A stretch of 64,000 nucleotides of DNA, from the NCBI GenBank assembly GCA_963674745.2, contig CAXXDV010000001.1, positions 320,001 through 384,000 of the forward strand. The letters run 5' to 3'. Shown piece by piece: positions 1-64,000 of the stretch (position 1 is the stretch's first letter; each line of letters begins with the position of its first letter). Position numbers and translations under genes: made by a program. Origin of the DNA: Desulfosudaceae bacterium. GTDB lineage: Bacteria > Desulfobacterota > Desulfobacteria > Desulfobacterales > Desulfosudaceae. The notes beneath the pieces are model-generated. The model made no database searches, was not told where the DNA came from, and saw only the letters and a list, made by a program, of their open reading frames with translations.

Positions 1-674
1 TTTTCCAGGGTGACACCCGTTACCTTGTCATCGCCGTTTACGGCCTTGACGCTGATACCGGTTTTCACCTTCACGCCCCTGCTCTTGAGGACATCTTCAG
101 CCATGACGGCAAACTCCTCATCAAAGGCCAGGCTTAACACATGGGGCAACAATTCCACCAGGGTGACATCTTTACCGGATTTGCAGAGTTCATCAGCCAT
201 TTCAACGCCGATAAAACCGCCGCCGATCACGATAATCTTCTGAATTTCTTCCAGGCGTTCGATAAACTGATCCAGGTATTGTTTGTCCTTGGGAATCATA
301 AAAACATTCTTCAGGTCAGCCCCTTTTAACCATCCCGGCATAATCGGCGTAGACCCGGTGGCCAGCACCAGTTTTTCAAAACCGATCTCTGTCCCGTCGG
401 CCGTCAGGCAAACATTTCGATCAGCGTCAATAGAGGTAATTTCGGCTATCTTGAGCGTTACATCGGCTTTGGACAGAAGCGCGTCAGGAATCACGTTCTG
501 GTCGCTTTTGCCTTTCAATTCTCCGAATACATATGGAATTCCGCAGGGTACCAGCACGATGGATTCCTTGCGGACAACCGTAACGGCCTTGTCCGGATAA
601 AACGATTTTGCCGTGATGGCCGCCACAATTCCCGCCGCGCTGCCGCCGATGACCAGGACATCTGTCTTTTCCAT
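1..674 (-). CDS. FAD-dependent pyridine nucleotide-disulfide oxidoreductase (NADH oxidase/CoA-disulfide reductase-like), 3' end truncated by window edge
   Basis: Absent from the ORF track. Manual translation from ATG at 674 gives MEKTDVLVIGGSAAGIVAAITAK...LVPCGIPYVFG: an FAD-binding Rossmann start and the CGIPY redox-Cys motif. Confidence 0.85.
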   Translation of the reverse strand, partial: MEKTDVLVIGGSAAGIVAAITAKSFYPDKAVTVVRKESIVLVPCGIPYVFGELKGKSDQNVIPDALLSKADVTLKIAEITSIDADRNVCLTADGTEIGFEKLVLATGSTPIMPGWLKGADLKNVFMIPKDKQYLDQFIERLEEIQKIIVIGGGFIGVEMADELCKSGKDVTLVELLPHVLSLAFDEEFAVMAEDVLKSRGVKVKTGISVKAVNGDDKVTGVTLE

Positions 675-705
675 TATCTGTTTCCTTTTTATTTGTGATT
701 ACTAT

Positions 706-1371
706 TTATGCGTCTGTTTGAGCGATCAGTTTGTTCAGTTGATCCAGCAGCAATAATTTCAACCGGTCCAGTGTCGCGGGCCAGGCCTGCATGGGAATGC
801 CCATCCAGTCACAGTATTCCAAAAAGTCCTCGGGGCTTTCCGCCATGTACTGATCCAGGTAACCGAGACTGTCTAAAACAATGGCACCACCGGTATGCTG
901 GGGGAAATTTTCATTGGCCAGACCTTTATCCCAGCCCTTGAAAACCAGTTTCCGGAACCGGATCCAGCCGGGGGTCATCCACCAGACCTTTTCACCACCC
1001 GCCAGTTCCGCCGCGATTTGTTCCTGCTCGGCCTCGTCGGCAATCATATTCATGCAATGGGTGGCGTCAATTCTGACCACGCCCGGCCCCTGCTCTTCGA
1101 TAATGGTCTGCATGGTCCTCAAAGGATCGTCCGCATTCACATAACAGAACTTGCCGCCGTAAACGACAATCACTTTATCGACTTTTTCCCGGGCCTTATT
1201 AATTCTGTCTACGAGCTGGCGTTCCAGTTCATGGACGTCCTGATGAAGTCCGGGTGTGGTAAAATAAATATGTTCCGTGTCCAGAAAGCCTTCTTCCCGT
1301 AGTTGTTCAAGCTCCATTCGCATGGTTCCGCATGCGACAATGGCAACTTCTGAAAATGACTGGTTTTCCAT
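706..1371 (-). CDS. DUF1638-like protein (often found beside corrinoid activation systems)
   Basis: AIVACG, PGLH, VVYG, HC and WMTPGW motifs; lies directly downstream of the RACo gene. Confidence 0.75.
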   Translation of the reverse strand: MENQSFSEVAIVACGTMRMELEQLREEGFLDTEHIYFTTPGLHQDVHELERQLVDRINKAREKVDKVIVVYGGKFCYVNADDPLRTMQTIIEEQGPGVVRIDATHCMNMIADEAEQEQIAAELAGGEKVWWMTPGWIRFRKLVFKGWDKGLANENFPQHTGGAIVLDSLGYLDQYMAESPEDFLEYCDWMGIPMQAWPATLDRLKLLLLDQLNKLIAQTDA

Positions 1372-1421
1372 GTATTGTCCTCTGTTTTATATTACGTTTT
1401 CAAATCCTAAAATGTGTTTGA

Positions 1422-1469
1422 ATTGCCGGCGAGCCGTGCGCTGCTGAATACACACGACCCGCCGGCAAT
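1422..1469. repeat. Intergenic stem-loop between the ASKHA and DUF1638 genes
   Basis: ATTGCCGGCG...CGCCGGCAAT inverted repeat with further inner pairing; no strong U-tract. Confidence 0.55.
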
Positions 1470-1520
1470 GGAAAAAGGAAGATATAAATGGAGGTATGCC
1501 AAGCTTCCTTTAACACGCGC

Positions 1521-3605
1521 TTAAAATTTCCCCTTCATGCTTGGGAAATCTTCCATATTGGTATGCGGTAAGAACAGTGCCGAGACGAACTCATCCATAA
1601 ACCGGTTATTGCTGGAAAAGTCGATATAGGTCATATTGTTTGAGATTTCGAGCGCCTCTTTCCGGTTCTGTTCGGACAACAGGGCCATGTAGGCACCAGC
1701 TATGGAACTGTTACCCTTGTAAAAAAACTTTTCCCGGTCAACGTCCGGCAGCAGACCGATGGATACGGCTTTGTTCAGATCGAGATACTGGCCGAAACCA
1801 CCGGTTATGATAATCCGGTCCACCATTGAAAAATCCATGCCCGCTTGATCCAGCAGGACTTTAAAGCCGGCGTATACGGCTCCTTTACTGCGGATGATGT
1901 TGTCGATATCCGATTCCATGAACAGGATGTCCCGGCCCACGGAGGTCTCATCGGCCAGAGCCACAATATAGGCTTTTTCATCACCGTCCCGGGTAATCCT
2001 GGGATGATTTTCATCGGCCTGTATTTTGCCATTCTGCTGAATAATGCCGACCTTAAGCATTTCCGAAATCAGATCGATCATTCCGGACCCGCAGATACCG
2101 CGCGGCGGCAGGTCACCGACAACCGTCAAGTCGGGAACAAACGTTTCCGAATCGATTACAACGTTTTCAATGGCACCTTCTTCGGCCCGCATCCCCCAAC
2201 GGACCCCGCCGCCTTCAAAGGCAGGCCCGGCCGAACAAGAAGCGGTCATCAGCCAGTCCTTGTTCCCCAGGACGATTTCTCCGTTAGTTCCCACATCGAT
2301 AAACAGGGTCACAGGGTCTTCCCGGTGAAAACCGGTGTAGATTAGCCCGGAAACAATATCACCACCCACATAACTGGCAGGCCCGGGCATAACAAACACG
2401 GCTGCTGAAGAATTGACCTTCAGGCCGACGTTGCCAGCCTTTAATACAGGAAAAGCCGAAACAGAAGAAACATAGGGGTCTCGCCGGATATGGCGCGGTT
2501 CGATCTGAAGCAGCAGATGTACCATGGTCGTATTGCCGGAAAGCACCACATTATCGACCTGCTCACGCTTTACACCGGCACTGTCAATGGCCTCATTGAT
2601 CAGGCCGTTAATCGTAGCCAGTCCCATACGGCTGAGTTTTTTGACCCCGTCTTTTTCCGCGCAGACAATCCGGTTGATGACATCGTCTCCGCAGGCGGCC
2701 TGCCGATTATGTCCTGAAGTCGCGGCCAGAATGGTCCCGTCCGTCATATCCACCAGGTAAACCACAATGGATGTTGTCCCGATATCAACGGCTAGTCCCA
2801 GGGAACGATCTCCTTCATTGCCGGGCAGCACACCGACGATTTCCGAAGAACAACGCTTTTGCGTCACCAGGGCAGTCACCTTCCAGTCTTCATTGCGCAT
2901 GGCTTCGGCCAGTTGCCGCATAACGTTCAAGCCGATACTCATCCGGCTGACATCGCATCCGGCCCGGGATAGCCCCCGCAAAAGCCGGTCCAGATCGCTG
3001 ATCGAGTCATCCAGGGTGGGCGGGTTCATCTCAAGCGGAATATGCCTCAACATGGGGGAAATACCTTTGACCAGACCCTGTAGACGATCCGTTTCCGCCT
3101 TTCCCATGCCGGCAATCTTGAGCTTCTTTTCCAGTGTTTCCTCGGGAATCCGAACCGTCACATCACCATGGACCGTGGTTTGACAGGCCAGCACATAATT
3201 CTTTGCTTTTTCTTCATCGCTTAACAGGGGGGTTTCGGTTTTTTTCACATCCCCGGACTCCAGGACCAGTTTGCATTTACCGCAGGACCCTTTTCCATTA
3301 CAGGAGGCATTGATAGGGACATCCCCGGCCACGGCCGCTGTCAGAAGCGTTTGTCCATCCGAAACAACAACCTCTTTATTATCCGGCAGAAACAGCACCC
3401 GGTGCTGATCTGAGCCGGCCGTTACGGCAGTATCGTCGATTCCCTTGCCGCCCCTTTTTTCCATAAACCAGATAGGGCAGGAAGAACGGAATTTACAGTG
3501 CAAATTCGGGTCCCGACATTTCAGACAGTCTTCGCATAAATAGACATTATGCTTCATACACAAAAAACTGGTCTCACGATCCGGATGATTGATACATTTT
3601 CCCAT
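1521..3605 (-). CDS. ASKHA-domain (DUF4445) 2Fe-2S protein, RACo/RamA-type reductive activator of corrinoid proteins
   Basis: CNGKGSCGKC...LACQT 2Fe-2S domain; AVDIGTTS, SGNTTM, DVGTNGE, SAGPAFEG and GICGSG motifs. Confidence 0.9.
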   Translation of the reverse strand: MGKCINHPDRETSFLCMKHNVYLCEDCLKCRDPNLHCKFRSSCPIWFMEKRGGKGIDDTAVTAGSDQHRVLFLPDNKEVVVSDGQTLLTAAVAGDVPINASCNGKGSCGKCKLVLESGDVKKTETPLLSDEEKAKNYVLACQTTVHGDVTVRIPEETLEKKLKIAGMGKAETDRLQGLVKGISPMLRHIPLEMNPPTLDDSISDLDRLLRGLSRAGCDVSRMSIGLNVMRQLAEAMRNEDWKVTALVTQKRCSSEIVGVLPGNEGDRSLGLAVDIGTTSIVVYLVDMTDGTILAATSGHNRQAACGDDVINRIVCAEKDGVKKLSRMGLATINGLINEAIDSAGVKREQVDNVVLSGNTTMVHLLLQIEPRHIRRDPYVSSVSAFPVLKAGNVGLKVNSSAAVFVMPGPASYVGGDIVSGLIYTGFHREDPVTLFIDVGTNGEIVLGNKDWLMTASCSAGPAFEGGGVRWGMRAEEGAIENVVIDSETFVPDLTVVGDLPPRGICGSGMIDLISEMLKVGIIQQNGKIQADENHPRITRDGDEKAYIVALADETSVGRDILFMESDIDNIIRSKGAVYAGFKVLLDQAGMDFSMVDRIIITGGFGQYLDLNKAVSIGLLPDVDREKFFYKGNSSIAGAYMALLSEQNRKEALEISNNMTYIDFSSNNRFMDEFVSALFLPHTNMEDFPSMKGKF

Positions 3606-3631
3606 TATTATTTATATCCTTAATATTTAAT

Positions 3632-3952
3632 TTAATTGACCAGTCGCGCCAGGGCGCCGGCCAGCGCGATTTCCGGCTGCAGGCCGACAAACCGCTGAAC
3701 TTCCTTACCGCTTTTAAAAACAATCAGCGTCGGAATACTGTGAATGCCCAACCCACTGGCAATGTCCGGGTGATTATCAATGTTGACTGTCGACACCTTG
3801 ACCCGTCCATCAAACCGGTCCGCGATTTTCTCCAGAATCGGTTCCTGCAAACGGCACGGCGTGCACCATGGCGCATTAAAGTCAACCAGGCTGGTGCCCT
3901 TTCCGGTTGCCGCATCAAGTTCCGTTTGAGAAGTGATCGTTAACAATGCCAT
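3632..3952 (-). CDS. trxA: Thioredoxin
   Basis: VDFNAPWCTPC active site and SIPTL cis-Pro motif. Confidence 0.9.
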   Translation of the reverse strand: MALLTITSQTELDAATGKGTSLVDFNAPWCTPCRLQEPILEKIADRFDGRVKVSTVNIDNHPDIASGLGIHSIPTLIVFKSGKEVQRFVGLQPEIALAGALARLVN

Positions 3953-3998
3953 TTTCTTTTCTTGATAATTTCTTGCAAATCGTTACAGTTAAATCCTT

Positions 3999-4015
3999 TA
4001 CAAAGAGCATGCCAA
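3999..4015 (-). promoter_or_regulatory. Candidate sigma-54 (-24/-12) promoter for the trx-RACo operon
   Basis: Minus strand reads TTGGCATGCTCTTTGTA versus consensus TGGCACG-N4-TTGC (GT instead of GC at -12). An AT-rich tract and palindromes lie upstream at 4104-4144. Confidence 0.45.
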
Positions 4016-4184
4016 ACGATAAAAATTGTCCTCTTTTATATTCAACTATTTAAATTTATTTACAATATTGTCAATATCAGGGAGATTGGCTGACAGCCAG
4101 AAGAGCGCTACTTACGCCATTGGTAGCGCTACAGTGGCGCCACTAATGGTGAAAAAATATGGGGGGATAACTGCGGCGGCTGTT

Positions 4185-5006
4185 TTACTTCATCCTGCCC
4201 ATGATCTGACCGGTTCGCCTGACCGTATCCACGGGGAAGAGCCTTTTCAATAAATCCAGGATATGGGCATCGAGGCCCACCAGCTGGCACTGCCGGTTCT
4301 TTTTCATTCCGGCGATAATCACGCGGGCGGCCTTGTCCGGGCTGGTCCGGGCGACCTTGCCGAACATGTTGACGGTCGCCTCCTGATCCAGGGATGGGTT
4401 GGCGGCCTTGCGAAAACGGGCATTCCTGGCAATATTGGTATCAATACCCCCGGGATGCACCGACATGACCTGCACCGGTGTTCCGGCCAGTTCCATCATC
4501 AGGGTTTCGTTCAGCCCCCGGACAGCGAACTTGGCACAATTATAAGGTCCGTTGTTCCGGAACGGCACCATGGCGTTAATGCTCGAAATGTTGACGATAT
4601 AGCCTTCGGCCTGCTTTTTCAGATAAGGCAGAAAAGCCTTGGTGCCGTAGACCACGCCCCAGAAATTGATGTTCATGACCCATTCAAAGTCATCGTAACT
4701 GACATCCTCGACCGTATCGGCCACCGCAACCCCGGCATTGTTAATAATAATATCCACCCGGCCGTGTCGATCGACCACGTCCCGGGCATATTGTTCCATC
4801 TGGTCACGTTTGGCCACATCCACCACGTGGGTGGTGACGTTCACATCATAGCCGGTCAGCATTTGCGCGGTTTCATTCAAACCCTGCTCGTTGACATCCG
4901 AGACGGCCACATGACAGCCCTCTTTGGCCAGGGTCACGGCCAGCATACGACCGATGCCCGATCCGGCCCCGGTCACCGCGGCGACCTTGTCTTTTAATGT
5001 TTTCAT
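4185..5006 (-). CDS. Short-chain dehydrogenase/reductase (SDR)
   Basis: TGAGSGIG, NNAG and YNCAK motifs. Confidence 0.9.
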   Translation of the reverse strand: MKTLKDKVAAVTGAGSGIGRMLAVTLAKEGCHVAVSDVNEQGLNETAQMLTGYDVNVTTHVVDVAKRDQMEQYARDVVDRHGRVDIIINNAGVAVADTVEDVSYDDFEWVMNINFWGVVYGTKAFLPYLKKQAEGYIVNISSINAMVPFRNNGPYNCAKFAVRGLNETLMMELAGTPVQVMSVHPGGIDTNIARNARFRKAANPSLDQEATVNMFGKVARTSPDKAARVIIAGMKKNRQCQLVGLDAHILDLLKRLFPVDTVRRTGQIMGRMK

Positions 5007-5063
5007 TTTGCTCCTTAGGGATGACCTTTTATGTTCTTCTCTGATTTTATCGGCACACAGGGT

Positions 5064-5819
5064 TTATGGGGTAGTGGAAAAGCCCGCTTCTTTCATAATC
5101 TTTTTGGCCTTAGCATTTAACCATATTTTCCGAATGATATTGACCGGAAAGACAAGCTTCCAGGTCATTAAAATCGCCCCTTTCCAGGAGGGACGAAATT
5201 TTTCCCCATCTTTGTCAAGATAATAAAAGCCCAGCTCCGCCTGAACGATGAAATCCCGTGTAATGCTGGCCTTTAAATATTTCAGCGCATTGTCCCTGCC
5301 GACCATGACAACTGTTTTATTCCTGAAATGTATACCTGATAAATAATGATGAAGTTTGAGCAACGTGCCGGGGTCGTTCACTTTCGGAAATTGAAACATT
5401 TTTTTGCCCGGCGTCCTGATAAACGCCTGCAGCTGAGAACTGTTGTTGGTACAAAGCTCTTCTCTATCTGAAAATTCCGTAGAGAACTCCACATAACAAA
5501 CTTCCAGTGCCTTGCTTCTCAAAACCGGCACCATTGCCCAAATTTTAAGCGTTGCGTTCTGTAATAGCGCGAACGTTACCTGGACATTCGGCATTAAATC
5601 AGGGATGTCATAATAACCGATAAAATCAAACCCGAGCGCTTCCAGCTCTTTGCGGTAGGCTGCGACCTTGTCCATGCGGGGTTGCGCCAGCTCATTGGGG
5701 AGCACCGGTAATATTTCCGGATCTGTTCGGGCCCACTGCATATACCGGACAAGCACCGGACCCAATAAGACCTGGGATAAGAAAAAAATGACCAGCAGCG
5801 TTAAAAGAAATTCAAGCAT
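5064..5819 (-). CDS. Hypothetical membrane-anchored protein
   Basis: 251 aa ORF with N-terminal hydrophobic helix and a GGAGG RBS; no family recognised. Confidence 0.7.
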   Translation of the reverse strand: MLEFLLTLLVIFFLSQVLLGPVLVRYMQWARTDPEILPVLPNELAQPRMDKVAAYRKELEALGFDFIGYYDIPDLMPNVQVTFALLQNATLKIWAMVPVLRSKALEVCYVEFSTEFSDREELCTNNSSQLQAFIRTPGKKMFQFPKVNDPGTLLKLHHYLSGIHFRNKTVVMVGRDNALKYLKASITRDFIVQAELGFYYLDKDGEKFRPSWKGAILMTWKLVFPVNIIRKIWLNAKAKKIMKEAGFSTTP

Positions 5820-5929
5820 CGATGACCTCCAAACAGGACACTCTAATTATTATCGGCCACGGGTATTTAGTCATAGCTTATGATTTGCTGAAAGGTATTA
5901 CTGTGAGCACCATCTGAGCCTTTTGAGGA

Positions 5930-5951
5930 GCAGCCGATGAAAAGCGGCTGC
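5930..5951 (-). terminator. Hairpin immediately downstream of selD
   Basis: GCAGCCG-N8-CGGCTGC next to the stop codon; weak U-tract. Confidence 0.4.
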
Positions 5952-5952
5952 G

Positions 5953-7002
5953 TTAATCGATCCGGATAGTTTCTTCAGCACCGTCTACGACTTCGCCCAC
6001 CAGGGCCGCGTCTTCGACACCGGCAGCTTTTAAGGCCCCTACCAGGTCCTCCCCCCCGGACCGGTCGACACTGATCAGCAGGCCGCCCGAAGTCTGGGGA
6101 TCGACCAGCACGTCCTGCAGTGAACGGGAGACAGTACCGGAAAAGATCAGCATGGCATCCCGGAACTCCCGGTTTTTGTGCGCACCGGCCGGAATCAGCC
6201 CCATGTCGGCATACGCCAGGGCTTCCTTGATCACCGGTACATCGGCCGCATAAACCCGGATGCCCATAGCCGAGCCCACGACCATTTCTGCCAGATGGCC
6301 CAAAAACCCGAAGCCGGTGATATCCGTACAGGCGCCGACATTAAACTGCGCCATCACTTCCGCCGCCGTCCGGTTGAGTTCGGCCATCTGCCGGCAAACC
6401 CGGTCAACCAGATCCGCCGGAGCCAGCTCCCCCTTGATGGCGGTATTGACGATACCCGTACCCAGCGCCTTGGTCAGCACCAGACGATCCCCGGCACGCA
6501 GCGCTTTCTTGGTCAGCACCCGGTCAGGATGCACAAACCCGGTAACCGACAGCCCGTATTTCAATTCTTCGTCTTCAACGCTGTGGCCGCCGATCAGCAC
6601 AACCCCGGCTTCGGCCATTTTATCGATGCCGCCCTGCAGGATCATGCGCAGCACGGACATATCCATCTTTTGAGCAGGGAATGCCACCAGGTTCATGGCG
6701 GTTTTGGGAACGCCGCCCATGGCGTAAACATCGCTCAAGGCATTGGCGGCCGCGATCTGTCCGAACCAGTAGGGGTCATCGACGATGGGTGTAAAAAAGT
6801 CCACCGTCTGGATCAGGGCCAGATCATCGGAAATTTTATACACGCCGGCGTCATCGGCACGCTCAAGCCCGACCATGACATTTTCATCAGACGGAAACGT
6901 CATACCGCACAAAGCCCTGTCCAGGTCCCCTGGCGCCAGCTTGGACGCTCACCCGGCCCCGGCCACAGTTGCGGTCAGACGGATATCTTTCGTTTTATCC
7001 AT
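5953..7002 (-). CDS. selD: Selenide, water dikinase SelD, selenocysteine-containing (UGA at 6951-6949, residue 18)
   Basis: ATG at 7002 gives MDKTKDIRLTATVAGAG-U-ASKLAPGDLDRAL, in frame with the 319 aa ORF. QTVDFFTP, ANALSDVYAMGG, DITGFG and DPQTSGGLL motifs present. Confidence 0.95.
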
Positions 7003-7075
7003 GGAAATCACCTTTATTAAACCCTCTGCTGATGTTTGTAGCTTGGAAGGGGCAATCAGGTCAAATGGAAATCAA

Positions 7076-8524
7076 TCACACCTCAAATGACGCCAACTTC
7101 AACGAATCCTGATCGAAATAAGTAATGTGAACTTGATAGGTATTCAGATCGATAGCCGCCGTTACCTTAAAAGGTTCTTTGACCCAGGTCAACGCGAGCT
7201 GATCTTCAGCCGAATCTTCAATGACCAGTTCCCCGTCAAAAGCGGGATAGCTGCTCCTGAACGCCATCAGACGGATCAGCCGCCTGACCACATCCTTTTC
7301 CACCTCTTCAGCGATTTCATCCAGGGTGTAATTGTGGCGATTGATGTCGCGGCCGTTTCGGGTCTCTTCCACCAGCGACACGTCGTTTTCACCGGCCAGC
7401 AACCCCACGTAATAGACCTGCGGGACACCCGGCGTGAAAAACTGAATGGTTCGCGCCGCCAGATAGGAGTCGTCGTTACACTCCAGAGCCGAATAATAAG
7501 TACAGTTGACCTGGTAAATATCGAGATTATTATAATCCGCGCTGGAATAAATCGGCTTGATGTTTGACCCTTTTTCATACAGGCCGTTAACGGTCAGGTC
7601 GATTTCCTCCGGAGACATCAGATCAGCCACATCGACCACGCCCATGCCGTCATGGGTATCCAGGGTGGTAAACTGTTTGCGGGGGCAGATTTTGAGCCAA
7701 TCAATCAGCCGTTTGTTGGTATGGTGATAAAGCGTGTGCAGCACCAGCATGGGCAGCGCGAAATCATAACACCAGTATCCCTTTTCCGCCAGTTTCAGCT
7801 GGTATGAGTAATGTTCATGGACTTCAGGCAGCAGGCGGGTATTAAAAGGGGACACAAAACCGTTCAGCATTTCCAGCACCTCCCAGACGTCCGGCTCCAG
7901 AAAAAAACAATTGGTTCCCAGCTTAACGGTGGTGTAGGCAAAGGCGTCCATACGGATGAATTCCGGTTTCTTGCGGGCCAGAAAGATCAGAAAATCCCGG
8001 AACAACTCCCGGGTGACCGGGGAATTTATGTCGATATCGATCTGCTCATAATCAAACGTGGCCCAGATCAGTTCCTTGGAGCCATCGGGGCGTTCGATAA
8101 ACTGATAGGGGTGGGACGGTTTTCGGGTGTACACTTTTTCAAGATCCGCTTCGCTGACGTTGCCGCCCGGCGCCAGCTTATTAAAGCTTAAAAACATGTC
8201 GGCATATTCGGACTTGTCCCCCTGATTGATATAATCAACAAAATATTTTGACTGCCGGGAAATATGGTTGACCATAAAGTCGATGGTGATATCAAAATCT
8301 TCCTGGATCATTTCAAGGTCACGCCAGGTCCCAAAAGACGGGTCCACTTCATAGTAAGTAATCGGCGAAAAACCCCGATCGGCGGACGAAGGGTAAAAAG
8401 GCAGAATATGAACTCCGCCCACGGCGTCCGCGAAATAACGCCTTAACACATAATGAAGTTCCTGGAGATTCTTTCCCAGGCTGTCCGGATAACTGATCAC
8501 CTGAATTTTGTTGGGTATACGCAT
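7076..8524 (-). CDS. gtfA: Sucrose phosphorylase (GH13_18)
   Basis: VHILPFYPS, RMDAFAY (nucleophile), LPEVH (acid/base), LDTHDG and NNLDIYQVNCTYY motifs. Confidence 0.85.
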   Translation of the reverse strand: MRIPNKIQVISYPDSLGKNLQELHYVLRRYFADAVGGVHILPFYPSSADRGFSPITYYEVDPSFGTWRDLEMIQEDFDITIDFMVNHISRQSKYFVDYINQGDKSEYADMFLSFNKLAPGGNVSEADLEKVYTRKPSHPYQFIERPDGSKELIWATFDYEQIDIDINSPVTRELFRDFLIFLARKKPEFIRMDAFAYTTVKLGTNCFFLEPDVWEVLEMLNGFVSPFNTRLLPEVHEHYSYQLKLAEKGYWCYDFALPMLVLHTLYHHTNKRLIDWLKICPRKQFTTLDTHDGMGVVDVADLMSPEEIDLTVNGLYEKGSNIKPIYSSADYNNLDIYQVNCTYYSALECNDDSYLAARTIQFFTPGVPQVYYVGLLAGENDVSLVEETRNGRDINRHNYTLDEIAEEVEKDVVRRLIRLMAFRSSYPAFDGELVIEDSAEDQLALTWVKEPFKVTAAIDLNTYQVHITYFDQDSLKLASFEV

Positions 8525-8548
8525 CTTTTATCCTTAATATCATCAAAT

Positions 8549-10738
8549 TCATTTATCGGTAGCTGTTCTGACGAATTTATAATGTTCCAGGCCTTCAATA
8601 ATCCCGCCGGCGCTAAATGCTTTGGCAAAATAGATATTGCGCCGTTTTCTAAATGTTTCCAGCTCGGAACTGTAGTTGCCTACCACAACCCCCTTGATGT
8701 CCCCCGTCAGCATTTCCGCGTCATTTCCCGAATCGCCGCACACCAGAAAATTGGCCAGCGGGATCTGCCATTTATAAGAAAAGTAGCGGATCGCCTTGCC
8801 CTTGGAAGCCCGGTAAGGAAGGATATCAAGATACTTGTTATGAGAATAAATCAGGTTATAACGGCATTTGTTTTTCAAAAGCGTGTCGTGAATTCTGGCG
8901 ATCCGGTCTTTTCCGGGCGACATGTCATAACTGATCTTAAACTTTCGCTGCGTCTCTTCGTCCTGGTATTTGAGAAACGACAGATCGCTCAAAAGAGAAG
9001 CAATCTTTTCCCGATTCCAGTCCTTTGCGATATGTGTTGCCCAGGCATTGGAAAACTGCAACTTGCGGCCATAATAAATTTCCGCCCCCACTGAAGAAAT
9101 AATGATATCCGGGGGTTTGATACCCGTTCTTTTCAAAAAAGCGACGGCTGAGTCGACTGTTCGGCCGGTTGCCACACCAAAACCGAAGCTGGGCCGGTGT
9201 TTTTGAATCAGGTCACACAGTTCCGGCAACCGGCTGTTATCATCACCCACCAGCGTATTGTCAATGTCACTGATTAAAAAATAATCCAGGCCCATAATAC
9301 GCCGGCCGATAGCGTCCCGGGGTCTGGCCACAGCGACGCCGGTTTTACCGGTTTCCTGGATGGTTTTATTCACATCCCGCATATATTTTTCGGCATGGCT
9401 CTCCCAGGTGTAATGTTTACGGACATTGATGATACCGTTTTTGGAATACCGCTTCCAGGTATCACTGTTGGTGATAATACGCTTAATCGCCCGGCTGATC
9501 GCCCGGCTGTCGGAGGGATCAACCAGGATACCGTTTTTACAGTTGTCGACAATATCCCGTGGTCCGCCGTCATTGGTGGCCACAATGGGCAGGCCGGAAG
9601 AAGCGGCTTCGATAAGCGTCAGGCCGAAGGGTTCGGTCAGGGCCACATTCACAAAAACCCCTTTACGGTCAGCGGCGATTCGATACAGTTCCGGCACCTC
9701 GAATTCAAAATCATGTTTTTTGGGAATGGCCATTTTACCGTAAAGATCATACTTGTCCATGGACAGCAGCATCATGGTCAGCACTTCCCGTTCGTTGTCC
9801 TCCTTGTCTGTTATGTCTTTTCGAATGCCGGCAAACACTGCCAAATTGGCCATGGACGACAACTCCTTGTCTTCGCCATAAGCTTTAATCAGGCCGGAAA
9901 TGTTTTTCCGTTTATCAGGCCGGGACAGGGCCAGTATCAGGGGCTTGTCCGGATAGGTAAAAAAGCGGTTCAACTCCTCGAGCACCGACGCCCGGGCAAA
10001 CCGTTCCTCTTCATAGCGGACATCATCGACCGCATTTTCATGATAAAAGGGATGAAACCGCTCCACATCGATACCCGGCGGCAAAACACTGAACCGGGAC
10101 GGCATGTGGTGGTCGACATAAGCGCCATACTGCTTTTCCACTTCCTGTTTGGTACTGGCCACGATCAGATCACACGTTTTAAGCACATCTTCTTCAGCGT
10201 ATATCCGGCGATCGATTTTGTACTTTTTTATAATGTCCGCTTCCTTCATGCCGTCCGCCATCAGGCGTTCTTTTTTCTGCCGCCCCAGGGAATGGCCGGT
10301 AAACACAAAACTGATATTAAACAGCTGCGCCAGCTGGGAAGCCACGTAACCGGCATCCGCGTAATGGCCGTGAACAATGTCGGGGACCCGCTGTTCCTGT
10401 TTGATAAATTGAATGGTTTTGTCGACAAATTCATCCAGGTGGGGCCATAGCAATTCCTTGCGGATATATTTTTTGCCGCCGCATTGAATGCGGATAATCC
10501 TGAACTTGTCATCCACCTCGCAAACCGGCTCGGCATAATCTGCGGAAACGCTTTTATCTGATATAAGCCTTGTCATCAGGTCTACCCGGGCCACGTCTTT
10601 CCGACGGCTCAGGTTACGGGCCAGCTCCACGACATAGAGTACCTGTCCGCCGGTATCCGCGTCGCGCCCCATCTCCATGTTCTTTTCACGTACCAGTCCG
10701 TGAATGCTGAACATCTGGATATATAGCGGTTTCTTCAT
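8549..10738 (-). CDS. Sucrose-phosphate synthase (GT4) fused to a HAD-IIB sucrose-phosphate phosphatase domain
   Basis: GRDADTGGQVLYV, HGHYADA and EPFGLTLIEA; C-terminal SDIDNTL, ATGR and GDSGND HAD motifs intact. Confidence 0.9.
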   Translation of the reverse strand: MKKPLYIQMFSIHGLVREKNMEMGRDADTGGQVLYVVELARNLSRRKDVARVDLMTRLISDKSVSADYAEPVCEVDDKFRIIRIQCGGKKYIRKELLWPHLDEFVDKTIQFIKQEQRVPDIVHGHYADAGYVASQLAQLFNISFVFTGHSLGRQKKERLMADGMKEADIIKKYKIDRRIYAEEDVLKTCDLIVASTKQEVEKQYGAYVDHHMPSRFSVLPPGIDVERFHPFYHENAVDDVRYEEERFARASVLEELNRFFTYPDKPLILALSRPDKRKNISGLIKAYGEDKELSSMANLAVFAGIRKDITDKEDNEREVLTMMLLSMDKYDLYGKMAIPKKHDFEFEVPELYRIAADRKGVFVNVALTEPFGLTLIEAASSGLPIVATNDGGPRDIVDNCKNGILVDPSDSRAISRAIKRIITNSDTWKRYSKNGIINVRKHYTWESHAEKYMRDVNKTIQETGKTGVAVARPRDAIGRRIMGLDYFLISDIDNTLVGDDNSRLPELCDLIQKHRPSFGFGVATGRTVDSAVAFLKRTGIKPPDIIISSVGAEIYYGRKLQFSNAWATHIAKDWNREKIASLLSDLSFLKYQDEETQRKFKISYDMSPGKDRIARIHDTLLKNKCRYNLIYSHNKYLDILPYRASKGKAIRYFSYKWQIPLANFLVCGDSGNDAEMLTGDIKGVVVGNYSSELETFRKRRNIYFAKAFSAGGIIEGLEHYKFVRTATDK

Positions 10739-10770
10739 GGGATAACTTCCTTTCGAAGAAGTAAGTAATT

Positions 10771-10913
10771 AGGCCACCTCTAAAAATTGCCTTTTGGTCC
10801 GATCTCGGCGTTGTGCTCAAATTTTAATCCTCGAAATACTCAATGTATTCCTCCGGTTAAAATTATCGCACGCCTTGACCTCGAACCAAAATTCTAATTT
10901 TTAGAGATACCCT
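10771..10913. mobile_element. MITE-like ~143 bp palindromic element
   Basis: Termini AGGCCACCTCTAAAAATT and AATTTTTAGAGATACCCT; the whole element folds as an imperfect hairpin. Confidence 0.65.
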
Positions 10914-11795
10914 TTATATTTTCATTTGATCGTAAAAATCGCCGCTGGCCGGGACCGCACCGGGAATACCGCAAATGCGTCCGGCAAAAGCCGTGGCCGC
11001 CGATAACGTCTGCCGGATATCACGATTTTTCAAATATCCGGCCGCCATCACGGCCGCGAAGGCGTCACCGGCGCCGACAGTGTCAACGCATTCAACATTT
11101 TGACTCAGCGGCATTTCAATATGCGCGTCAGGGGTAAACATTTCACTGCCACGATCGCCTTTGGTCAATGCCACCAGCGACAGGCCATAATCTTTTATCA
11201 GGCGCGCCACTCTCGCCGCTGTGTCTCCGCTCAGGTCGAACATCTCCGCAATCACACCAAGCTCCTCATCGTTCAGTTTCAGGATATCCGTATATAATAA
11301 TGACTGACGGACAATACTCCGGCTGTAACAGCCGGGACGCAGGTTGATATCATAAAAAACAACGGTTTCCGGTGAACATGATCGAAGAATGCGTTCCATG
11401 GTCTGGCGTCCCGTCAGCGTGCGCTGCACCAGGGTACCAAAATATATCAACTTCGGCGGTGTTCGCAGAAGTTGTTCAATGGCATCGGTAAAGGCGATAT
11501 AATCATAAGCCGCGTCCCGGACGATATCGAAGCGGTGACCACCCGCCGGGTCAGGGTAAACCATGACTTTTCCGGTTTTATGCACTTTATCGTTCTGCAC
11601 ATACGTTAAATCGAATCCCGACCGCTGCATAAAATCCCGAAGGCTGTCACGCTCCTCGTCCTCGCCCACGCGTGTGAGGAACTTGACTTCAAAGCCCATC
11701 TGAACCAGATGAAAGGCAAAGTTAAACGGCGCTCCGCCGATACGCCTGGCGTCCGGAAACACATCGTACAACACCTCACCGACTACAAGAAGCAT
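10914..11795 (-). CDS. PfkB-family carbohydrate kinase (probable fructokinase)
   Basis: GGAPFN, DINLRP, LKLNDEE and DTVGAGDAF motifs; upstream of the SPS gene. Confidence 0.88.
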   Translation of the reverse strand: MLLVVGEVLYDVFPDARRIGGAPFNFAFHLVQMGFEVKFLTRVGEDEERDSLRDFMQRSGFDLTYVQNDKVHKTGKVMVYPDPAGGHRFDIVRDAAYDYIAFTDAIEQLLRTPPKLIYFGTLVQRTLTGRQTMERILRSCSPETVVFYDINLRPGCYSRSIVRQSLLYTDILKLNDEELGVIAEMFDLSGDTAARVARLIKDYGLSLVALTKGDRGSEMFTPDAHIEMPLSQNVECVDTVGAGDAFAAVMAAGYLKNRDIRQTLSAATAFAGRICGIPGAVPASGDFYDQMKI

Positions 11796-12082
11796 AAGGT
11801 TGATTACCCTTTAAAATTAAAGATTTAAAAGAATGACAATTCTTGTATTTTGGACAAAATTGATTCGCATCGCAGAAGGGATAACGCTTTTTTTATAAAC
11901 CATATCACATCCGCTCCGTTTGCACAACACCCCAGGGCCGGCACCCTCCGCCCTACGGCCACAACGGGTGAGTATGATATCAACATCCTGCGATACGCAT
12001 TTATACCTCGATTTTTTTGTTGTAAAAGAGGCGATTAAACATAATAATGTTAAAAATATGTTTTAATTGAAAAAGTGTTTTC

Positions 12083-15000
12083 ATGGATATGTCCCCCATA
12101 TTTCCGGTATCTGCAATCGCCCTGGTTTTTCTGCTCGGTGTGCTTGCCGCCCTGTTGCTGAGTCGCGACAAACTTAAAAAAAGGCTCGAAGAAACCCGGG
12201 CAGCATATCAACATCTTGAGGAAGCCTCGAAAAGCTATCGCCTGCTGGCGGAAAATATCAATGAGGTTATTTATATTATTGATATCGCCACCCTGCAATA
12301 CACGTATGCCAGCCCTTCGGTCCTCCGGACGCACGGTTTTACACCCGAAGAACTGACCGAGCTGACAATAAACCGGTTATTAACACCGCAATCCCTGGAA
12401 AAGGCATTAAAACATATAGCCGAAGAGCTTGAGCGGGACAACCTGCCCGGAGTAGATCCTGCCCGGCATATCACCATCGAGCTCGAGCAATATCGGAAAG
12501 ACGGCTCGGTTATACTGGTCGAAACATCTGCCAAGTTCTTGCGGGATGAAACCGGGCGGCCTGTTTCCATCGCCGGCGTCGTCAGGAACATCGGGGAACG
12601 TAAGCAGGCGGAAAACGCCCTGCGGGAAAGTGAAAAGCTGTATCGCCTGCTGGCCGACAATATCAACGAAATTATCTTTATAATCGACCTTGAAACATTT
12701 CGACATACCTATGCCAGCCCTTCGGTAAAAAACATACTGGGATATACACCGGAAGAGATGCTGGCATTGCCCATTGAAAAGGTGCTGGCGCCGAAATCAC
12801 TGGAGCATACCGCAAATATCCTTGCCGATGCGTTTGTCTGGGAGCCCGCATCCGATGCTGCCCCGGACAAAAATGTTATCCTGGAACTGGAAGTCTATCA
12901 CAAAAACGGTTCGATTGTGTGGGTGGAAACCAGCGCCAAAGCGCTGCGTGACATAACCGGAAAGCCCGTGTCAATACTCGGCGTTACCAGGGATATCTCG
13001 GAACGGAAGAAGTCCGAAGCCGCCCTGCGGGAAAGTGAAGAACGCTATCGCCTGCTGGCAGACAATATCAGCGAAGTCATTTACATCATTGACCTGGATT
13101 CCCTTCGCCATTTTTATATCTCCCCTTCCGTATACCAGGTGCATGGATATACGTCGGAAGAGTACCTGGAGCTCCCGCTAGAAAAAGTTCTGACGCCGCA
13201 CTCTCTTGACCTGGCACTCAAAACGATTGAATCAGAAGTTGCCAGAGGATACGATCCGGAAACCGATAATAGCCGGTTTATTACCCTTGAGCTTGAGGAG
13301 TATCGGAAAGACGGATCAACCCTCTGGATGGAAAATATTGCCCGTGTTTACCATGATGAAAAAGGAAAACCGGTATCCATTATCGGTGTGGCCCGGGATA
13401 TCACCGAACGGAGAAGATCCGAAATCGCCCTTCGCGAAAGCGAAAAATTGTATCGCCTGCTGGCCGACAATATCTCTGAAACAATTTCCATTCTCAACCT
13501 GAAAGACCTGTCTCATCAGTATGTTTCCCCTTCCGTAAAAAAGCTCAAAGGTTTTACGGCGGAAGAAGCCCTGGTGCAACCGATTGACCAGGTATTAACA
13601 CCCCCGTCTCTTCAACTGGCCACACAGACCATCACCGAGGAACTTGCCAGGGATGGGCAGCCCGGCGTAACGCCTGACCGTCATCGCACGCTGAAACTGG
13701 AGCAATACTGCAAAAACGGCACCACTGTCTGGACCGAAGTAGCAGCCTCTTTTTTAAGAGACGAAACCGGAAAACCGGTATCGCTTCTGACAGCGGCCAG
13801 AGACATCTCAGAACGGATAAAAGCGGAAATGAATCTTCGTGAAAGTGAGGAACGCTACCGCATGCTGGCCGACAACATCAGCGAATTGATTTATCTCTTC
13901 GACCCGCAACGGCTGCGCTTTACTTTTGCAACACCTTCCGTCCATTCTATGTTTGGTTATACAATAGAAGAGTTTCTGGAACTTCCATTTGACAAATTAT
14001 TGACCCCGCCATCCTTTGAGACAGCCATTCAGGCCATAAAAGACGAACTGGCCAGGGGCCAGGAGCCTGAAAACGGTAATCTTAAATACATCACCCTTGA
14101 GCTCGAGGGTTATCGAAAGGATGGTTCTACGATCTGGACGGAAACGATTGGCCGGATTTTTTTTGATAAAGACGGCAACCCGTTATATCTTCTTGGCGTC
14201 AGCCGTGATCTTACCCAGCGCAAAGAGACAGAAGAAGCCATGAAACAGGCCCGGGACGCAGCTGAAGCGGCCAATCGGGCCAAAAGTGAATTTCTGGCCA
14301 ACATGAGCCATGAAATCCGCACCCCCATGAACGGTGTGATCGGTATGACCGAACTGCTGCTGGGCAGTCCGCTTTCAACGGAACAGCATGAATACGTGGA
14401 CAGTTTGAGAAGCAGCGCGGAAGCGCTCCTGGTGATCATCAAGGATGTGCTTGATTTTTCCAAAATCGAAGCCGGGATGCTCAACCTTGAAATTATTGAT
14501 TTTGACCTGAATCAACTCTGTAAAGAAGTACATGACAATATTAATATCAAAGCCATACACAAACAAATCACCTACCATACATCCATCGAAAAAAACGTCC
14601 CACTCATTCTCAAGGGAGATCCGGTCAGGCTGCGCCAGGTGCTTTTCAACCTCTGTGAAAACGCAATCAAATTTACACAGGAGGGGTCGGTCAGGGTCAC
14701 GGTTTCCCTGAAGGAAAAAACCGGCACAAGGGCCACTCTTTTATTCGAAGTCACGGATACCGGTATCGGTATTCCTTTGGAGCACCAGGATATTATTTTT
14801 GACTCTTTCTCCCAGGTGGACGCCTCCACCACCAGGCGTTTTGGCGGTACCGGACTGGGACTGGCCATATCAAAACGGCTGGTGACCTTACTGGGCGGAG
14901 AAATCAGTGTTTACAGCCGACCGGGCCAAGGCACGACGTTCAGATTTTCAGCCCCTTTTGACATTTTGGAACAACAACCTGCGCCCCTTACCCCATCGGC

Positions 15001-15403
15001 CGGACAGGATCTGGAAACGGTCGTGAATACCAAACCGGCCAAAATCCTTCTGGTCGAAGACAATGATATCAGCCAGAAAGTCATCACACAGATGCTTGAG
15101 CATTTCGGGCATATGGTGACCATTACCGCAAACGGAGCAGAAGCGGTGAAAATATTCGGCCAACAGGATTTCGACCTGGTACTCATGGACATCCAGATGC
15201 CGGTCATGGACGGCGTTACCGCCACAAAAAAAATTCACGAGCTGCAACAGGGCAAAAGCAGAAAAACGCCGGTTGTTGCCCTCACTGCCAACGCCATGGC
15301 CGGTGACCGGGAACGTTTTCTCAGCCAGGGAATGAACGATTATATTTCCAAACCGGTAACACTGGAAACGCTGGAAGTGGTTATCAGGCGGAATATCAGT
15401 TAA
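12083..15403 (+). CDS. Hybrid sensor histidine kinase (TM, 5 PAS, HisKA, HATPase, REC)
   Basis: Five YR(L/M)LA(D/E)NI-initiated PAS repeats; FLANMSHEIRTP, DTGIGI, GGTGLGL and VLMDIQMP. Confidence 0.93.
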   Translation: MDMSPIFPVSAIALVFLLGVLAALLLSRDKLKKRLEETRAAYQHLEEASKSYRLLAENINEVIYIIDIATLQYTYASPSVLRTHGFTPEELTELTINRLLTPQSLEKALKHIAEELERDNLPGVDPARHITIELEQYRKDGSVILVETSAKFLRDETGRPVSIAGVVRNIGERKQAENALRESEKLYRLLADNINEIIFIIDLETFRHTYASPSVKNILGYTPEEMLALPIEKVLAPKSLEHTANILADAFVWEPASDAAPDKNVILELEVYHKNGSIVWVETSAKALRDITGKPVSILGVTRDISERKKSEAALRESEERYRLLADNISEVIYIIDLDSLRHFYISPSVYQVHGYTSEEYLELPLEKVLTPHSLDLALKTIESEVARGYDPETDNSRFITLELEEYRKDGSTLWMENIARVYHDEKGKPVSIIGVARDITERRRSEIALRESEKLYRLLADNISETISILNLKDLSHQYVSPSVKKLKGFTAEEALVQPIDQVLTPPSLQLATQTITEELARDGQPGVTPDRHRTLKLEQYCKNGTTVWTEVAASFLRDETGKPVSLLTAARDISERIKAEMNLRESEERYRMLADNISELIYLFDPQRLRFTFATPSVHSMFGYTIEEFLELPFDKLLTPPSFETAIQAIKDELARGQEPENGNLKYITLELEGYRKDGSTIWTETIGRIFFDKDGNPLYLLGVSRDLTQRKETEEAMKQARDAAEAANRAKSEFLANMSHEIRTPMNGVIGMTELLLGSPLSTEQHEYVDSLRSSAEALLVIIKDVLDFSKIEAGMLNLEIIDFDLNQLCKEVHDNINIKAIHKQITYHTSIEKNVPLILKGDPVRLRQVLFNLCENAIKFTQEGSVRVTVSLKEKTGTRATLLFEVTDTGIGIPLEHQDIIFDSFSQVDASTTRRFGGTGLGLAISKRLVTLLGGEISVYSRPGQGTTFRFSAPFDILEQQPAPLTPSAGQDLETVVNTKPAKILLVEDNDISQKVITQMLEHFGHMVTITANGAEAVKIFGQQDFDLVLMDIQMPVMDGVTATKKIHELQQGKSRKTPVVALTANAMAGDRERFLSQGMNDYISKPVTLETLEVVIRRNIS

Positions 15404-15470
15404 CTTCTTATATTTAAATTCATCCCCCCGTTTTTTTCATCATTTTCAATTCAGTCGATGACACTTGAAT

Positions 15471-15505
15471 GGGTTCAAGGAGTCAAGGGGTCGAGGGTTG
15501 AAGGG
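15471..15505 (+). repeat. 8-mer array GG(G/A)(T/G)TC(A/G)A
   Basis: gggttcaa ggagtcaa ggggtcga gggttgaa. Confidence 0.7.
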
Positions 15506-15521
15506 ATTGTAAGGCAAGCCT

Positions 15522-16388
15522 TTACCTTAACCACTTAACCGAGGGGCTTTTGCGGAACGCCGTGTTGGTATGCCTGTAGGCGGGATATCCCAGAACAAGG
15601 CCGACATGAACACACCGGTCCCGGGGAATTTGCAACAGACGTCGAAGCTTGCGGCTGCGTTTTAACATCAGCACCAGAAAGCCGATATAGCAGGTTCCCA
15701 ACTCCCGGGCATGGGCGTAATTGATCATATTGGTAGCGGCGATGTTACAATTGTCCGGGCCAAAGGCCGCGCCTCTGGGCGTCGCGATCAGGATCAGTAC
15801 CGGGGCGTTATGCAGGATAAAATCCCGTCCTTTTTTATTCTCCGCGATATAATAATCCATGGTACCCAAATAACGGTTCAATGTGCGAACCAGGCCGGTG
15901 TTTTGAAAAACCGCCAACAACTTCCGTCCGATGCCTGAATTGGCCCACCTGTTCAACCGTACACCGAAGCCAAAAATGTGCGCGGCGACCTGATCCAACA
16001 CCTGCCGGTCGGTCACCACCGTGTAGACGACATTTTGTAAATTACTGGCCGTGGGCGAAAACCGGGCCAGATCAATCAGTTCTTCAATCACCTCATCCGG
16101 CACCGGATCTTTTTTATAACGACGAATGCTTCGCCGGGAAACAGCGATTTCCCGGTAAACTTCCGGATCAAGCCGCTTTTTATCAATCCGTTGGGTCTGT
16201 AACTCGTCCAGCAGGGAATGTTGCACTGCTCCGGACGGGCATACCGCCAGGCAGTGGCCGCAGGCATTGCACATTTTCGGATTGACCGGCCGTGGCACGC
16301 CATCTATCTCTCTCCACACCCCGGCCACGCATTCCTGAACGCAAAGCATGCACAGGGTGCATTTTTCTTCCCGCCTTTTGATTTCCAT
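15522..16388 (-). CDS. Nitroreductase family protein with N-terminal 2x[4Fe-4S] domain
   Basis: CTLCMLCVQEC and CNACGHCLAVCP; RRSIRRY, SPTASN and LGTCYIG. Confidence 0.9.
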   Translation of the reverse strand: MEIKRREEKCTLCMLCVQECVAGVWREIDGVPRPVNPKMCNACGHCLAVCPSGAVQHSLLDELQTQRIDKKRLDPEVYREIAVSRRSIRRYKKDPVPDEVIEELIDLARFSPTASNLQNVVYTVVTDRQVLDQVAAHIFGFGVRLNRWANSGIGRKLLAVFQNTGLVRTLNRYLGTMDYYIAENKKGRDFILHNAPVLILIATPRGAAFGPDNCNIAATNMINYAHARELGTCYIGFLVLMLKRSRKLRRLLQIPRDRCVHVGLVLGYPAYRHTNTAFRKSPSVKWLR

Positions 16389-17234
16389 TTATGATTTGTT
16401 CCCGCCATTTGAATTCAAATAATTGTCAAACCAGCCTTTTTTATAGATATACCCGGAAATGCGCAAATAGCTTTCAGGAAACAGTCGTTTCATTAACCAG
16501 ATGGCCTTCCCATCGATCTGACAGATGGCATAAAATTTTTTCTTTTCAGCGCAGTTATAGGCGTGACGGGCCACATCTTCGGCCGTCACTTTTGATTTTT
16601 CGAAAAATGAACTGGCCATATTGACCTGACGGGCCTGGGGGGATTTAAACTGATCCATCAGGTTGGTCTTGAAAAATGTCGGGGCAATGACGGTAACACC
16701 GATATTTTTCGGCGCCAGTTCCATGCGCAGGGTCTCGGAAAGCGAAATCACGCCGGCCTTGGGTACGTTATAACAGCCCATCTCGGGAAAAGAAGCAATT
16801 CCGGCCGACGAAGCCATATTCATCAGGTGACCGAAGCCCTGTTTCGCCATAATCGGGATGAAGGTCCGGCACCCGTAGATGACGCTCATCAAATCCACGT
16901 CAATCATCCACCGCCAGAGATCAAGCGGCGTTTCTTCCACGTATCCGGCACTGGCCACACCGGCGTTATTGACCATGATATCCACACCGCCCCATTTATC
17001 CAGATAATAAGCCGCCATGGCATTTATTTTTTCCGGATCGGTGACATCACAGACATACATGTCACCCGCACCGCCGGCATTATTGACCAGACGGACCGTT
17101 TCCCCGGCCCGTTCTTCGTTAATATCCGAAACACCTACCCGCCAGCCTTTTTCGGCGAATACCAGGGCCAGGGCCCGGCCGAATCCGCTGCCCGCGCCGG
17201 TAATGACCACCCGTTTTTGCGGAAACCGCTTCAT
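16389..17234 (-). CDS. Short-chain dehydrogenase/reductase (SDR)
   Basis: TGAGSGFG, NNAG and YNVPK motifs. Confidence 0.9.
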   Translation of the reverse strand: MKRFPQKRVVITGAGSGFGRALALVFAEKGWRVGVSDINEERAGETVRLVNNAGGAGDMYVCDVTDPEKINAMAAYYLDKWGGVDIMVNNAGVASAGYVEETPLDLWRWMIDVDLMSVIYGCRTFIPIMAKQGFGHLMNMASSAGIASFPEMGCYNVPKAGVISLSETLRMELAPKNIGVTVIAPTFFKTNLMDQFKSPQARQVNMASSFFEKSKVTAEDVARHAYNCAEKKKFYAICQIDGKAIWLMKRLFPESYLRISGYIYKKGWFDNYLNSNGGNKS

Positions 17235-17350
17235 ATTTCCCTCCTGCCATCAAGTTTTTTTCTACGACTGAGTAGTTTTTTTCTCACAGGACGGGCCTGT
17301 TGTCAATATCATAATACAAATGCATATTCGAACCCGACTTCATTTTTTTC

Positions 17351-17398
17351 TTGACAGGCACACCCCACCCCCTTATATTGAACAAACAGTCAATATAA
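17351..17398 (+). promoter_or_regulatory. Sigma-70 promoter with overlapping palindromic operator (probable TetR site)
   Basis: TTGACA (17351-56), 17 nt spacer, TATATT (17374-79). Perfect inverted repeat TTATATTGA-N8-TCAATATAA at 17373-17398. Confidence 0.75.
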
Positions 17399-17413
17399 GA
17401 GGACCGCTTAACC

Positions 17414-18103
17414 GTGACCCAAAAAACGCTCGGACTCAGAAGGAATCTGAAAGAACAGCAGCGTCGCGCCCAGATCAAAGAGGCGGCCATCAATCTCTTT
17501 TCTTCAAAAGGCTACCAGCAATCCACCATGGATGACCTGGCCGCGGAAGCCGGGGTCAGCAAATCGCTCATTTACTGGTACTGGGACAGCAAGGCCGCTT
17601 TATTGACGGAGCTGATCGACACCTGCATGAATCAATATATTGACCTGCTGACCGAGGCGGTTGAATCCGACGATCCGTTCATGGACAAATTCCACCGAAC
17701 CCTGTGGCAGTACCTTGACATGTCCCGAAAAAGCGACCGGCTCAACAAGCTGGTTCATTTCTGTTCTCTCCACAATACCTCAAAGAACAAGGATAATTTT
17801 GCCAAACGGGTTAATGATCATTACCGCCACGTCCTGGTTTTGATTGAGAAACTGATCGACCAGGCCGTTGAGGCCCGGTTTTTACCGCAAACGACAGACC
17901 GATCCGCAATTTCCCTGCTCCTGCTCTCCCTGACCGAAGGTCACATCTACATGTCAATCCTGGAAGAACGGCTTCCTCTGGAGCGTATTTTCACCGGCAT
18001 GTTTCTGCTGTTGATGGAAGGCCAGAACGTGTCTCAGGAACAGGCAACCACAAATAATATCGGCGATAATATTGAACAACCAGTACCGAAACAAAAAGAA
18101 TAA
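17414..18103 (+). CDS. TetR/AcrR family transcriptional regulator
   Basis: LFSSKGYQQSTMDDLAAEAGVSKSLIYWYW helix-turn-helix. Confidence 0.9.
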   Translation: MTQKTLGLRRNLKEQQRRAQIKEAAINLFSSKGYQQSTMDDLAAEAGVSKSLIYWYWDSKAALLTELIDTCMNQYIDLLTEAVESDDPFMDKFHRTLWQYLDMSRKSDRLNKLVHFCSLHNTSKNKDNFAKRVNDHYRHVLVLIEKLIDQAVEARFLPQTTDRSAISLLLLSLTEGHIYMSILEERLPLERIFTGMFLLLMEGQNVSQEQATTNNIGDNIEQPVPKQKE

Positions 18104-18127
18104 AAACCCATTTTTTCAGGAGGCATT

Positions 18128-18799
18128 ATGAGTGACCGGCAATTTCAGGCATTATCATCGTTCCGCGAGAAATTTCTGAGTTTTGACATTGACGCCATAA
18201 ATCAGGAAGCGGACAACATGCTGGCCGCAGGTGTCGGTGTCAGGCAGTTTCTTGACACCTGCACGCCGATCATGGCCGAGATCGGTGACAAATTCGAAAA
18301 AGGCGAATATTACCTTCCCCACCTGGTCATGGCCGGCGAAATGTTCAAAACCGCCAGCGCTAAAGTCAAAAGCGCCATGCAGGCCGAGGACAGCGGCAAT
18401 GCCATTGCCGATATTGTACTGGGAACCCCCAAAGGCGATATCCACGACCTGGGCAAGGATATTTTCGCGGTCCTGGCCGAAGCCAGCGGTTTTGCCGTTC
18501 ACAACCTGGGCGTCGACGTCCCGCCGGAAGCCTTTATCGCCCGGGTGGAAGAAACCGGCGCCGGCATTCTGGGCCTGTCTTCCTTGTTGACGACCACATT
18601 TGAAACAATCGAAGAGATTATTTCCCAGCTGGACAAGAAAGGACTGCGCAAACAGACACGTGTCATCCTCGGCGGCGGTGCCACCGAGCAAAGCCTGATC
18701 GAAAAACTGGGGGTTGATTTTCAGACCAGGGATGCCTACGAGGGCATTACCATTCTTAAAAACCTGACCGACGGAGAGACGAAAGGAGCCATGGCATGA
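18128..18799 (+). CDS. Cobalamin-binding corrinoid protein (MtaC/MtbC-like)
   Basis: Cap domain (IGDKFEKGEYYLPHL), DIHDLG (DxHxxG), GLSSL and ILGGG. Confidence 0.92.
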   Translation: MSDRQFQALSSFREKFLSFDIDAINQEADNMLAAGVGVRQFLDTCTPIMAEIGDKFEKGEYYLPHLVMAGEMFKTASAKVKSAMQAEDSGNAIADIVLGTPKGDIHDLGKDIFAVLAEASGFAVHNLGVDVPPEAFIARVEETGAGILGLSSLLTTTFETIEEIISQLDKKGLRKQTRVILGGGATEQSLIEKLGVDFQTRDAYEGITILKNLTDGETKGAMA

Positions 18800-19983
18800 A
18801 AACGCCGAAAATGATTTATGAAAAAGACACCATGACGGCCCAGCAGCGGCTTGACGCCGTGGTTCGCCTGGAAAAGCCGGATCGCGTTCCGCTTTCTTTA
18901 ATGCTGTATTATTTCGCACCCCTGCAGGTCGGGACCAAAATGAGTCAATATATGACCGATCAGGCGACGTATAAAAGCGTCATGAAACAAATCTGGGAGG
19001 ATATCGGCCCCTGGGACATTTACTACAACATCAACCCCTATTCCCGGATGATGTACAATTATGTCATGATGATGCGCGAACTCTGGCCCGGCATTGAGCT
19101 GGAAGAAGACGCCATGGCCAAGATCGATGAAATTCAATACATGGAACCCGAAGATTATGATGAGGCCGTCAAAACCTCTCCGCTGCTGGCGGACATGAGA
19201 TTCCGTCTGCGCATGCTCCCCCGCTTCTGCCAGGAGGCCCAGGGTAAAAGCATGCCGGTCCTGCTTGCCAAGATGGCCAAAGGCCTCATCGGACAGGCCC
19301 TGTTCTGGAGAAGCGATTTTAAATGGTGGCGTGACCAGGGGGCCGTCATCCAGATCGGTTACCAGGCGGAGATGCCGTTTGATACCTTTTCCCAGGCCCG
19401 TAATGTCATCAATTTTTCAGCCGACCTGTTCAAACGCCCTGAAAAAATCGGCCGGGCAGCCGAGCACTTGTCCCGCAATTTTGCGGACTCGGCTATCCTG
19501 GCCTGCAAACTGATGGGCGTGCCGATTGTCCAGTGTTACTGCCACCGCACCTCCAACAGTTTTATCTCTCCTAAGCAGTTTGAGGAACTGGCCTTTCCCA
19601 GCATGGAGATTATCGTTAACCGGATTGTCGATGCCGGGTTGACACCGATTCTGCATTGTGACGGTGACTGGTTGAAAAATCTCAAAACCCTGCGCCGTCT
19701 GCCCGCCAAAAAAATCATCATCCAGCTGGACGGGCTGACCGATATTTTCGCGGCCAAACAGGAAATCGGCGACCATATGTGTATATTCGGCGATGTACCG
19801 GCCGCCAAGCTGGTCACCGGAACGGTTGATGAGGTAGACGAATACTGTCATCGATTGATTGAAGAAGTCGGAAAAGGGGGCGGATTTATTCTGGCCGGTG
19901 GCTGAGAGATCCCGCCAAACGCGAAAGCGGAAACCGTCCGTGCGATGGTTCAGGCAGTACAAAAATATGGGTATTACAATTAA
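18796..19983 (+). CDS. UroD/MT2 (MtaA/CmuA-like) corrinoid methyltransferase, predicted selenoprotein (UGA 19903-19905, residue 370 of 395)
   Basis: PDRVP, FISPKQFEE, LHCDG and CIFGDV motifs. GFILAGG-UGA-EIPPNAKAETVRAM continues in frame to TAA at 19981-83, which overlaps the next ATG. Confidence 0.85.
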
Positions 19984-20699
19984 TGAACAACCCCGAAATC
20001 AACCTATCACTACCCGATCATGCAAAGATCCTGTCCGGGACGATATTACGGCTGGGATATCCCGGCCCGGAGGCCGTTACCGGGAACATTTCCGTCCAGA
20101 TCGAGCAGGGAATCGAGACCTGCCTGGAACTGGCCCGGACAAAAGAAACACATCACACAACGGCTTTTACCGGTCTGGACAAAACCGCCATTCGTGGAGA
20201 CGGCCTTTGCCTGGAAACCGTCAACTGGACGCGGCTGGCCGCCCGCATGTCGGGTATCTGTGAGTTGTGCTGTTTCGCTGTCACCCTGGGCAAGGCGGTT
20301 GATGAACGCATCAAACAACAGGGTAAGACCGCCATGCTGCAAGCGCTGATGCTGGACTCAGCCGCTTCGGTTCTGGCCGACCTCTATGCCGACCAGGTTC
20401 AACAGCAGATCAATCACCATTACCGACAGCAGGGGCTGCAATCAAGCGTCCGTTTCAGCCCGGGATATTGTGACTGGCCCATGAAAGAGGGGCAGGCGAC
20501 ACTGGTCCCCTTTCTGGGCCCGGCATCCATCGGCATCAGCGCTTCGGACACGGGATTGATGACACCCCGCAAATCCATCACCGCCGTGGTTATTGCGGCC
20601 GAACAGATGCCGGCGGTAAGCCCCTGTTTTCTGTGTGTCCGGGAGTGTCCTCACCGGCGCGCACCCTACGAAGGCAAAAAAGACAATCCCAGAAAATAA
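19983..20699 (+). CDS. Stand-alone B12-dependent methionine synthase activation-domain-like protein
   Basis: FAVTLG, RFSPGYCDWP and MTPRKSITAV; C-terminal CFLC-x3-C. Confidence 0.85.
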   Translation: MNNPEINLSLPDHAKILSGTILRLGYPGPEAVTGNISVQIEQGIETCLELARTKETHHTTAFTGLDKTAIRGDGLCLETVNWTRLAARMSGICELCCFAVTLGKAVDERIKQQGKTAMLQALMLDSAASVLADLYADQVQQQINHHYRQQGLQSSVRFSPGYCDWPMKEGQATLVPFLGPASIGISASDTGLMTPRKSITAVVIAAEQMPAVSPCFLCVRECPHRRAPYEGKKDNPRK

Positions 20700-20732
20700 T
20701 ATCGGATCTTCTTTTAATCCAGTTTCCGCAAA

Positions 20733-20765
20733 GGGTTCAAGGATTCAAGGGGTCGAGGGTTCAAG
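20733..20765 (+). repeat. 8-mer array (same family as 15471)
   Basis: gggttcaa ggattcaa ggggtcga gggttcaa. Confidence 0.7.
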
Positions 20766-20790
20766 CGTTTGTTGGTGGAAGCAGGGGCGA

Positions 20791-21079
20791 CCCCATAAGC
20801 GCTAAGTTGTTTTTAACATGTAAGGGGTGAAGTCAGGTTTGAACACCGAACATCGAACGTCCAACATCGAATTTTGAATAATGTATTCTGTCAATTCCAA
20901 AAATGTGGTGGACAGTGCGGAAATAGAGAAATTGCCTAAAATTTTCGTCACAAGTATCAAGACAACTGAAAAGAAGAAGAAATAGTAATCAGGCTTCCAT
21001 TTTGAAATTGGCAGAATACCTCATTGGATGTTCGACGTTGGACGTTCAATGTTCGATGTTCATCCTAACGCTTATGGGG
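20791..21079. mobile_element. Nested inverted-repeat element containing a four-helix-bundle-like gene remnant
   Basis: Outer IR CCCCATAAGCG/CGCTTATGGGG; inner AACATCG-type heptamer arms; GTATTCTG(T)CAATT/AATTG(G)CAGAATAC; central mini-ORF at 20881-20985. Confidence 0.65.
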
Positions 21080-21169
21080 CAGCATGGACGTGATTCACAA
21101 TCGGGTACGGCACGCCTTGCTCCTACAGGAATTCGTGATCTGTGCCTTGCAGATGTGACCCGGTTTTGG

Positions 21170-22006
21170 TCAGACCGGATGGGCGGCCATAAAGGCAAGC
21201 AGCTCATCGGCCAGACGATCGGGTGCCTCAATGGCGGTCATATGCCCCACACCTTCCAGCATCACGTGGCGGCAGTCAGGAATGGCCTCAGCCATAATCC
21301 GGGAAGGCTCGATAAACAGGTCGTCTTTTTCTCCCACGACAATCAACACCGGGCAGGTAATCTTTTTTAGCCCGGCCACCATCATATCCGGGTCCTGGTA
21401 AAAAGAACGCACAAAAGCGGCTATGCTGGTTCTATTGCCAATACGGATAATGTCAAAGGCCTTATCCCACATGGCGGCGTTATCTTCTGCTTCGGCAATT
21501 CCCCGGAAAAAGGGGAACGGTTTCTTCTTAACAAATTCGATGGTCTGTTCCCAGGTGCGCTCCTCAAAGCTTTGGGCAAAGCGGTCATAAAAAATAGCCC
21601 TTGCTTCTTTTTTCCCGGGAAACGGGCTTGTGGCCGAAGAGGTATTGGTTAACATCAGACCGGCCAGACGGGAACTGTTTTCCATGGCCCAGCGGGAGGC
21701 CGCAAACCCGCCGGTGGAATGCGTCAGCAGATAAAAACGATCCACTTCCAAATGATCCGCCAGGGCCTCGAAGTCGGCGGCAACGGTGTCGGCGTCATAA
21801 CCGGTCGGCTCCCCATCGACCGAACTGCGGCCATGGCTACGGATGTCCATGGCGATAAACCGGTGTTTTTGGACCAGCCGCTCCGTAATCCCTGAAACAC
21901 GCCAATAGGTCGTGTTCTCTATCAGGCCATGGACCGCGATAACCGGATCACCGGATCCCGTCTCTTCGTAGTAGATGTTCGCGTTGTTTCTGGATAAATA
22001 AGGCAT
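21170..22006 (-). CDS. Alpha/beta fold hydrolase
   Basis: HG oxyanion motif, THSTGG nucleophile elbow, GEKDD and GH. Confidence 0.88.
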   Translation of the reverse strand: MPYLSRNNANIYYEETGSGDPVIAVHGLIENTTYWRVSGITERLVQKHRFIAMDIRSHGRSSVDGEPTGYDADTVAADFEALADHLEVDRFYLLTHSTGGFAASRWAMENSSRLAGLMLTNTSSATSPFPGKKEARAIFYDRFAQSFEERTWEQTIEFVKKKPFPFFRGIAEAEDNAAMWDKAFDIIRIGNRTSIAAFVRSFYQDPDMMVAGLKKITCPVLIVVGEKDDLFIEPSRIMAEAIPDCRHVMLEGVGHMTAIEAPDRLADELLAFMAAHPV

Positions 22007-22046
22007 AAAACGTCGCCCCCTAATTTCTCTTCAAACCAGAGAGTGC

Positions 22047-22310
22047 TTAGGTGGTTAAGTGGTTATGTGATTATGTGGTTAGGTGGTTAGGTTTGCGGTG
22101 CTTAAGATTGTACAGGCTGTGTTTTGATGGGCTGATTTGGCCCGGCATCATCAGCAATACGATTTATCGTTATCGAATTTCATGGCCTTTATAGACGGCA
22201 ATAACATAAACGTAGCCACATAATCACTTAATCACCTAATCACTTAATCACCTAATCGCCCGAAGCGCTGAAACCCGGAGCCTGAGGCCTCGAACCCCGA
22301 ACCTCGAGCC
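22047..22310. repeat. Inverted pair of GTGRTTAN 8-mer arrays plus a 7-mer array
   Basis: (gtggttaa/gtgattat)n at 22047-22092; reverse-complement (taatcacy)n at 22216-22260; cctcgaa/ccccgaa units to 22310. Confidence 0.75.
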
Positions 22311-23041
22311 TACGCCCCCTTCTTTCGAAGCATTTGTCGTTCGTCAACGTATATCCGTTCTTTGACCAACTTTTCCTCAAGCTTACTCAAATCAGCAAAC
22401 ATGAGACCGAAACGGAAAGTGCCGCTGTTGGGCTCAAGGGCGACGCTCCTGACCTCGGCCTGGTTGACCCGCAGAGCATGTTCGTATTTTTCTCCGGGCA
22501 GCAGCTTTATCCGAAGATCCGTCAACTCCTGACCGGTGGCCAACATCCGGTTTTCATTTTCCTTGTCGGCAAACATGACCAGCGCGCCGCCCTGACTGAT
22601 ATCGATCACTTTCAGTAAAGCCGGCTTCCCCTCAATACTGGCCCGCAACCTGGCCGCGGGATGGGCCTTGATTCTGAAATGTTTTCGGCGATGGAAGCGA
22701 TCAATCGCATCCGGCACCCTGAGCAAAACATCGCAGTCGCCGATCACCCTGCCGCCGGAAGTATTAAAGCGATAATGAATTCCCTGTTCACCGATAAAGG
22801 CAAACCCCATTCGCCACTCATCCATGGTACTGATTCTTTCTTTGATGATCTGTGAACATTCGATCAGAAAAAACCAGTTGCCGTTCTGAGCTGTTAATCG
22901 TTTAATCACTGCCAGCTGGGTTAACCCGGTTTTAAACAGGCGGGCATTGAGAAGGATCCCCTCTTTCTCCAACAGCCTAAAAATATTAAGCTTCTCTTCC
23001 CCGTTGATGCTCTCGCTGGCGACCATAACACCTCTGTTCAT
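22310..23041 (-). CDS. PilZ-domain (c-di-GMP receptor, YcgR-like) protein
   Basis: RRKHFR (RxxxR) and DISQGG (DxSxxG) motifs. Confidence 0.85.
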   Translation of the reverse strand: MNRGVMVASESINGEEKLNIFRLLEKEGILLNARLFKTGLTQLAVIKRLTAQNGNWFFLIECSQIIKERISTMDEWRMGFAFIGEQGIHYRFNTSGGRVIGDCDVLLRVPDAIDRFHRRKHFRIKAHPAARLRASIEGKPALLKVIDISQGGALVMFADKENENRMLATGQELTDLRIKLLPGEKYEHALRVNQAEVRSVALEPNSGTFRFGLMFADLSKLEEKLVKERIYVDERQMLRKKGA

Positions 23042-23385
23042 GGAAAACGCTTATTTATTAGCCGGTGGCGAACAACATTCCTTCCGGTAACACAATTTTT
23101 TATTATATCTAATTCACAACCGTTTGTCAGCCTTCTGTTTGATTTGTGTTCAATTTTACGGCAAACAGCCCCTGAATACCGTTTTTTGCCTTTAGCCCGA
23201 ACATGTCATTAAATTTACCCACAAAAAACAATAAAGCGCAAGATCACAATAAGTTGTAAAAAAATCGGACTGTTTTTATGGAGTTTAACCGGCATAATGT
23301 TAAAAGCTTCACCATACGGCCGGAGCACCCGGAAAACGCCTTTATCCCTTGACTTTACCGTCAAAAACACATACCTCAAATTGAC

Positions 23386-24849
23386 ATGGATGCCGAAAAG
23401 ATTAAAAAACTCGACCGCATGTTCGCTCCAAGGGGGCTGGCCGTCTTCGGCGGCGTTTCCAAGCCGGGTGCTTTTGCCAACCTGATCCTGACCAGCCTGA
23501 TCACTTATGGCTACAAAGGAAAACTTTATCCCATATCTCCGGCCGGTGGCACGGTGGCCGGTCTTGACGTTCTGCCTGATCTTGGTGCTGTTGACGGCCC
23601 CGTTGACCTGGCGTCGATATCGGTCCCGGCGGAGGCCGTACCCGATGTTCTTGAGCAATGCCTGAGGCACGGCGTGGCCGGTGCCGAAATCCATACCTCC
23701 GGTTTTGCTGAAACCGGCCAGGCAAGCGGTATTGAACTGCAGCAGAGAATGCAGGAAATCTCACATCAGGGACTTGTCATCGTCGGGCCCAACTGTTTCG
23801 GACTCCATTCACCGGCCGGCGGCGTGACCCTGCTGCCGGGATTTGACTTTTCAAAAACGCCGGGTAACATCGCCATGATTTCCCAAAGCGGCGGCATTGC
23901 CAATGATTTCGGGCATGATGCCATTGCCGCCGGGCTGAACATCAGTAAAATCATCTCTTTTGGTAACGGCTGTGACCTGGAAGCCACCTCACTGATGGAA
24001 TACCTGGCTCAGGACAACGATACCCGCTTTATCGCGGCTTACCTGGAAGGCGTCCGGGATGGACGCCGCTTTCTTGACACTGTCCGTGCCATATCAAAAC
24101 AAAAACCGGTGGTTATATGGAAGGGTGGGCTCACCCCCCTCGGCGCCCGGGCAACTTTCAGCCATACCGGATCACTGGGAGGTGAGGCCCAAATCTGGCA
24201 AGGCGCGCTTAACCAGGCAGGTGCCATCCAGGTAAACGGCCTGGATGAAATGGTGGACACCCTTACCGCCCTGACATTTTTCAACCGTCGGGGTCGTCGC
24301 CTGGCCCTGGCCGGCGGCGGCGGCGCCATCGGGGTTTTCAGCTCAGACCTGGCGCACCAGTGGGGTCTGGAGATACCGGCCTTCAGCGCCGAAACACAGA
24401 AAGTGCTGGCCGGCTATTTCCCCACACCCGGAAACAGCGTCGTCAACCCCCTTGATACGGGAACCCCCATGTTCCCATTAGAGGGATTAAACGGCATGAT
24501 CCGGGAAATCATCGACCGCGAACCCATTGATGTCCTGCTGCTGATCATGCTCATGCATCCTTTGGAAGTGGTTACCACCACCTTTATGAAAATGGCCGGC
24601 GCAACGGTTGACGCATCACCGGCCGAAGAATACCTGTCGAAACTCTTAGCGGCCTTAACCGACATCAGAAAAGAAACCGATAAGGACATTGCCCTTGTAC
24701 TGGAGAACAAAACCTGGCGAGTCGAAGACGTAAGCGTGGAGCTGGTAAGACGACGTCTGAGCAAAGCCTTTCAACAACAGGGGATTGCCGTGTTTCCGTC
24801 GGCTGAAAGAGCCCTGCGCGGTATTCGTAATGCCGCTCTCTACCGGTAG
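23386..24849 (+). CDS. CoA-binding acyl-CoA synthetase (NDP-forming) alpha-subunit-like protein
   Basis: GPNCFG, SQSGG, SFGN, YLEG, SHTGSL (phospho-His) and NPLD. Confidence 0.88.
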   Translation: MDAEKIKKLDRMFAPRGLAVFGGVSKPGAFANLILTSLITYGYKGKLYPISPAGGTVAGLDVLPDLGAVDGPVDLASISVPAEAVPDVLEQCLRHGVAGAEIHTSGFAETGQASGIELQQRMQEISHQGLVIVGPNCFGLHSPAGGVTLLPGFDFSKTPGNIAMISQSGGIANDFGHDAIAAGLNISKIISFGNGCDLEATSLMEYLAQDNDTRFIAAYLEGVRDGRRFLDTVRAISKQKPVVIWKGGLTPLGARATFSHTGSLGGEAQIWQGALNQAGAIQVNGLDEMVDTLTALTFFNRRGRRLALAGGGGAIGVFSSDLAHQWGLEIPAFSAETQKVLAGYFPTPGNSVVNPLDTGTPMFPLEGLNGMIREIIDREPIDVLLLIMLMHPLEVVTTTFMKMAGATVDASPAEEYLSKLLAALTDIRKETDKDIALVLENKTWRVEDVSVELVRRRLSKAFQQQGIAVFPSAERALRGIRNAALYR

Positions 24850-24858
24850 TCACTAAAA

Positions 24859-26667
24859 ATGAAAATTTTCCGCTTTTCCCTTCTGCTTCTCTGCGTCTTC
24901 ATCTTGGCGCTGTCCTTTTCCTTGCCCGGCCATACGGTGGAAACCGATGATAAAAAACCGCAACCCATGGATTATGTCAGCCGGAAACAACTGGGCATAC
25001 TCAAAAAAATTATTACCAAGAACCTGCCCCGGGATATTGGCGTGGGCGAAATGGACACGTTTTTATTCGGTCTTCAGGGCGCCTGGATCAACCGTTTCCT
25101 CATGACGGAAAACGAAGAGTTTGTCGCATCACACCCCGGCATTGACCCGGTTTTCATCAGGGCGCAAAGCATTCTGGTGCGGATCAACCCTTTAATGCTG
25201 TTATTGGGTCAGGTTTATATCAACGAAATGCAGATCAATTCCCCCCGCTTCCAAATCATTCATGACGCGGAAGGCAATTTTAATTTTGATGACCTCAGTG
25301 AAGCCCAGGACAGCAAGCTGCTCAAGTGGCTTCGCGTCAAAAATCTCTCTGCTTATAACGGCCAGTACCGGGTGTTTGATGACGGTGCCCTGGATAATCC
25401 TGTAACCTATTCTGTCAACAAGGTGGACATCCGGGTCAGCGACTTTACCATCGGCAAAGTCTTCAACCTGGATGTCAGGGCCGCGTCACCGGGGTCGGAC
25501 AAACAGAACATGTTCCTGCGCGGCAAAGCCGGCCCCATGGAGTTAAACCAGAAAAACGAACAGATCCCGGTCAACGCCGACCTGACCGTTGTCGACCTGC
25601 CCATCCTGCCTTATCTAGGATATACGTTTCCGAAAAACTCTCCGGCCAAACCCGTATCCGGGTTGATCAATATCAACTTTCACCTGAACGGTGACGCCTG
25701 GTCGGGCATGACCATGGCCGGCGACCTTAGTCTGACCGATGTGGTTTTTCAATCCGTTGACGGCGCCTTAAGCGGCGACCCCCTGAACATGAACATGATT
25801 TTAACGGAACCGATTACGCTGTCTTACCAGGACGATCTTTTGAGAATGGGCGCCCTGGATATGATCATCAACGGCAACCGCTTCAGCCTGGCGGGAGAAC
25901 TGACCAATCTCAAGGGGCTTACCCGGGCGGATCTTCGAATGGTAACAGGCGATCTGGATATTGACGTGGTTAAAGCCGCCTATCCCTTTCTCCTTGATGC
26001 CCTGCCGGACCAGGCCGATTTCAGCGGCTTTTTCGATATGAACGTCCGTTTAACGGGCAACCAGCTGGATTCAACCATTGCCGGATCTATGGATATGGCC
26101 GGGATGACGTTTACGTTTGCCGACTATTTTTATAAGCCGCTGCAGGCGCCCATGAAGATGGATTTTTCGGCCAGGGTCAGCACCAGCGAACTTAAAGAAG
26201 CTTGCGGACGTTTTGAAATGGGCAACTTCAAGCTGGGCCATTATAATTTTATTGAAGACGTCCTGATTCGGCTGCTCAAAAACGCCACCAACCAGACGGC
26301 AAAAGAAAAATTGCTGGCCCGTTACCACCAGTTGCCGCACACAATGGAAAACATCAGCGGCAATGTCACCTATAAAGATGACCAGGCCCGGATAACCGAC
26401 ATTAATATTGTCAACCTGAGGCCGGAGAAAGAGGCGGGCCTTGACGCCGTTCTGGACGGGGTGGTCGACTTTTCCGACAGTACCCTTGACATCAAAGGCG
26501 ATATCATCATCTCCGAAGAGCTGAGCCGGGCCATTGTTGCCATCGCCCCCGAAAACACCGCCTATCTGTGTGGCGATTCCATTGTCATCGGTTTTCAACA
26601 CACCGGCACCATCGATCATTTCAGCCTGGAAATTTTTCCCCGGGCCATACGGTTGCCCTCCGAATAA
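24859..26667 (+). CDS. AsmA-family/DUF748-like protein
   Basis: Signal peptide; beta-rich; PLMLLLGQVYI..PRFQI..GNFNFDDL pattern typical of the AsmA N-terminus. Confidence 0.7.
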   Translation: MKIFRFSLLLLCVFILALSFSLPGHTVETDDKKPQPMDYVSRKQLGILKKIITKNLPRDIGVGEMDTFLFGLQGAWINRFLMTENEEFVASHPGIDPVFIRAQSILVRINPLMLLLGQVYINEMQINSPRFQIIHDAEGNFNFDDLSEAQDSKLLKWLRVKNLSAYNGQYRVFDDGALDNPVTYSVNKVDIRVSDFTIGKVFNLDVRAASPGSDKQNMFLRGKAGPMELNQKNEQIPVNADLTVVDLPILPYLGYTFPKNSPAKPVSGLININFHLNGDAWSGMTMAGDLSLTDVVFQSVDGALSGDPLNMNMILTEPITLSYQDDLLRMGALDMIINGNRFSLAGELTNLKGLTRADLRMVTGDLDIDVVKAAYPFLLDALPDQADFSGFFDMNVRLTGNQLDSTIAGSMDMAGMTFTFADYFYKPLQAPMKMDFSARVSTSELKEACGRFEMGNFKLGHYNFIEDVLIRLLKNATNQTAKEKLLARYHQLPHTMENISGNVTYKDDQARITDINIVNLRPEKEAGLDAVLDGVVDFSDSTLDIKGDIIISEELSRAIVAIAPENTAYLCGDSIVIGFQHTGTIDHFSLEIFPRAIRLPSE

Positions 26668-26736
26668 CATCCTAACCAGTCCCTGATACCCCCGCAATAA
26701 CCGACACTTCGATGGCAAAGTAAAAAGCCATTAAAT

Positions 26737-27063
26737 TTACCGGGTTTTGTTGAATGTATAGGAGGCCACGGTATTGTCATCATTAAAAGAGATATACAGG
26801 TCCTTGGTGTCGGTCGGGCCGAAAGCCCGGTACCTGTAATATCCATAGGTCCAGGTTTTGCGTCCGTTTTCGAGCCCGGTCCGCCAGGGTTCGCCCAGCA
26901 TTCTCAAAAGATCGGCGTTGGTGGTCCGGTCGATAACAATGCTTTCCACCGCGCTGGAAGGAAAATCATGCCCTACCGTGGCGCAGCCGATGGTCACCAG
27001 AAGCATCATCATGCAGATACCGGTCAGGAAAATTTGTTTCTGTTTCATCATGGTTTTCTCCAC
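26737..27063 (-). CDS. SmpA/OmlA (BamE-like) lipoprotein
   Basis: Lipobox-like TIGC; LGEPW...WTY...DLYISFN..VASY pattern. Confidence 0.7.
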   Translation of the reverse strand: MEKTMMKQKQIFLTGICMMMLLVTIGCATVGHDFPSSAVESIVIDRTTNADLLRMLGEPWRTGLENGRKTWTYGYYRYRAFGPTDTKDLYISFNDDNTVASYTFNKTR

Positions 27064-27224
27064 GAAAAATATTGTATAGTATACCCGACAGGGTTATACC
27101 CTGTTATCCGTAGACGGGGCTACCGTCCGGATTTCGATATTACCGCAGTCCAATATGATTTTGCAAAGGAAACCGATATTCGGTTTTACCGTATATGGTT
27201 AGGCTGGTTATGCGTGCTTAAAAG

Positions 27225-30200
27225 ATGAAAAAATACAAACCGCTGAAACTATTGATAGCCGGCACCGGCATTACGGTCGCCGTCTTGTTCGGCCTGCTTC
27301 TCGCCGGCATCATGCTGATCAATTCGGACGCGACCGGGCAATGGCTTGAAAGCCGGATCAACAGTCGTCTGAACGGTCATCTGACCATCGGCAAACACCG
27401 GTTGTCCCTGGCCGGGCAATACCTGGAGGTCACCGGGCTATGCCTGTCTTCAGCCGGAGACCGGCCGCTGATCAGCGTCGGACGGCTGATGGTGGGACGT
27501 CAGCCTGCCGCACCTCGTCAACCGCACCCTGAAAATAAACACCCTGCACCTGGAAGACATGACGGCCGACCTGGAAACCGGTCCCGAGGGCGAATTGAAC
27601 CTAATGTCCATCCTTCGCCGGGAAGAAAAGCCTCAACCGGATACCCATCCGCCGGACAGGCACTTTTCCGGCCTGTTTCTGCCCCGAACAGTTTCGGTGG
27701 ATTCCCTCCTGCTGACCAACCTTCATATCGCCCTTAAAACCGTCAAAGGAACGGTTGATTTGCGTTGCCCGGCCATGTCACTTTCCGGCAAAGCCGATCT
27801 GCAGGATCAGTCCGGACGGCTTAACGTTGACAGCAGAGACTGGCTGGTCACCACCCCGGACCTTTCCCTGCAGATAAACACCTTTACCGCCAAAGCCGCC
27901 TTTAGTGACGGTCAATTCGACCCACTGGTAGTTGAAGCAGACTCGTCCGCCGGCTCGGTAAAAATCACCGGCCGGATCCGGCAGGTCTTGATGGACCCGC
28001 AGGCCGATCTGTCCATGGAAAGCAGCCTTGACTTAGCTGGTGTCAAAAACCTGTTGGGGTTCAATCAACCCGTTTCCGGCAAGGCCGACCTCAAAGCAAC
28101 ACTCAAGGGTAATTTCAATGATCCCGTTTTACAGGCTGAACTGACAAGTCAACAGGCGTTTATCGGTCCTGTTTCACTTATCCTTGATATGGCCGGACAT
28201 CTTGAAGGCGGCGTCTTGCATCTTGACAGGCTGTCAACCCGGGCCGACGGCATCGACCTGAACGGCCGGGGCCAGTACGCCATGAAGACAGGTGATATCA
28301 GTGCCATCCTTGAAGTGACCGCGGAAAACATTCACCAAACCGCCGCCATTACCGGATTCAAGAACGTTTCCGGCCGTTTGGACATGACGGCCGAGGTGTC
28401 GGGAAAAATCACCGATCCGACCGCCGTCCTGGAAATTGATGCCAGTGATTTTGGCATTCCGTCCCTCACCCTTGATCAGATCAGCGGCCGGGCGGATCTG
28501 TCAGGCGGGCGCCTGGTTGTTCAACATCTGGATCTCGAGCGGCTGGATTCACACTGCCAGGTCACCGGAAGCATGCAGTTGATGGACGAAAAAACCGGAA
28601 AGTTTTCATCCGATCCGGCGGTTGATTTCACCATTACGCAAGGCACTGTCAACCTGGCGGACTTTAAACGTGACCAGTTAAAAGGCCGGGTAGCGATCCG
28701 GGGTCACATCAACGGCACGGCCCAAAATCCGACCGGGAACCTGTCCTTGTGGGCCGACGAACTTGAAACACCCGCCATGCGTGTACAACAGGTAGAAGTA
28801 GCAGCGGTGCTTTCCGATGATACTGTCGACATCACCTCTTTCACGGCCGGTTTTTCCGGCGGCCAACGCGTGATCGGTTCCGGCAATCTGTCCCTGAAAA
28901 AGAGAACCTATGATTTTAACCTTGAATCCTCGGGGATATCCCTTGCCCGGATCAAACCGATCCAGGCCGGGGGCCTTGTGGACGGGACCGCCCGGTTTGC
29001 CGTATCGGGCCGGGGCAACTGGTGGGAAATCCCTTCATTGGATGGCAGCCTGCGTCTCGATCGGCTGTTGTTTGCAGACAAGGCCTTGGACAATTTTGCG
29101 GTTGATGTCAGCTTCAACCATCACCTGATGGATATCCTTGTTCATGGTGACCCGGCAGCCAGGGGCACGGTGGACCTGACGGACATGCGCTTTTCGGCCC
29201 AATGCGAAATGGCGGAAACGGCACTGGCACCCTGGTTCGCCCTGGCCGACCGATCTGATCTGGGTGGACTGGTATCGGGCCGATTGAAAGCCGAGGGCAG
29301 CCTGACCGATATTACCGCCATGACCGCCTCAGCCGAAATCGAGCAGGTGGTCCTGTCTCACGATCGCCACGGCGAAGTCCGGACGCGCCCCTTTCGCCTG
29401 AATTATCAGGATGGGCTATTGCATGTTCCGAATATTCGTCTGGTCGTTGCTGAGACGGAAACCGTCGACATCAATGGCCGTATCGGCATTGACGGAACCA
29501 TGGATATGGCGATCAGCGGCGCAGTGCCTTTTGCCATACCCGCCATGTACATCCCTGAAGTCCTGAATCCCGACGGACAATTGCTGGTGGACGCCGCTGT
29601 TTCAGGGACAACCGTTAGCCCGATCGTGACCGGCGGGCTTTCGCTGTCCGACGTCGGTCTGCAGTTACCCCAGATGGCCAATAAACTTCATGATATCAAC
29701 GGCCGTATTGATCTTAAGCCGGGAGAAATCCAGATCACCGATCTTCATGGCGGCCTGGGGAAAGGCCGGTTCCGGATTTCAGGCAGCGCCGGTCTGGAAG
29801 GATATCTACCAAAGACCATGAACATCCGCCTGCAAGGCGATTCATTGCCGATCGTCGTACCGGATGTAATGGACCTGAAAGTGGATACCGACCTGACCCT
29901 CGTCAGAAACCCGGACCAGTCGCTTGTCCGGGGGGGTATCATCCTTCTTGACGGCGTATACTATAAAGACGCGAAAATTGCCGGATATACGGACGTCATC
30001 CTGTCCACGCTTGAGAAGAAAAGAGCTCTGCAGCCTGATGCCGAACAAGGATTGCCTTCGTTTATTACCGACATGGCCCTGGACATAACCGTCGGGTACC
30101 GTCATCCGCTCAAAATAGACAACAACATCGCCCAGCTGGCTGTTCAGCCGGATATAACCGTCAAGGGCAGCGCGGGCAATCCGGTCGTTCTGGGGGAGGC

Positions 30201-30792
30201 CAGGACCAATTCCGGTGAGGTCCAGTTTCAAGGCACCATTTTCCAGGTAGAAAGCGGCATCATCAGTTTTACCAATCCCTACAAAACAGAACCCCATATC
30301 AACATCACGGCCGTAACCACCGTCAAACAGTGGCAGATCCGCCTTGCGGCCACCGGCACTCCGGATCAGCTCGAGGTGTCGCTGACCTCCGATCCCCGGG
30401 AAGAGCAGGGAGACATTCTGTCCTTGCTGCTTTTCGGCAAACCTGCACGGGACATGAACACCGGCGCCTCTCAAAAACCGGCGGAGATTCTGGCGATCTT
30501 TTTAGCTGAAAAAGCGACGGATAACATTAAAAACATAACCGGACTGGATATCGTTGAAATTTCCGCCAATGGTGATACCGGCGAAGAAGAGGTCGCCCAG
30601 GGAAGAATCACCCTGGGCTCCAAGCTGTCTGACCGCCTGTCCTTCAAATACTCCGTCAAATCGGGGAAGGACGGGGTTGTCCAGGAAAACGCTTCGGAAT
30701 ACCGGTTAACGGAAAATACGACCGTGTCGGGTTTTCAGGACAACCAGGGCATTTTCGGAGGGAGGTTGATTTACAGGCTTGAATTCAGATAA
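27225..30792 (+). pseudogene. tamB: TamB (DUF490) translocation/assembly module protein interrupted by a 1-nt frameshift at ~27494-27496
   Basis: ORF 27225 supplies the TM anchor up to ...GRLMV. Removing one G of GGG gives ...VDVSLPHLVNRTLKINTLHLEDM, which joins ORF 27559..30792 with its DUF490-type C-terminus. Confidence 0.8.
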
Positions 30793-30802
30793 AGAGCTCA
30801 TA

Positions 30803-33631
30803 ATGTCGGAAAACATTACAACTCGGAATGCGCTGATAATCTGGGTATTGATGTTGTGGAGCCTTCTATGCTGCGTCTCCGCAATGGCCGATACTTCTTC
30901 CGTAAAGCAACCGCCGGACGTTGACCAGAGCCAGTTATCCGGCAGGCCGGTTTCGGGGCTGGATATCAATATTATCGGGCCGGAGAAAGGCACGTCCCGC
31001 TGGACCGATATAGCTGCAGCTTTAATCGACTTTTCCGAAGGAGATCCGTTTTCTCCAACCCGCCTGCAGCGATCCCTGGATCATTTAACGGCCTGCGGCT
31101 GTTTTGACGATATAAAGGCCCTCGCCGAACCGGAAAATGAATCCGTTGCTGTCCGGTTCGACTTAACCGTCAACCGTGTCATCCGTGAAATTGATATTCA
31201 AATCAAAGGACGAGATGGTATTTTTAAGAGTGATATTCTTGAAGCCATGTCCGTTTATCCGGGCCAGACCTTCTCCACCCGGAAGGCGGCCAGGCAGAAA
31301 GATATTATCACTGAGCTGCTCAACGCCCGGGGATTTTCCTCGCCGACAATCGAAATCGAAATCCGCGAGAACGATACGGATTATACGGTGCTGTTACGCG
31401 TGATAATATCACTCGGACCGCGTAAAATCATAAAAGCCATCAATGTTTCCGGAAACACGGTTTTTTCCGACCTGCGACTGAAAAGCCGATTGAAGACCTG
31501 GCGAAAATTTCTTTTTTCCGGCCGATCAACCCGACTGAATGAACGGATATTAAACCAGGATATCAAAGCACTGGCCGAGTTCTACTGGCGCAAAGGGTAC
31601 CCGGAAGCGACGGTCGACTATAGGCTGGAGATGAACGAGAAAGGCAACCGCGTTACTATCCTGCTCAACGTCCTGGAAGGCCCCCGATACAAATTCACGT
31701 TTTCCGGCAATGAACATTTCTCAGGCCGAACCCTCAAAAAAGAACTGACCTTTTTTTCAAAAGGTGACCAGAACGGCCTGGGAATCCGAAAAAGCGTGAA
31801 AAACATCAAAACCCGCTACCAGAATACCGGATATCTGAACCCGAACATAATCGTTGAAGAGAATGTCCGTCAAGCAGATGACGGGCCGGAAAAGGAACTT
31901 GTTTTCCGGGTGAATGAAGGCCGTCAAACCCTGGTTCGATCCGTCAAGATTATTGGCAATACCGGCCTTACCGATGAGCAGATACACGAACAGATGCTGA
32001 CACGGCCGCCATCCTGGATAAACAAGGGCGTTTATGCGCCACGTGTGATGGAAGCGGACATCCGCGCCATACGGCGGTTATATCGTGAGAAGGGCTTTTA
32101 TCATGCCCGAATAGAGGACGGCACAACCTTCAGTGATGACGGTTCCAGAGCAGATATCCTTATTGAAATTAACGAAGAGAATCAAGTATGGGTTTCATCG
32201 GTCCGTTTTGATGGTTTGACGTCTGTACCAGAAGCGCAGGCCCTGCGGATGCTGCGGCTGTCTCCGGGAGTGGTTTTTAAAGACGAAGTCGTGCAGCGGG
32301 ACCAGACCGAACTGGCCGCCCTGATTTCGGAAACCGGTCATCCCCATGTCCAGGTAAACTCGAGTGTAGCCATGTCTGACGACGGCAGGTCCGCGGATAT
32401 CGTTTACCACATAAACGAGGGGCCCGAAGTAAAAATGGGCCGGACGTTTGTGACCGGCAATCTTCGCACCCGGCCGGGCATCATAAAACAGGAAATGGAA
32501 CTGGCAAAAGAAGCGCCTTTCTCTCTGAAAAAACTGGTTAAAAGCCAGCAAAACCTGAGGTCTTTGCAGATATTCAAGTCGGTTGATTTTAAATCCGTAG
32601 GCCTGAAAGAAAAAGAAGACCGCGTCCACCTGTTTGTAGAAACATTAGAAAATAAGCCTTTTTTTATCGAACTTGATATTGGTTACAACTCAGAACAGGG
32701 CGGATGCGGGAAAGTAGCCCTGGGCGATCATAACCTGCTGGGCTTCAACCGGGACGGGTACTTCAGCGGGAAAATCAGTGAAACCGGTTATCGCGGCGAC
32801 CTGGGCGTTCGTTCTCCTCGTTTTCTGTTTCCCCAAACATCTTCAGTCTTTAACCTGCATATCGAAAAATCAGAAGCTTTCAACCAGGACTTCGGCGTCA
32901 GGACCCGGGGCGCCTCATTCGGCATCAACCGGCAGTGGCTACCGGCGTTATCCACCAGCATCGCGGCGGACACCGAAAAAAGGCGGCAGTACCCGCTCTC
33001 TTCGTCAGCGGCGGAAGATGAAATTTATGACAATCGCCAGACTGTTTCCCTGACGCCGGGTATTGTTTATAACACACGGGATAACAACATCATACCGACA
33101 AATGGCGTCATGGGCACATGTAATATAACCTTTTCCCGCGGCATCAACAACCAGCCGGATGATTTCATCAAATACCAGGGCTCGCTCCACTTCTACCACA
33201 CCCTTTTCGAACATATCACCCTTGCCGTAACCGGCAGGGCCGGATATATCGACCCTAAAAGCGCCTCAATCGCGGTTGCCGATGATCAGCTCTTCTTTTT
33301 GGGTGGCATATCTTCGGTGCGCGGATATCCCGAGAACCTGTTGCTGCGTGATGACAACGATGATCCGGTCGGCGGCCGCCGCTCTTTATCCGGGACCATT
33401 GAAGCCAGGATGCCGGTCAAAAACATTTTAAGCCTGGTCCTGTTTTATGATGCCGGCAAACTGGACCGCACCTACACACCGGCGGACACGGGAATCCGAT
33501 CTTCGGTGGGGCTGGGGCTGGGGTACCGGACACCGGTGGGGCCCTTGAGCCTTTATTACGGTTACAAACTCAACCGCAAACCCGGTGAAAGTTCCGGCCG
33601 GTTTCATTTTTCCATCGGCTATACGTTTTAG
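30803..33631 (+). CDS. Omp85-family outer membrane assembly protein (BamA/TamA-like) with multiple POTRA domains
   Basis: Signal peptide, repeated POTRA (GN..F/GY) units, FFLGG..SVRGY and C-terminal FHFSIGYTF. Confidence 0.9.
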   Translation: MSENITTRNALIIWVLMLWSLLCCVSAMADTSSVKQPPDVDQSQLSGRPVSGLDINIIGPEKGTSRWTDIAAALIDFSEGDPFSPTRLQRSLDHLTACGCFDDIKALAEPENESVAVRFDLTVNRVIREIDIQIKGRDGIFKSDILEAMSVYPGQTFSTRKAARQKDIITELLNARGFSSPTIEIEIRENDTDYTVLLRVIISLGPRKIIKAINVSGNTVFSDLRLKSRLKTWRKFLFSGRSTRLNERILNQDIKALAEFYWRKGYPEATVDYRLEMNEKGNRVTILLNVLEGPRYKFTFSGNEHFSGRTLKKELTFFSKGDQNGLGIRKSVKNIKTRYQNTGYLNPNIIVEENVRQADDGPEKELVFRVNEGRQTLVRSVKIIGNTGLTDEQIHEQMLTRPPSWINKGVYAPRVMEADIRAIRRLYREKGFYHARIEDGTTFSDDGSRADILIEINEENQVWVSSVRFDGLTSVPEAQALRMLRLSPGVVFKDEVVQRDQTELAALISETGHPHVQVNSSVAMSDDGRSADIVYHINEGPEVKMGRTFVTGNLRTRPGIIKQEMELAKEAPFSLKKLVKSQQNLRSLQIFKSVDFKSVGLKEKEDRVHLFVETLENKPFFIELDIGYNSEQGGCGKVALGDHNLLGFNRDGYFSGKISETGYRGDLGVRSPRFLFPQTSSVFNLHIEKSEAFNQDFGVRTRGASFGINRQWLPALSTSIAADTEKRRQYPLSSSAAEDEIYDNRQTVSLTPGIVYNTRDNNIIPTNGVMGTCNITFSRGINNQPDDFIKYQGSLHFYHTLFEHITLAVTGRAGYIDPKSASIAVADDQLFFLGGISSVRGYPENLLLRDDNDDPVGGRRSLSGTIEARMPVKNILSLVLFYDAGKLDRTYTPADTGIRSSVGLGLGYRTPVGPLSLYYGYKLNRKPGESSGRFHFSIGYTF

Positions 33632-33667
33632 AGGGTTCAAGGGGCCCATCGAATCCTTGAATCCTTC
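33632..33667. repeat. Short hairpin built from the GGTTCAAG 8-mer family right after the Omp85 gene stop
   Basis: agggttcaagg...ccttgaatcct. Confidence 0.55.
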
Positions 33668-33802
33668 AGAAGAGCCAGTCAACTATTGAATTATGAGATC
33701 GTTTCTCATATAATAAATAGGATAATGCTTTTAACCCGCTTAAACGGTTACCACTTCTTTTCTGTAACGATTTCAGATTGATAAAAATAAAATGGAGGTT
33801 GC

Positions 33803-35155
33803 ATGGAGCACAAAGACGTCGTTAAAAAAGTAACTGAAATGCTGGTCAACGGTGACATCACCCCCTGGAATGCCGAAGAGGCGGCCGCGGAACAGGGGCT
33901 GGCCGTTCCGGAAAACATTACCGCCGGAGTCGAGGCGCGTCGGGCGTTTGTGGCGCATAAAACCGGGCATGAACTGCATCACCTGGTCATGCCGGAAAAG
34001 CCTTACCATGTCGCCTACCGCTGCCCCAAAGACAATACCCTGTGGACCCTGGCTGAAGGAGATATCTATACCAAGTGCACCCTTTGCGGGTCCGACCTGA
34101 AAATCCTGCCGGAAGACGAACGCCACAAACCCCTGGTCAACAGCTATATCGGCGGCGTGGAAGATTACTGCAGCTATTCCGGCCAGGTCTCTGTCAGCGG
34201 CGATGTGGAAAAAACCTTTCAAATCCTGCTGTGCTGGGGGCCGGGCGTGGGACACATGGGCATCGGCTCGGGCTGTTACAAGCTGAACAAATTCGGCCCC
34301 CTGGAAATCAAAGTCTCGGACTGGGGCATGGCCTGCCGTAACCTGGCTTTTGTGTTTGATGCGGAGACCGACCGTGAAAAGGCCCGCAACCTGATCCAGC
34401 AGAATCTGGACAACATTATCCCCAAAATCACCGAAAAGCATCTGGCCGACTGGAATGGCGAGATTGATTATGTGGATTTCTTATACAAACAGCACCATGC
34501 CGATCGTATCCTGCACTGCTGTTTTTATTCCCGGTTTGACAATCACCGGGGCCACGGCCAGACCTCCCATGCCACTGGTATGGCCAAACTTTTGATCGAT
34601 GACCTGTTCAAACAGAACAACATCCCCTGCCGGCTTTCAGTGGTCGGTATGGGACGGGACGGTGATCTCAAACCATCTCCCAGAAACCGGCGCGGCCGTT
34701 ATGTATCGGCCCAGCAGACTATTCCCGTGGCTGAATACGAAAAAATCATCGGCCGTCCCATCGAGGACTTTTTTTCCTATATTCACCTGGATCAACAAGG
34801 CGTGACCGAAGAAACCGGCTGGCCGGCCTATACCGGTATGGGCGGTGAAATCATTCCGGCCTTTTACCGGACCATGCGCTGCAATCCCCGGCCCTACATG
34901 GTGCCGAGTTTCCAGAAAGTATACGCCAGGATCGTCGGCAATGACCTGGTTTTCGGCGTGGAACTACCCAACGTTGAGGTTGGTATCACCTCCAGTCCGG
35001 AAGGCATTATTCCGCCAATCTCAAGAGAGATCCTGAAAATGTGGGGTATCGGCACAGCCAAGGAATTTGCCGCCGCTGCCGCGGCCATTACCCTGGGCGG
35101 TGAATTCAATTTTGCCACCCTGCACGTTCAGGAACGGATGTATACCGGAAAATAA
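33803..35155 (+). CDS. Divergent class I HMG-CoA reductase-fold protein lacking catalytic motifs, with Zn-ribbon-like insertion; function unknown
   Basis: GGAGG RBS. Collinear similarity by eye to archaeal HMGR: EARRAFV..KTG, DLKPSPRN.RGRYVSA..TIP, DLVFGVELPNVEVG, FAAAAAAITLGGE. Confidence 0.65.
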   Translation: MEHKDVVKKVTEMLVNGDITPWNAEEAAAEQGLAVPENITAGVEARRAFVAHKTGHELHHLVMPEKPYHVAYRCPKDNTLWTLAEGDIYTKCTLCGSDLKILPEDERHKPLVNSYIGGVEDYCSYSGQVSVSGDVEKTFQILLCWGPGVGHMGIGSGCYKLNKFGPLEIKVSDWGMACRNLAFVFDAETDREKARNLIQQNLDNIIPKITEKHLADWNGEIDYVDFLYKQHHADRILHCCFYSRFDNHRGHGQTSHATGMAKLLIDDLFKQNNIPCRLSVVGMGRDGDLKPSPRNRRGRYVSAQQTIPVAEYEKIIGRPIEDFFSYIHLDQQGVTEETGWPAYTGMGGEIIPAFYRTMRCNPRPYMVPSFQKVYARIVGNDLVFGVELPNVEVGITSSPEGIIPPISREILKMWGIGTAKEFAAAAAAITLGGEFNFATLHVQERMYTGK

Positions 35156-35156
35156 A

Positions 35157-35870
35157 TTGTCCAGAATTATACCCATCCAAACGGCCACCCGGGTCGGGGA
35201 CATCACGATTCCCGGCCGGTATTGCCTGCCGCAGGGGACCGGGCCGTTTCCGTCGGTCATTGTTATGCACGGCAGTGACGGCTATAAGTTCAATCATTTG
35301 AAGATTGCCGAAAAACTGGCCGGCCAGGGTCTGGCGGCCTTTGTGCCGACATGGTTCGGCTACCATGAAACCCGGTCCCACTGGGATCACCTGCAACCGG
35401 AAGACATCCCGGCCACGATAGCCGACTTTCAACAACGCGCAAACGTGGACAAACATCGAACGGCCTTTCTGGGCGTCAGCCGGGGCGGCGGGTTGGCCCT
35501 GTATTATGGATCGCAGACCCCGGACACAAAAGCCATTGTCAACTACTTCGGCCTGACAGCCTGGGAAGGGGGGCTGGCCGAGTTGCCCCACCTGCCCCTG
35601 AACCCCGAAGACCACCTGGATTTTGTGCGGGATATTACCTGCCCCATCATCTCTTTTCACGGAGATGCCGACGATGTCGTACCCGTGACCAACACCTACC
35701 TGCTGGACAAAGTTTGCCGCCGATACGGTGTTACTCACGAATTCGTTATTTATCCCGGCATCAACCATTCGTTTATCTGGGATGACAGTGACAATGAAAA
35801 GTATGATCGAAATGCCCATAGGGATTCATGGGAAAGGGCCATAGGGTTTCTGAAGCAACAACTGTTTTAG
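35157..35870 (+). CDS. Dienelactone hydrolase-family alpha/beta hydrolase
   Basis: VIVMHG, GVSRGG, HGDADDVVP and YPGINHSF. Likely TTG start 2 nt after the upstream stop. Confidence 0.85.
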   Translation: MSRIIPIQTATRVGDITIPGRYCLPQGTGPFPSVIVMHGSDGYKFNHLKIAEKLAGQGLAAFVPTWFGYHETRSHWDHLQPEDIPATIADFQQRANVDKHRTAFLGVSRGGGLALYYGSQTPDTKAIVNYFGLTAWEGGLAELPHLPLNPEDHLDFVRDITCPIISFHGDADDVVPVTNTYLLDKVCRRYGVTHEFVIYPGINHSFIWDDSDNEKYDRNAHRDSWERAIGFLKQQLF

Positions 35871-35965
35871 GTTCGGGGTTCAGGGTTCGAGGTTCGGGGT
35901 TCAGGGCCATGGTGATTATATTGGACCTATGCCCTAAAACTTAACCACATAACCACATAATCACC
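35870..35965. repeat. GGTTCRR 7-mer array (5 units) followed by TAACCACA 8-mer units
   Basis: ggttcgg ggttcag ggttcga ggttcgg ggttcag; ttaaccacataaccacataatcac. Confidence 0.75.
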
Positions 35966-36041
35966 AAGACCTAAATCCCTGTTTTCCGGTACCGGGAACC
36001 ATCTACTTCCTCTGTTATTTGCTGTTATTTGTGTTATTTAC

Positions 36042-36070
36042 TTGACTTCTGTTCTGACACGCTATAGCGT
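36042..36070 (+). promoter_or_regulatory. Candidate sigma-70 promoter of the DEAD-box helicase gene
   Basis: TTGACT-17 nt-TAGCGT, preceded by three TGTTATTT direct repeats. Confidence 0.45.
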
Positions 36071-36111
36071 TGCATCAACAATTGGTGTTCCTGGTAGTAA
36101 TTAACCTGCGT

Positions 36112-36141
36112 AAGCCCCGGAATGACTCCGGGGCTTTTTTT
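36112..36141 (+). terminator. Intrinsic terminator in the putative 5' leader of the helicase gene
   Basis: AAGCCCCGGA-ATGAC-TCCGGGGCTT followed by a T-run. Confidence 0.75.
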
Positions 36142-36166
36142 ATTGGGACACAGAAAGAGGTACATA

Positions 36167-37405
36167 GTGAACTTTGAAGTATTTAATTTCCATCCTGCTG
36201 TCGCGGCAGGCGTCTTAAAGGCCGGTTACGTGACACCGACCCCGATTCAGGCCGAAGCGATTCCACCGATCATGAAACAAAAGGACGTCATGGGACGGGC
36301 CCAGACCGGCACCGGCAAAACAGCCGCTTTTGTTCTGCCGATTCTTCACCAGCTGATCAAACACCCACAAACCAAGTATCAGAAAAATGCCCCACAGGCA
36401 CTGATCATGGCCCCCACCCGTGAACTGGCCGAACAGATTCATCAGGCCATCAAAGACCTGGGGTGCAAAACCCGTATTAAAAGCGTCGCCGTTTACGGCG
36501 GTGTCAACATCAACCCGCAAATCCAGAAACTGAAACAGGCGAATATCGTCGTTGCCTGTCCCGGCCGGCTGCTGGATCACATTAATCGACGGACCGTTAA
36601 CCTTTCCCGGCTGCAGGTGCTGGTTCTTGATGAGGCCGACATGATGCTGGACATGGGCTTTCTGCCGGATGTCAGAAGGGTGCTGTCAGGCCTGCCCGAA
36701 AAACGCCAGACCATGCTTTTCTCAGCCACCATACCCGCCGAAATACGAAAGCTGTCCCGGGAAATCCTGCAGGATCCCGTTACCGTCCAAATCGGCACGA
36801 CCGCACCGGCAGAAACGGTCAAACATGCGCTCTACCCGGTGTCCCGGCATTTGAAAACAGCGCTTTTACTGGACATATTAAAGACCACCCCGACCCGATC
36901 GGTCCTGGTTTTCACCCGCACCAAATACAGCGCTCAAAAGCTTGAGAAAAAACTGGCCGGCGCCGGTTACCGGTCGACCTCTCTCCAGGGGAATCTTTCC
37001 CAGGTAAAACGCCAGGCCGCCCTGGACGGTTTCCGCAAAGGAAGGTTTCAAATCCTGGTTGCCACCGATATTGCCGCCCGGGGAATTGATGTTACCCGGG
37101 TATCCCATGTCATTAACTATGATATGCCGTCGACACCGGAAGCATACATTCACCGCATCGGCCGGACCGGTCGGGCAGACCGTGACGGGGAAGCGTTTAC
37201 CCTGGTCACCGGCGAAGACAGAGACATGGTCAAGGCCATCAATCGCGTCATCGGCACAAAAATTGAACAGCGGACCCAGGAAGCTTTTAATTACAAGACT
37301 CCGGCAGCGGCTGGTAACGGCAGCCCGGTCCGTCGGGCCAAACCCTTTCGCCAATTTCCCAAAAGACGTAAAACGACCGACAGGCAATGTGCGGCTGCAT
37401 GTTAG
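36167..37405 (+). CDS. DEAD-box RNA helicase (RhlE-like)
   Basis: PTPIQ, AQTGTGKT, PTRELA, DEAD, SAT and HRIGRTGR; GTG start after AAGAGG. Confidence 0.93.
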   Translation: MNFEVFNFHPAVAAGVLKAGYVTPTPIQAEAIPPIMKQKDVMGRAQTGTGKTAAFVLPILHQLIKHPQTKYQKNAPQALIMAPTRELAEQIHQAIKDLGCKTRIKSVAVYGGVNINPQIQKLKQANIVVACPGRLLDHINRRTVNLSRLQVLVLDEADMMLDMGFLPDVRRVLSGLPEKRQTMLFSATIPAEIRKLSREILQDPVTVQIGTTAPAETVKHALYPVSRHLKTALLLDILKTTPTRSVLVFTRTKYSAQKLEKKLAGAGYRSTSLQGNLSQVKRQAALDGFRKGRFQILVATDIAARGIDVTRVSHVINYDMPSTPEAYIHRIGRTGRADRDGEAFTLVTGEDRDMVKAINRVIGTKIEQRTQEAFNYKTPAAAGNGSPVRRAKPFRQFPKRRKTTDRQCAAAC

Positions 37406-37435
37406 CCCGAATATTTCATGAGATTTTTTGATTCG

Positions 37436-37620
37436 GGCGAGCCGATTTCACACCGAGCCCCTGGCTCCACCTGCTTTGTTGCAGCATGTTCGCGAATGTT
37501 GTAGGGGCGGCCCCCTGTGGCCGCCCGATTAAAGGGCACCCACAGGGGGGTGCCCCTACATAAATCGCATGCTGCGCCTCGCATGTGCAGCCAGGGGCTG
37601 GGGGCAAACTCGACTCGTGA
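37436..37620. repeat. REP doublet (GTAGGGGC...GCCCCTAC) nested in a longer palindrome (REPIN-like)
   Basis: TGTAGGGGCGGCCCCCTGTGGCCGCCC..GGGCACCCACAGGGGGGTGCCCCTACA, flanked by GCAGCATG/CATGCTGC and AGCCCCTGGCT/AGCCAGGGGCT. Confidence 0.8.
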
Positions 37621-37699
37621 AATAATCGGGTTAGCCTGATCATTTGACCGACATGGGCGCGCCCTGCTATATTCTAAAAAAAACAGCGGAGGTGCGTCA

Positions 37700-38902
37700 A
37701 TGATCGTCGTATGTTTGGGGGGAACCGGGGGGATGGGCCGGTATGCCGCGCGAACGGCAGCGGCATTTGATTTTGTCGAACAAGTCATCATCGCCGACCT
37801 GAATGTCAAGGCGGCCGAATCGTTTGCTTCGGAACTGGGCCCAAAGGCCCGGGGTGTGGCCGTGGACGTTACCGACCCGGTCCTGTTAAGATCCGTCCTG
37901 GCCCGGGGCGATATCATCCTTAACACCGTAGGGCCTTTTTTCCGCTTCGGCGTCCCCATCTTAAAAGCAGCCATCGAAACCGGCAAAAGCTATATAGATA
38001 TCTGCGACGACTGGGAACCCACCCTGGAAATGCTTGATCTGCATGACCAGGCAGTCCAGGCCGGGATCACGGCTGTCATCGGCCTGGGTGCCAGCCCGGG
38101 CATCACCAACCTGCTGGCGGTCATGGCCATCAGGGAACTTGACCGGGCAGACAAAATTTACACGGTCTGGGATCTGGACAGCGCCAAACCGGAAACCATC
38201 GGCCCCAATCTCAGCGCGGCCATGGTGCACGGCATGCTGCAGTTGACCGGGAAAATACGGATCTGGGAAGACGGCGGCTACAAAGACGTCCGGCCGGTCC
38301 GTAAGATCCCTGTTGACTATCCCGGCATCGGCCGCCGCATTGCCTGGAGTATCGGTCATCCCGAGGCCATTACCCTGCCCCGCTATTTTCCGGACCTGAA
38401 AGCTTCCCGCAACCTCATGGTCACATCCGGCGCCAATATCTTTGGCCTATGGATCGTCGGCACCCTGGTCAACACCGGCATATTGTCCATTGAAAAAGCG
38501 GCCCGCATTGCCGAAAAAATCGAGGGCACCGGCGTGGGCCGCACGCCGGCCGATTTTATTCGGGAATCAAAATCCACGGGGCCATTGCGGCTGCCGCCTT
38601 TGTTCGCCCTGGCCGAAGGGGAGAAGGACGGCCGCCCGGCTGCCGTGGCCGTCACCGTCATCGGTGCCCCGACCGGCGGCATGGGCGGCGCCACCGGCGT
38701 ACCATTGGCCGCCGGACTGGCCATGTTCAAAGAAAACCTCAAACCCGGTGTTTTCGCGCCCGAAGGTGTCATCGACCCTGAAAAACTTCTGAATGTCATG
38801 GCCCCGCTATGCAATCCACCGTACAAAAACGCTTCGGAGATACTGGTTGTTACCAGATCGTGGGAAGACGGGGATATAAGGGAGAAGGTTTTAAAGTTTT
38901 AG
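37700..38902 (+). CDS. Saccharopine dehydrogenase-like NADP-binding oxidoreductase
   Basis: LGGTGGMG, NTVGPF, YIDICDD, GASPG and GHPE. Confidence 0.85.
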   Translation: MIVVCLGGTGGMGRYAARTAAAFDFVEQVIIADLNVKAAESFASELGPKARGVAVDVTDPVLLRSVLARGDIILNTVGPFFRFGVPILKAAIETGKSYIDICDDWEPTLEMLDLHDQAVQAGITAVIGLGASPGITNLLAVMAIRELDRADKIYTVWDLDSAKPETIGPNLSAAMVHGMLQLTGKIRIWEDGGYKDVRPVRKIPVDYPGIGRRIAWSIGHPEAITLPRYFPDLKASRNLMVTSGANIFGLWIVGTLVNTGILSIEKAARIAEKIEGTGVGRTPADFIRESKSTGPLRLPPLFALAEGEKDGRPAAVAVTVIGAPTGGMGGATGVPLAAGLAMFKENLKPGVFAPEGVIDPEKLLNVMAPLCNPPYKNASEILVVTRSWEDGDIREKVLKF

Positions 38903-39213
38903 GTTTTAAGTTTCAGGGTAGGAAATCGATCTTGGGTGGCAGAAACGAGTGGTTATGTGATTAAGTTTCAGGTGGTTGTTTTAGGTCAACAAAAAGCGAT
39001 ATTGGCAACCCGTTCGACCTGCCTGAAACCGCATTAAGCCTGACTTTCAACTTGTTTCAATTGCAACCCTATGAACTATCCCCCGCATAGCGGGCCATCC
39101 CCCAAGCCTCAAACCCCGTCCACATAACCACATAACCACATAATCACTTAATCACTTAATCACTTAATCACATAACCACTTAATCACATAACCACCTAAA
39201 ACTTTAAAACCTT
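38885..39213. mobile_element. 329 bp cassette bounded by a perfect 20 bp inverted repeat, enclosing GTGRTTAN arrays
   Basis: AAGGTTTTAAAGTTTTAGGT / ACCTAAAACTTTAAAACCTT; inner gtggttatgtgattaag and ~9 TAA(T/C)CAC(A/T) units. Confidence 0.65.
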
Positions 39214-39259
39214 TACCGCTGAATCCGGAGACGATCGTTTAGAATCTTTTTTGGAAAGG

Positions 39260-40000
39260 CTAAATCAACTTGAGTGAACTGCCCACCGTCCCCACCTTAT
39301 TCCCCTCACCGTCAAAAAGATAGGCGGCTGAAAGCATGACCGTAAAAACTTCACCGTCTTTTTTACGGTTTTTGATGCGGCCATAGAACCGGCCCTTTTT
39401 CTTTAAAGCCAGGCCGACCCGTTTTTCATCTTTGGGGTCATCGTAGATGATGCTGATGGGCTGATTAATCATTTCTTCAGGTGAATAGCCGAATCGCTTA
39501 TATGCGGCGGGGTTGAAACCGGTAATTTTGCGGTCATTGTCCACGGTAATCAGCATGGCCAGAGAACATTCAAAAATCGACCGGTACCGGGCCTCGCTCT
39601 CTTTTAAGGCTTTTTCCGCCAGGCGCTGTTCGGTCACATCCGAGACAGTCCCATTGATCACCTGCAGGTGACCGTTATCATCAAAACTGGTCCGCATGAT
39701 CTGGCTGAGGATCCGCGTTTCTCCGAATTTTTTCCGGATCCGGTGTTCCAGACGGTAGTAATCCGGCTCGGTGGTCTGGCTTAACGCTTTGATCAGATGC
39801 TTGACGCGATCAACGTCATCCGGATGAATCATCTTAAGGATGGTGGCAAAGGATTTATCAAACGTATCTTTATCAACACCGAAAATCTGGGCGGTGGTAT
39901 CGCCCAGCAAGACGATGTCTTCCTGAACGTTGATAATCCACCCGCCGATCAGTTTGGTCTGATGGGTTTTTAAAAAACCGATTTTATCATCATTTGTCAT
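39260..40000 (-). CDS. PAS-domain-only protein (two PAS/PAC)
   Basis: IHPDD, DVTEQR..E.ALKESE.RYRSIFE, FNPAA..FGYS and RKKDGEVF. Confidence 0.85.
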   Translation of the reverse strand: MTNDDKIGFLKTHQTKLIGGWIINVQEDIVLLGDTTAQIFGVDKDTFDKSFATILKMIHPDDVDRVKHLIKALSQTTEPDYYRLEHRIRKKFGETRILSQIMRTSFDDNGHLQVINGTVSDVTEQRLAEKALKESEARYRSIFECSLAMLITVDNDRKITGFNPAAYKRFGYSPEEMINQPISIIYDDPKDEKRVGLALKKKGRFYGRIKNRKKDGEVFTVMLSAAYLFDGEGNKVGTVGSSLKLI

Positions 40001-40276
40001 TGTTCACGTCCTGTTCGGCGATACGCATTGTTCTGAATTTAAATACTTTTAATGCCAGGGACAACAAATTTCCAAATAGGCTTTACCCCGGGGCTGCATG
40101 TCGGATATATTCTTTTCGTACTTTGTCCGGGACCGGTTCCAGACTTAAAGACACCCTTAAGAATTCTCGCTGATTATACCGGAAACGAACCGGAAAGTAA
40201 ATGTGCAAAACAGGTCATCCATGGCTGGTAAATAGTGCCACAGCACCTGATTTCATTGTTTCAAAGAGGGGCTAAA

Positions 40277-41059
40277 ATGAACCAACAACTTGGAAATAAA
40301 GAGAAAAAAAATGTGGTTATGGTCGGCATCGGCCAGATGGGCGGGGTGTTCGCGCTGGGGTTTCTGCGGGCGGGGTACCCGGTTTTTCCGGTAACGCGTA
40401 ACATGCGACTCTCCGATTACGTGGGCCGGATTCCCGACCCCGAGATTGTCCTTCTGGCCGTACCCGAAAACACGATTGTCGAAGCAATCCGGCAGGTACC
40501 GGAAATATGGCGGGACCGACTCGGCTTTTTGCAGAATGAACTGTTACCCTATATCTGGAAGACCGAGGGCATTGTCAATCCCACGGCCATGGCGGTCTGG
40601 TTTGAAAAGAAAAAAGGGCGCGCCGTCAAAGTGTTTCAGCCCACACCGGTTTTCGGGCCCCATGCCGAAACGGTCTGCGATGCGCTGACCGCCCAGGGCA
40701 TTGCCTGCCGTATTCTTTCGGACCCGGACCAGCTGGTGCTGGAGCTGGTCAAAAAAAACCTGTATGTCCTGACCATCAATATTGCCGGGCTTTCCGCGGG
40801 CGGCACCACCGGCGAATTGTGGCGTAATCACGAACCCCTGGCCGTGGCCGTGGCCCAGGACGTGTTAACGGTCATGGCGCATCTGACAGGCCAGGCCCTG
40901 AACCGGGATGAAATGATCGAATTTCTGGCGGATATCCTGACCAGAATTCCGGATCACGGCTGCCGGGGACGCGTGGCTAAAGACCGGCTGAAGCGGATTT
41001 TAGAGATTGCCCGCAAGGGGGGGCTGGCTACGCCTGCCCTGGATAAAATTTCGGCATAA
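40277..41059 (+). CDS. Rossmann-fold protein, distantly ketopantoate-reductase-like
   Basis: VGIGQMG and LQNE motifs. Confidence 0.6.
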   Translation: MNQQLGNKEKKNVVMVGIGQMGGVFALGFLRAGYPVFPVTRNMRLSDYVGRIPDPEIVLLAVPENTIVEAIRQVPEIWRDRLGFLQNELLPYIWKTEGIVNPTAMAVWFEKKKGRAVKVFQPTPVFGPHAETVCDALTAQGIACRILSDPDQLVLELVKKNLYVLTINIAGLSAGGTTGELWRNHEPLAVAVAQDVLTVMAHLTGQALNRDEMIEFLADILTRIPDHGCRGRVAKDRLKRILEIARKGGLATPALDKISA

Positions 41060-41075
41060 AAGGGACTCATTCTTT

Positions 41076-41199
41076 TCGTCATTCCGACCACCGAGCCGGA
41101 ATCCAGATCGGCCGGTGCTCATCCAGGGCTGCACAAAAATACATTATGAGAAAACCGTTCAATTTTTTTTCGACCCCGTGTCGGAGCCCGGGGTGACGA
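41076..41199. repeat. GTCATTCC/GGAATCC-type REP doublet
   Basis: TCGTCATTCCG..CGGAATCCAG ... GACCCCG..CGGGGTGACGA between convergent genes. Confidence 0.7.
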
Positions 41200-41217
41200 G
41201 GAATGGGAAGGCCCTTT

Positions 41218-41793
41218 TTACGAAGCCAGAAATGTCTGCATATAGACAAACTCATTCACGTCGATCAACTCACACGGCTCCAAGCCGATGCGCTGTTTGA
41301 GTTCGTCGGGTGAAAACCTGATCTCAAGCGGCGGGCCAAAAGGGGTTTCTTTCTTTTTAAATTCTACAATGGCCAGCCGGCCACCGATTTTTAACAGACG
41401 TTTGGCTTCATCGACAAAACCTTCCATATGCGACGGGGAAAACCCGTGCAGGACCATTGAGGTGTAAATCAAATCAAAGGCGGCCTCCGGCAGGGTCGTC
41501 TTTTGCGTAATATCCCCTACCTGGGGGTTGATGATCGTGCCTCGGGTTTCTTCTTTGAGTTCATTTATCAGCTCATCGTCCGGATCAAGGGCATAAACAA
41601 GGCCGGATTCGCCGGTTATTTCAGCAAACGCCCTGGCCATATACCCCTTCCCGCATCCGGCATCGAGAATGGTCTCGCCCGGCCCTATTTTTAAATTATC
41701 AGTGATGACTGTTTTATCTATCAGGCTTTCCGAAGATTTCCCCTTATGCTGGTGATGATGGCGTTGATCATGATGATGGTGGTGTGTGGACAT
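41218..41793 (-). CDS. Class I SAM-dependent methyltransferase with His-rich N-terminus
   Basis: LDAGCGKG, FDLI and LKIGG; N-terminus MSTHHHHHDQRHHHQH. Confidence 0.88.
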   Translation of the reverse strand: MSTHHHHHDQRHHHQHKGKSSESLIDKTVITDNLKIGPGETILDAGCGKGYMARAFAEITGESGLVYALDPDDELINELKEETRGTIINPQVGDITQKTTLPEAAFDLIYTSMVLHGFSPSHMEGFVDEAKRLLKIGGRLAIVEFKKKETPFGPPLEIRFSPDELKQRIGLEPCELIDVNEFVYMQTFLAS

Positions 41794-41807
41794 GCTGCTG
41801 CTCCTTC

Positions 41808-42932
41808 TTACCTTGCCGCCGTGTCTTGATTTTTGAATCCGCCCTGGTTGAGCGGGTTTCCGTTTTCTGTTTTCTGAATAATGGTAATATCCCGTTTGGG
41901 GTAGGGTATTTCGATACCCTCCCGGTCAAAGACCGCTTTCACCCGGTCGGTGACTTCAGAGATGGTATCCATGCGTTTTCTGGCATTGCTGATCCAGACC
42001 CGGAGCTGCAGATCCACAGAGGATTCGCCGAAATTCCGGACCACGACCTTTGGCGCCGGATCAGCCAGAACCCATTCCAGGGAACGGGTCACCTCGACGA
42101 TCAGGGCCTTGGCTTTGGCGATGTCCGTGTCATACGAAACCCCGATATTAACCCTGACCCGTATGGATGATGAGGTAGCGGTATAATTGACAATGTCCCG
42201 GGTCATGATGATGTTGTTGGGAATGATGATCTCAATATTGTCCGTATTCCTGATGGTCGTGGCCCGCAGACCGATGTTAATGACATCGCCCCAGGTGGCC
42301 GACCCAGCCGGTGCCTCCCAAAGCTCGATACGATCACCGACTTCAAAGGGGCGGTCGATCAACAACAGAACACCGGCGATGAAATTGGACAGGGTATCCT
42401 TGGCGGCAAAACCGATGGCCACACCGGCCACACCGGCCCCGGCCACAAATGGCATGATATTGACGCCTAGCGCATCCATAGCGATAATCACTGCTGCCGT
42501 ATAGATGATTATTCCGGAAAACTTGTCCAGGATATCAAAAACGATATCATCAACCCGGGTGTCTGTTTTGTCGGCCAGCCGTTGCTGCAAAAACTGAATA
42601 ACAATCTTGACCATGCTGTTCAGCGGCCCGGCCACCAGAAGGGTAAACACTGCCAGCAGAATTTTGTTCAGCAGGGGAAACTCGATAAAGGTCAATACAT
42701 ACATACCGGTGCCGAATAATACCGACAGGCCGACGATTTTTTTGACCAGCTTGAGGAACTGATCGCTGAATTGAAACAGCCGGATATTACGCCCCCGTTT
42801 CCTGAGGATCGTGATCGCCAGCCGCAACAGCAGCCAGACCACCAGGGCGACCACGCAGGCCGCCGCGATATTAAAAATAACCGTCCCCGGCGCAGCGTGT
42901 TTTAAAATTAACCCTTTTAGTGTGCTTATCAT
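41808..42932 (-). CDS. Small-conductance mechanosensitive channel (MscS family)
   Basis: GVAIGFAAKDTLSNFIAG, RPFEVGD, IPN and GIEIPYP. Confidence 0.92.
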   Translation of the reverse strand: MISTLKGLILKHAAPGTVIFNIAAACVVALVVWLLLRLAITILRKRGRNIRLFQFSDQFLKLVKKIVGLSVLFGTGMYVLTFIEFPLLNKILLAVFTLLVAGPLNSMVKIVIQFLQQRLADKTDTRVDDIVFDILDKFSGIIIYTAAVIIAMDALGVNIMPFVAGAGVAGVAIGFAAKDTLSNFIAGVLLLIDRPFEVGDRIELWEAPAGSATWGDVINIGLRATTIRNTDNIEIIIPNNIIMTRDIVNYTATSSSIRVRVNIGVSYDTDIAKAKALIVEVTRSLEWVLADPAPKVVVRNFGESSVDLQLRVWISNARKRMDTISEVTDRVKAVFDREGIEIPYPKRDITIIQKTENGNPLNQGGFKNQDTAAR

Positions 42933-42987
42933 TAGGATACCTCTTTATTTTATTTAAAGGTTTTTCAGCAATTCCAATTGGCACACA

Positions 42988-43065
42988 GGGTTCAAGGATT
43001 CAAGGGGTCGAGGAGTCGAATTGCAGTTCACTTGACCCCTTGAATCCTTGATTCCTTGGCCCCTT
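42988..43065. repeat. Inverted pair of GGTTCAAG-family 8-mer arrays
   Basis: gggttcaa ggattcaa ggggtcga ggagtcga ... ttgacccc ttgaatcc ttgattcc ttggcccc. Confidence 0.75.
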
Positions 43066-43123
43066 CCAAAGCCCATCGGCTTAACATTCATTTGTTTCAA
43101 CAAATCGGTGAATGGACCCAATG

Positions 43124-43384
43124 TCATAGGCCGAGCAAAGTGTCCAGCCGCCCCTCCTTTTCCAGGGCATGCAACTCATCGCAGTCGCCCACATGAACAC
43201 CGTCGATAAAAATCTGGGGGACCGTGGTCCGGCCCCCGCTTCGTTCAACCACTTCGTCAAGCCAGACCGGGTCCTGGTCCACCCGGCGCTCGACATAGGC
43301 AACGTTTTTTTTATTCAGCAGATTCTTGGCCCGAATGCAATAGGGGCAATAATCCATGGTATAAATTTCAACCGCTTTGGTCAT
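43124..43384 (-). CDS. grxC: Glutaredoxin 3
   Basis: CPYC, TVPQIFI and GDCDEL; ATGA overlap with the upstream gene. Confidence 0.9.
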   Translation of the reverse strand: MTKAVEIYTMDYCPYCIRAKNLLNKKNVAYVERRVDQDPVWLDEVVERSGGRTTVPQIFIDGVHVGDCDELHALEKEGRLDTLLGL

Positions 43385-44316
43385 TTCCCGCCTCCCTGCT
43401 GCTCGACTCTGCTGATAAATTCCAGCCATTTTTCCTTGAACACCGCGCCGGGCACGGCGTCCAGTGTCCGCAATTCCACAGTCGGCGCGCTCATATTAAG
43501 GCGGACATCGGTAAAAAGAGTTGTCATATGATAAAAAAAGGATTCGAAATTCGGGTTAACGGTCTGCCAGTATGGTATTTCAGCACCCAGCACCACCGCG
43601 TCCACCCCGACCCGCACAATATCCCGGGCCAGATCAGACGGGGTGGTTTCGGCTGTCGGCCGCTGATAGGGCATGCCGCAACGGCTGGGATCGGTGTTGT
43701 TCCAGATATCCCGCCGATCGGGCCCCATGCAGAAATCCGGGTCTTCCGCCAGACGGCACATCAAACCGAACAGGGTAGGCGTCTCATCAGTTTCCAGAAT
43801 CAGCGCGTGCAGGTGAATAGAAGCCGTACCCTTCATCATTTCGTGACCCCGGGTACCGCTTTTCTCCAGCCGTTTATGAAGATTCACGTATCGCTCGCTT
43901 GTCAGGCAGAGTGGCCCCGGCCCCCGCTCAGGAATATACGGTACCGCTGTGTAATCCACCCCGCACTCCCAGCGGATGGCATCATTGACGGTATCGATTT
44001 CCTTGAGGGTGGCGTCAAAATCGTTTCCGGCATCAGGCAGCAGGGGCATGCTGTGGTACTCGATCTGCCCGCCCGGTTCAAAGGTGACGTGCATGCCCCG
44101 GTCGTTTTCCAGGTACTTACCGTTGTGCGTAAAGCCCAGCTCGGCCAGGCATTTATGCATCTTTTTAACGCAGTTTTCAGTAGGTGGCTCCTTGGCCAGA
44201 AACTCGTATTCAAACCCGTAAGTGCGTTGTGCCCCGGGCGTCATCTTTTTCTCGATCCGATCCAGCAATTCTTTGCTATATACATCGATTAACTGCCGGC
44301 GGTCAATTTCAGTCAT
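43381..44316 (-). CDS. Glutamate-cysteine ligase family 2 (GCS2) protein
   Basis: GFEYE, TFEPGGQIE, GHEMMKGTASIH, HMTTLFTDVRL and VELRTLD. Confidence 0.82.
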   Translation of the reverse strand: MTEIDRRQLIDVYSKELLDRIEKKMTPGAQRTYGFEYEFLAKEPPTENCVKKMHKCLAELGFTHNGKYLENDRGMHVTFEPGGQIEYHSMPLLPDAGNDFDATLKEIDTVNDAIRWECGVDYTAVPYIPERGPGPLCLTSERYVNLHKRLEKSGTRGHEMMKGTASIHLHALILETDETPTLFGLMCRLAEDPDFCMGPDRRDIWNNTDPSRCGMPYQRPTAETTPSDLARDIVRVGVDAVVLGAEIPYWQTVNPNFESFFYHMTTLFTDVRLNMSAPTVELRTLDAVPGAVFKEKWLEFISRVEQQGGGK

Positions 44317-44523
44317 TACGATATCCCTTATTGCCTCTTCAATCTTTCGTCACGAACATTCCACAGCGCTTTGGCTAATCACGGGCAAGCTGTCCGTGGC
44401 ACCCGTTTTCGTTCTGTTTTGTCCAAATAGCGGGTTGCGACGCAGCCACTTCAACCAGGAATTCAGCCCTGAAATACATGGAGCACGAATGCGCATGTTT
44501 TAAGGAAACTGATCAATACCCGA

Positions 44524-44640
44524 TAAACACTTAACCACCTAAACACATAACCACTTAATCACCTAATCATGACAAAAGGGCACGGCACGCCGTGCCCCTA
44601 CAACATTTGCGAACGACCGGTGAACCCCAAACCCAAAATC
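44524..44640. repeat. Composite cassette: 8-mer array, GTAG-REP and 7-mer remnant
   Basis: 44570-44614 is a near-identical reverse complement of 56941-56986. Confidence 0.75.
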
Positions 44641-46535
44641 TAACACCTACCCCCTATAAAATGCTCATACCACAGTGTAAACACAATCACCGCAAAAACC
44701 CGGTCGGCCCCGGATACCAAGGTGTGCGGCCCGATGTTTTTTGATGAACTGTCTCGGGTTTGAGCGGCAAATACGTCCGGGTCCACAACCCCCTGCCGGG
44801 CCACCATGTCGCCGCGGACCACCTCTTCAATGGCTTCAGGCAGGTTGTCCGGATCGGACAGCCAGTCGGCCATGGGAATGGTAAACGGCTGTTTTTTACG
44901 AAAGGCTGTGGCCCGGTCCAATATCCCGAATCGTTCAAAAGCCCGGCGGCAGACCACCTTTTCCATATCGGTAGCGATGTTTACTTTCAGGTTCACCGGC
45001 AGCCGGGCGGCAAACTCGGCCAGCCGGTAATCCAGAAACGGGGTCCGGGTTTCCAGGGAGTGCCGCATGGAGAGTTTGTCCAACCGCAGAATCACATAGT
45101 CCGGCAGCCGGGCCCGGCTTTCAAAGGCAATAGCCGTATTGACCGGATGACCGTCCGGATCTACCACAGGCAACGCATCGTCCGGGAAACGGGTGTCCGG
45201 ATAATCCTGCCCCAACAGCTGTTTTAATGATGACACGTCAAACAACTGCTCGCTCTGGATATAACGTTTGGCGGGATCACGATCCCGGACCGCCATATAT
45301 GGCGCCAGTTCGGGATAGACGGCGTCAAGCCGTTTTTGTTCGGCCGATCCCAGGACGGAATAGACAACCGCCGCCGCTTCGATGAGAAACTTGCGGTACC
45401 CGGCAAAGATCTCGTCCGCCCCTTCGCCGGTAACCACCACCTTCAAATGGCTTCCGGCCAGTTCACACACCTGGTCGGTGGGCAGGATCGTCCCCAGAGA
45501 AATCGGTTCTTCAATGGTTTCAACGATTCCGGGCAATCTCTCCAGCATCTGCCGGCCGCACATACGAACGATATGCTCACTCCCCGTAAACCGGTGCCGG
45601 TTGGCCGCCAGAAAAGTTTTTACCGCCTCCAGTTCATTATACGCCTGCTCTTCAAACGATATGGAAAACAGCCGCAGCGGTCCATGAAAATCCACGGCCC
45701 GGGCAGCTACAGCGGAAGAGTCAATGCCGCCGCTGAGCAATGCGCCGACTTCCACATCCGAACGCAGCCGGATACGGACTGCGTCGGAAAACAGGTCGTA
45801 AAATTCTTCTTCGGCTGTTTCGACCGTCATATCCGGATCAGGCCGATCGGGCATATGGTTCCAGTAACGACGGATCTCATGTTCACCGGTACGCAGGTCA
45901 TAAACCAGGTAACTTCCCGGCGGCAGACGGAACACGCCTTCGAACATGGTCTGGGAACCGGGCACATAGCGATAGGTAAAATATGTACCCACCCGGGACC
46001 GATTCAGCCCGGCCGGACGACCGCTGCCGGCCAGAAGAGGCTTGATTTCGGAAGCGAACACAAAACGATCGTCATGGACCGTATAATAAAGCGGCTTGAT
46101 ACCGAAACGATCGCGGAACAGCACCACTTGCTCGTTGACGGGATCAAAAACAGCGCCGGCATACATGCCGTTAAGGTGGTTTAAAAAATCAAGGCCCTTT
46201 TGGCGGTAGGCATGCAGAGCGACCTCGATGTCGCCTTTGGTGACAAACGGCTGATTTCCCAGTTCCTGCCGCAGCTCGATGTAATTATAAACCTGGCCGT
46301 TGCAGACGATGGCCGTTCCATCCGCCGGACAGACAATGGGCTGCATGCCGGTCTCAAGGTCCAGGATGGACAACCGCACCAGCCCCAGCCCCACCCGACG
46401 TTGTCCGGCAGCAAACACCCGCTGTTGCTGATCATCCGGCCCGCGATGACGCTGCAGCCCGCCCATATCTGCCAGACGATGCAACACCTCATCTTTACCC
46501 AGAGATTTCGTTATGATACCGCTGACCCCACACAT
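44640..46535 (-). CDS. asnB: Asparagine synthase (glutamine-hydrolysing) family amidotransferase
   Basis: MCG N-terminal nucleophile, HRGPD, RDRFGIKPLYY, LSGGIDSS and GEGADE. Confidence 0.88.
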   Translation of the reverse strand: MCGVSGIITKSLGKDEVLHRLADMGGLQRHRGPDDQQQRVFAAGQRRVGLGLVRLSILDLETGMQPIVCPADGTAIVCNGQVYNYIELRQELGNQPFVTKGDIEVALHAYRQKGLDFLNHLNGMYAGAVFDPVNEQVVLFRDRFGIKPLYYTVHDDRFVFASEIKPLLAGSGRPAGLNRSRVGTYFTYRYVPGSQTMFEGVFRLPPGSYLVYDLRTGEHEIRRYWNHMPDRPDPDMTVETAEEEFYDLFSDAVRIRLRSDVEVGALLSGGIDSSAVAARAVDFHGPLRLFSISFEEQAYNELEAVKTFLAANRHRFTGSEHIVRMCGRQMLERLPGIVETIEEPISLGTILPTDQVCELAGSHLKVVVTGEGADEIFAGYRKFLIEAAAVVYSVLGSAEQKRLDAVYPELAPYMAVRDRDPAKRYIQSEQLFDVSSLKQLLGQDYPDTRFPDDALPVVDPDGHPVNTAIAFESRARLPDYVILRLDKLSMRHSLETRTPFLDYRLAEFAARLPVNLKVNIATDMEKVVCRRAFERFGILDRATAFRKKQPFTIPMADWLSDPDNLPEAIEEVVRGDMVARQGVVDPDVFAAQTRDSSSKNIGPHTLVSGADRVFAVIVFTLWYEHFIGGRC

Positions 46536-46638
46536 AATCAGCTTTCCTTGTTACCACTTGTCTATTTAAAACGTTGATTTACGTCGTAAACTCAAATATT
46601 GGCGTTTAATGAAAACCAGCAAAAATGACGTGCCGCCC

Positions 46639-46680
46639 TTAACCACTTAATCACCTAACCACATAAACACCCTGACACCT
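46639..46680. repeat. TAA(C/T)CAC 8-mer array
   Basis: ttaaccacttaatcacctaaccacataaacac. Confidence 0.65.
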
Positions 46681-46727
46681 CAAATGCATATCCGGCTGGC
46701 ACCGGAGACTGAATTATGGACAAATTT

Positions 46728-47366
46728 CTACTCATCAAGATTAGGCTCAATGGCGCAGGCCGTGCCGGTCTCGTATTGATCTTTAAAAACAGAGTTCGCC
46801 AGCATATTGAAGAAAAACATCAATTTGAATACCGCAAAAACACAGGTCTGCTCTGTGGTTGTATAAAGCTGTTCAAACGCTGCCGGCAGGTCCTTGTTCG
46901 GAAACGTTCCCTCATGGGTAAGGTATTGACACACCCATTGCAACGCCACCCACTCCCGGTGCTCAAATACATCCGGAGAAAGCTCGATCAACGCATTCAT
47001 CTCTTCCCTGGATAAACCGGCGGTTCGACCGAACCGCCTGTGGGCGGCCAGTCACTGGGGGCAACCGTTTCCCATGGCCGTAACGATCATGATTTTCTCC
47101 CGGAAGCCCGGAGGTATCGCCCGGAAAACATATACCCGCAGCAGGGGATAAGTGTACCGCAACAAATCGCCCGCCCGGAAAAGCAGGTGTCCCGGCCCCT
47201 GATAACGCCGCTTGTCCGCGTAACCCGATTGAGCGATCCGATCTTTTTCAAAAAACCGCGCATCATATCGCCGGCCGCCGGCGGTCCGGACAAACGAATA
47301 AGCAACTACCAACAGGGGCGACAGGCCCAGGACAATCAAGAAAGCAAAAATTATCTGTATCCACAT
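46728..47366 (-). CDS. Membrane-anchored AhpD/carboxymuconolactone-decarboxylase-like selenoprotein (CxxU; UGA 47054-47052), 212 aa
   Basis: The two annotated ORFs are in frame: ..REKIMIVTAMGNGCPQ-U-LAAHRRFGRTAGLSREEMNAL..EWVAL..; a perfect 8 bp hairpin follows the UGA. Confidence 0.88.
47019..47038 (-). promoter_or_regulatory. Putative bacterial SECIS element
   Basis: mRNA GGCGGUUC-GGUC-GAACCGCC; loop starts with G, 21 nt after the UGA. Confidence 0.8.
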
Positions 47367-47388
47367 TGCACTGATTCCTTATTTTAAC

Positions 47389-48207
47389 CTACGACAGGTC
47401 CACCAGTCCTGAAATCCGTCCGATGGCCCGGCTGATATAGGTTTCGTCTTCAACCACCACGTCTATGGCATCCGCCGGGCAAACCGTCGCGCACCGGCCG
47501 CATCCCCGGCACGCGTCCTGGTCAATGACCGCCCGGCCATCTTCAAGGGTTATGGCATTCACAAAACAGACATTGTCCGTGCATGTGCCGCAGCCCACGC
47601 ACTGGTCGGTCACGGCCACATGAACACCCGGCATGCGGGACACCTTGGAACTGATATCCGGTGTAATATCCGGCAGCATCTTCCACAGGCAGCAACAGGG
47701 ACAGCAGTTGCAGATGGTCATCAACCTGTCCGGAGGCCCCACGTTGAGCCAGACCGTGTCCAGTTTGTTGCGGCCGATCAGGTGTACCAATCCGGCTTCA
47801 CGACAGCGCCGGGCATGATCCAGGGCTTCTGCCTTGGTTACCTGCCGGCCGAACCGGGGATTGATGTCACTGGCCGCCGACCCCAGAAAAATGCAGCCGT
47901 ATTCTACCGGATAATCTTTGCAATGGGCCGAATCCCGACAGATGCAGAAATCCATGACCCAGTGAAAGGCGGCCTTTCTGATGAAGTGCTCCACCACCTG
48001 CGAGGGAACAGCCATGCTTTCCGGCTGTTCAACCGACCTGTTGACGGGAATGACCTCATCTTTCGGCAAATAGATGATTTCATCGCCCTCGAAAAGCATG
48101 TGCTCCACCACCCGGCCGATGGGACGGAAATGAGTCAGCCGGGCCAGGAGAAACCGGCCGGCAAAAGTCTTGTTGATCAGGGTTTTGATCCAGTAAGGAC
48201 TGCTCAT
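47389..48207 (-). CDS. 4Fe-4S dicluster protein with CICR and CNCCxCCC motifs
   Basis: CICR, GLVH, ICNCCPCCC, CVGCGTC and CRGCGRCATVCP. Confidence 0.85.
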   Translation of the reverse strand: MSSPYWIKTLINKTFAGRFLLARLTHFRPIGRVVEHMLFEGDEIIYLPKDEVIPVNRSVEQPESMAVPSQVVEHFIRKAAFHWVMDFCICRDSAHCKDYPVEYGCIFLGSAASDINPRFGRQVTKAEALDHARRCREAGLVHLIGRNKLDTVWLNVGPPDRLMTICNCCPCCCLWKMLPDITPDISSKVSRMPGVHVAVTDQCVGCGTCTDNVCFVNAITLEDGRAVIDQDACRGCGRCATVCPADAIDVVVEDETYISRAIGRISGLVDLS

Positions 48208-48345
48208 AAGATATCCCGTTGCATGATCATCATTTTTTTAGGAAACAAAAGCATGAAACAAACCGGATGACAGCTCAACCTGACGGGACGATACCTTGCG
48301 GTTTGCTTTTTCAAAGGGGCCGGACAACAATGACAATATTAAGGC

Positions 48346-49194
48346 CTAATAAGTATAAAACCCTTTGCCGGTTTTCTTGCCGAGCCAGCCGGCTTCCACG
48401 TATTTTCGTAATAAGGGGCAGGGCCGATATTTGGAGTCTTTGAACCCGTTATACAGGGTCTCCATAATCGCCAGGCAGGTATCCAACCCGATCAGGTCGG
48501 CCAGGGCCAGCGGTCCCATGGGATGGTTCATGCCCAGTTTCATGACGGTATCGATGCTTTCCCTGGTACCGACACCATGGTAGAGACAGTAGACGGCTTC
48601 GTTGATCATGGGCAGTAAAATGCGATTGGCGATAAATCCGGGGTAGTCATTGGCTTCAGCCGGCGTCTTGCCGAACTTTTCCGACAGGTCCCAGGTTGTC
48701 TTAAACGTCTCTTCAGACGTGGCCAGGCCCCGGATGACTTCCACCAGTTTCATGACCGGTACCGGGTTCATGAAATGCATGCCGATAACCAGTTCCGGAC
48801 GGGAAGTGGCGGCGGCGATCCGGCCGATGGGGATGGAAGAGGTATTGGTCGACAGGATAACGCCTTGCGGGCAGATTTTGTCCAGATCCTTGAAGATGCC
48901 AAGTTTAAGCGTTTCATTTTCTGTGGCGGCTTCGACCACGAAATCCGCTTTGGCCATATTTTTCAGGTCAACGGATGTCTCGATTCTCTGCAAGGCGGCA
49001 TCCATATCCGCTTGATCGAGTTTCCCCTTATCCACCGATCGTTTCAGGTTGGCGGTGATGGTTTCCAGCCCTTTTTGAACGAACCGCTCTTCAATATCGT
49101 GCATAATGACGTTCAGGCCGTTCATGGCAGCCACCTGAGCGATACCGTTACCCATCTGCCCGGCGCCGATGACACCAAATGTGTTGATTTCCAT
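48346..49194 (-). CDS. hbd: 3-hydroxybutyryl-CoA dehydrogenase
   Basis: GAGQMGNGI, STNTSS, GMHFMNPVPVM and HPMGPL. Confidence 0.93.
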   Translation of the reverse strand: MEINTFGVIGAGQMGNGIAQVAAMNGLNVIMHDIEERFVQKGLETITANLKRSVDKGKLDQADMDAALQRIETSVDLKNMAKADFVVEAATENETLKLGIFKDLDKICPQGVILSTNTSSIPIGRIAAATSRPELVIGMHFMNPVPVMKLVEVIRGLATSEETFKTTWDLSEKFGKTPAEANDYPGFIANRILLPMINEAVYCLYHGVGTRESIDTVMKLGMNHPMGPLALADLIGLDTCLAIMETLYNGFKDSKYRPCPLLRKYVEAGWLGKKTGKGFYTY

Positions 49195-49413
49195 TTTTTT
49201 CTCCCTGTAAAAATTTTCAGCCTTTCCGGCCATTATCAAAAAGGTCCCCCGGTCTCAGGGGGCAAGAAAAGGACCTGCCGATGTCCATCATCTATAACAG
49301 GGCCGGTATAATGCGTCAATATCCACAAAAACAAATTCCGGCTCACCATCACTTTGTATCTTTTTTTCAAAAACTGTTTTTGGGCACTGTTTAAGCCAAT
49401 CGGTCGCATTCTT

Positions 49414-51066
49414 TTAAAAATGCTGTGCCTGGGGAGAATCGGGAAAACGGGCAAAGCAGGCCCGGGCCTGATCAATCCGGCCCAGGTTGAGGTAAGTTGT
49501 TCCCAGGCAGAGGTTGAGCGGTTCGCTGTCTGGAAAGTGAGAAAGCCCCTGGCTCAAGATATCAAGGGATGCCCGGCTGTCTTGCTGCTGCTGATACAGC
49601 ATGCCCAGCCCCAGAAAAGCCCGGTGATCCGGGTACCATAGCAGTGCCTTGCGGTAAAGCTGTTCGGCCAGTTCCTGCTTTTTTTTAATTTGTGGATGGG
49701 CGGCATAATCGCCATGGGTAAAGGTCATGGCCAGCCGGGAATAAAAATCGGCGTGCCCGACGGCAAAATCGGGATCATCCATCAGGGTATGGGCCAGTGC
49801 GTATTCGGGCAGGCGTTCATAAAAAGCGTCCCGCAACCGTTGCCCAAATTCCATGACCGCTGACCGGGACAGGTCGGGATCGATCTCAAAATAAGGAATG
49901 TCTTCTGTCCGCTGCAGCCAGATGTCATCGGTCTGACCGCTGCGCTTCAAATAATCCTGGTAAAGAGCGGTACCCGGAAACAGGGTCAGCATGTAAAAAA
50001 CCGCGCTCAAGGGCTTGATCTCATCGATCAGGTCCAGCGAGGCCTGGATGGTGGCGTCGGTTTCTCCGGGTGAACCGTAAATAAAATAGGCCCGGGCCAT
50101 GATGCCATGGCGAACGGTTTGCGCAAAGGCCTGAAGGATACGTTTTTCGGAAATGCGCTTGTTCAATTTTTTACGGATTTCTCCGGAGCCGCTTTCCACC
50201 CCGTAGCTGATCTGGATGCAGCCGGCCCGGCGCATCCAGTAAAGAATTTCCGCATCCACCAGGTCGACCCGGGAAATGGCCGCCCAGGTGATGGGCAGGT
50301 TTTCCTTGATGATGGACCGGCAGACAGACAGGACAAGCGCCTTTTTCAAGGTAAAGGTATCATCGGAAACGAAAAAGAACCGGATGCCTTTTGCATACAG
50401 CCGTTGCAACTGGCGCACAAAATATCCCGCGGAATGAAACCGAACCCTGCGGCCCCAGAAGGCCGGTGAACCACAGAAGGTGCAGTTCTGCGGGCATCCC
50501 CGGCTGATGGCCACATGCTGGAAGGAAAAATACCGGGCCGGATCGGGCAGCTCGTCCAGGTCATCAATCAAATCCGGCGTACCGGTCTGGACAATCGCTT
50601 CGCCGTTCCGGTAGGCCAGGCCCTTGATGTTGGAAAGAGCCGGTTTTTGATCCGAGCCCAACGCCTCTATCAGATTCAAAAACGGATATTCACCCTCGCC
50701 GACAACGACATAATCGATCTGAGGGAAGTGGACCAGCAGGTGGTGCCACAAAAAGGTGGCGCCGACACCCCCGAAAACGGTAATAATGGTTGGATCGATT
50801 TTCTTGACCTGTTCGGCCATGTCGATACCGCCCCAGCGGTTGGCATGGACAATGGAAAACCCGACAATATCCGGTTTGATGTCATTCACAAATGAACAGA
50901 TATCGCCGGACGGGATACCCGGCTTGTACATATTCAGCAGCTGAACCCGGTGCCCGTGCTCGGATAACAAGGCGCCGATGGAGTAAAGCCCCATGGGAAC
51001 GGCGCTGACATCGGCCTCATCCGTCCGGTTGTCAAGAAAGCTGGGGTATACCAGAAGAATCTTCAT
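49414..51066 (-). CDS. B12-binding-domain radical SAM protein with C-terminal TPR
   Basis: MKILLVYP, PMGL, GEGE, SRGCPQNCTFC (CxxxCxxC), DDTF and GVESGS; TPR-like tail. Confidence 0.9.
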   Translation of the reverse strand: MKILLVYPSFLDNRTDEADVSAVPMGLYSIGALLSEHGHRVQLLNMYKPGIPSGDICSFVNDIKPDIVGFSIVHANRWGGIDMAEQVKKIDPTIITVFGGVGATFLWHHLLVHFPQIDYVVVGEGEYPFLNLIEALGSDQKPALSNIKGLAYRNGEAIVQTGTPDLIDDLDELPDPARYFSFQHVAISRGCPQNCTFCGSPAFWGRRVRFHSAGYFVRQLQRLYAKGIRFFFVSDDTFTLKKALVLSVCRSIIKENLPITWAAISRVDLVDAEILYWMRRAGCIQISYGVESGSGEIRKKLNKRISEKRILQAFAQTVRHGIMARAYFIYGSPGETDATIQASLDLIDEIKPLSAVFYMLTLFPGTALYQDYLKRSGQTDDIWLQRTEDIPYFEIDPDLSRSAVMEFGQRLRDAFYERLPEYALAHTLMDDPDFAVGHADFYSRLAMTFTHGDYAAHPQIKKKQELAEQLYRKALLWYPDHRAFLGLGMLYQQQQDSRASLDILSQGLSHFPDSEPLNLCLGTTYLNLGRIDQARACFARFPDSPQAQHF

Positions 51067-51079
51067 GAAGCAGCCGATG

Positions 51080-52558
51080 TCAGGGTAAATATTTTCCCGG
51101 TCGAAAATACAGGGCCGGGTCACCCTTTTTCTTGGCCAGGGTCAGCGGCAGCTTAATGCCGTTTTCCTTTCCCTGGTCCTTCAAATAAACCGTTTCGGCA
51201 TGACTGCCCGCATACTTTCCCAGCTGGTAATCGGCCAGCGACTCGGGCACCGCGATCGTCAACCCGACCGTGACTTTGCAGCCATTTCCCCATCCCTGGA
51301 CCAGGTCAAACACGGGATCAAAATCAGAGGGAAGATTGGATTTTGAGTTCCACTCGATTTCTCTTAATTCCATGGCGGAGAGTTGCCCCAACGCCTCCAG
51401 AGAGAGGGAACGGTCTTCCGGATAAAGGACGGCGGTCACCCGTCCTTTATCGGCCATGACCCAGATATTGAAATCATAGTTGAAAACCCATTGACCGGTG
51501 ACGGTAACCCGTACCCCCTTTCCCTTCCAGGGGTTGTCGCTGACCTGCAGGTCCATGTTCTTATACATGATCTCACCGACCGTTTTGCCCCCCCTGTGCG
51601 GCGTAAGATCCAGGTAGGCGGTTTCAAACGGCAGCTTAATATCAACATTGCCTTCCCAGACTTCACCGGGCTCAATACGGATATCGGTATCGTCGAACCA
51701 GTACTCCGGCAACTGCCGGCCCTCCAGGTCCATGGCTTCAATACGATCCCGCTGATTCTGGGCAACGGAATCATGATGCACAGCTCCCGGAGGCGGGCCG
51801 GTCTCCGCCATCGGGCTGACATAAGTAGGGTCTTCCGCCATTTTAGCCATTTCAGCCGCGTATTGATTCTGTGAATACCCCGGCCCGGCCGACGGCCCGT
51901 TGTTTGTGGAAGAGGAATCGCTTCTGACAAGAAAGTATCCGACAAAAAAAACGACCACGAACCCCAGCAAGAGGGCGAACATTTTCCCGTTACCGCTCAA
52001 TATCCCGCCGGATGTGATGTGAGACTTGGCCGGAACGAAGGGTATGTCGGCGGCCGGATTCTTTCCGGCCGAAGGAGGTTCTTCTTCAGTCGCGGGTTCA
52101 ACGCTGGCATCATTCTTACCGTATTTGGCCACGATGATATGACACACCGGGCATTGGCCCATGCCGTCAAAGGCCGTAATCAGGGGGTCGTCCTGATTTT
52201 GTGCCTGATAACCGCAACCGGGGCAGGATGGCAGCTCAGAAGCCCCGTCGGTGTCAACAGGGCCGCGATCAACTGCCAATGCCATTGAAGACCTGGCCGG
52301 CGCCTGACCCTCCATCCATTCCAGGCGGCAATTCAGCCCGCAGTCTTTAATCATCTTTTGAAGCTGGAGGGCCTGCTGTTGACTCAAACCTTTTTGAATA
52401 ATCTTGGGCTTACCGCCAAGATAGGATTCTGCTTTCTCCCGGCTGACACCGAACCTGTCGACCAGGTCCGCCAGCGCCTGCTCACGGCTGACCCCTTCGG
52501 ACAGATCCGGGATCAGAACAACACGAAAACCTGATGTTGATTGTGTATTCATAATCAC
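51080..52558 (-). CDS. Hypothetical single-pass membrane protein with zinc-ribbon-like CPGC..CPVC
   Basis: 492 aa; small N-terminal alpha/beta domain, two CxxC pairs and one TM helix. Confidence 0.7.
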   Translation of the reverse strand: MIMNTQSTSGFRVVLIPDLSEGVSREQALADLVDRFGVSREKAESYLGGKPKIIQKGLSQQQALQLQKMIKDCGLNCRLEWMEGQAPARSSMALAVDRGPVDTDGASELPSCPGCGYQAQNQDDPLITAFDGMGQCPVCHIIVAKYGKNDASVEPATEEEPPSAGKNPAADIPFVPAKSHITSGGILSGNGKMFALLLGFVVVFFVGYFLVRSDSSSTNNGPSAGPGYSQNQYAAEMAKMAEDPTYVSPMAETGPPPGAVHHDSVAQNQRDRIEAMDLEGRQLPEYWFDDTDIRIEPGEVWEGNVDIKLPFETAYLDLTPHRGGKTVGEIMYKNMDLQVSDNPWKGKGVRVTVTGQWVFNYDFNIWVMADKGRVTAVLYPEDRSLSLEALGQLSAMELREIEWNSKSNLPSDFDPVFDLVQGWGNGCKVTVGLTIAVPESLADYQLGKYAGSHAETVYLKDQGKENGIKLPLTLAKKKGDPALYFRPGKYLP

Positions 52559-52733
52559 CCCTGTTTTTTCATAACCATAACGGTATAATGTGTCAATAAA
52601 TTTAAAAATGCCCTTTAACCCGGATATTTGGCGGCCACTTCAGACGGCAAGGGGCCGGGCAGATTGCATCCCGTTGATTTTTGTCGTATCCTGACTAAAA
52701 TAAACCATTTTAAAACAGCAAAAGGACAACCAT

Positions 52734-53042
52734 ATGACAGCACAACCCAAAAAAAATGACTGGGTGTTTGTAGCAGTGGAGAATCCGGGCGGCCTGGAAC
52801 AGATCGTGGGCTACACGGATAAACCTTCGGGTGTTTCTTATATACCGGTTTTTACCAGCAAAGAGGACGCCCAGGCCTGCTTTATAAACCTGCCCCGGAA
52901 AGCCGGAAAAAAATACGAAATCCAGGCGATTTTATTTGAAGAGCTTGCCAAAGACGCCCTGGCCAACACATTTCTGCTGTTTCTGCTTGATGGTGAAGGT
53001 CATATCCAGGACAAAATCGATCCGGCCACGGTTGTTGGTTGA
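52734..53042 (+). CDS. Conserved-looking hypothetical protein
   Basis: 102 aa with AAAGGA RBS; IPVF.SKEDA..C pattern. Confidence 0.7.
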   Translation: MTAQPKKNDWVFVAVENPGGLEQIVGYTDKPSGVSYIPVFTSKEDAQACFINLPRKAGKKYEIQAILFEELAKDALANTFLLFLLDGEGHIQDKIDPATVVG

Positions 53043-53046
53043 CCAA

Positions 53047-54330
53047 ATGGAAACAACGATGGTGTCACCCGGCAACCGACTTGAAGAACTGGCAAAAACC
53101 GCCAAAGCCACTTTTGACTTGACCGATCCGGACCATCAGACAAGCCTGCTGGACCTGGCCGACACATTGATGGCAGAGGCCATACCCATAGAGGATATCC
53201 AATCCGCGGCCGGTGAGAAAACAGCACCGCTGGAATTCAAAATAGCGGCCAAGCTGGTCCATTCTCGTACCTGGCTTTTGCGCCATAACCGGCCGCTTAA
53301 AATCGGCGTGGTATTTGCCATGTGGGGCGAGCAGAACCGCCTGCGGCCCAAAAGCCGTGACAACCCGCATGGCGAAGATTCTTTGGTGACGAAAATCCGC
53401 CAACTGGAGTGGCTCAGCAAAGGGACCGACCTTGACTGGCGCTTATACCCGGTTGATGACGGGTGCCCGTATGGGAGCGGCCGCATGGCCAGGAAAATTG
53501 CCGACGATTCTCCGGCAAACCATAACATAACAGTGATGTTTCTGGCAGATCATCTTCCTGCCGCCGAGGGCCCGCTTTCCGGCCTGGCGTCAGCAGACGA
53601 CTCGAAAAAGGCCGGCGCGATTATTCTCGGATGCAGTCAGGCCATATCCGATGGCGTGGAGGCGGTTATCTATACCGACGCGGACAATTCCGTGCACCTG
53701 GGACAAATCGGCCTGCTGCTGGAACCGTTTACAAAACAGAGCCTTAAAGTAGTACTCGGCAACCGTAAGCATCCGGACGCCGTTCTGGTTAAAGACGGCG
53801 CCCGCTGGGGCATCGGCATAAAAAACCTGCGCCACATGCAGCGCATGATCGGCCAGGCCATCTTCAGCCACAATATTCTTGATACCCAGGCTGCTTTTAA
53901 ATTGTATGAAAGCCGGTTGCTCCACGATATTATCGCCCACCCGACCGTGTATGATTTTTCTTTTGACACCGACTGGATATCGGCTTTTATCGCCAAAGAC
54001 GTGCCCTTTGCCCAGGTACCGTTCGCGTTTCTTGATTCCGCGGCCGAATCCGCCACAGCCAAACAGCAACCCATGACAACCTGGGAGACACTGTTGCTGG
54101 GGTTGTTGAAATCGTTGCGTCGGCATGACCTGCTAAAGACATCCGCCAGCCACAGGATGGCACAGGTTATTGATGAAGAAATCAATGATTATCGTGACCT
54201 GGAACTGATTATCGATCATTTGCCGCCCGAACTGGAAGATACGGTTGAAGCGGATTATGGCAACCCGGATGTGATGTCGCCGGAAGCCATGCAGGCATGG
54301 ATTCGAAGCCGCAAGGCAAAAGAGAGCTAA
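53047..54330 (+). CDS. GT2-family (polyprenyl-phosphate glycosyltransferase-like) protein
   Basis: VDDG, YTDAD (DxD), GNR, DTQAAFK and FSFDTD. Confidence 0.75.
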   Translation: METTMVSPGNRLEELAKTAKATFDLTDPDHQTSLLDLADTLMAEAIPIEDIQSAAGEKTAPLEFKIAAKLVHSRTWLLRHNRPLKIGVVFAMWGEQNRLRPKSRDNPHGEDSLVTKIRQLEWLSKGTDLDWRLYPVDDGCPYGSGRMARKIADDSPANHNITVMFLADHLPAAEGPLSGLASADDSKKAGAIILGCSQAISDGVEAVIYTDADNSVHLGQIGLLLEPFTKQSLKVVLGNRKHPDAVLVKDGARWGIGIKNLRHMQRMIGQAIFSHNILDTQAAFKLYESRLLHDIIAHPTVYDFSFDTDWISAFIAKDVPFAQVPFAFLDSAAESATAKQQPMTTWETLLLGLLKSLRRHDLLKTSASHRMAQVIDEEINDYRDLELIIDHLPPELEDTVEADYGNPDVMSPEAMQAWIRSRKAKES

Positions 54331-54356
54331 CCATTTATTTTTAAAACGTCAACGGC

Positions 54357-56879
54357 ATGGATGCCTTACGTCATTTCAATGCTTTTCAAATCAGGGAAGA
54401 TTACCGCCGGCCGGTCATTCCGCTGCTGATTGTTTTCACAGCCGGCTTGCTGTGCGGGGAACGGATTTTTCTGCCGGTTCTGCTTTCCGGTGGTATTATC
54501 GGCATCTGCCTGGCCGTCCTTTTCAAGCGAATTGTCCACCGGCAGACGGCCCTCTTTATTCCCCCGGCACTTTTCTTTTTTCTGGGTTGGCATGTCATGA
54601 CCGGGTTTTCTTTCCCGTCGTTCCCGGCCGGGCATGTCACCCGTTTTGCCGGCGAAACACGATGGACGATTACCGGTCGGATCATTGACGAGCCGGCTTC
54701 AGGTCCCGGCCGCCGCATCTTTTTTGTTAAACCACAATTTCTTGAACACGGCCGCCGGCTCATCCGGACCGCCGGGAACCTCCGTGTCACGATCTATGGC
54801 AACAACGGACCGGAGTTGGCCTGCGGTGCGATGATCCATTTTCAAAGCCGGATTATCCCGATTACCAACTTTGAAAACCCCGGCCGGTTTGATTATAAAC
54901 GTTACATGGCCTTTCAAAAGGTATTCGGACTGGCCTATACCGACGCCGACCGGGTCGAGGTGGTGTCCGCCAATGCCATCTCCGGCTTGCGGTCGATGGT
55001 GGCATCAGTACGAAAAGACATCGAAAAACAGATCGAAAAAAGCGGAAACGGCGTCCGGATCGGCATCTTAAAAGCCCTCATCATCGGGGACAAGCGTGAT
55101 CTGGACCCGGACGTGCGCGAGGCGTTTGCCAGGGCCGGGGTAAGCCACCTGCTGGCCATATCCGGCCTGCACATGGGCATCGTCGCCGGGTTGATATTTT
55201 TCGCGCTGGCCCGGATTTTTGCTTTTTTCCCGTTTCTGACCGGGCCGGGATGGGTAAAAAAAACGGCCGCCCTCTTTACCCTGCCGGGGGTTGTCTTCTA
55301 TGGTTTACTGGCCGGCATGTCGCCATCCACCCAGCGGGCGGTGATCATGACGACCGTATTTTTAATGGCCCTGGTGGCGGGCAGGCGGCATCAGCTGATA
55401 AACAGTCTGGCCCTGGCGGCACTTGTGATCCTGGCCGTCCACCCGCCTTCCCTGTTTGCTGTTTCCTTCCAACTCTCCTTTGCAGCGGTGTTTTTCATTG
55501 TCCTCGGCATGGACGCCGTGGAAGGTTTCCTCAACGGTCTAAAAAACAGGTGGCTCAAAAGGAGCGCGGCTTTCATACTGGTTTCGTTTTTCGCCATTGC
55601 CGGCACCTCGCCGTTGACCGCTCATTATTTCAACCAGGTGTCGTGGATCGGGCTGTTTACCAATTGTTTCATGATTCCCCTGGTCGGGTTTGCGGCCCTG
55701 CCCCTGGGGCTTGCCGGTGCGGCCATAAATGGTCTCTTTCCCGATTTATCCATGATGTTTTTCAAAGCCGGTGGCGGCATACTTTCCCTGGCCTTCAATA
55801 TTATTGAAAAAATCGCCGCCCTGCCCCATGTGTCCGTAAAAACCGTCACACCCGGATTAATTGAAACAGGCAGTTGTTACGCCCTTCTGCTGGCGGGTAT
55901 TATGGCGGTCAAACACAAACGTTTCTTTTTTCCCAAGGATCCCGAATCCCGGCCACCGACCATGCCGGTTGCCTTAAAGATCGCCTTGTCCCTGGCCGCC
56001 GTGGCCGTCATCATACTGATCGTTGACGCGGGTTACTGGGTCAACCGCCGCTTTCTTCATGATGACCTGCGGGTTACGGCCCTGGATGTCGGCCAGGGCA
56101 ATGCCGCCCTGGTGGAATTGCCCGGCGGCAAATGCATGCTGATCGACGGCGGCGGGTTTACCGGCAGTTCCACCTTTGATGTGGGGAAAATGATTGTGGC
56201 CCCTTTTTTGTGGCGCAACAAAATAGGCACGGTTGACACCGTTATCCTGACCCACCCGGACACGGACCACCTGGGGGGACTGGTCTATATTGCCGAACAT
56301 TTTCATGTCAAGGTCGTCTGGTCCACGGGTGAAACGGTTGAGACAGAACCTTTTCATCGATTCATGCGGGTGGTTCAAAAAAATCAAATAACAATGATTA
56401 AAAATACCCGGGCGGCGAAAGAGCGGGTGATCAATGGTGTCCGGATTGAAACGCTTTATCCACCCCGTGGTTTTCCGGACCGAAAAAAGGTCCAGCCCTG
56501 GCGGAATACCAACAACAACAGCCTGGTGACGCGTTTTGTCCTGGGTGACATCTCTTTTCTGTTTCCCGGTGACATCGAGGCAGAAGGTGAACGGGAACTG
56601 GCTGTTTTGTCTGAAGAAAACCTGGCCAGCACGGTTCTGATGGCGCCTCACCACGGCAGCCGGACCTCCAGCACGGCCTTTTTTCTTTCCATGATAAAAC
56701 CGGAAGTGGTGGTGGTCTCAACCGGCCGGCATAACCGGTTCGGGTGTCCCTGCCCGGATGTTCTGGATCGTTACGCGGCACTCGGCGCTGGTATTTTCCG
56801 TACTGACCTTGACGGAGCCGTGATCATGTCGACCAACGGCAAATCGTTACGGGTGACTACGCCCATGGCGGAAGAATGA
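54357..56879 (+). CDS. comEC: DNA internalization competence protein ComEC/Rec2
   Basis: SHLLAISGLH, SFQLSF, DVGQG, THPDTDHLGG and HHGS. Confidence 0.93.
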   Translation: MDALRHFNAFQIREDYRRPVIPLLIVFTAGLLCGERIFLPVLLSGGIIGICLAVLFKRIVHRQTALFIPPALFFFLGWHVMTGFSFPSFPAGHVTRFAGETRWTITGRIIDEPASGPGRRIFFVKPQFLEHGRRLIRTAGNLRVTIYGNNGPELACGAMIHFQSRIIPITNFENPGRFDYKRYMAFQKVFGLAYTDADRVEVVSANAISGLRSMVASVRKDIEKQIEKSGNGVRIGILKALIIGDKRDLDPDVREAFARAGVSHLLAISGLHMGIVAGLIFFALARIFAFFPFLTGPGWVKKTAALFTLPGVVFYGLLAGMSPSTQRAVIMTTVFLMALVAGRRHQLINSLALAALVILAVHPPSLFAVSFQLSFAAVFFIVLGMDAVEGFLNGLKNRWLKRSAAFILVSFFAIAGTSPLTAHYFNQVSWIGLFTNCFMIPLVGFAALPLGLAGAAINGLFPDLSMMFFKAGGGILSLAFNIIEKIAALPHVSVKTVTPGLIETGSCYALLLAGIMAVKHKRFFFPKDPESRPPTMPVALKIALSLAAVAVIILIVDAGYWVNRRFLHDDLRVTALDVGQGNAALVELPGGKCMLIDGGGFTGSSTFDVGKMIVAPFLWRNKIGTVDTVILTHPDTDHLGGLVYIAEHFHVKVVWSTGETVETEPFHRFMRVVQKNQITMIKNTRAAKERVINGVRIETLYPPRGFPDRKKVQPWRNTNNNSLVTRFVLGDISFLFPGDIEAEGERELAVLSEENLASTVLMAPHHGSRTSSTAFFLSMIKPEVVVVSTGRHNRFGCPCPDVLDRYAALGAGIFRTDLDGAVIMSTNGKSLRVTTPMAEE

Positions 56880-56890
56880 ACAAGAGAATG

Positions 56891-56986
56891 GGTTCGGGGT
56901 TCGGGGTTCGGGGTTTGGGGTGCGAGGTGGTTTTGGTGCCGTTCGCGAATGTTGTAGGGGCACGGCGTGCCGTGCCCTTTTTGTCA
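56891..56986 (+). repeat. GGTTCGG 7-mer array plus GTAG-type REP
   Basis: (ggttcgg)3 ggtttgg..., then GTTCGCGAATGTTGTAGGGGCACGGCGTGCCGTGCCCT. Confidence 0.8.
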
Positions 56987-57116
56987 ATTTTAGGAATGTA
57001 AAAATATATATGTGATCAGCCAGGCAATCATTGTGAAAGACGGCATAACTTGCTATAAAAATAAAATTGAACAAACGGTCCGTTCAGGTGAATGAACCTT
57101 TTGCCAGGAGATTGAT

Positions 57117-57968
57117 ATGACAATCGTATATGATCGACCTGTAAGCGAATTGATTCGCATCCGGCAATCCGCCAGAACACACACCGGTGAGGCCATCGCG
57201 CCGAACATGGCAAAGCGGTTGAATGATGCCTGCCAGCAACTCGACCTGGGCCTGGAAGGAGAAACGGCCCGATTCTCATTGATCGAAAAGCCCTTTGTTA
57301 AAGGCGCCAAAGTCCGCCTGGGCAACTATGGGCTGCAGAAAAACCCGCGGTATTTTTTTGTCGGCGCTGTTAGAAAATCGGACCTGGCCCGTCAGAGTTA
57401 CGGATACCTGATGGAACAGTTGGTGCTCAAAGCCACCGAACTGGGGCTGGGTACCTGCTGGATCGGATTTTTCGACCGCCGATTTTTTGCTGACGTTGCG
57501 GTGGCCGGCGACGAAATTTTTCCGGCCACCTGCACGGTCGGCCACACCGCCGACCGGCGGTTGTTTGAAAAAATCAGCCGGACGGCCATCCGGGCGGATC
57601 ATCGCAAAAGCCCTGAGAGGCTTTTTTTTGAAAACGGTTTTGGCACCCCGCTGATGTTAAGGGACGATGACCCTTACCGGGAAATTCTGGAAATGGTCCG
57701 GCTGGCGCCCTCTTCCGGCAACTCCCAGCCCTGGCGGATTGTTAAAGAAAAAGGCGCGTCGGTCTGGCACTTTTTCATGACAAAAGCAAAAAATATTTAT
57801 TTTAAGGCCGGCCTGCACCATATTGACCTTGGCATCGCCATGTGCCACTTTGAACTGGCTGCCGGAGAACACGGTTTATCCGGATTGTGGGTGCACTCAC
57901 CGCCCGACATGAAAAACATCCCGGATAACACATTTTACACCATGAGCTGGATAGAAAACGGTAACTGA
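57117..57968 (+). CDS. Nitroreductase family protein (two-domain type)
   Basis: RQSAR, LGLGTCWIG, RLAPSSGNSQPW and IDLGIAMCHF. Confidence 0.88.
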   Translation: MTIVYDRPVSELIRIRQSARTHTGEAIAPNMAKRLNDACQQLDLGLEGETARFSLIEKPFVKGAKVRLGNYGLQKNPRYFFVGAVRKSDLARQSYGYLMEQLVLKATELGLGTCWIGFFDRRFFADVAVAGDEIFPATCTVGHTADRRLFEKISRTAIRADHRKSPERLFFENGFGTPLMLRDDDPYREILEMVRLAPSSGNSQPWRIVKEKGASVWHFFMTKAKNIYFKAGLHHIDLGIAMCHFELAAGEHGLSGLWVHSPPDMKNIPDNTFYTMSWIENGN

Positions 57969-57994
57969 TCATTAGAAAGGAGAAGATAGCCAGG

Positions 57995-58996
57995 ATGCGA
58001 CAGAATTCACGACGCCTGTTAGGGGGACTGACGGTTACGGTTCTGATAATGCTGACCACGGGTGGTTGCTCTTTAATTACCACATATTTCGGCTTTCGGG
58101 ATATTCCGGTTGAAGACCTGCAAACGGAGTATGCCAACAGCGAATCAGAATTTATTCCTGTCAACGATATGATGGTACATGTCCGTGACGAGGGAAGCGG
58201 CCCGGTACTGGTCCTGCTTCACGGCATTCTGTCCTCTTTGCATACCTGGGACGGTTGGGTACCGACCCTGTCCCAGGACTACCGGGTCATTCGCCTGGAC
58301 CTGCCGGGCTTCGGGCTGACCGGGCTGCCGGGCAACGGTTCGGGTGATTTTTCTCTTGAACTGGTCACGGATACGGTTTTGAAAATACTGGCCGACCGTC
58401 ATGTTGAAAAGGCAACCTTTATCGGCAACTCCTTCGGCGGTGAGGTCAGCTGGCGCCTGGCGGTAGAGCACCCCGAACTGGTGGAACGGGTGGTTCTGAT
58501 TGACGCCAAATCATTTCCCCAGAAATGGCCTTTTGTGCTGAACCTGGTCAGACGCCCCCCCTTAAGAACCTTCTCATCATTCACCATCCCCCGCTACTCG
58601 GTTGCCATCGGTCTTTACCAGGTTTATGGCGACGACGGCCGCCTTTCCCAAGACACCATTACACGTTACCACCATATGATGCTGCGCCCGGGCAACCGGA
58701 AAGCCATGCTGGAAGTAATGGACTGGATAGAAGAAAATGAACGGCCCGATGGTGCCGAACCGGAAGCCGGCCTCTATAAAATCAGTCAGCCCCTGATGAC
58801 CATGTGGGGCAAAAAGGATGCCTGGATCCCTTATGAAAAAGTCGGCAAACAGTGGGAAGCAGCTTATCCCGACGCCACCCACGTCGTTTATAAAGACGCG
58901 GGGCATATTCCCATGGAAGAGATTCCGTCCCAGACATTGATGGATTTGCTGGCTTTTCTGGACGCCACGAACCAATCCCTGGGCTATACGGAATAA
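57995..58996 (+). CDS. Alpha/beta hydrolase, probable lipoprotein
   Basis: Signal with TGGC; LLHG, DLPGFG, GNSFGG and AGHIP. Confidence 0.88.
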   Translation: MRQNSRRLLGGLTVTVLIMLTTGGCSLITTYFGFRDIPVEDLQTEYANSESEFIPVNDMMVHVRDEGSGPVLVLLHGILSSLHTWDGWVPTLSQDYRVIRLDLPGFGLTGLPGNGSGDFSLELVTDTVLKILADRHVEKATFIGNSFGGEVSWRLAVEHPELVERVVLIDAKSFPQKWPFVLNLVRRPPLRTFSSFTIPRYSVAIGLYQVYGDDGRLSQDTITRYHHMMLRPGNRKAMLEVMDWIEENERPDGAEPEAGLYKISQPLMTMWGKKDAWIPYEKVGKQWEAAYPDATHVVYKDAGHIPMEEIPSQTLMDLLAFLDATNQSLGYTE

Positions 58997-60987
58997 CCGG
59001 AAAACCCGGACTGCTGCAACTGATACAACTGGAAGTAATACCCCTTCCCGGCCATCAGGTCTTCATGGGAACCGGATTCGATGATGCGGCCGCGGTAAAG
59101 GACCAGAATGTTGGTCGCGTAACGTACGGTGGACAGGCGGTGGGCGATGATCAGGGCGGTCCTGTCCCGGGTCAGGTTTTCCAGAGCCTGGCGGATCATC
59201 AGATCGGTTTCCAGATCGATATAGGATGTGGCCTCGTCAAAGATAATCAGATCGGGGTCATGGGCCAGCGCCCTGGCAATGGAGAGCAACTGCCGCTGTC
59301 CACTGGAAAAGGTGCTGCCCTTCTGGGTCACGGGCGCGTCGATGCCGCCGTCCAGGGCGTCTACCAGGGACCGGCAGCGGGCCATGTCAATGATCCGTGC
59401 CAGGTCTTTGTCATCAATGTCCGTTCGGCCGAAAGCGATATTGTCACGAATGGTACCGGAGAAAAGAAACGGATCCTGGGACACCAGCCCTGTTTGTGAT
59501 CTCAATACCCGCGAGGGCACCTGCCGGATATCCGTACCATTGATCAGGATATTCCCCCGGTCAACATCATAAAAGCGAAGAATCAGATTAGCGATGGATG
59601 TTTTTCCGGCGCCTGTGGGGCCGACAATGGCCAGGGTTTCGCCCCGGGACACGGAAAAAGAGATATCATTGAGCACCGGTTCTTCCGGCAGATAAGCAAA
59701 AGATACGTTTTTTACATCGATTCGGTTAATACGGAAATCCGCGGCCGGCGACACCGCCATCTCCGGCTGGGCCAATCGGGTATCCGTGTCCAGCACCATG
59801 AATATGCGTTCGGCCGAAGAGATGGCGTTCTGGGTAATATTGAATTTCTCGGCCATATCCCTCAGGGGGCGGAAAAACATTTTAATGTACGTAATAAATG
59901 CCACCAGTACACCGATAGTCATGGTTTCGGAAAGCACCCCCCGTCCGCCGAAATAGATGATGATGGCCAGCGATAAAGCCCAGAGCAGATCGATAACCGG
60001 CATGAACACGGCAAACACGTGGATCTGCTTGATACCGGCCTGATAATAATCCCTGTTGACGGCCTGAAACTTTCGGTAATTATCAGCAAGCCGCGAAAAA
60101 AGTTGAAGCACGCTGATGCCTTCGATGGTCTCAGACGTGTTGGCATTGATTTCCGCGATCTTTACCCGCATATACCGGTACGGTTCCCGGGCCGCAGTGG
60201 CAAAATAAGTGGCCGCCAGGGCCACCAGCGGAATCACCATCAAACAGGCCAGGGCCAGTTTCCAGGACAGCATCATCATGACCACAACGATGCCGATAAT
60301 CAGAAACAAATCGTTAAACACAAAAGCAATGACCGAGGTGAACATTTCGTGCATGTTCTGGATATCGTTGGTGGCCCGGGTAACCAGCCGTCCCACGGGA
60401 TTCTTATAAAAATATTCCAGGCTCTGGTTCTGGATATGGGAGAACACTCTCATCCGTAGAAGATGCATGGTTTTCTGGCCGGCATATTCCATGATGAGCA
60501 CCTGGGCGGTATTCAATAAAAACATGGCCAGGGCCACCGCCACGATCAGACCGGCCGCCAGGGCCGTGCGGGTTATATCCTTAGCCCTCAATACCGCGAT
60601 ATCTTCGCCTTTCATTTCATCGAGGCGATCCAGGAGAATCATGGCCGAATTCCCGTCAATGCGGGTAAACAGCGGCCGATAGGTCTTGGTGATGTTTCTT
60701 TTTTGCCCGGTGTCCAGGTCGATACGCAGATACCGGTGCTGGGTCTCGCCCTTCCCGCCCGAAACGCCATCGGCCGATACCGGCGGGGGGACGATATAGC
60801 GGTCAATGGCGGTTTTGATAATCAGGGGGGCCGCCAGGTTCAGCAGGGTAACCAGGATGATAATCCCTATCGCGCCCAGAATCACAAACAGCTGAGGCCG
60901 GATAAAAGGATAGAGCCGCGCCAGAAGCCGGATGTCCCGTTTTTTGCCCGGCTGTTTTTCTCCAAAGGCGTCTGTAAACTTACTCAT
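58984..60987 (-). CDS. ABC exporter ATP-binding/permease subunit (MdlB-like)
   Basis: TM domain; GPTGAGKT, FSSGQRQ and IFDEAT. Confidence 0.92.
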   Translation of the reverse strand: MSKFTDAFGEKQPGKKRDIRLLARLYPFIRPQLFVILGAIGIIILVTLLNLAAPLIIKTAIDRYIVPPPVSADGVSGGKGETQHRYLRIDLDTGQKRNITKTYRPLFTRIDGNSAMILLDRLDEMKGEDIAVLRAKDITRTALAAGLIVAVALAMFLLNTAQVLIMEYAGQKTMHLLRMRVFSHIQNQSLEYFYKNPVGRLVTRATNDIQNMHEMFTSVIAFVFNDLFLIIGIVVVMMMLSWKLALACLMVIPLVALAATYFATAAREPYRYMRVKIAEINANTSETIEGISVLQLFSRLADNYRKFQAVNRDYYQAGIKQIHVFAVFMPVIDLLWALSLAIIIYFGGRGVLSETMTIGVLVAFITYIKMFFRPLRDMAEKFNITQNAISSAERIFMVLDTDTRLAQPEMAVSPAADFRINRIDVKNVSFAYLPEEPVLNDISFSVSRGETLAIVGPTGAGKTSIANLILRFYDVDRGNILINGTDIRQVPSRVLRSQTGLVSQDPFLFSGTIRDNIAFGRTDIDDKDLARIIDMARCRSLVDALDGGIDAPVTQKGSTFSSGQRQLLSIARALAHDPDLIIFDEATSYIDLETDLMIRQALENLTRDRTALIIAHRLSTVRYATNILVLYRGRIIESGSHEDLMAGKGYYFQLYQLQQSGFSGYSV

Positions 60988-62722
60988 CCCGCCCCTCTTC
61001 CAACTGTTGAATCTTCCAGGCACCGGCATAGTAACCGTTTATCCGCAACAGTTCCTCGTGGGTGCCGCGTTCGATGATGCAGCCCTCTTTTAAGACGATA
61101 ATATCATCCGCGAACCTGGCCATGGACGGCCGGTGAGAAATCAACAGGACCGTCTTACCCCGGGTAACCAGGCCCAGGGCATCCATGATGCCGTCCGCCG
61201 TTTCCGGATCCACCTGGCTGACCGGGTCATCAAGTATCAGTACCGGCGACCGATGATAAAAAGCCCGGGCCAGTGCGACCCGCTGTTTCTGACCGCCGGA
61301 CAGGATAACCCCTTTTTCGCCGGTCAGGGTGTTAAACCCCTCGGGAAAGGTGCTGATGGTTTTGTAAAGCCCGGCATTTCGGCAGGCTTCCACCAGCCGG
61401 GGATCATCATCCGGCACCGACGGATCGAAGGTGATGTTTTCCCGGATGGTGGCGGAAAACAGAAACGGTTCCTGGGGCATGAGCGTTATCAAGCGGCACA
61501 GGTCATCGATTTTTATCTGTTGAATATCCCGGCCGTCGATTTTGATGCTGCCCGCCTGGGGATCATACCGTCTGGCCAGCAGACCCGCCAGGGTGGACTT
61601 GCCGCTGCCCGGGGGCCCCAGCACAAACAGGGTCTTTCCCGCCGGCAGGGTCAGGCTGACATCCTTCAGGCTGGGCGTACCGCCGGCAGTATAGGAGAAA
61701 GTGACCCTGTCGCAGGTGATATCCCGTTGCACACCGGAAACGGTCACGGCATCCGGGGCGTCGACAATGGCGGGCACAGCCGTCAGCACCTGATTGATCC
61801 TGTCCAGGGAGGCCCGGCCGCGCTGAATCATGTTGGTCACCCAGCCCATGGCCATCATGGGCCAGGTCAGCATGGCCAGGTAGCTGATAAAAGCCACAAA
61901 ATCACCGGCGGTGATTACGGACGTAATCGTCTGGCGGCCGCCGACATAAAGCACGATGGCGGTACTGACATTGGCGAAAAAAACCATCATGGGAAAAAAA
62001 GTACCGGTTACCCGGGTCAGCCGGATATTCTGCCGGATATACCGGCTGGAGGTTTCTTCAAACATTGCCAGTTCCGTTTCCTGGCGGGCAAAGGCCTTGA
62101 TGACCCGGATTCCGGAAAACCGTTCCCGGACGACTTCCGTCATGTCGGAAAAAGAGGCCTGGACCCCCTGATACAGACGGTGCATGCGCCGGCCGAAAAT
62201 GCGTGTAAAAATAACGATCAGGGGCATGGGAATGAGGCTGTAAAGGGTCAGCTCAACGTTGATGTAGGCCATAAAACCGATGGCCGCGATGCCCAGAAAG
62301 ACGGCGTCGGTCAGGGCCACCAGTCCGAAACCGCTGGCCATGCGGATATGATTGATGTCATTGGTGACGCGCGCCATCAGGTCTCCGGTGGAAATCTTAT
62401 CAAAATAGGCGGCATCCAGTGTCTGAATATGGGCAAAAAGCCGGTCTCTCAAATCCCGTTCGATTTTCCGGGAGGCGCCGATCAGGCAGCGACGCCAGAT
62501 ATAACGGAAAACAACAATGACCGAGGCCAAAAGCAGGATCAGCAACGCATAATGCAGCAGTCTGCGGGCGTCAATGGCCAGGTAGGTCAGGTCATCAATG
62601 GCGTGTTTGGTGACGCGCGGAATCAGCAGCTGCAGAATATCCACCAGCACCAGGCTGAAGACACCGGTGGCGATAATTCCGGCATTTTCCTTTAACAGGT
62701 ATCTGGCACTGGCTTTTGACAA
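60980..62722 (-). CDS. ABC exporter ATP-binding/permease subunit (MdlA-like, degenerate site)
   Basis: GPPGSGKS and LSGGQKQR; Walker B ILDDP has D in place of the catalytic E. Confidence 0.92.
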   Translation of the reverse strand: MSKASARYLLKENAGIIATGVFSLVLVDILQLLIPRVTKHAIDDLTYLAIDARRLLHYALLILLLASVIVVFRYIWRRCLIGASRKIERDLRDRLFAHIQTLDAAYFDKISTGDLMARVTNDINHIRMASGFGLVALTDAVFLGIAAIGFMAYINVELTLYSLIPMPLIVIFTRIFGRRMHRLYQGVQASFSDMTEVVRERFSGIRVIKAFARQETELAMFEETSSRYIRQNIRLTRVTGTFFPMMVFFANVSTAIVLYVGGRQTITSVITAGDFVAFISYLAMLTWPMMAMGWVTNMIQRGRASLDRINQVLTAVPAIVDAPDAVTVSGVQRDITCDRVTFSYTAGGTPSLKDVSLTLPAGKTLFVLGPPGSGKSTLAGLLARRYDPQAGSIKIDGRDIQQIKIDDLCRLITLMPQEPFLFSATIRENITFDPSVPDDDPRLVEACRNAGLYKTISTFPEGFNTLTGEKGVILSGGQKQRVALARAFYHRSPVLILDDPVSQVDPETADGIMDALGLVTRGKTVLLISHRPSMARFADDIIVLKEGCIIERGTHEELLRINGYYAGAWKIQQLEEGRDE

Positions 62723-62735
62723 TTTGAGATCCGGT

Positions 62736-64000
62736 TTAAAGCTGTTTCAAAAGCTGATTGGCGGCGGTCAGCAAGGGGTCCCAGACCGGGCCAAACGGCG
62801 GCGCGTAAGCCAGATCGCACTGGGCGAACCGTTCCACAGTCATGCCCGCGCAAAGCGCCGCGGCCGCGGCATTAATGCGGTGAGCCACGCCTTCTTTACC
62901 AACTATTTGGGCGCCCAGCAGACGACCGGAGGCTTTATCACCCACCAGTTGCACCTTGATGGGCGTCGACCCCGCGTGGGCGTGGGCCCTTGAACGGGAG
63001 GTAATGACCACTTTGGCCGGGTCAAATCCCGCCTGGCCGGCTTCTTTGACGTTCAAACCGGTTCGGGCAACCTGGAGATCAAAAGCCCTGAAGACGGCAG
63101 TGCCGGTGATGCCGGGAAGGTCGACCGGTCTGCCGCAGACATGATCGGCCACCGCCCATCCGGCCCGGTTGGCCCGCAACGCCAGCGGCACCCAGACTTT
63201 TTGTCCGGTGACCATGTGAACGGCGTCGGCGCAATCGCCGGCGGCATAGATGTTTTCGTCAGATGTCCGCATCTGGTGGTCCACCGCGATGGCGTTGTGA
63301 GGCCCGAGCACGAGGCCCGCTTCAGCCGCCATCCGGCTGTTGGGGGTGACACCGATGGCTGACAGGATCATATCGCCCGCCACCGTCACCTTGTCACAGA
63401 CAGCGGCCAGGCGATCGTCCTCGGACACGATACGGTCTAAAACCGTCCCGCAATGCAGGGTCACGTCATGGGTTTCCACTTCCTGTTGAACGACTTGGGC
63501 CAGTTCGGGTTCCATCCAGGGGAGAAACACCGGTCGGGGTTTGATCATGGTCACGCCGATGTCCCTTGAGCGCAAGGCTTCGGCCATTTCCAGGCCGATA
63601 TACCCCATGCCGACAATAACGGCCTGGCGCACATCCCGTGTCTCCAGCCATTGCTTGATGGCCCTGCCGTCGGCCAGGCTTTTCAAGGCCAGCACACCCG
63701 GCGCGTCCGCGCCCGGAACATCCGGCATGATCGGGGCGGCACCGACGGCGATCAACAGTTTGTCATAATCCATGGTAAACGACTGACCGCTGTCGTTGAC
63801 GCCCGAAACCCGGCGCGATGCCGGATCAATAGCCGTAACGTCGTGGCCGGTCAGCAGGTTAATCTTCTGTTTTTCTCTGAATACCTGGGCCTGGCGAACC
63901 ACCAGCACATCCATGGGTTTTTCCGTGTCAGCGATATTATACGGCATACCGCAGGCACTGTAAGACACGTCATTTGTTTTCTCCAGAACGGTAATATCCA
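62736..64000 (-). CDS. CoA-disulfide reductase/NADH oxidase-like FAD oxidoreductase, 5' end truncated by window edge
   Basis: Frame open to the edge (DITVLEKTNDVSYSACGMPY); GMGYIGLE, YAAGDC and DLAYAPPF. Confidence 0.9.
   Translation of the reverse strand, partial: DITVLEKTNDVSYSACGMPYNIADTEKPMDVLVVRQAQVFREKQKINLLTGHDVTAIDPASRRVSGVNDSGQSFTMDYDKLLIAVGAAPIMPDVPGADAPGVLALKSLADGRAIKQWLETRDVRQAVIVGMGYIGLEMAEALRSRDIGVTMIKPRPVFLPWMEPELAQVVQQEVETHDVTLHCGTVLDRIVSEDDRLAAVCDKVTVAGDMILSAIGVTPNSRMAAEAGLVLGPHNAIAVDHQMRTSDENIYAAGDCADAVHMVTGQKVWVPLALRANRAGWAVADHVCGRPVDLPGITGTAVFRAFDLQVARTGLNVKEAGQAGFDPAKVVITSRSRAHAHAGSTPIKVQLVGDKASGRLLGAQIVGKEGVAHRINAAAAALCAGMTVERFAQCDLAYAPPFGPVWDPLLTAANQLLKQL

Follow-up and report, generated by a model that had tools for sequence, protein, structure and literature searches.

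The closest solved relative of the protein described here is CdmB, the chloromethane:corrinoid methyltransferase (MT I) of Acetobacterium dehalogenans (PDB 9rui), for which zinc is neither seen nor needed (PMC13222342). CdmB is a TIM barrel of the UroD superfamily with N-terminal extensions and a separate corrinoid protein, and its partners are CdmC and CdmA, the latter a methyl-corrinoid:THF methyltransferase. A further group of UroD-superfamily corrinoid systems is formed by the MtaA-like proteins (Mlps) of Kountz and Balskus, which, in the part of that preprint available to us, occur mostly in genomes with selenocysteine (Sec) machinery, mainly in Firmicutes, in clusters with several mlp genes and Ram/RACE activases (PMC10418091). 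The same part of the paper gives the Zn sphere of UroD-superfamily S-methyltransferases as His-Cys-Cys and proposes that Mlps use a soft Zn site to handle S- or Se-methyl compounds, so that selenium is there a proposed substrate, and Sec within the Mlps themselves is not reported in it (PMC10418091). The MT2 enzymes MtaA, MtbA and CmuA (4ay7/4ay8) have the same fold, and our protein is about 55 residues longer than such MtaA-type enzymes.

With few exceptions, the bacterial selenoproteins known so far are redox enzymes. Sec ligates Mo/W in formate dehydrogenase (Fdh) and Ni in [NiFeSe] hydrogenase. HgcA is moreover listed as a Sec-containing corrinoid protein (2026 review). The protein considered here would resemble Fdh, [NiFeSe] hydrogenase and the predicted Sec-HgcA in having Sec in place of a metal-contacting Cys for which Cys homologs exist, but Fdh and hydrogenase are redox enzymes and the Cys/Sec of HgcA contacts cobalt, whereas here a Lewis-acid zinc and non-redox methyl transfer are proposed.

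The window, which is the whole stretch of 64,000 nucleotides analysed from a Desulfosudaceae bacterium, carries the following features.

6061..6981, minus strand: selD (selenophosphate synthetase), with one in-frame TGA (TIGR00476, 368.6 bits)
17414..18103, plus strand: TetR-family regulator, first gene of the cassette (Pfam TetR_N, E 7.8e-17)
18128..18799, plus strand: cognate corrinoid (B12-binding) protein (Pfam B12-binding, E 9.8e-22; B12-binding_2, E 5.8e-11)
18796..19983, plus strand: predicted full-length selenoprotein gene, UroD-superfamily corrinoid methyltransferase of 395 aa with U370 (TGA=U translation, Pfam, AlphaFold2, Foldseek)
19903..19905, plus strand: in-frame UGA, very probably read as Sec, residue 370 (Cys column in homologs; TGA in orthologs)
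19906..19980, plus strand: 25-codon C-terminal tail after the putative Sec, EIPPNAKAETVRAMVQAVQKYGYYN (pN/pS; alignment to Cys forms, MtaA and CdmB)
19983..20699, plus strand: MetH-activation-domain-like protein, coupled (TAATG) to the full-length selenoprotein (Pfam Met_synt_B12, E 8.6e-9)

The frame opened by ATG 18796 runs for 369 codons to ...GGFILAGG and the TGA at 19903-19905, and past this TGA it continues for 25 more codons to TAA 19981-19983, the last A of which is also the A of ATG 19983, the start of a 238-aa ORF (19983-20699). When TGA is translated as U, 18796-19983 yields 395 aa with U at residue 370. The initial annotation had described this stop and the frame beyond it, the TAATG coupling to the next gene and a 395-aa read-through product recoded at position 370, all of which we confirm, and it was likewise right that the gene would be annotated as truncated, as one NCBI record holds the 369-aa form under the name "uroporphyrinogen decarboxylase family protein". 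Such genes are called in public data as truncated "uroporphyrinogen decarboxylase family" proteins of 369-372 aa, so that reconstructions from Desulfobacterales and Desulfomonilia MAGs miss the complete enzyme and selenoproteome counts come out too low. From the sequence evidence we hold with high confidence that 18796-19983 encodes a 395-residue selenoprotein, a corrinoid-dependent methyltransferase of the UroD superfamily in which UGA 19903-05 would be read as Sec. That this UGA stands for Sec at a Cys position had been proposed from the start, and it is now backed by the pairing of Cys and UGA among homologs, the retention of UGA and tail, purifying selection and the presence of the Sec machinery.

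The surroundings of the gene are those of a corrinoid methyltransferase. The stop of the corrinoid protein gene (18799) overlaps the start of the methyltransferase (18796), and in eight of the ten loci examined the gene immediately before the methyltransferase encodes a corrinoid protein; the matches of the window's corrinoid protein to the MtbC/MtgC-like models of NCBIfam lie below their cut-offs. The TetR gene holds the same position in half of ten related loci (L089, L090, L092, L097, L100), a gene of the 19983-20699 type is also found downstream in L089, L090 and L091, and the Cys-form locus L092 carries a 34%-identical homolog of its product. Within the window operon neither a second methyltransferase nor a RACo/Ram activase was found, only the Met_synt_B12-like protein, and the operon does not hold a complete three-component system of MT I, corrinoid protein, MT II and activator; where CdmB is partnered by CdmC and CdmA, the gene of MetH-activation-domain type stands instead. 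The Desulfomonilia locus adds PF02574, a second UroD, a second corrinoid protein and RACo, and the 270-aa gene that follows its methyltransferase was considered as a counterpart of the Met_synt_B12-like gene and discarded, as it is no homolog of the window's protein. The methyl group would be exchanged with the corrinoid protein encoded immediately upstream, and the MetH-activation-domain-like protein would probably reactivate the corrinoid. Because the full-length stop overlaps the start of this putative corrinoid-reactivation gene, selenium supply could gate the rest of the system.

Membership in the UroD superfamily (PF01208) is supported by the Pfam URO-D match, which covers residues 191-391 (E 1.1e-28; 100.7 bits vs a cut-off of 23.9), and by the TIM-barrel fold of the AlphaFold2 model (mean pLDDT 94.7), for which the top Foldseek matches are UroD entries (E about 1e-12, TM 0.62-0.75) and MtaA 4ay7/4ay8 (E 2.6e-12, TM 0.65/0.75). 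Of the earlier label "UroD/MT2", the superfamily is therefore retained, but the MT2 part is not, since the NCBIfam MtaA/CmuA/MtbA models match with the C-terminal half alone and score 32-69 bits against cut-offs of 235-600 (TIGR01463, 49.1 vs 235.4; NF040654, 49.6 vs 400; NF041608, 31.9 vs 600 bits), short of membership. The best PDB match by a wide margin is instead the type I enzyme CdmB (phmmer E 1.1e-25; profile E 1.4e-38), which can be aligned with an N-terminal stretch and with residues about 96-394, ends in ...ENVRAM...GxY and, unlike the window protein, has neither Cys nor Sec at the aligned position. This closest sequence relationship, together with the adjacent cognate corrinoid protein, places the enzyme with the CdmB/O-demethylase clade (type I).

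In the proposed mechanism, Sec would replace the invariant Cys of a C-terminal G-C-E-[IV]-P motif. In alignments the Sec position falls on the GC motif of both MtaA 4ay7 and an MtaA-like paralog, the latter matching residue for residue over G-C-E-x-P-P-N, and the MtaA ending ...G-C-x-I-x-P...EN-V-x-A corresponds to G-U-E-I-P-P...ET-V-R-A in the window protein. The C-terminal Cys of MtaA-type enzymes we take to be a zinc ligand, the mapping of the MtaA ligand numbering being likewise our assumption, and by alignment to MtaA the selenolate would coordinate the active-site metal, which is zinc in related enzymes, and tune the activation of the methyl donor or acceptor. In the predicted barrel the Sec motif follows directly after a beta-strand, as do H250/R251 and H287/C288/D289, which are invariant in the family, as are the further cysteines C329 and C351. 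The H-x-C of MtaA-like enzymes, however, aligns with H287-C288-D289, so that its His is H287, its second position is Asp289, adjoined by the invariant Cys288, and the metal sphere would not simply be His-Cys-Cys. The metal-ligand claim of the initial annotation stands as to the alignment of the Cys column with MtaA and keeps the ligand role itself as a plausible proposal.

Sec could also be real and yet no ligand, acting as a redox-active or nucleophilic residue, which could form a selenenylsulfide with C288, C329 or C351 or could transiently accept a methyl group in the manner of the acceptor Cys of methylated-DNA-protein-cysteine methyltransferase, a family with Sec forms. We regard this as unlikely but deserving attention, for CdmB works without zinc and without a Cys at this position, H-x-C is altered to H-C-D, several other cysteines are invariant, most known selenoproteins are redox enzymes, and the Sec form of methylated-DNA-protein-cysteine methyltransferase appears in the table of the 2026 review; on the other hand, the match of G-C-E-x-P-P-N to both the MtaA-like paralog and MtaA 4ay7, the invariance of H287 in line with the His of H-x-C, and the His-Cys-Cys Zn sphere of S-methyltransferases in the superfamily, as far as the available part of PMC10418091 describes it, all speak for a ligand.

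With Sec at the probable metal site of a B12-dependent methyltransferase, selenium use would extend to Lewis-acid methyl-transfer chemistry, and such a site might be softer and more labile, suited to handling thioethers, thiols or methyl-selenium compounds. The identity of the substrate and the direction in which the methyl group moves, like the ligand role, we infer rather than observe. The close Cys orthologs (65-72% identity) provide a natural Cys/Sec pair for probing the effect of a selenolate on methyl-transfer rates.

As a kind of selenoprotein, this UroD-family methyltransferase appears to be so far unlisted. The remark in the initial annotation that the family is not known to it as an established selenoprotein class agrees with the selenoprotein catalogues searched, in which no mention of it was found, and full-text literature searches returned no report of a Sec-containing UroD-family methyltransferase. 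The 2026 review, family table included, makes no mention of UroD, MtaA or PF01208, "corrinoid" referring there to HgcA only, and neither the main text of deep-Sep nor that of BSepDB mentions uroporphyrinogen, corrinoids, cobalamin, methyltransferases or decarboxylases, nor does the Olavius symbiont paper mention uroporphyrinogen, corrinoid or decarboxylase. The finding could be real but already catalogued, in BSepDB Table S2, in NCBI records with transl_except or in subscription papers, given that lists of bacterial selenoproteins, according to the parts of two sources available to us (PMC13326102, PMC12013277), exceed 100 families and grow yearly; in view of the texts just named, and as no NCBIfam selenoprotein model matches the protein, we judge this rather improbable. 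That the enzyme is the first selenoenzyme among corrinoid-dependent methyltransferases, with selenolate for thiolate in the metal sphere and convergent from Cys ancestors, we regard as quite possible rather than probable.

The pairing of Cys and UGA is seen across the family. Among 120 homologs, the column of U370 holds Cys in 100, while 19 sequences end exactly before it and one is a fragment. An ortholog was found in nine of the twelve genomes of the same family, the other three being 79-94% complete, and all nine carry one TGA and align to residue 394-395, tail included. Four matches without a stop, at 57-71% identity, come from three genomes of two other families in the same order (two in G027, one each in G261 and G286). 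Direct scans for the TGA form gave true hits in nine of ten cases in genomes and four of twelve in metagenomes, and they include a Desulfomonilia TGA form at 66-67% identity, a second and separately derived form present in two genomes. Altogether the genome and metagenome scans show TGA in 15 distinct nucleotide sequences from two classes, more than a chance occurrence. In a sludge-metagenome run (X4), two contigs spanning 19640-19944 differ from the window at 33 and 45 of 305 bases (identity roughly 89% and 85%), with no difference at 19903-05 among those listed, a weak hint only; runs X1 and X2, from one sample, match the window exactly and, being perhaps its source, are not independent.

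In the tree, the truncated/Sec forms fall into three separate clades, with a minimum of three changes, and a single clade is rejected (AU test, p 4.9e-7). The DNA of the third truncated clade (P0081, P0087) was not returned by two pattern scans for the TGA form, and a search with P0087 of 401 genomes of the phylum gave a closest match of 61% identity, the clade being known from truncated proteins alone. Judging from these sequences, the change from Cys to Sec would have occurred independently at least twice and probably three times, and such repetition would imply a real catalytic advantage.

It might be objected that the UGA is a true stop and the product a 369-aa truncated protein or a decaying pseudogene with an untranslated tail. 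Ordinary gene prediction renders it so, as does at least one NCBI record, and the covariation in the candidate SECIS elements is statistically weak; we nevertheless find the objection very improbable, because the tail evolves as a coding sequence. Over 12 sequences, pN/pS is 0.13 in the first 24 tail codons vs 0.15 in the 200 codons upstream, TGA and tail persist in the 15 sequences of two classes, and three independent lineages end exactly at the Cys column. The Cys forms, MtaA and CdmB all end in sequence that aligns with the tail, and truncation would cost the invariant C/E/P/N residues as well as the last helix of the predicted barrel, H378-391. Over the 48 nt that follow the UGA, a stretch holding two conserved hairpins, synonymous change drops by half: pS is 0.27 in codons +1..+16, against 0.53 in the gene body and 0.76 in codons +17..+24.

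The machinery for Sec insertion is in place. Besides selA and selB, the genome encodes tRNA-Sec (75 bits) and the Sec-type selD already noticed in the window by the initial annotation, which itself contains a TGA, and it decodes UGA in its Fdh-alpha-type genes, which carry in-frame TGA, as well as in FlpD and selD. All TGA carriers checked have selA, which is present in 13 of 13 genomes of the family and in both Desulfomonilia genomes, one copy there being a fragment. SelB and tRNA-Sec would decode UGA 19903-05, guided by mRNA structure in the following 48 nt. Read-through without Sec, whether Trp or Cys were inserted by a near-cognate tRNA or the code were reassigned, would also keep the tail under selection and has nothing specific in its favour, and we give it next to no credence, because six of the ten relatives' sequences listed end this very gene with TGA, which rules out genome-wide reassignment of UGA, because selA accompanies the recoded gene in all carriers checked, because the recoded position is an invariant Cys, the signature of Cys/Sec exchange, and because synonymous suppression and hairpins lie just downstream.

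Two hairpins after the UGA are candidates for the SECIS element.

19920..19929, plus strand: small hairpin CGC-GAAA-GCG, the candidate of the initial annotation (RNAalifold)
19932..19950, plus strand: 7-bp hairpin AACCGUC-CGUGC-GAUGGUU, the stronger candidate (RNAalifold, pairing, folding energy)

The small hairpin was indeed found, with its loop G 17 nt after the UGA, but its stem is weak and the G is not invariant, being C in L027 (one of 12 sequences). With 3 bp it falls well short of the genome's established SECIS elements, whose stems have 6-9 bp, and its three pairs, invariant in 12 sequences, are uninformative either way. In the 7-bp hairpin pairing holds in 98.7% of the cells, with a single compensatory change from A-U to G-C and five changes from G.U to A-U, and the folding energy ranges from -6.0 to -8.9 kcal/mol over all 10 sequences of the window clade, while the same region in four Cys forms gives -1.6, +3.5, -6.8 and +8.8 kcal/mol. 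The conserved hairpins are present in the Sec forms and absent from three of the four Cys forms, and the 5' arm of the 7-bp stem arises from the replacements N380T/L381V, which set the window clade apart from the Cys forms. We consider this hairpin the better SECIS candidate and the likeliest guide for decoding, possibly together with the small one. Its loop starts 33 nt after the UGA vs about 12-21 nt in the genome's established selenoprotein genes, covariation across the hairpins is weak, with one compensatory pair and an observed score reached by 84 of 500 shuffles, and MFE z-scores over the first 60 nt past the UGA do not stand out (-2.9 to +0.5). Rfam returned no match for the whole window at gathering thresholds or, with E relaxed to 10, for the 121 nt that surround the UGA, a null that says little, as the window's own Sec-type selD is also without match at gathering thresholds.

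Two other structures were set aside, a 4-bp alternative hairpin (19912-15 with 19927-30), broken by a G-to-A change in three of 12 sequences, and a multiloop-closing stem around both hairpins, absent in L029. The Desulfomonilia TGA form uses a different hairpin, so that no single SECIS model serves both clades, and convergent change from Cys to Sec with differently placed SECIS hairpins would make a clean case for the evolution of SECIS elements inside coding sequence.

The frame that opens at ATG 18796 meets a TGA at 19903-05 after ...GGFILAGG and continues past it for 25 codons (EIPPNAKAETVRAMVQAVQKYGYYN) to TAA 19981-83, whose last A is also the A of ATG 19983, the start of a 238-aa ORF; with the TGA translated as U, the gene encodes a 395-aa protein carrying U370. 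Re-reading of the coordinates bore out the start, TGA, tail and TAATG overlap described in the initial annotation, and the CGC-GAAA-GCG hairpin and the selD gene that it had noted are likewise present (19920-29 and 6061-6981 (-), respectively), the latter with an in-frame TGA of its own. The anticipated truncation is found in one NCBI record, where the 369-aa form is named "uroporphyrinogen decarboxylase family protein." Searching 5.8 billion proteins yielded 503 matches at E <= 1e-10. In the best 120 of these, which were aligned, the U370 column holds Cys in 100, while 19 stop precisely one residue short of it and one is a fragment, confirming that the UGA falls on a conserved Cys. Truncated proteins of 369-370 aa account for each of the 14 closest homologues (78-90% identity) in this best 120 of 503.

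Orthologs were found in 9 of 12 same-family genomes (78-87% identity; completeness is 79-94% in the three genomes that lack one). Each of the nine contains a single in-frame TGA and aligns as far as residue 394-395. Other families of the same order yielded four matches without a stop (57-71% identity) in three genomes of two families (two in G027, one each in G261 and G286). Scanning genomes for the TGA-form motif returned ten matches, namely seven from the same family, two from Desulfomonilia MAGs (66-67% identity) and one spurious, and scanning metagenomes returned 12, four of them true (two of each type); the other eight, being short or unrelated frames, were rejected as spurious. Distinct Sec-type (selenocysteine) nucleotide sequences thus number 15, with 12 in the window clade and 3 in the Desulfomonilia clade. 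Since pN/pS in the 12 window-clade sequences is 0.13 for the initial 24 codons of the tail, against 0.15 in 200 upstream codons, with high synonymous divergence in the distal tail (pS 0.76), the tail is evidently translated. Genome-wide reassignment of UGA is ruled out, as six of the ten listed sequences from relatives use TGA as the terminal stop of the methyltransferase gene. UGA 19903-05 is very probably decoded as Sec, and the methyltransferase gene is a genuine selenoprotein gene. Among the three URO-D genes of the window's genome (G000) it is the only one with a TGA; the third (G000:C1:933969-934631, +, outside the window) has an open frame of 390 aa without a stop and a Pfam match limited to its C-terminal part, and may represent a remote paralog of the selenoprotein that contains Cys.

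The decoding genes on which the initial annotation had made its reading depend were all found, the genome having selA, selB and tRNA-Sec (75 bits) in addition to selD. selA occurs in 13/13 genomes of the family and in the two Desulfomonilia genomes, one of which has only a partial copy cut off by a contig end. Selenoprotein genes are numerous in G000, where selD, three Fdh-alpha-type and four FlpD/MvhD-type matches contain a single in-frame TGA each.

TGA-bearing selenoprotein loci of genome G000
6061-6981 (-), in the window; L060, L061, L063, L064, L068, L069 and L077

Over codons +1 to +16 after the UGA, pS is 0.27, against 0.53 in the body, and RNAalifold on the 12 window-clade sequences gave exactly two hairpins.

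Hairpins predicted by RNAalifold
19920-29 (+), 3-bp hairpin CGC-GAAA-GCG
19932-50 (+), 7-bp hairpin with loop CGUGC or CGGGC

The 3-bp stem is invariant in all 12 sequences and hence neutral, uninformative either way because it never varies; its loop G is C in window-clade sequence L027. In the 7-bp stem 98.7% of cells are paired, and the changes comprise one compensatory A-U to G-C (L027), five G.U to A-U and one broken outer pair (L056, also of the window clade), with weak statistical support, since 84 of 500 shuffles equalled or exceeded its covariation score. Its energy is -6.0 to -8.9 kcal/mol in 10/10 window-clade sequences, 0 to +4.5 kcal/mol in three Desulfomonilia sequences, and -1.6, +3.5, -6.8 and +8.8 kcal/mol in the four Cys-form loci matching the search motif, two further Cys loci lying outside the motif. 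The 5′ arm of this stem exists because the residues behind it are ...AETV/I... in the Sec clade, where the Cys forms have ...ENL/V.... In the genome's established selenoprotein genes, stems are 6-9 bp and loops begin about 12-21 nt after the UGA (GGUCU at about 18 nt in FdhA). Judged by this benchmark as SECIS candidates, the GAAA hairpin noted in the initial annotation lies at a typical distance with too short a stem, whereas the 7-bp hairpin has a strong stem placed farther out, at a position within the 16-37 nt range of the bSECISearch model. The Desulfomonilia clade has a bipartite stem-loop, of which the MFE fold is a close variant, with an outer stem starting right after the UGA and a 4-bp inner stem bearing a CGUGU loop ~18 nt after it. 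Outside the window, a second SelB-like gene (G000:C3:1795409-1797292, -) is full-length, aligned over positions 1-579, and scores 239.9 bits, slightly below the TIGR00475 cut-off of 242.25, the clear selB being at C1:1156265; an additional factor of SelB type could bind another SECIS class, for example the distal 19932-50 hairpin.

A FastTree phylogeny of the alignment cut before the Cys column (116 of 121 rows, five fragments dropped) contains three clades made up purely of truncated/Sec forms (support 1.0 for each), nested among Cys forms, and implies a minimum of three changes; rooting on the 21 most distant rows gives Cys as root state. A quick IQ-TREE tree of 103 of the 116 rows, 13 outgroup rows being omitted, again gave three changes. 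One common Sec clade fails the AU test (delta lnL 133.7, p 4.9e-7; the group was chosen after the first tree had been seen), and because hairpins are placed differently in the two clades with DNA, independent origins of their Sec forms are supported. The third clade (P0081, P0087) is known from protein rows alone, ending at the same residue.

The label "UroD/MT2-family" given in the initial annotation stands as to UroD, with Pfam URO-D matching residues 191-391 (E 1.1e-28), and fails as to the MtaA/CmuA type, the NCBIfam MtaA, MtbA and MtaA/CmuA models reaching 32-69 bits vs. cut-offs of 235-600; the protein is therefore classed in the UroD superfamily but outside the MtaA/CmuA family of these models. 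An AlphaFold2 model built from 24 homologues (pLDDT 94.7, pTM 0.93) has UroD entries and MtaA 4ay7/4ay8, then MetE, as best Foldseek matches. Family-invariant residues include H250, R251, H287, C288, D289, C329, C351, C370, E371, P373, and N375. Active sites of TIM barrels sit at the C-terminal ends of β-strands, and because H250/R251, H287-D289 and U370 lie at or just past such ends in the model (E244-249, E283-289, E364-366), they are probably at the active site. In MtaA 4ay7 the residue aligned to U370 is the Cys of ...APGCGIAP...ENVKALV, and in an MtaA-like paralog beside a Cys-form locus it is that of ...APGCEYPPN...; as the H-x-C of the paralog (IHNCG) aligns by hhalign with H287-C288-D289, the metal sphere could be His/Cys288/Sec or His/Asp289/Sec. 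In the parts covered of one source (PMC10418091, Kountz and Balskus preprint), UroD-superfamily S-methyltransferases coordinate Zn by His-Cys-Cys, and in O-methyltransferases carboxylates or non-coordinating residues replace one or both Cys. We lean slightly toward Sec370 being a metal-bound selenolate. The main alternative, a redox or nucleophilic Sec370, draws on the nearest solved structure by sequence, the chloromethane:corrinoid type-I methyltransferase CdmB of Acetobacterium dehalogenans (phmmer E 1.1e-25; profile E 1.4e-38), which has neither Cys at the aligned position nor zinc. Type-I similarity, the adjacent corrinoid protein, the putative soft ligand set and a PF02574 neighbor in Desulfomonilia point to a sulfur-, selenium- or oxygen-linked methyl compound as the putative partner in methyl exchange.

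New bacterial selenoprotein families turn up regularly, and the methyltransferase is a Sec version of an already known kind of enzyme; unusual here are a non-redox, B12-dependent methyltransferase, Sec at a probable metal site and repeated origin from Cys ancestors. Its gene is most probably not yet catalogued. Prior description of a Sec-containing UroD-family protein is rather unlikely: a full-text search of the open literature for selenocysteine or selenoprotein with UroD-family or corrinoid methyltransferases found no such report, and none of the NCBIfam selenoprotein models matches. In the portions covered, a 2026 prokaryotic selenoproteome review (PMC13188914) does not mention uroporphyrinogen, UroD, MtaA or PF01208 and has "corrinoid" for HgcA only; neither deep-Sep (PMC12013277) nor the main text of BSepDB (PMC13326102) mentions uroporphyrinogen, methyltransferase, corrinoid, cobalamin or decarboxylase, nor the Olavius symbiont paper (PMC1976440) uroporphyrinogen, corrinoid or decarboxylase; and PMC8318568, PMC6778437, and PMC9723677 name no Sec-containing UroD-family protein.

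The methyltransferase gene belongs to a four-gene cassette.

Genes of the cassette
17414-18103 (+), TetR regulator, first gene
18128-18799 (+), corrinoid protein, stop overlapping the methyltransferase start
18796-19983 (+), methyltransferase, third gene
19983-20699 (+), MetH-activation-domain-like protein, fourth gene

The order corrinoid protein, methyltransferase, Met_synt_B12-like gene is kept in the Sec-type family loci L089, L090, and L091, the first two of which also have a TetR gene upstream. The corrinoid protein is directly upstream of the methyltransferase in Cys-type loci L092, L093, L095, and L097, with a TetR gene also in L092 and L097 and a homologue of the downstream gene in L092; L094 and L096 have no corrinoid, TetR or downstream-type neighbor at the threshold used. 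At L092 (9685-11572, genome G027), the genes directly upstream of the cassette encode another B12-binding protein and an MtaA-like UroD of full length (URO-D E 6.3e-56, canonical H-x-C); the latter could supply the second methyltransferase that the system otherwise lacks. At the Desulfomonilia Sec-type locus (L100:5393-13238, genome G693, contig C12), the second Sec-type methyltransferase lies in an extended cluster. It runs TetR, corrinoid protein, Sec methyltransferase, a 270-aa protein whose QueG/reductive-dehalogenase-like Fe-S matches are weak and, as additions, a protein with a homocysteine S-methyltransferase domain (PF02574), another UroD, another corrinoid protein and a RACo-type activase, and looks like a complete methyl-transfer pathway with a thiol as final acceptor.

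That the window's cassette is a MetH fragment is ruled out by the absence of PF02574 (homocysteine S-methyltransferase/MetH N-terminal domain) from the whole genome (99.96% complete), which yet encodes the stand-alone MetH-activation-domain-like protein beside a corrinoid protein. The C-terminus of this 19983-20699 protein carries a Cys-rich motif (C-x2-C-x3-C-x-H-R-R), similar in a 34%-identical homologue from a Cys-form locus, which may be a metal or Fe-S site for reductive corrinoid reactivation. Because its ATG overlaps the full-length selenoprotein stop, its translation may depend on upstream Sec insertion. Further genes precede the cassette.

Genes upstream of the cassette
12083-15403 (+), large hybrid sensor kinase with five PAS domains, HisKA, HATPase and receiver domain
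15522-16388 (-), nitroreductase with 4Fe-4S ferredoxin domain, between sensor kinase and cassette
16389-17234 (-), short-chain dehydrogenase, between sensor kinase and cassette

In relatives, too, a dehydrogenase and a nitroreductase are found near the cassette.
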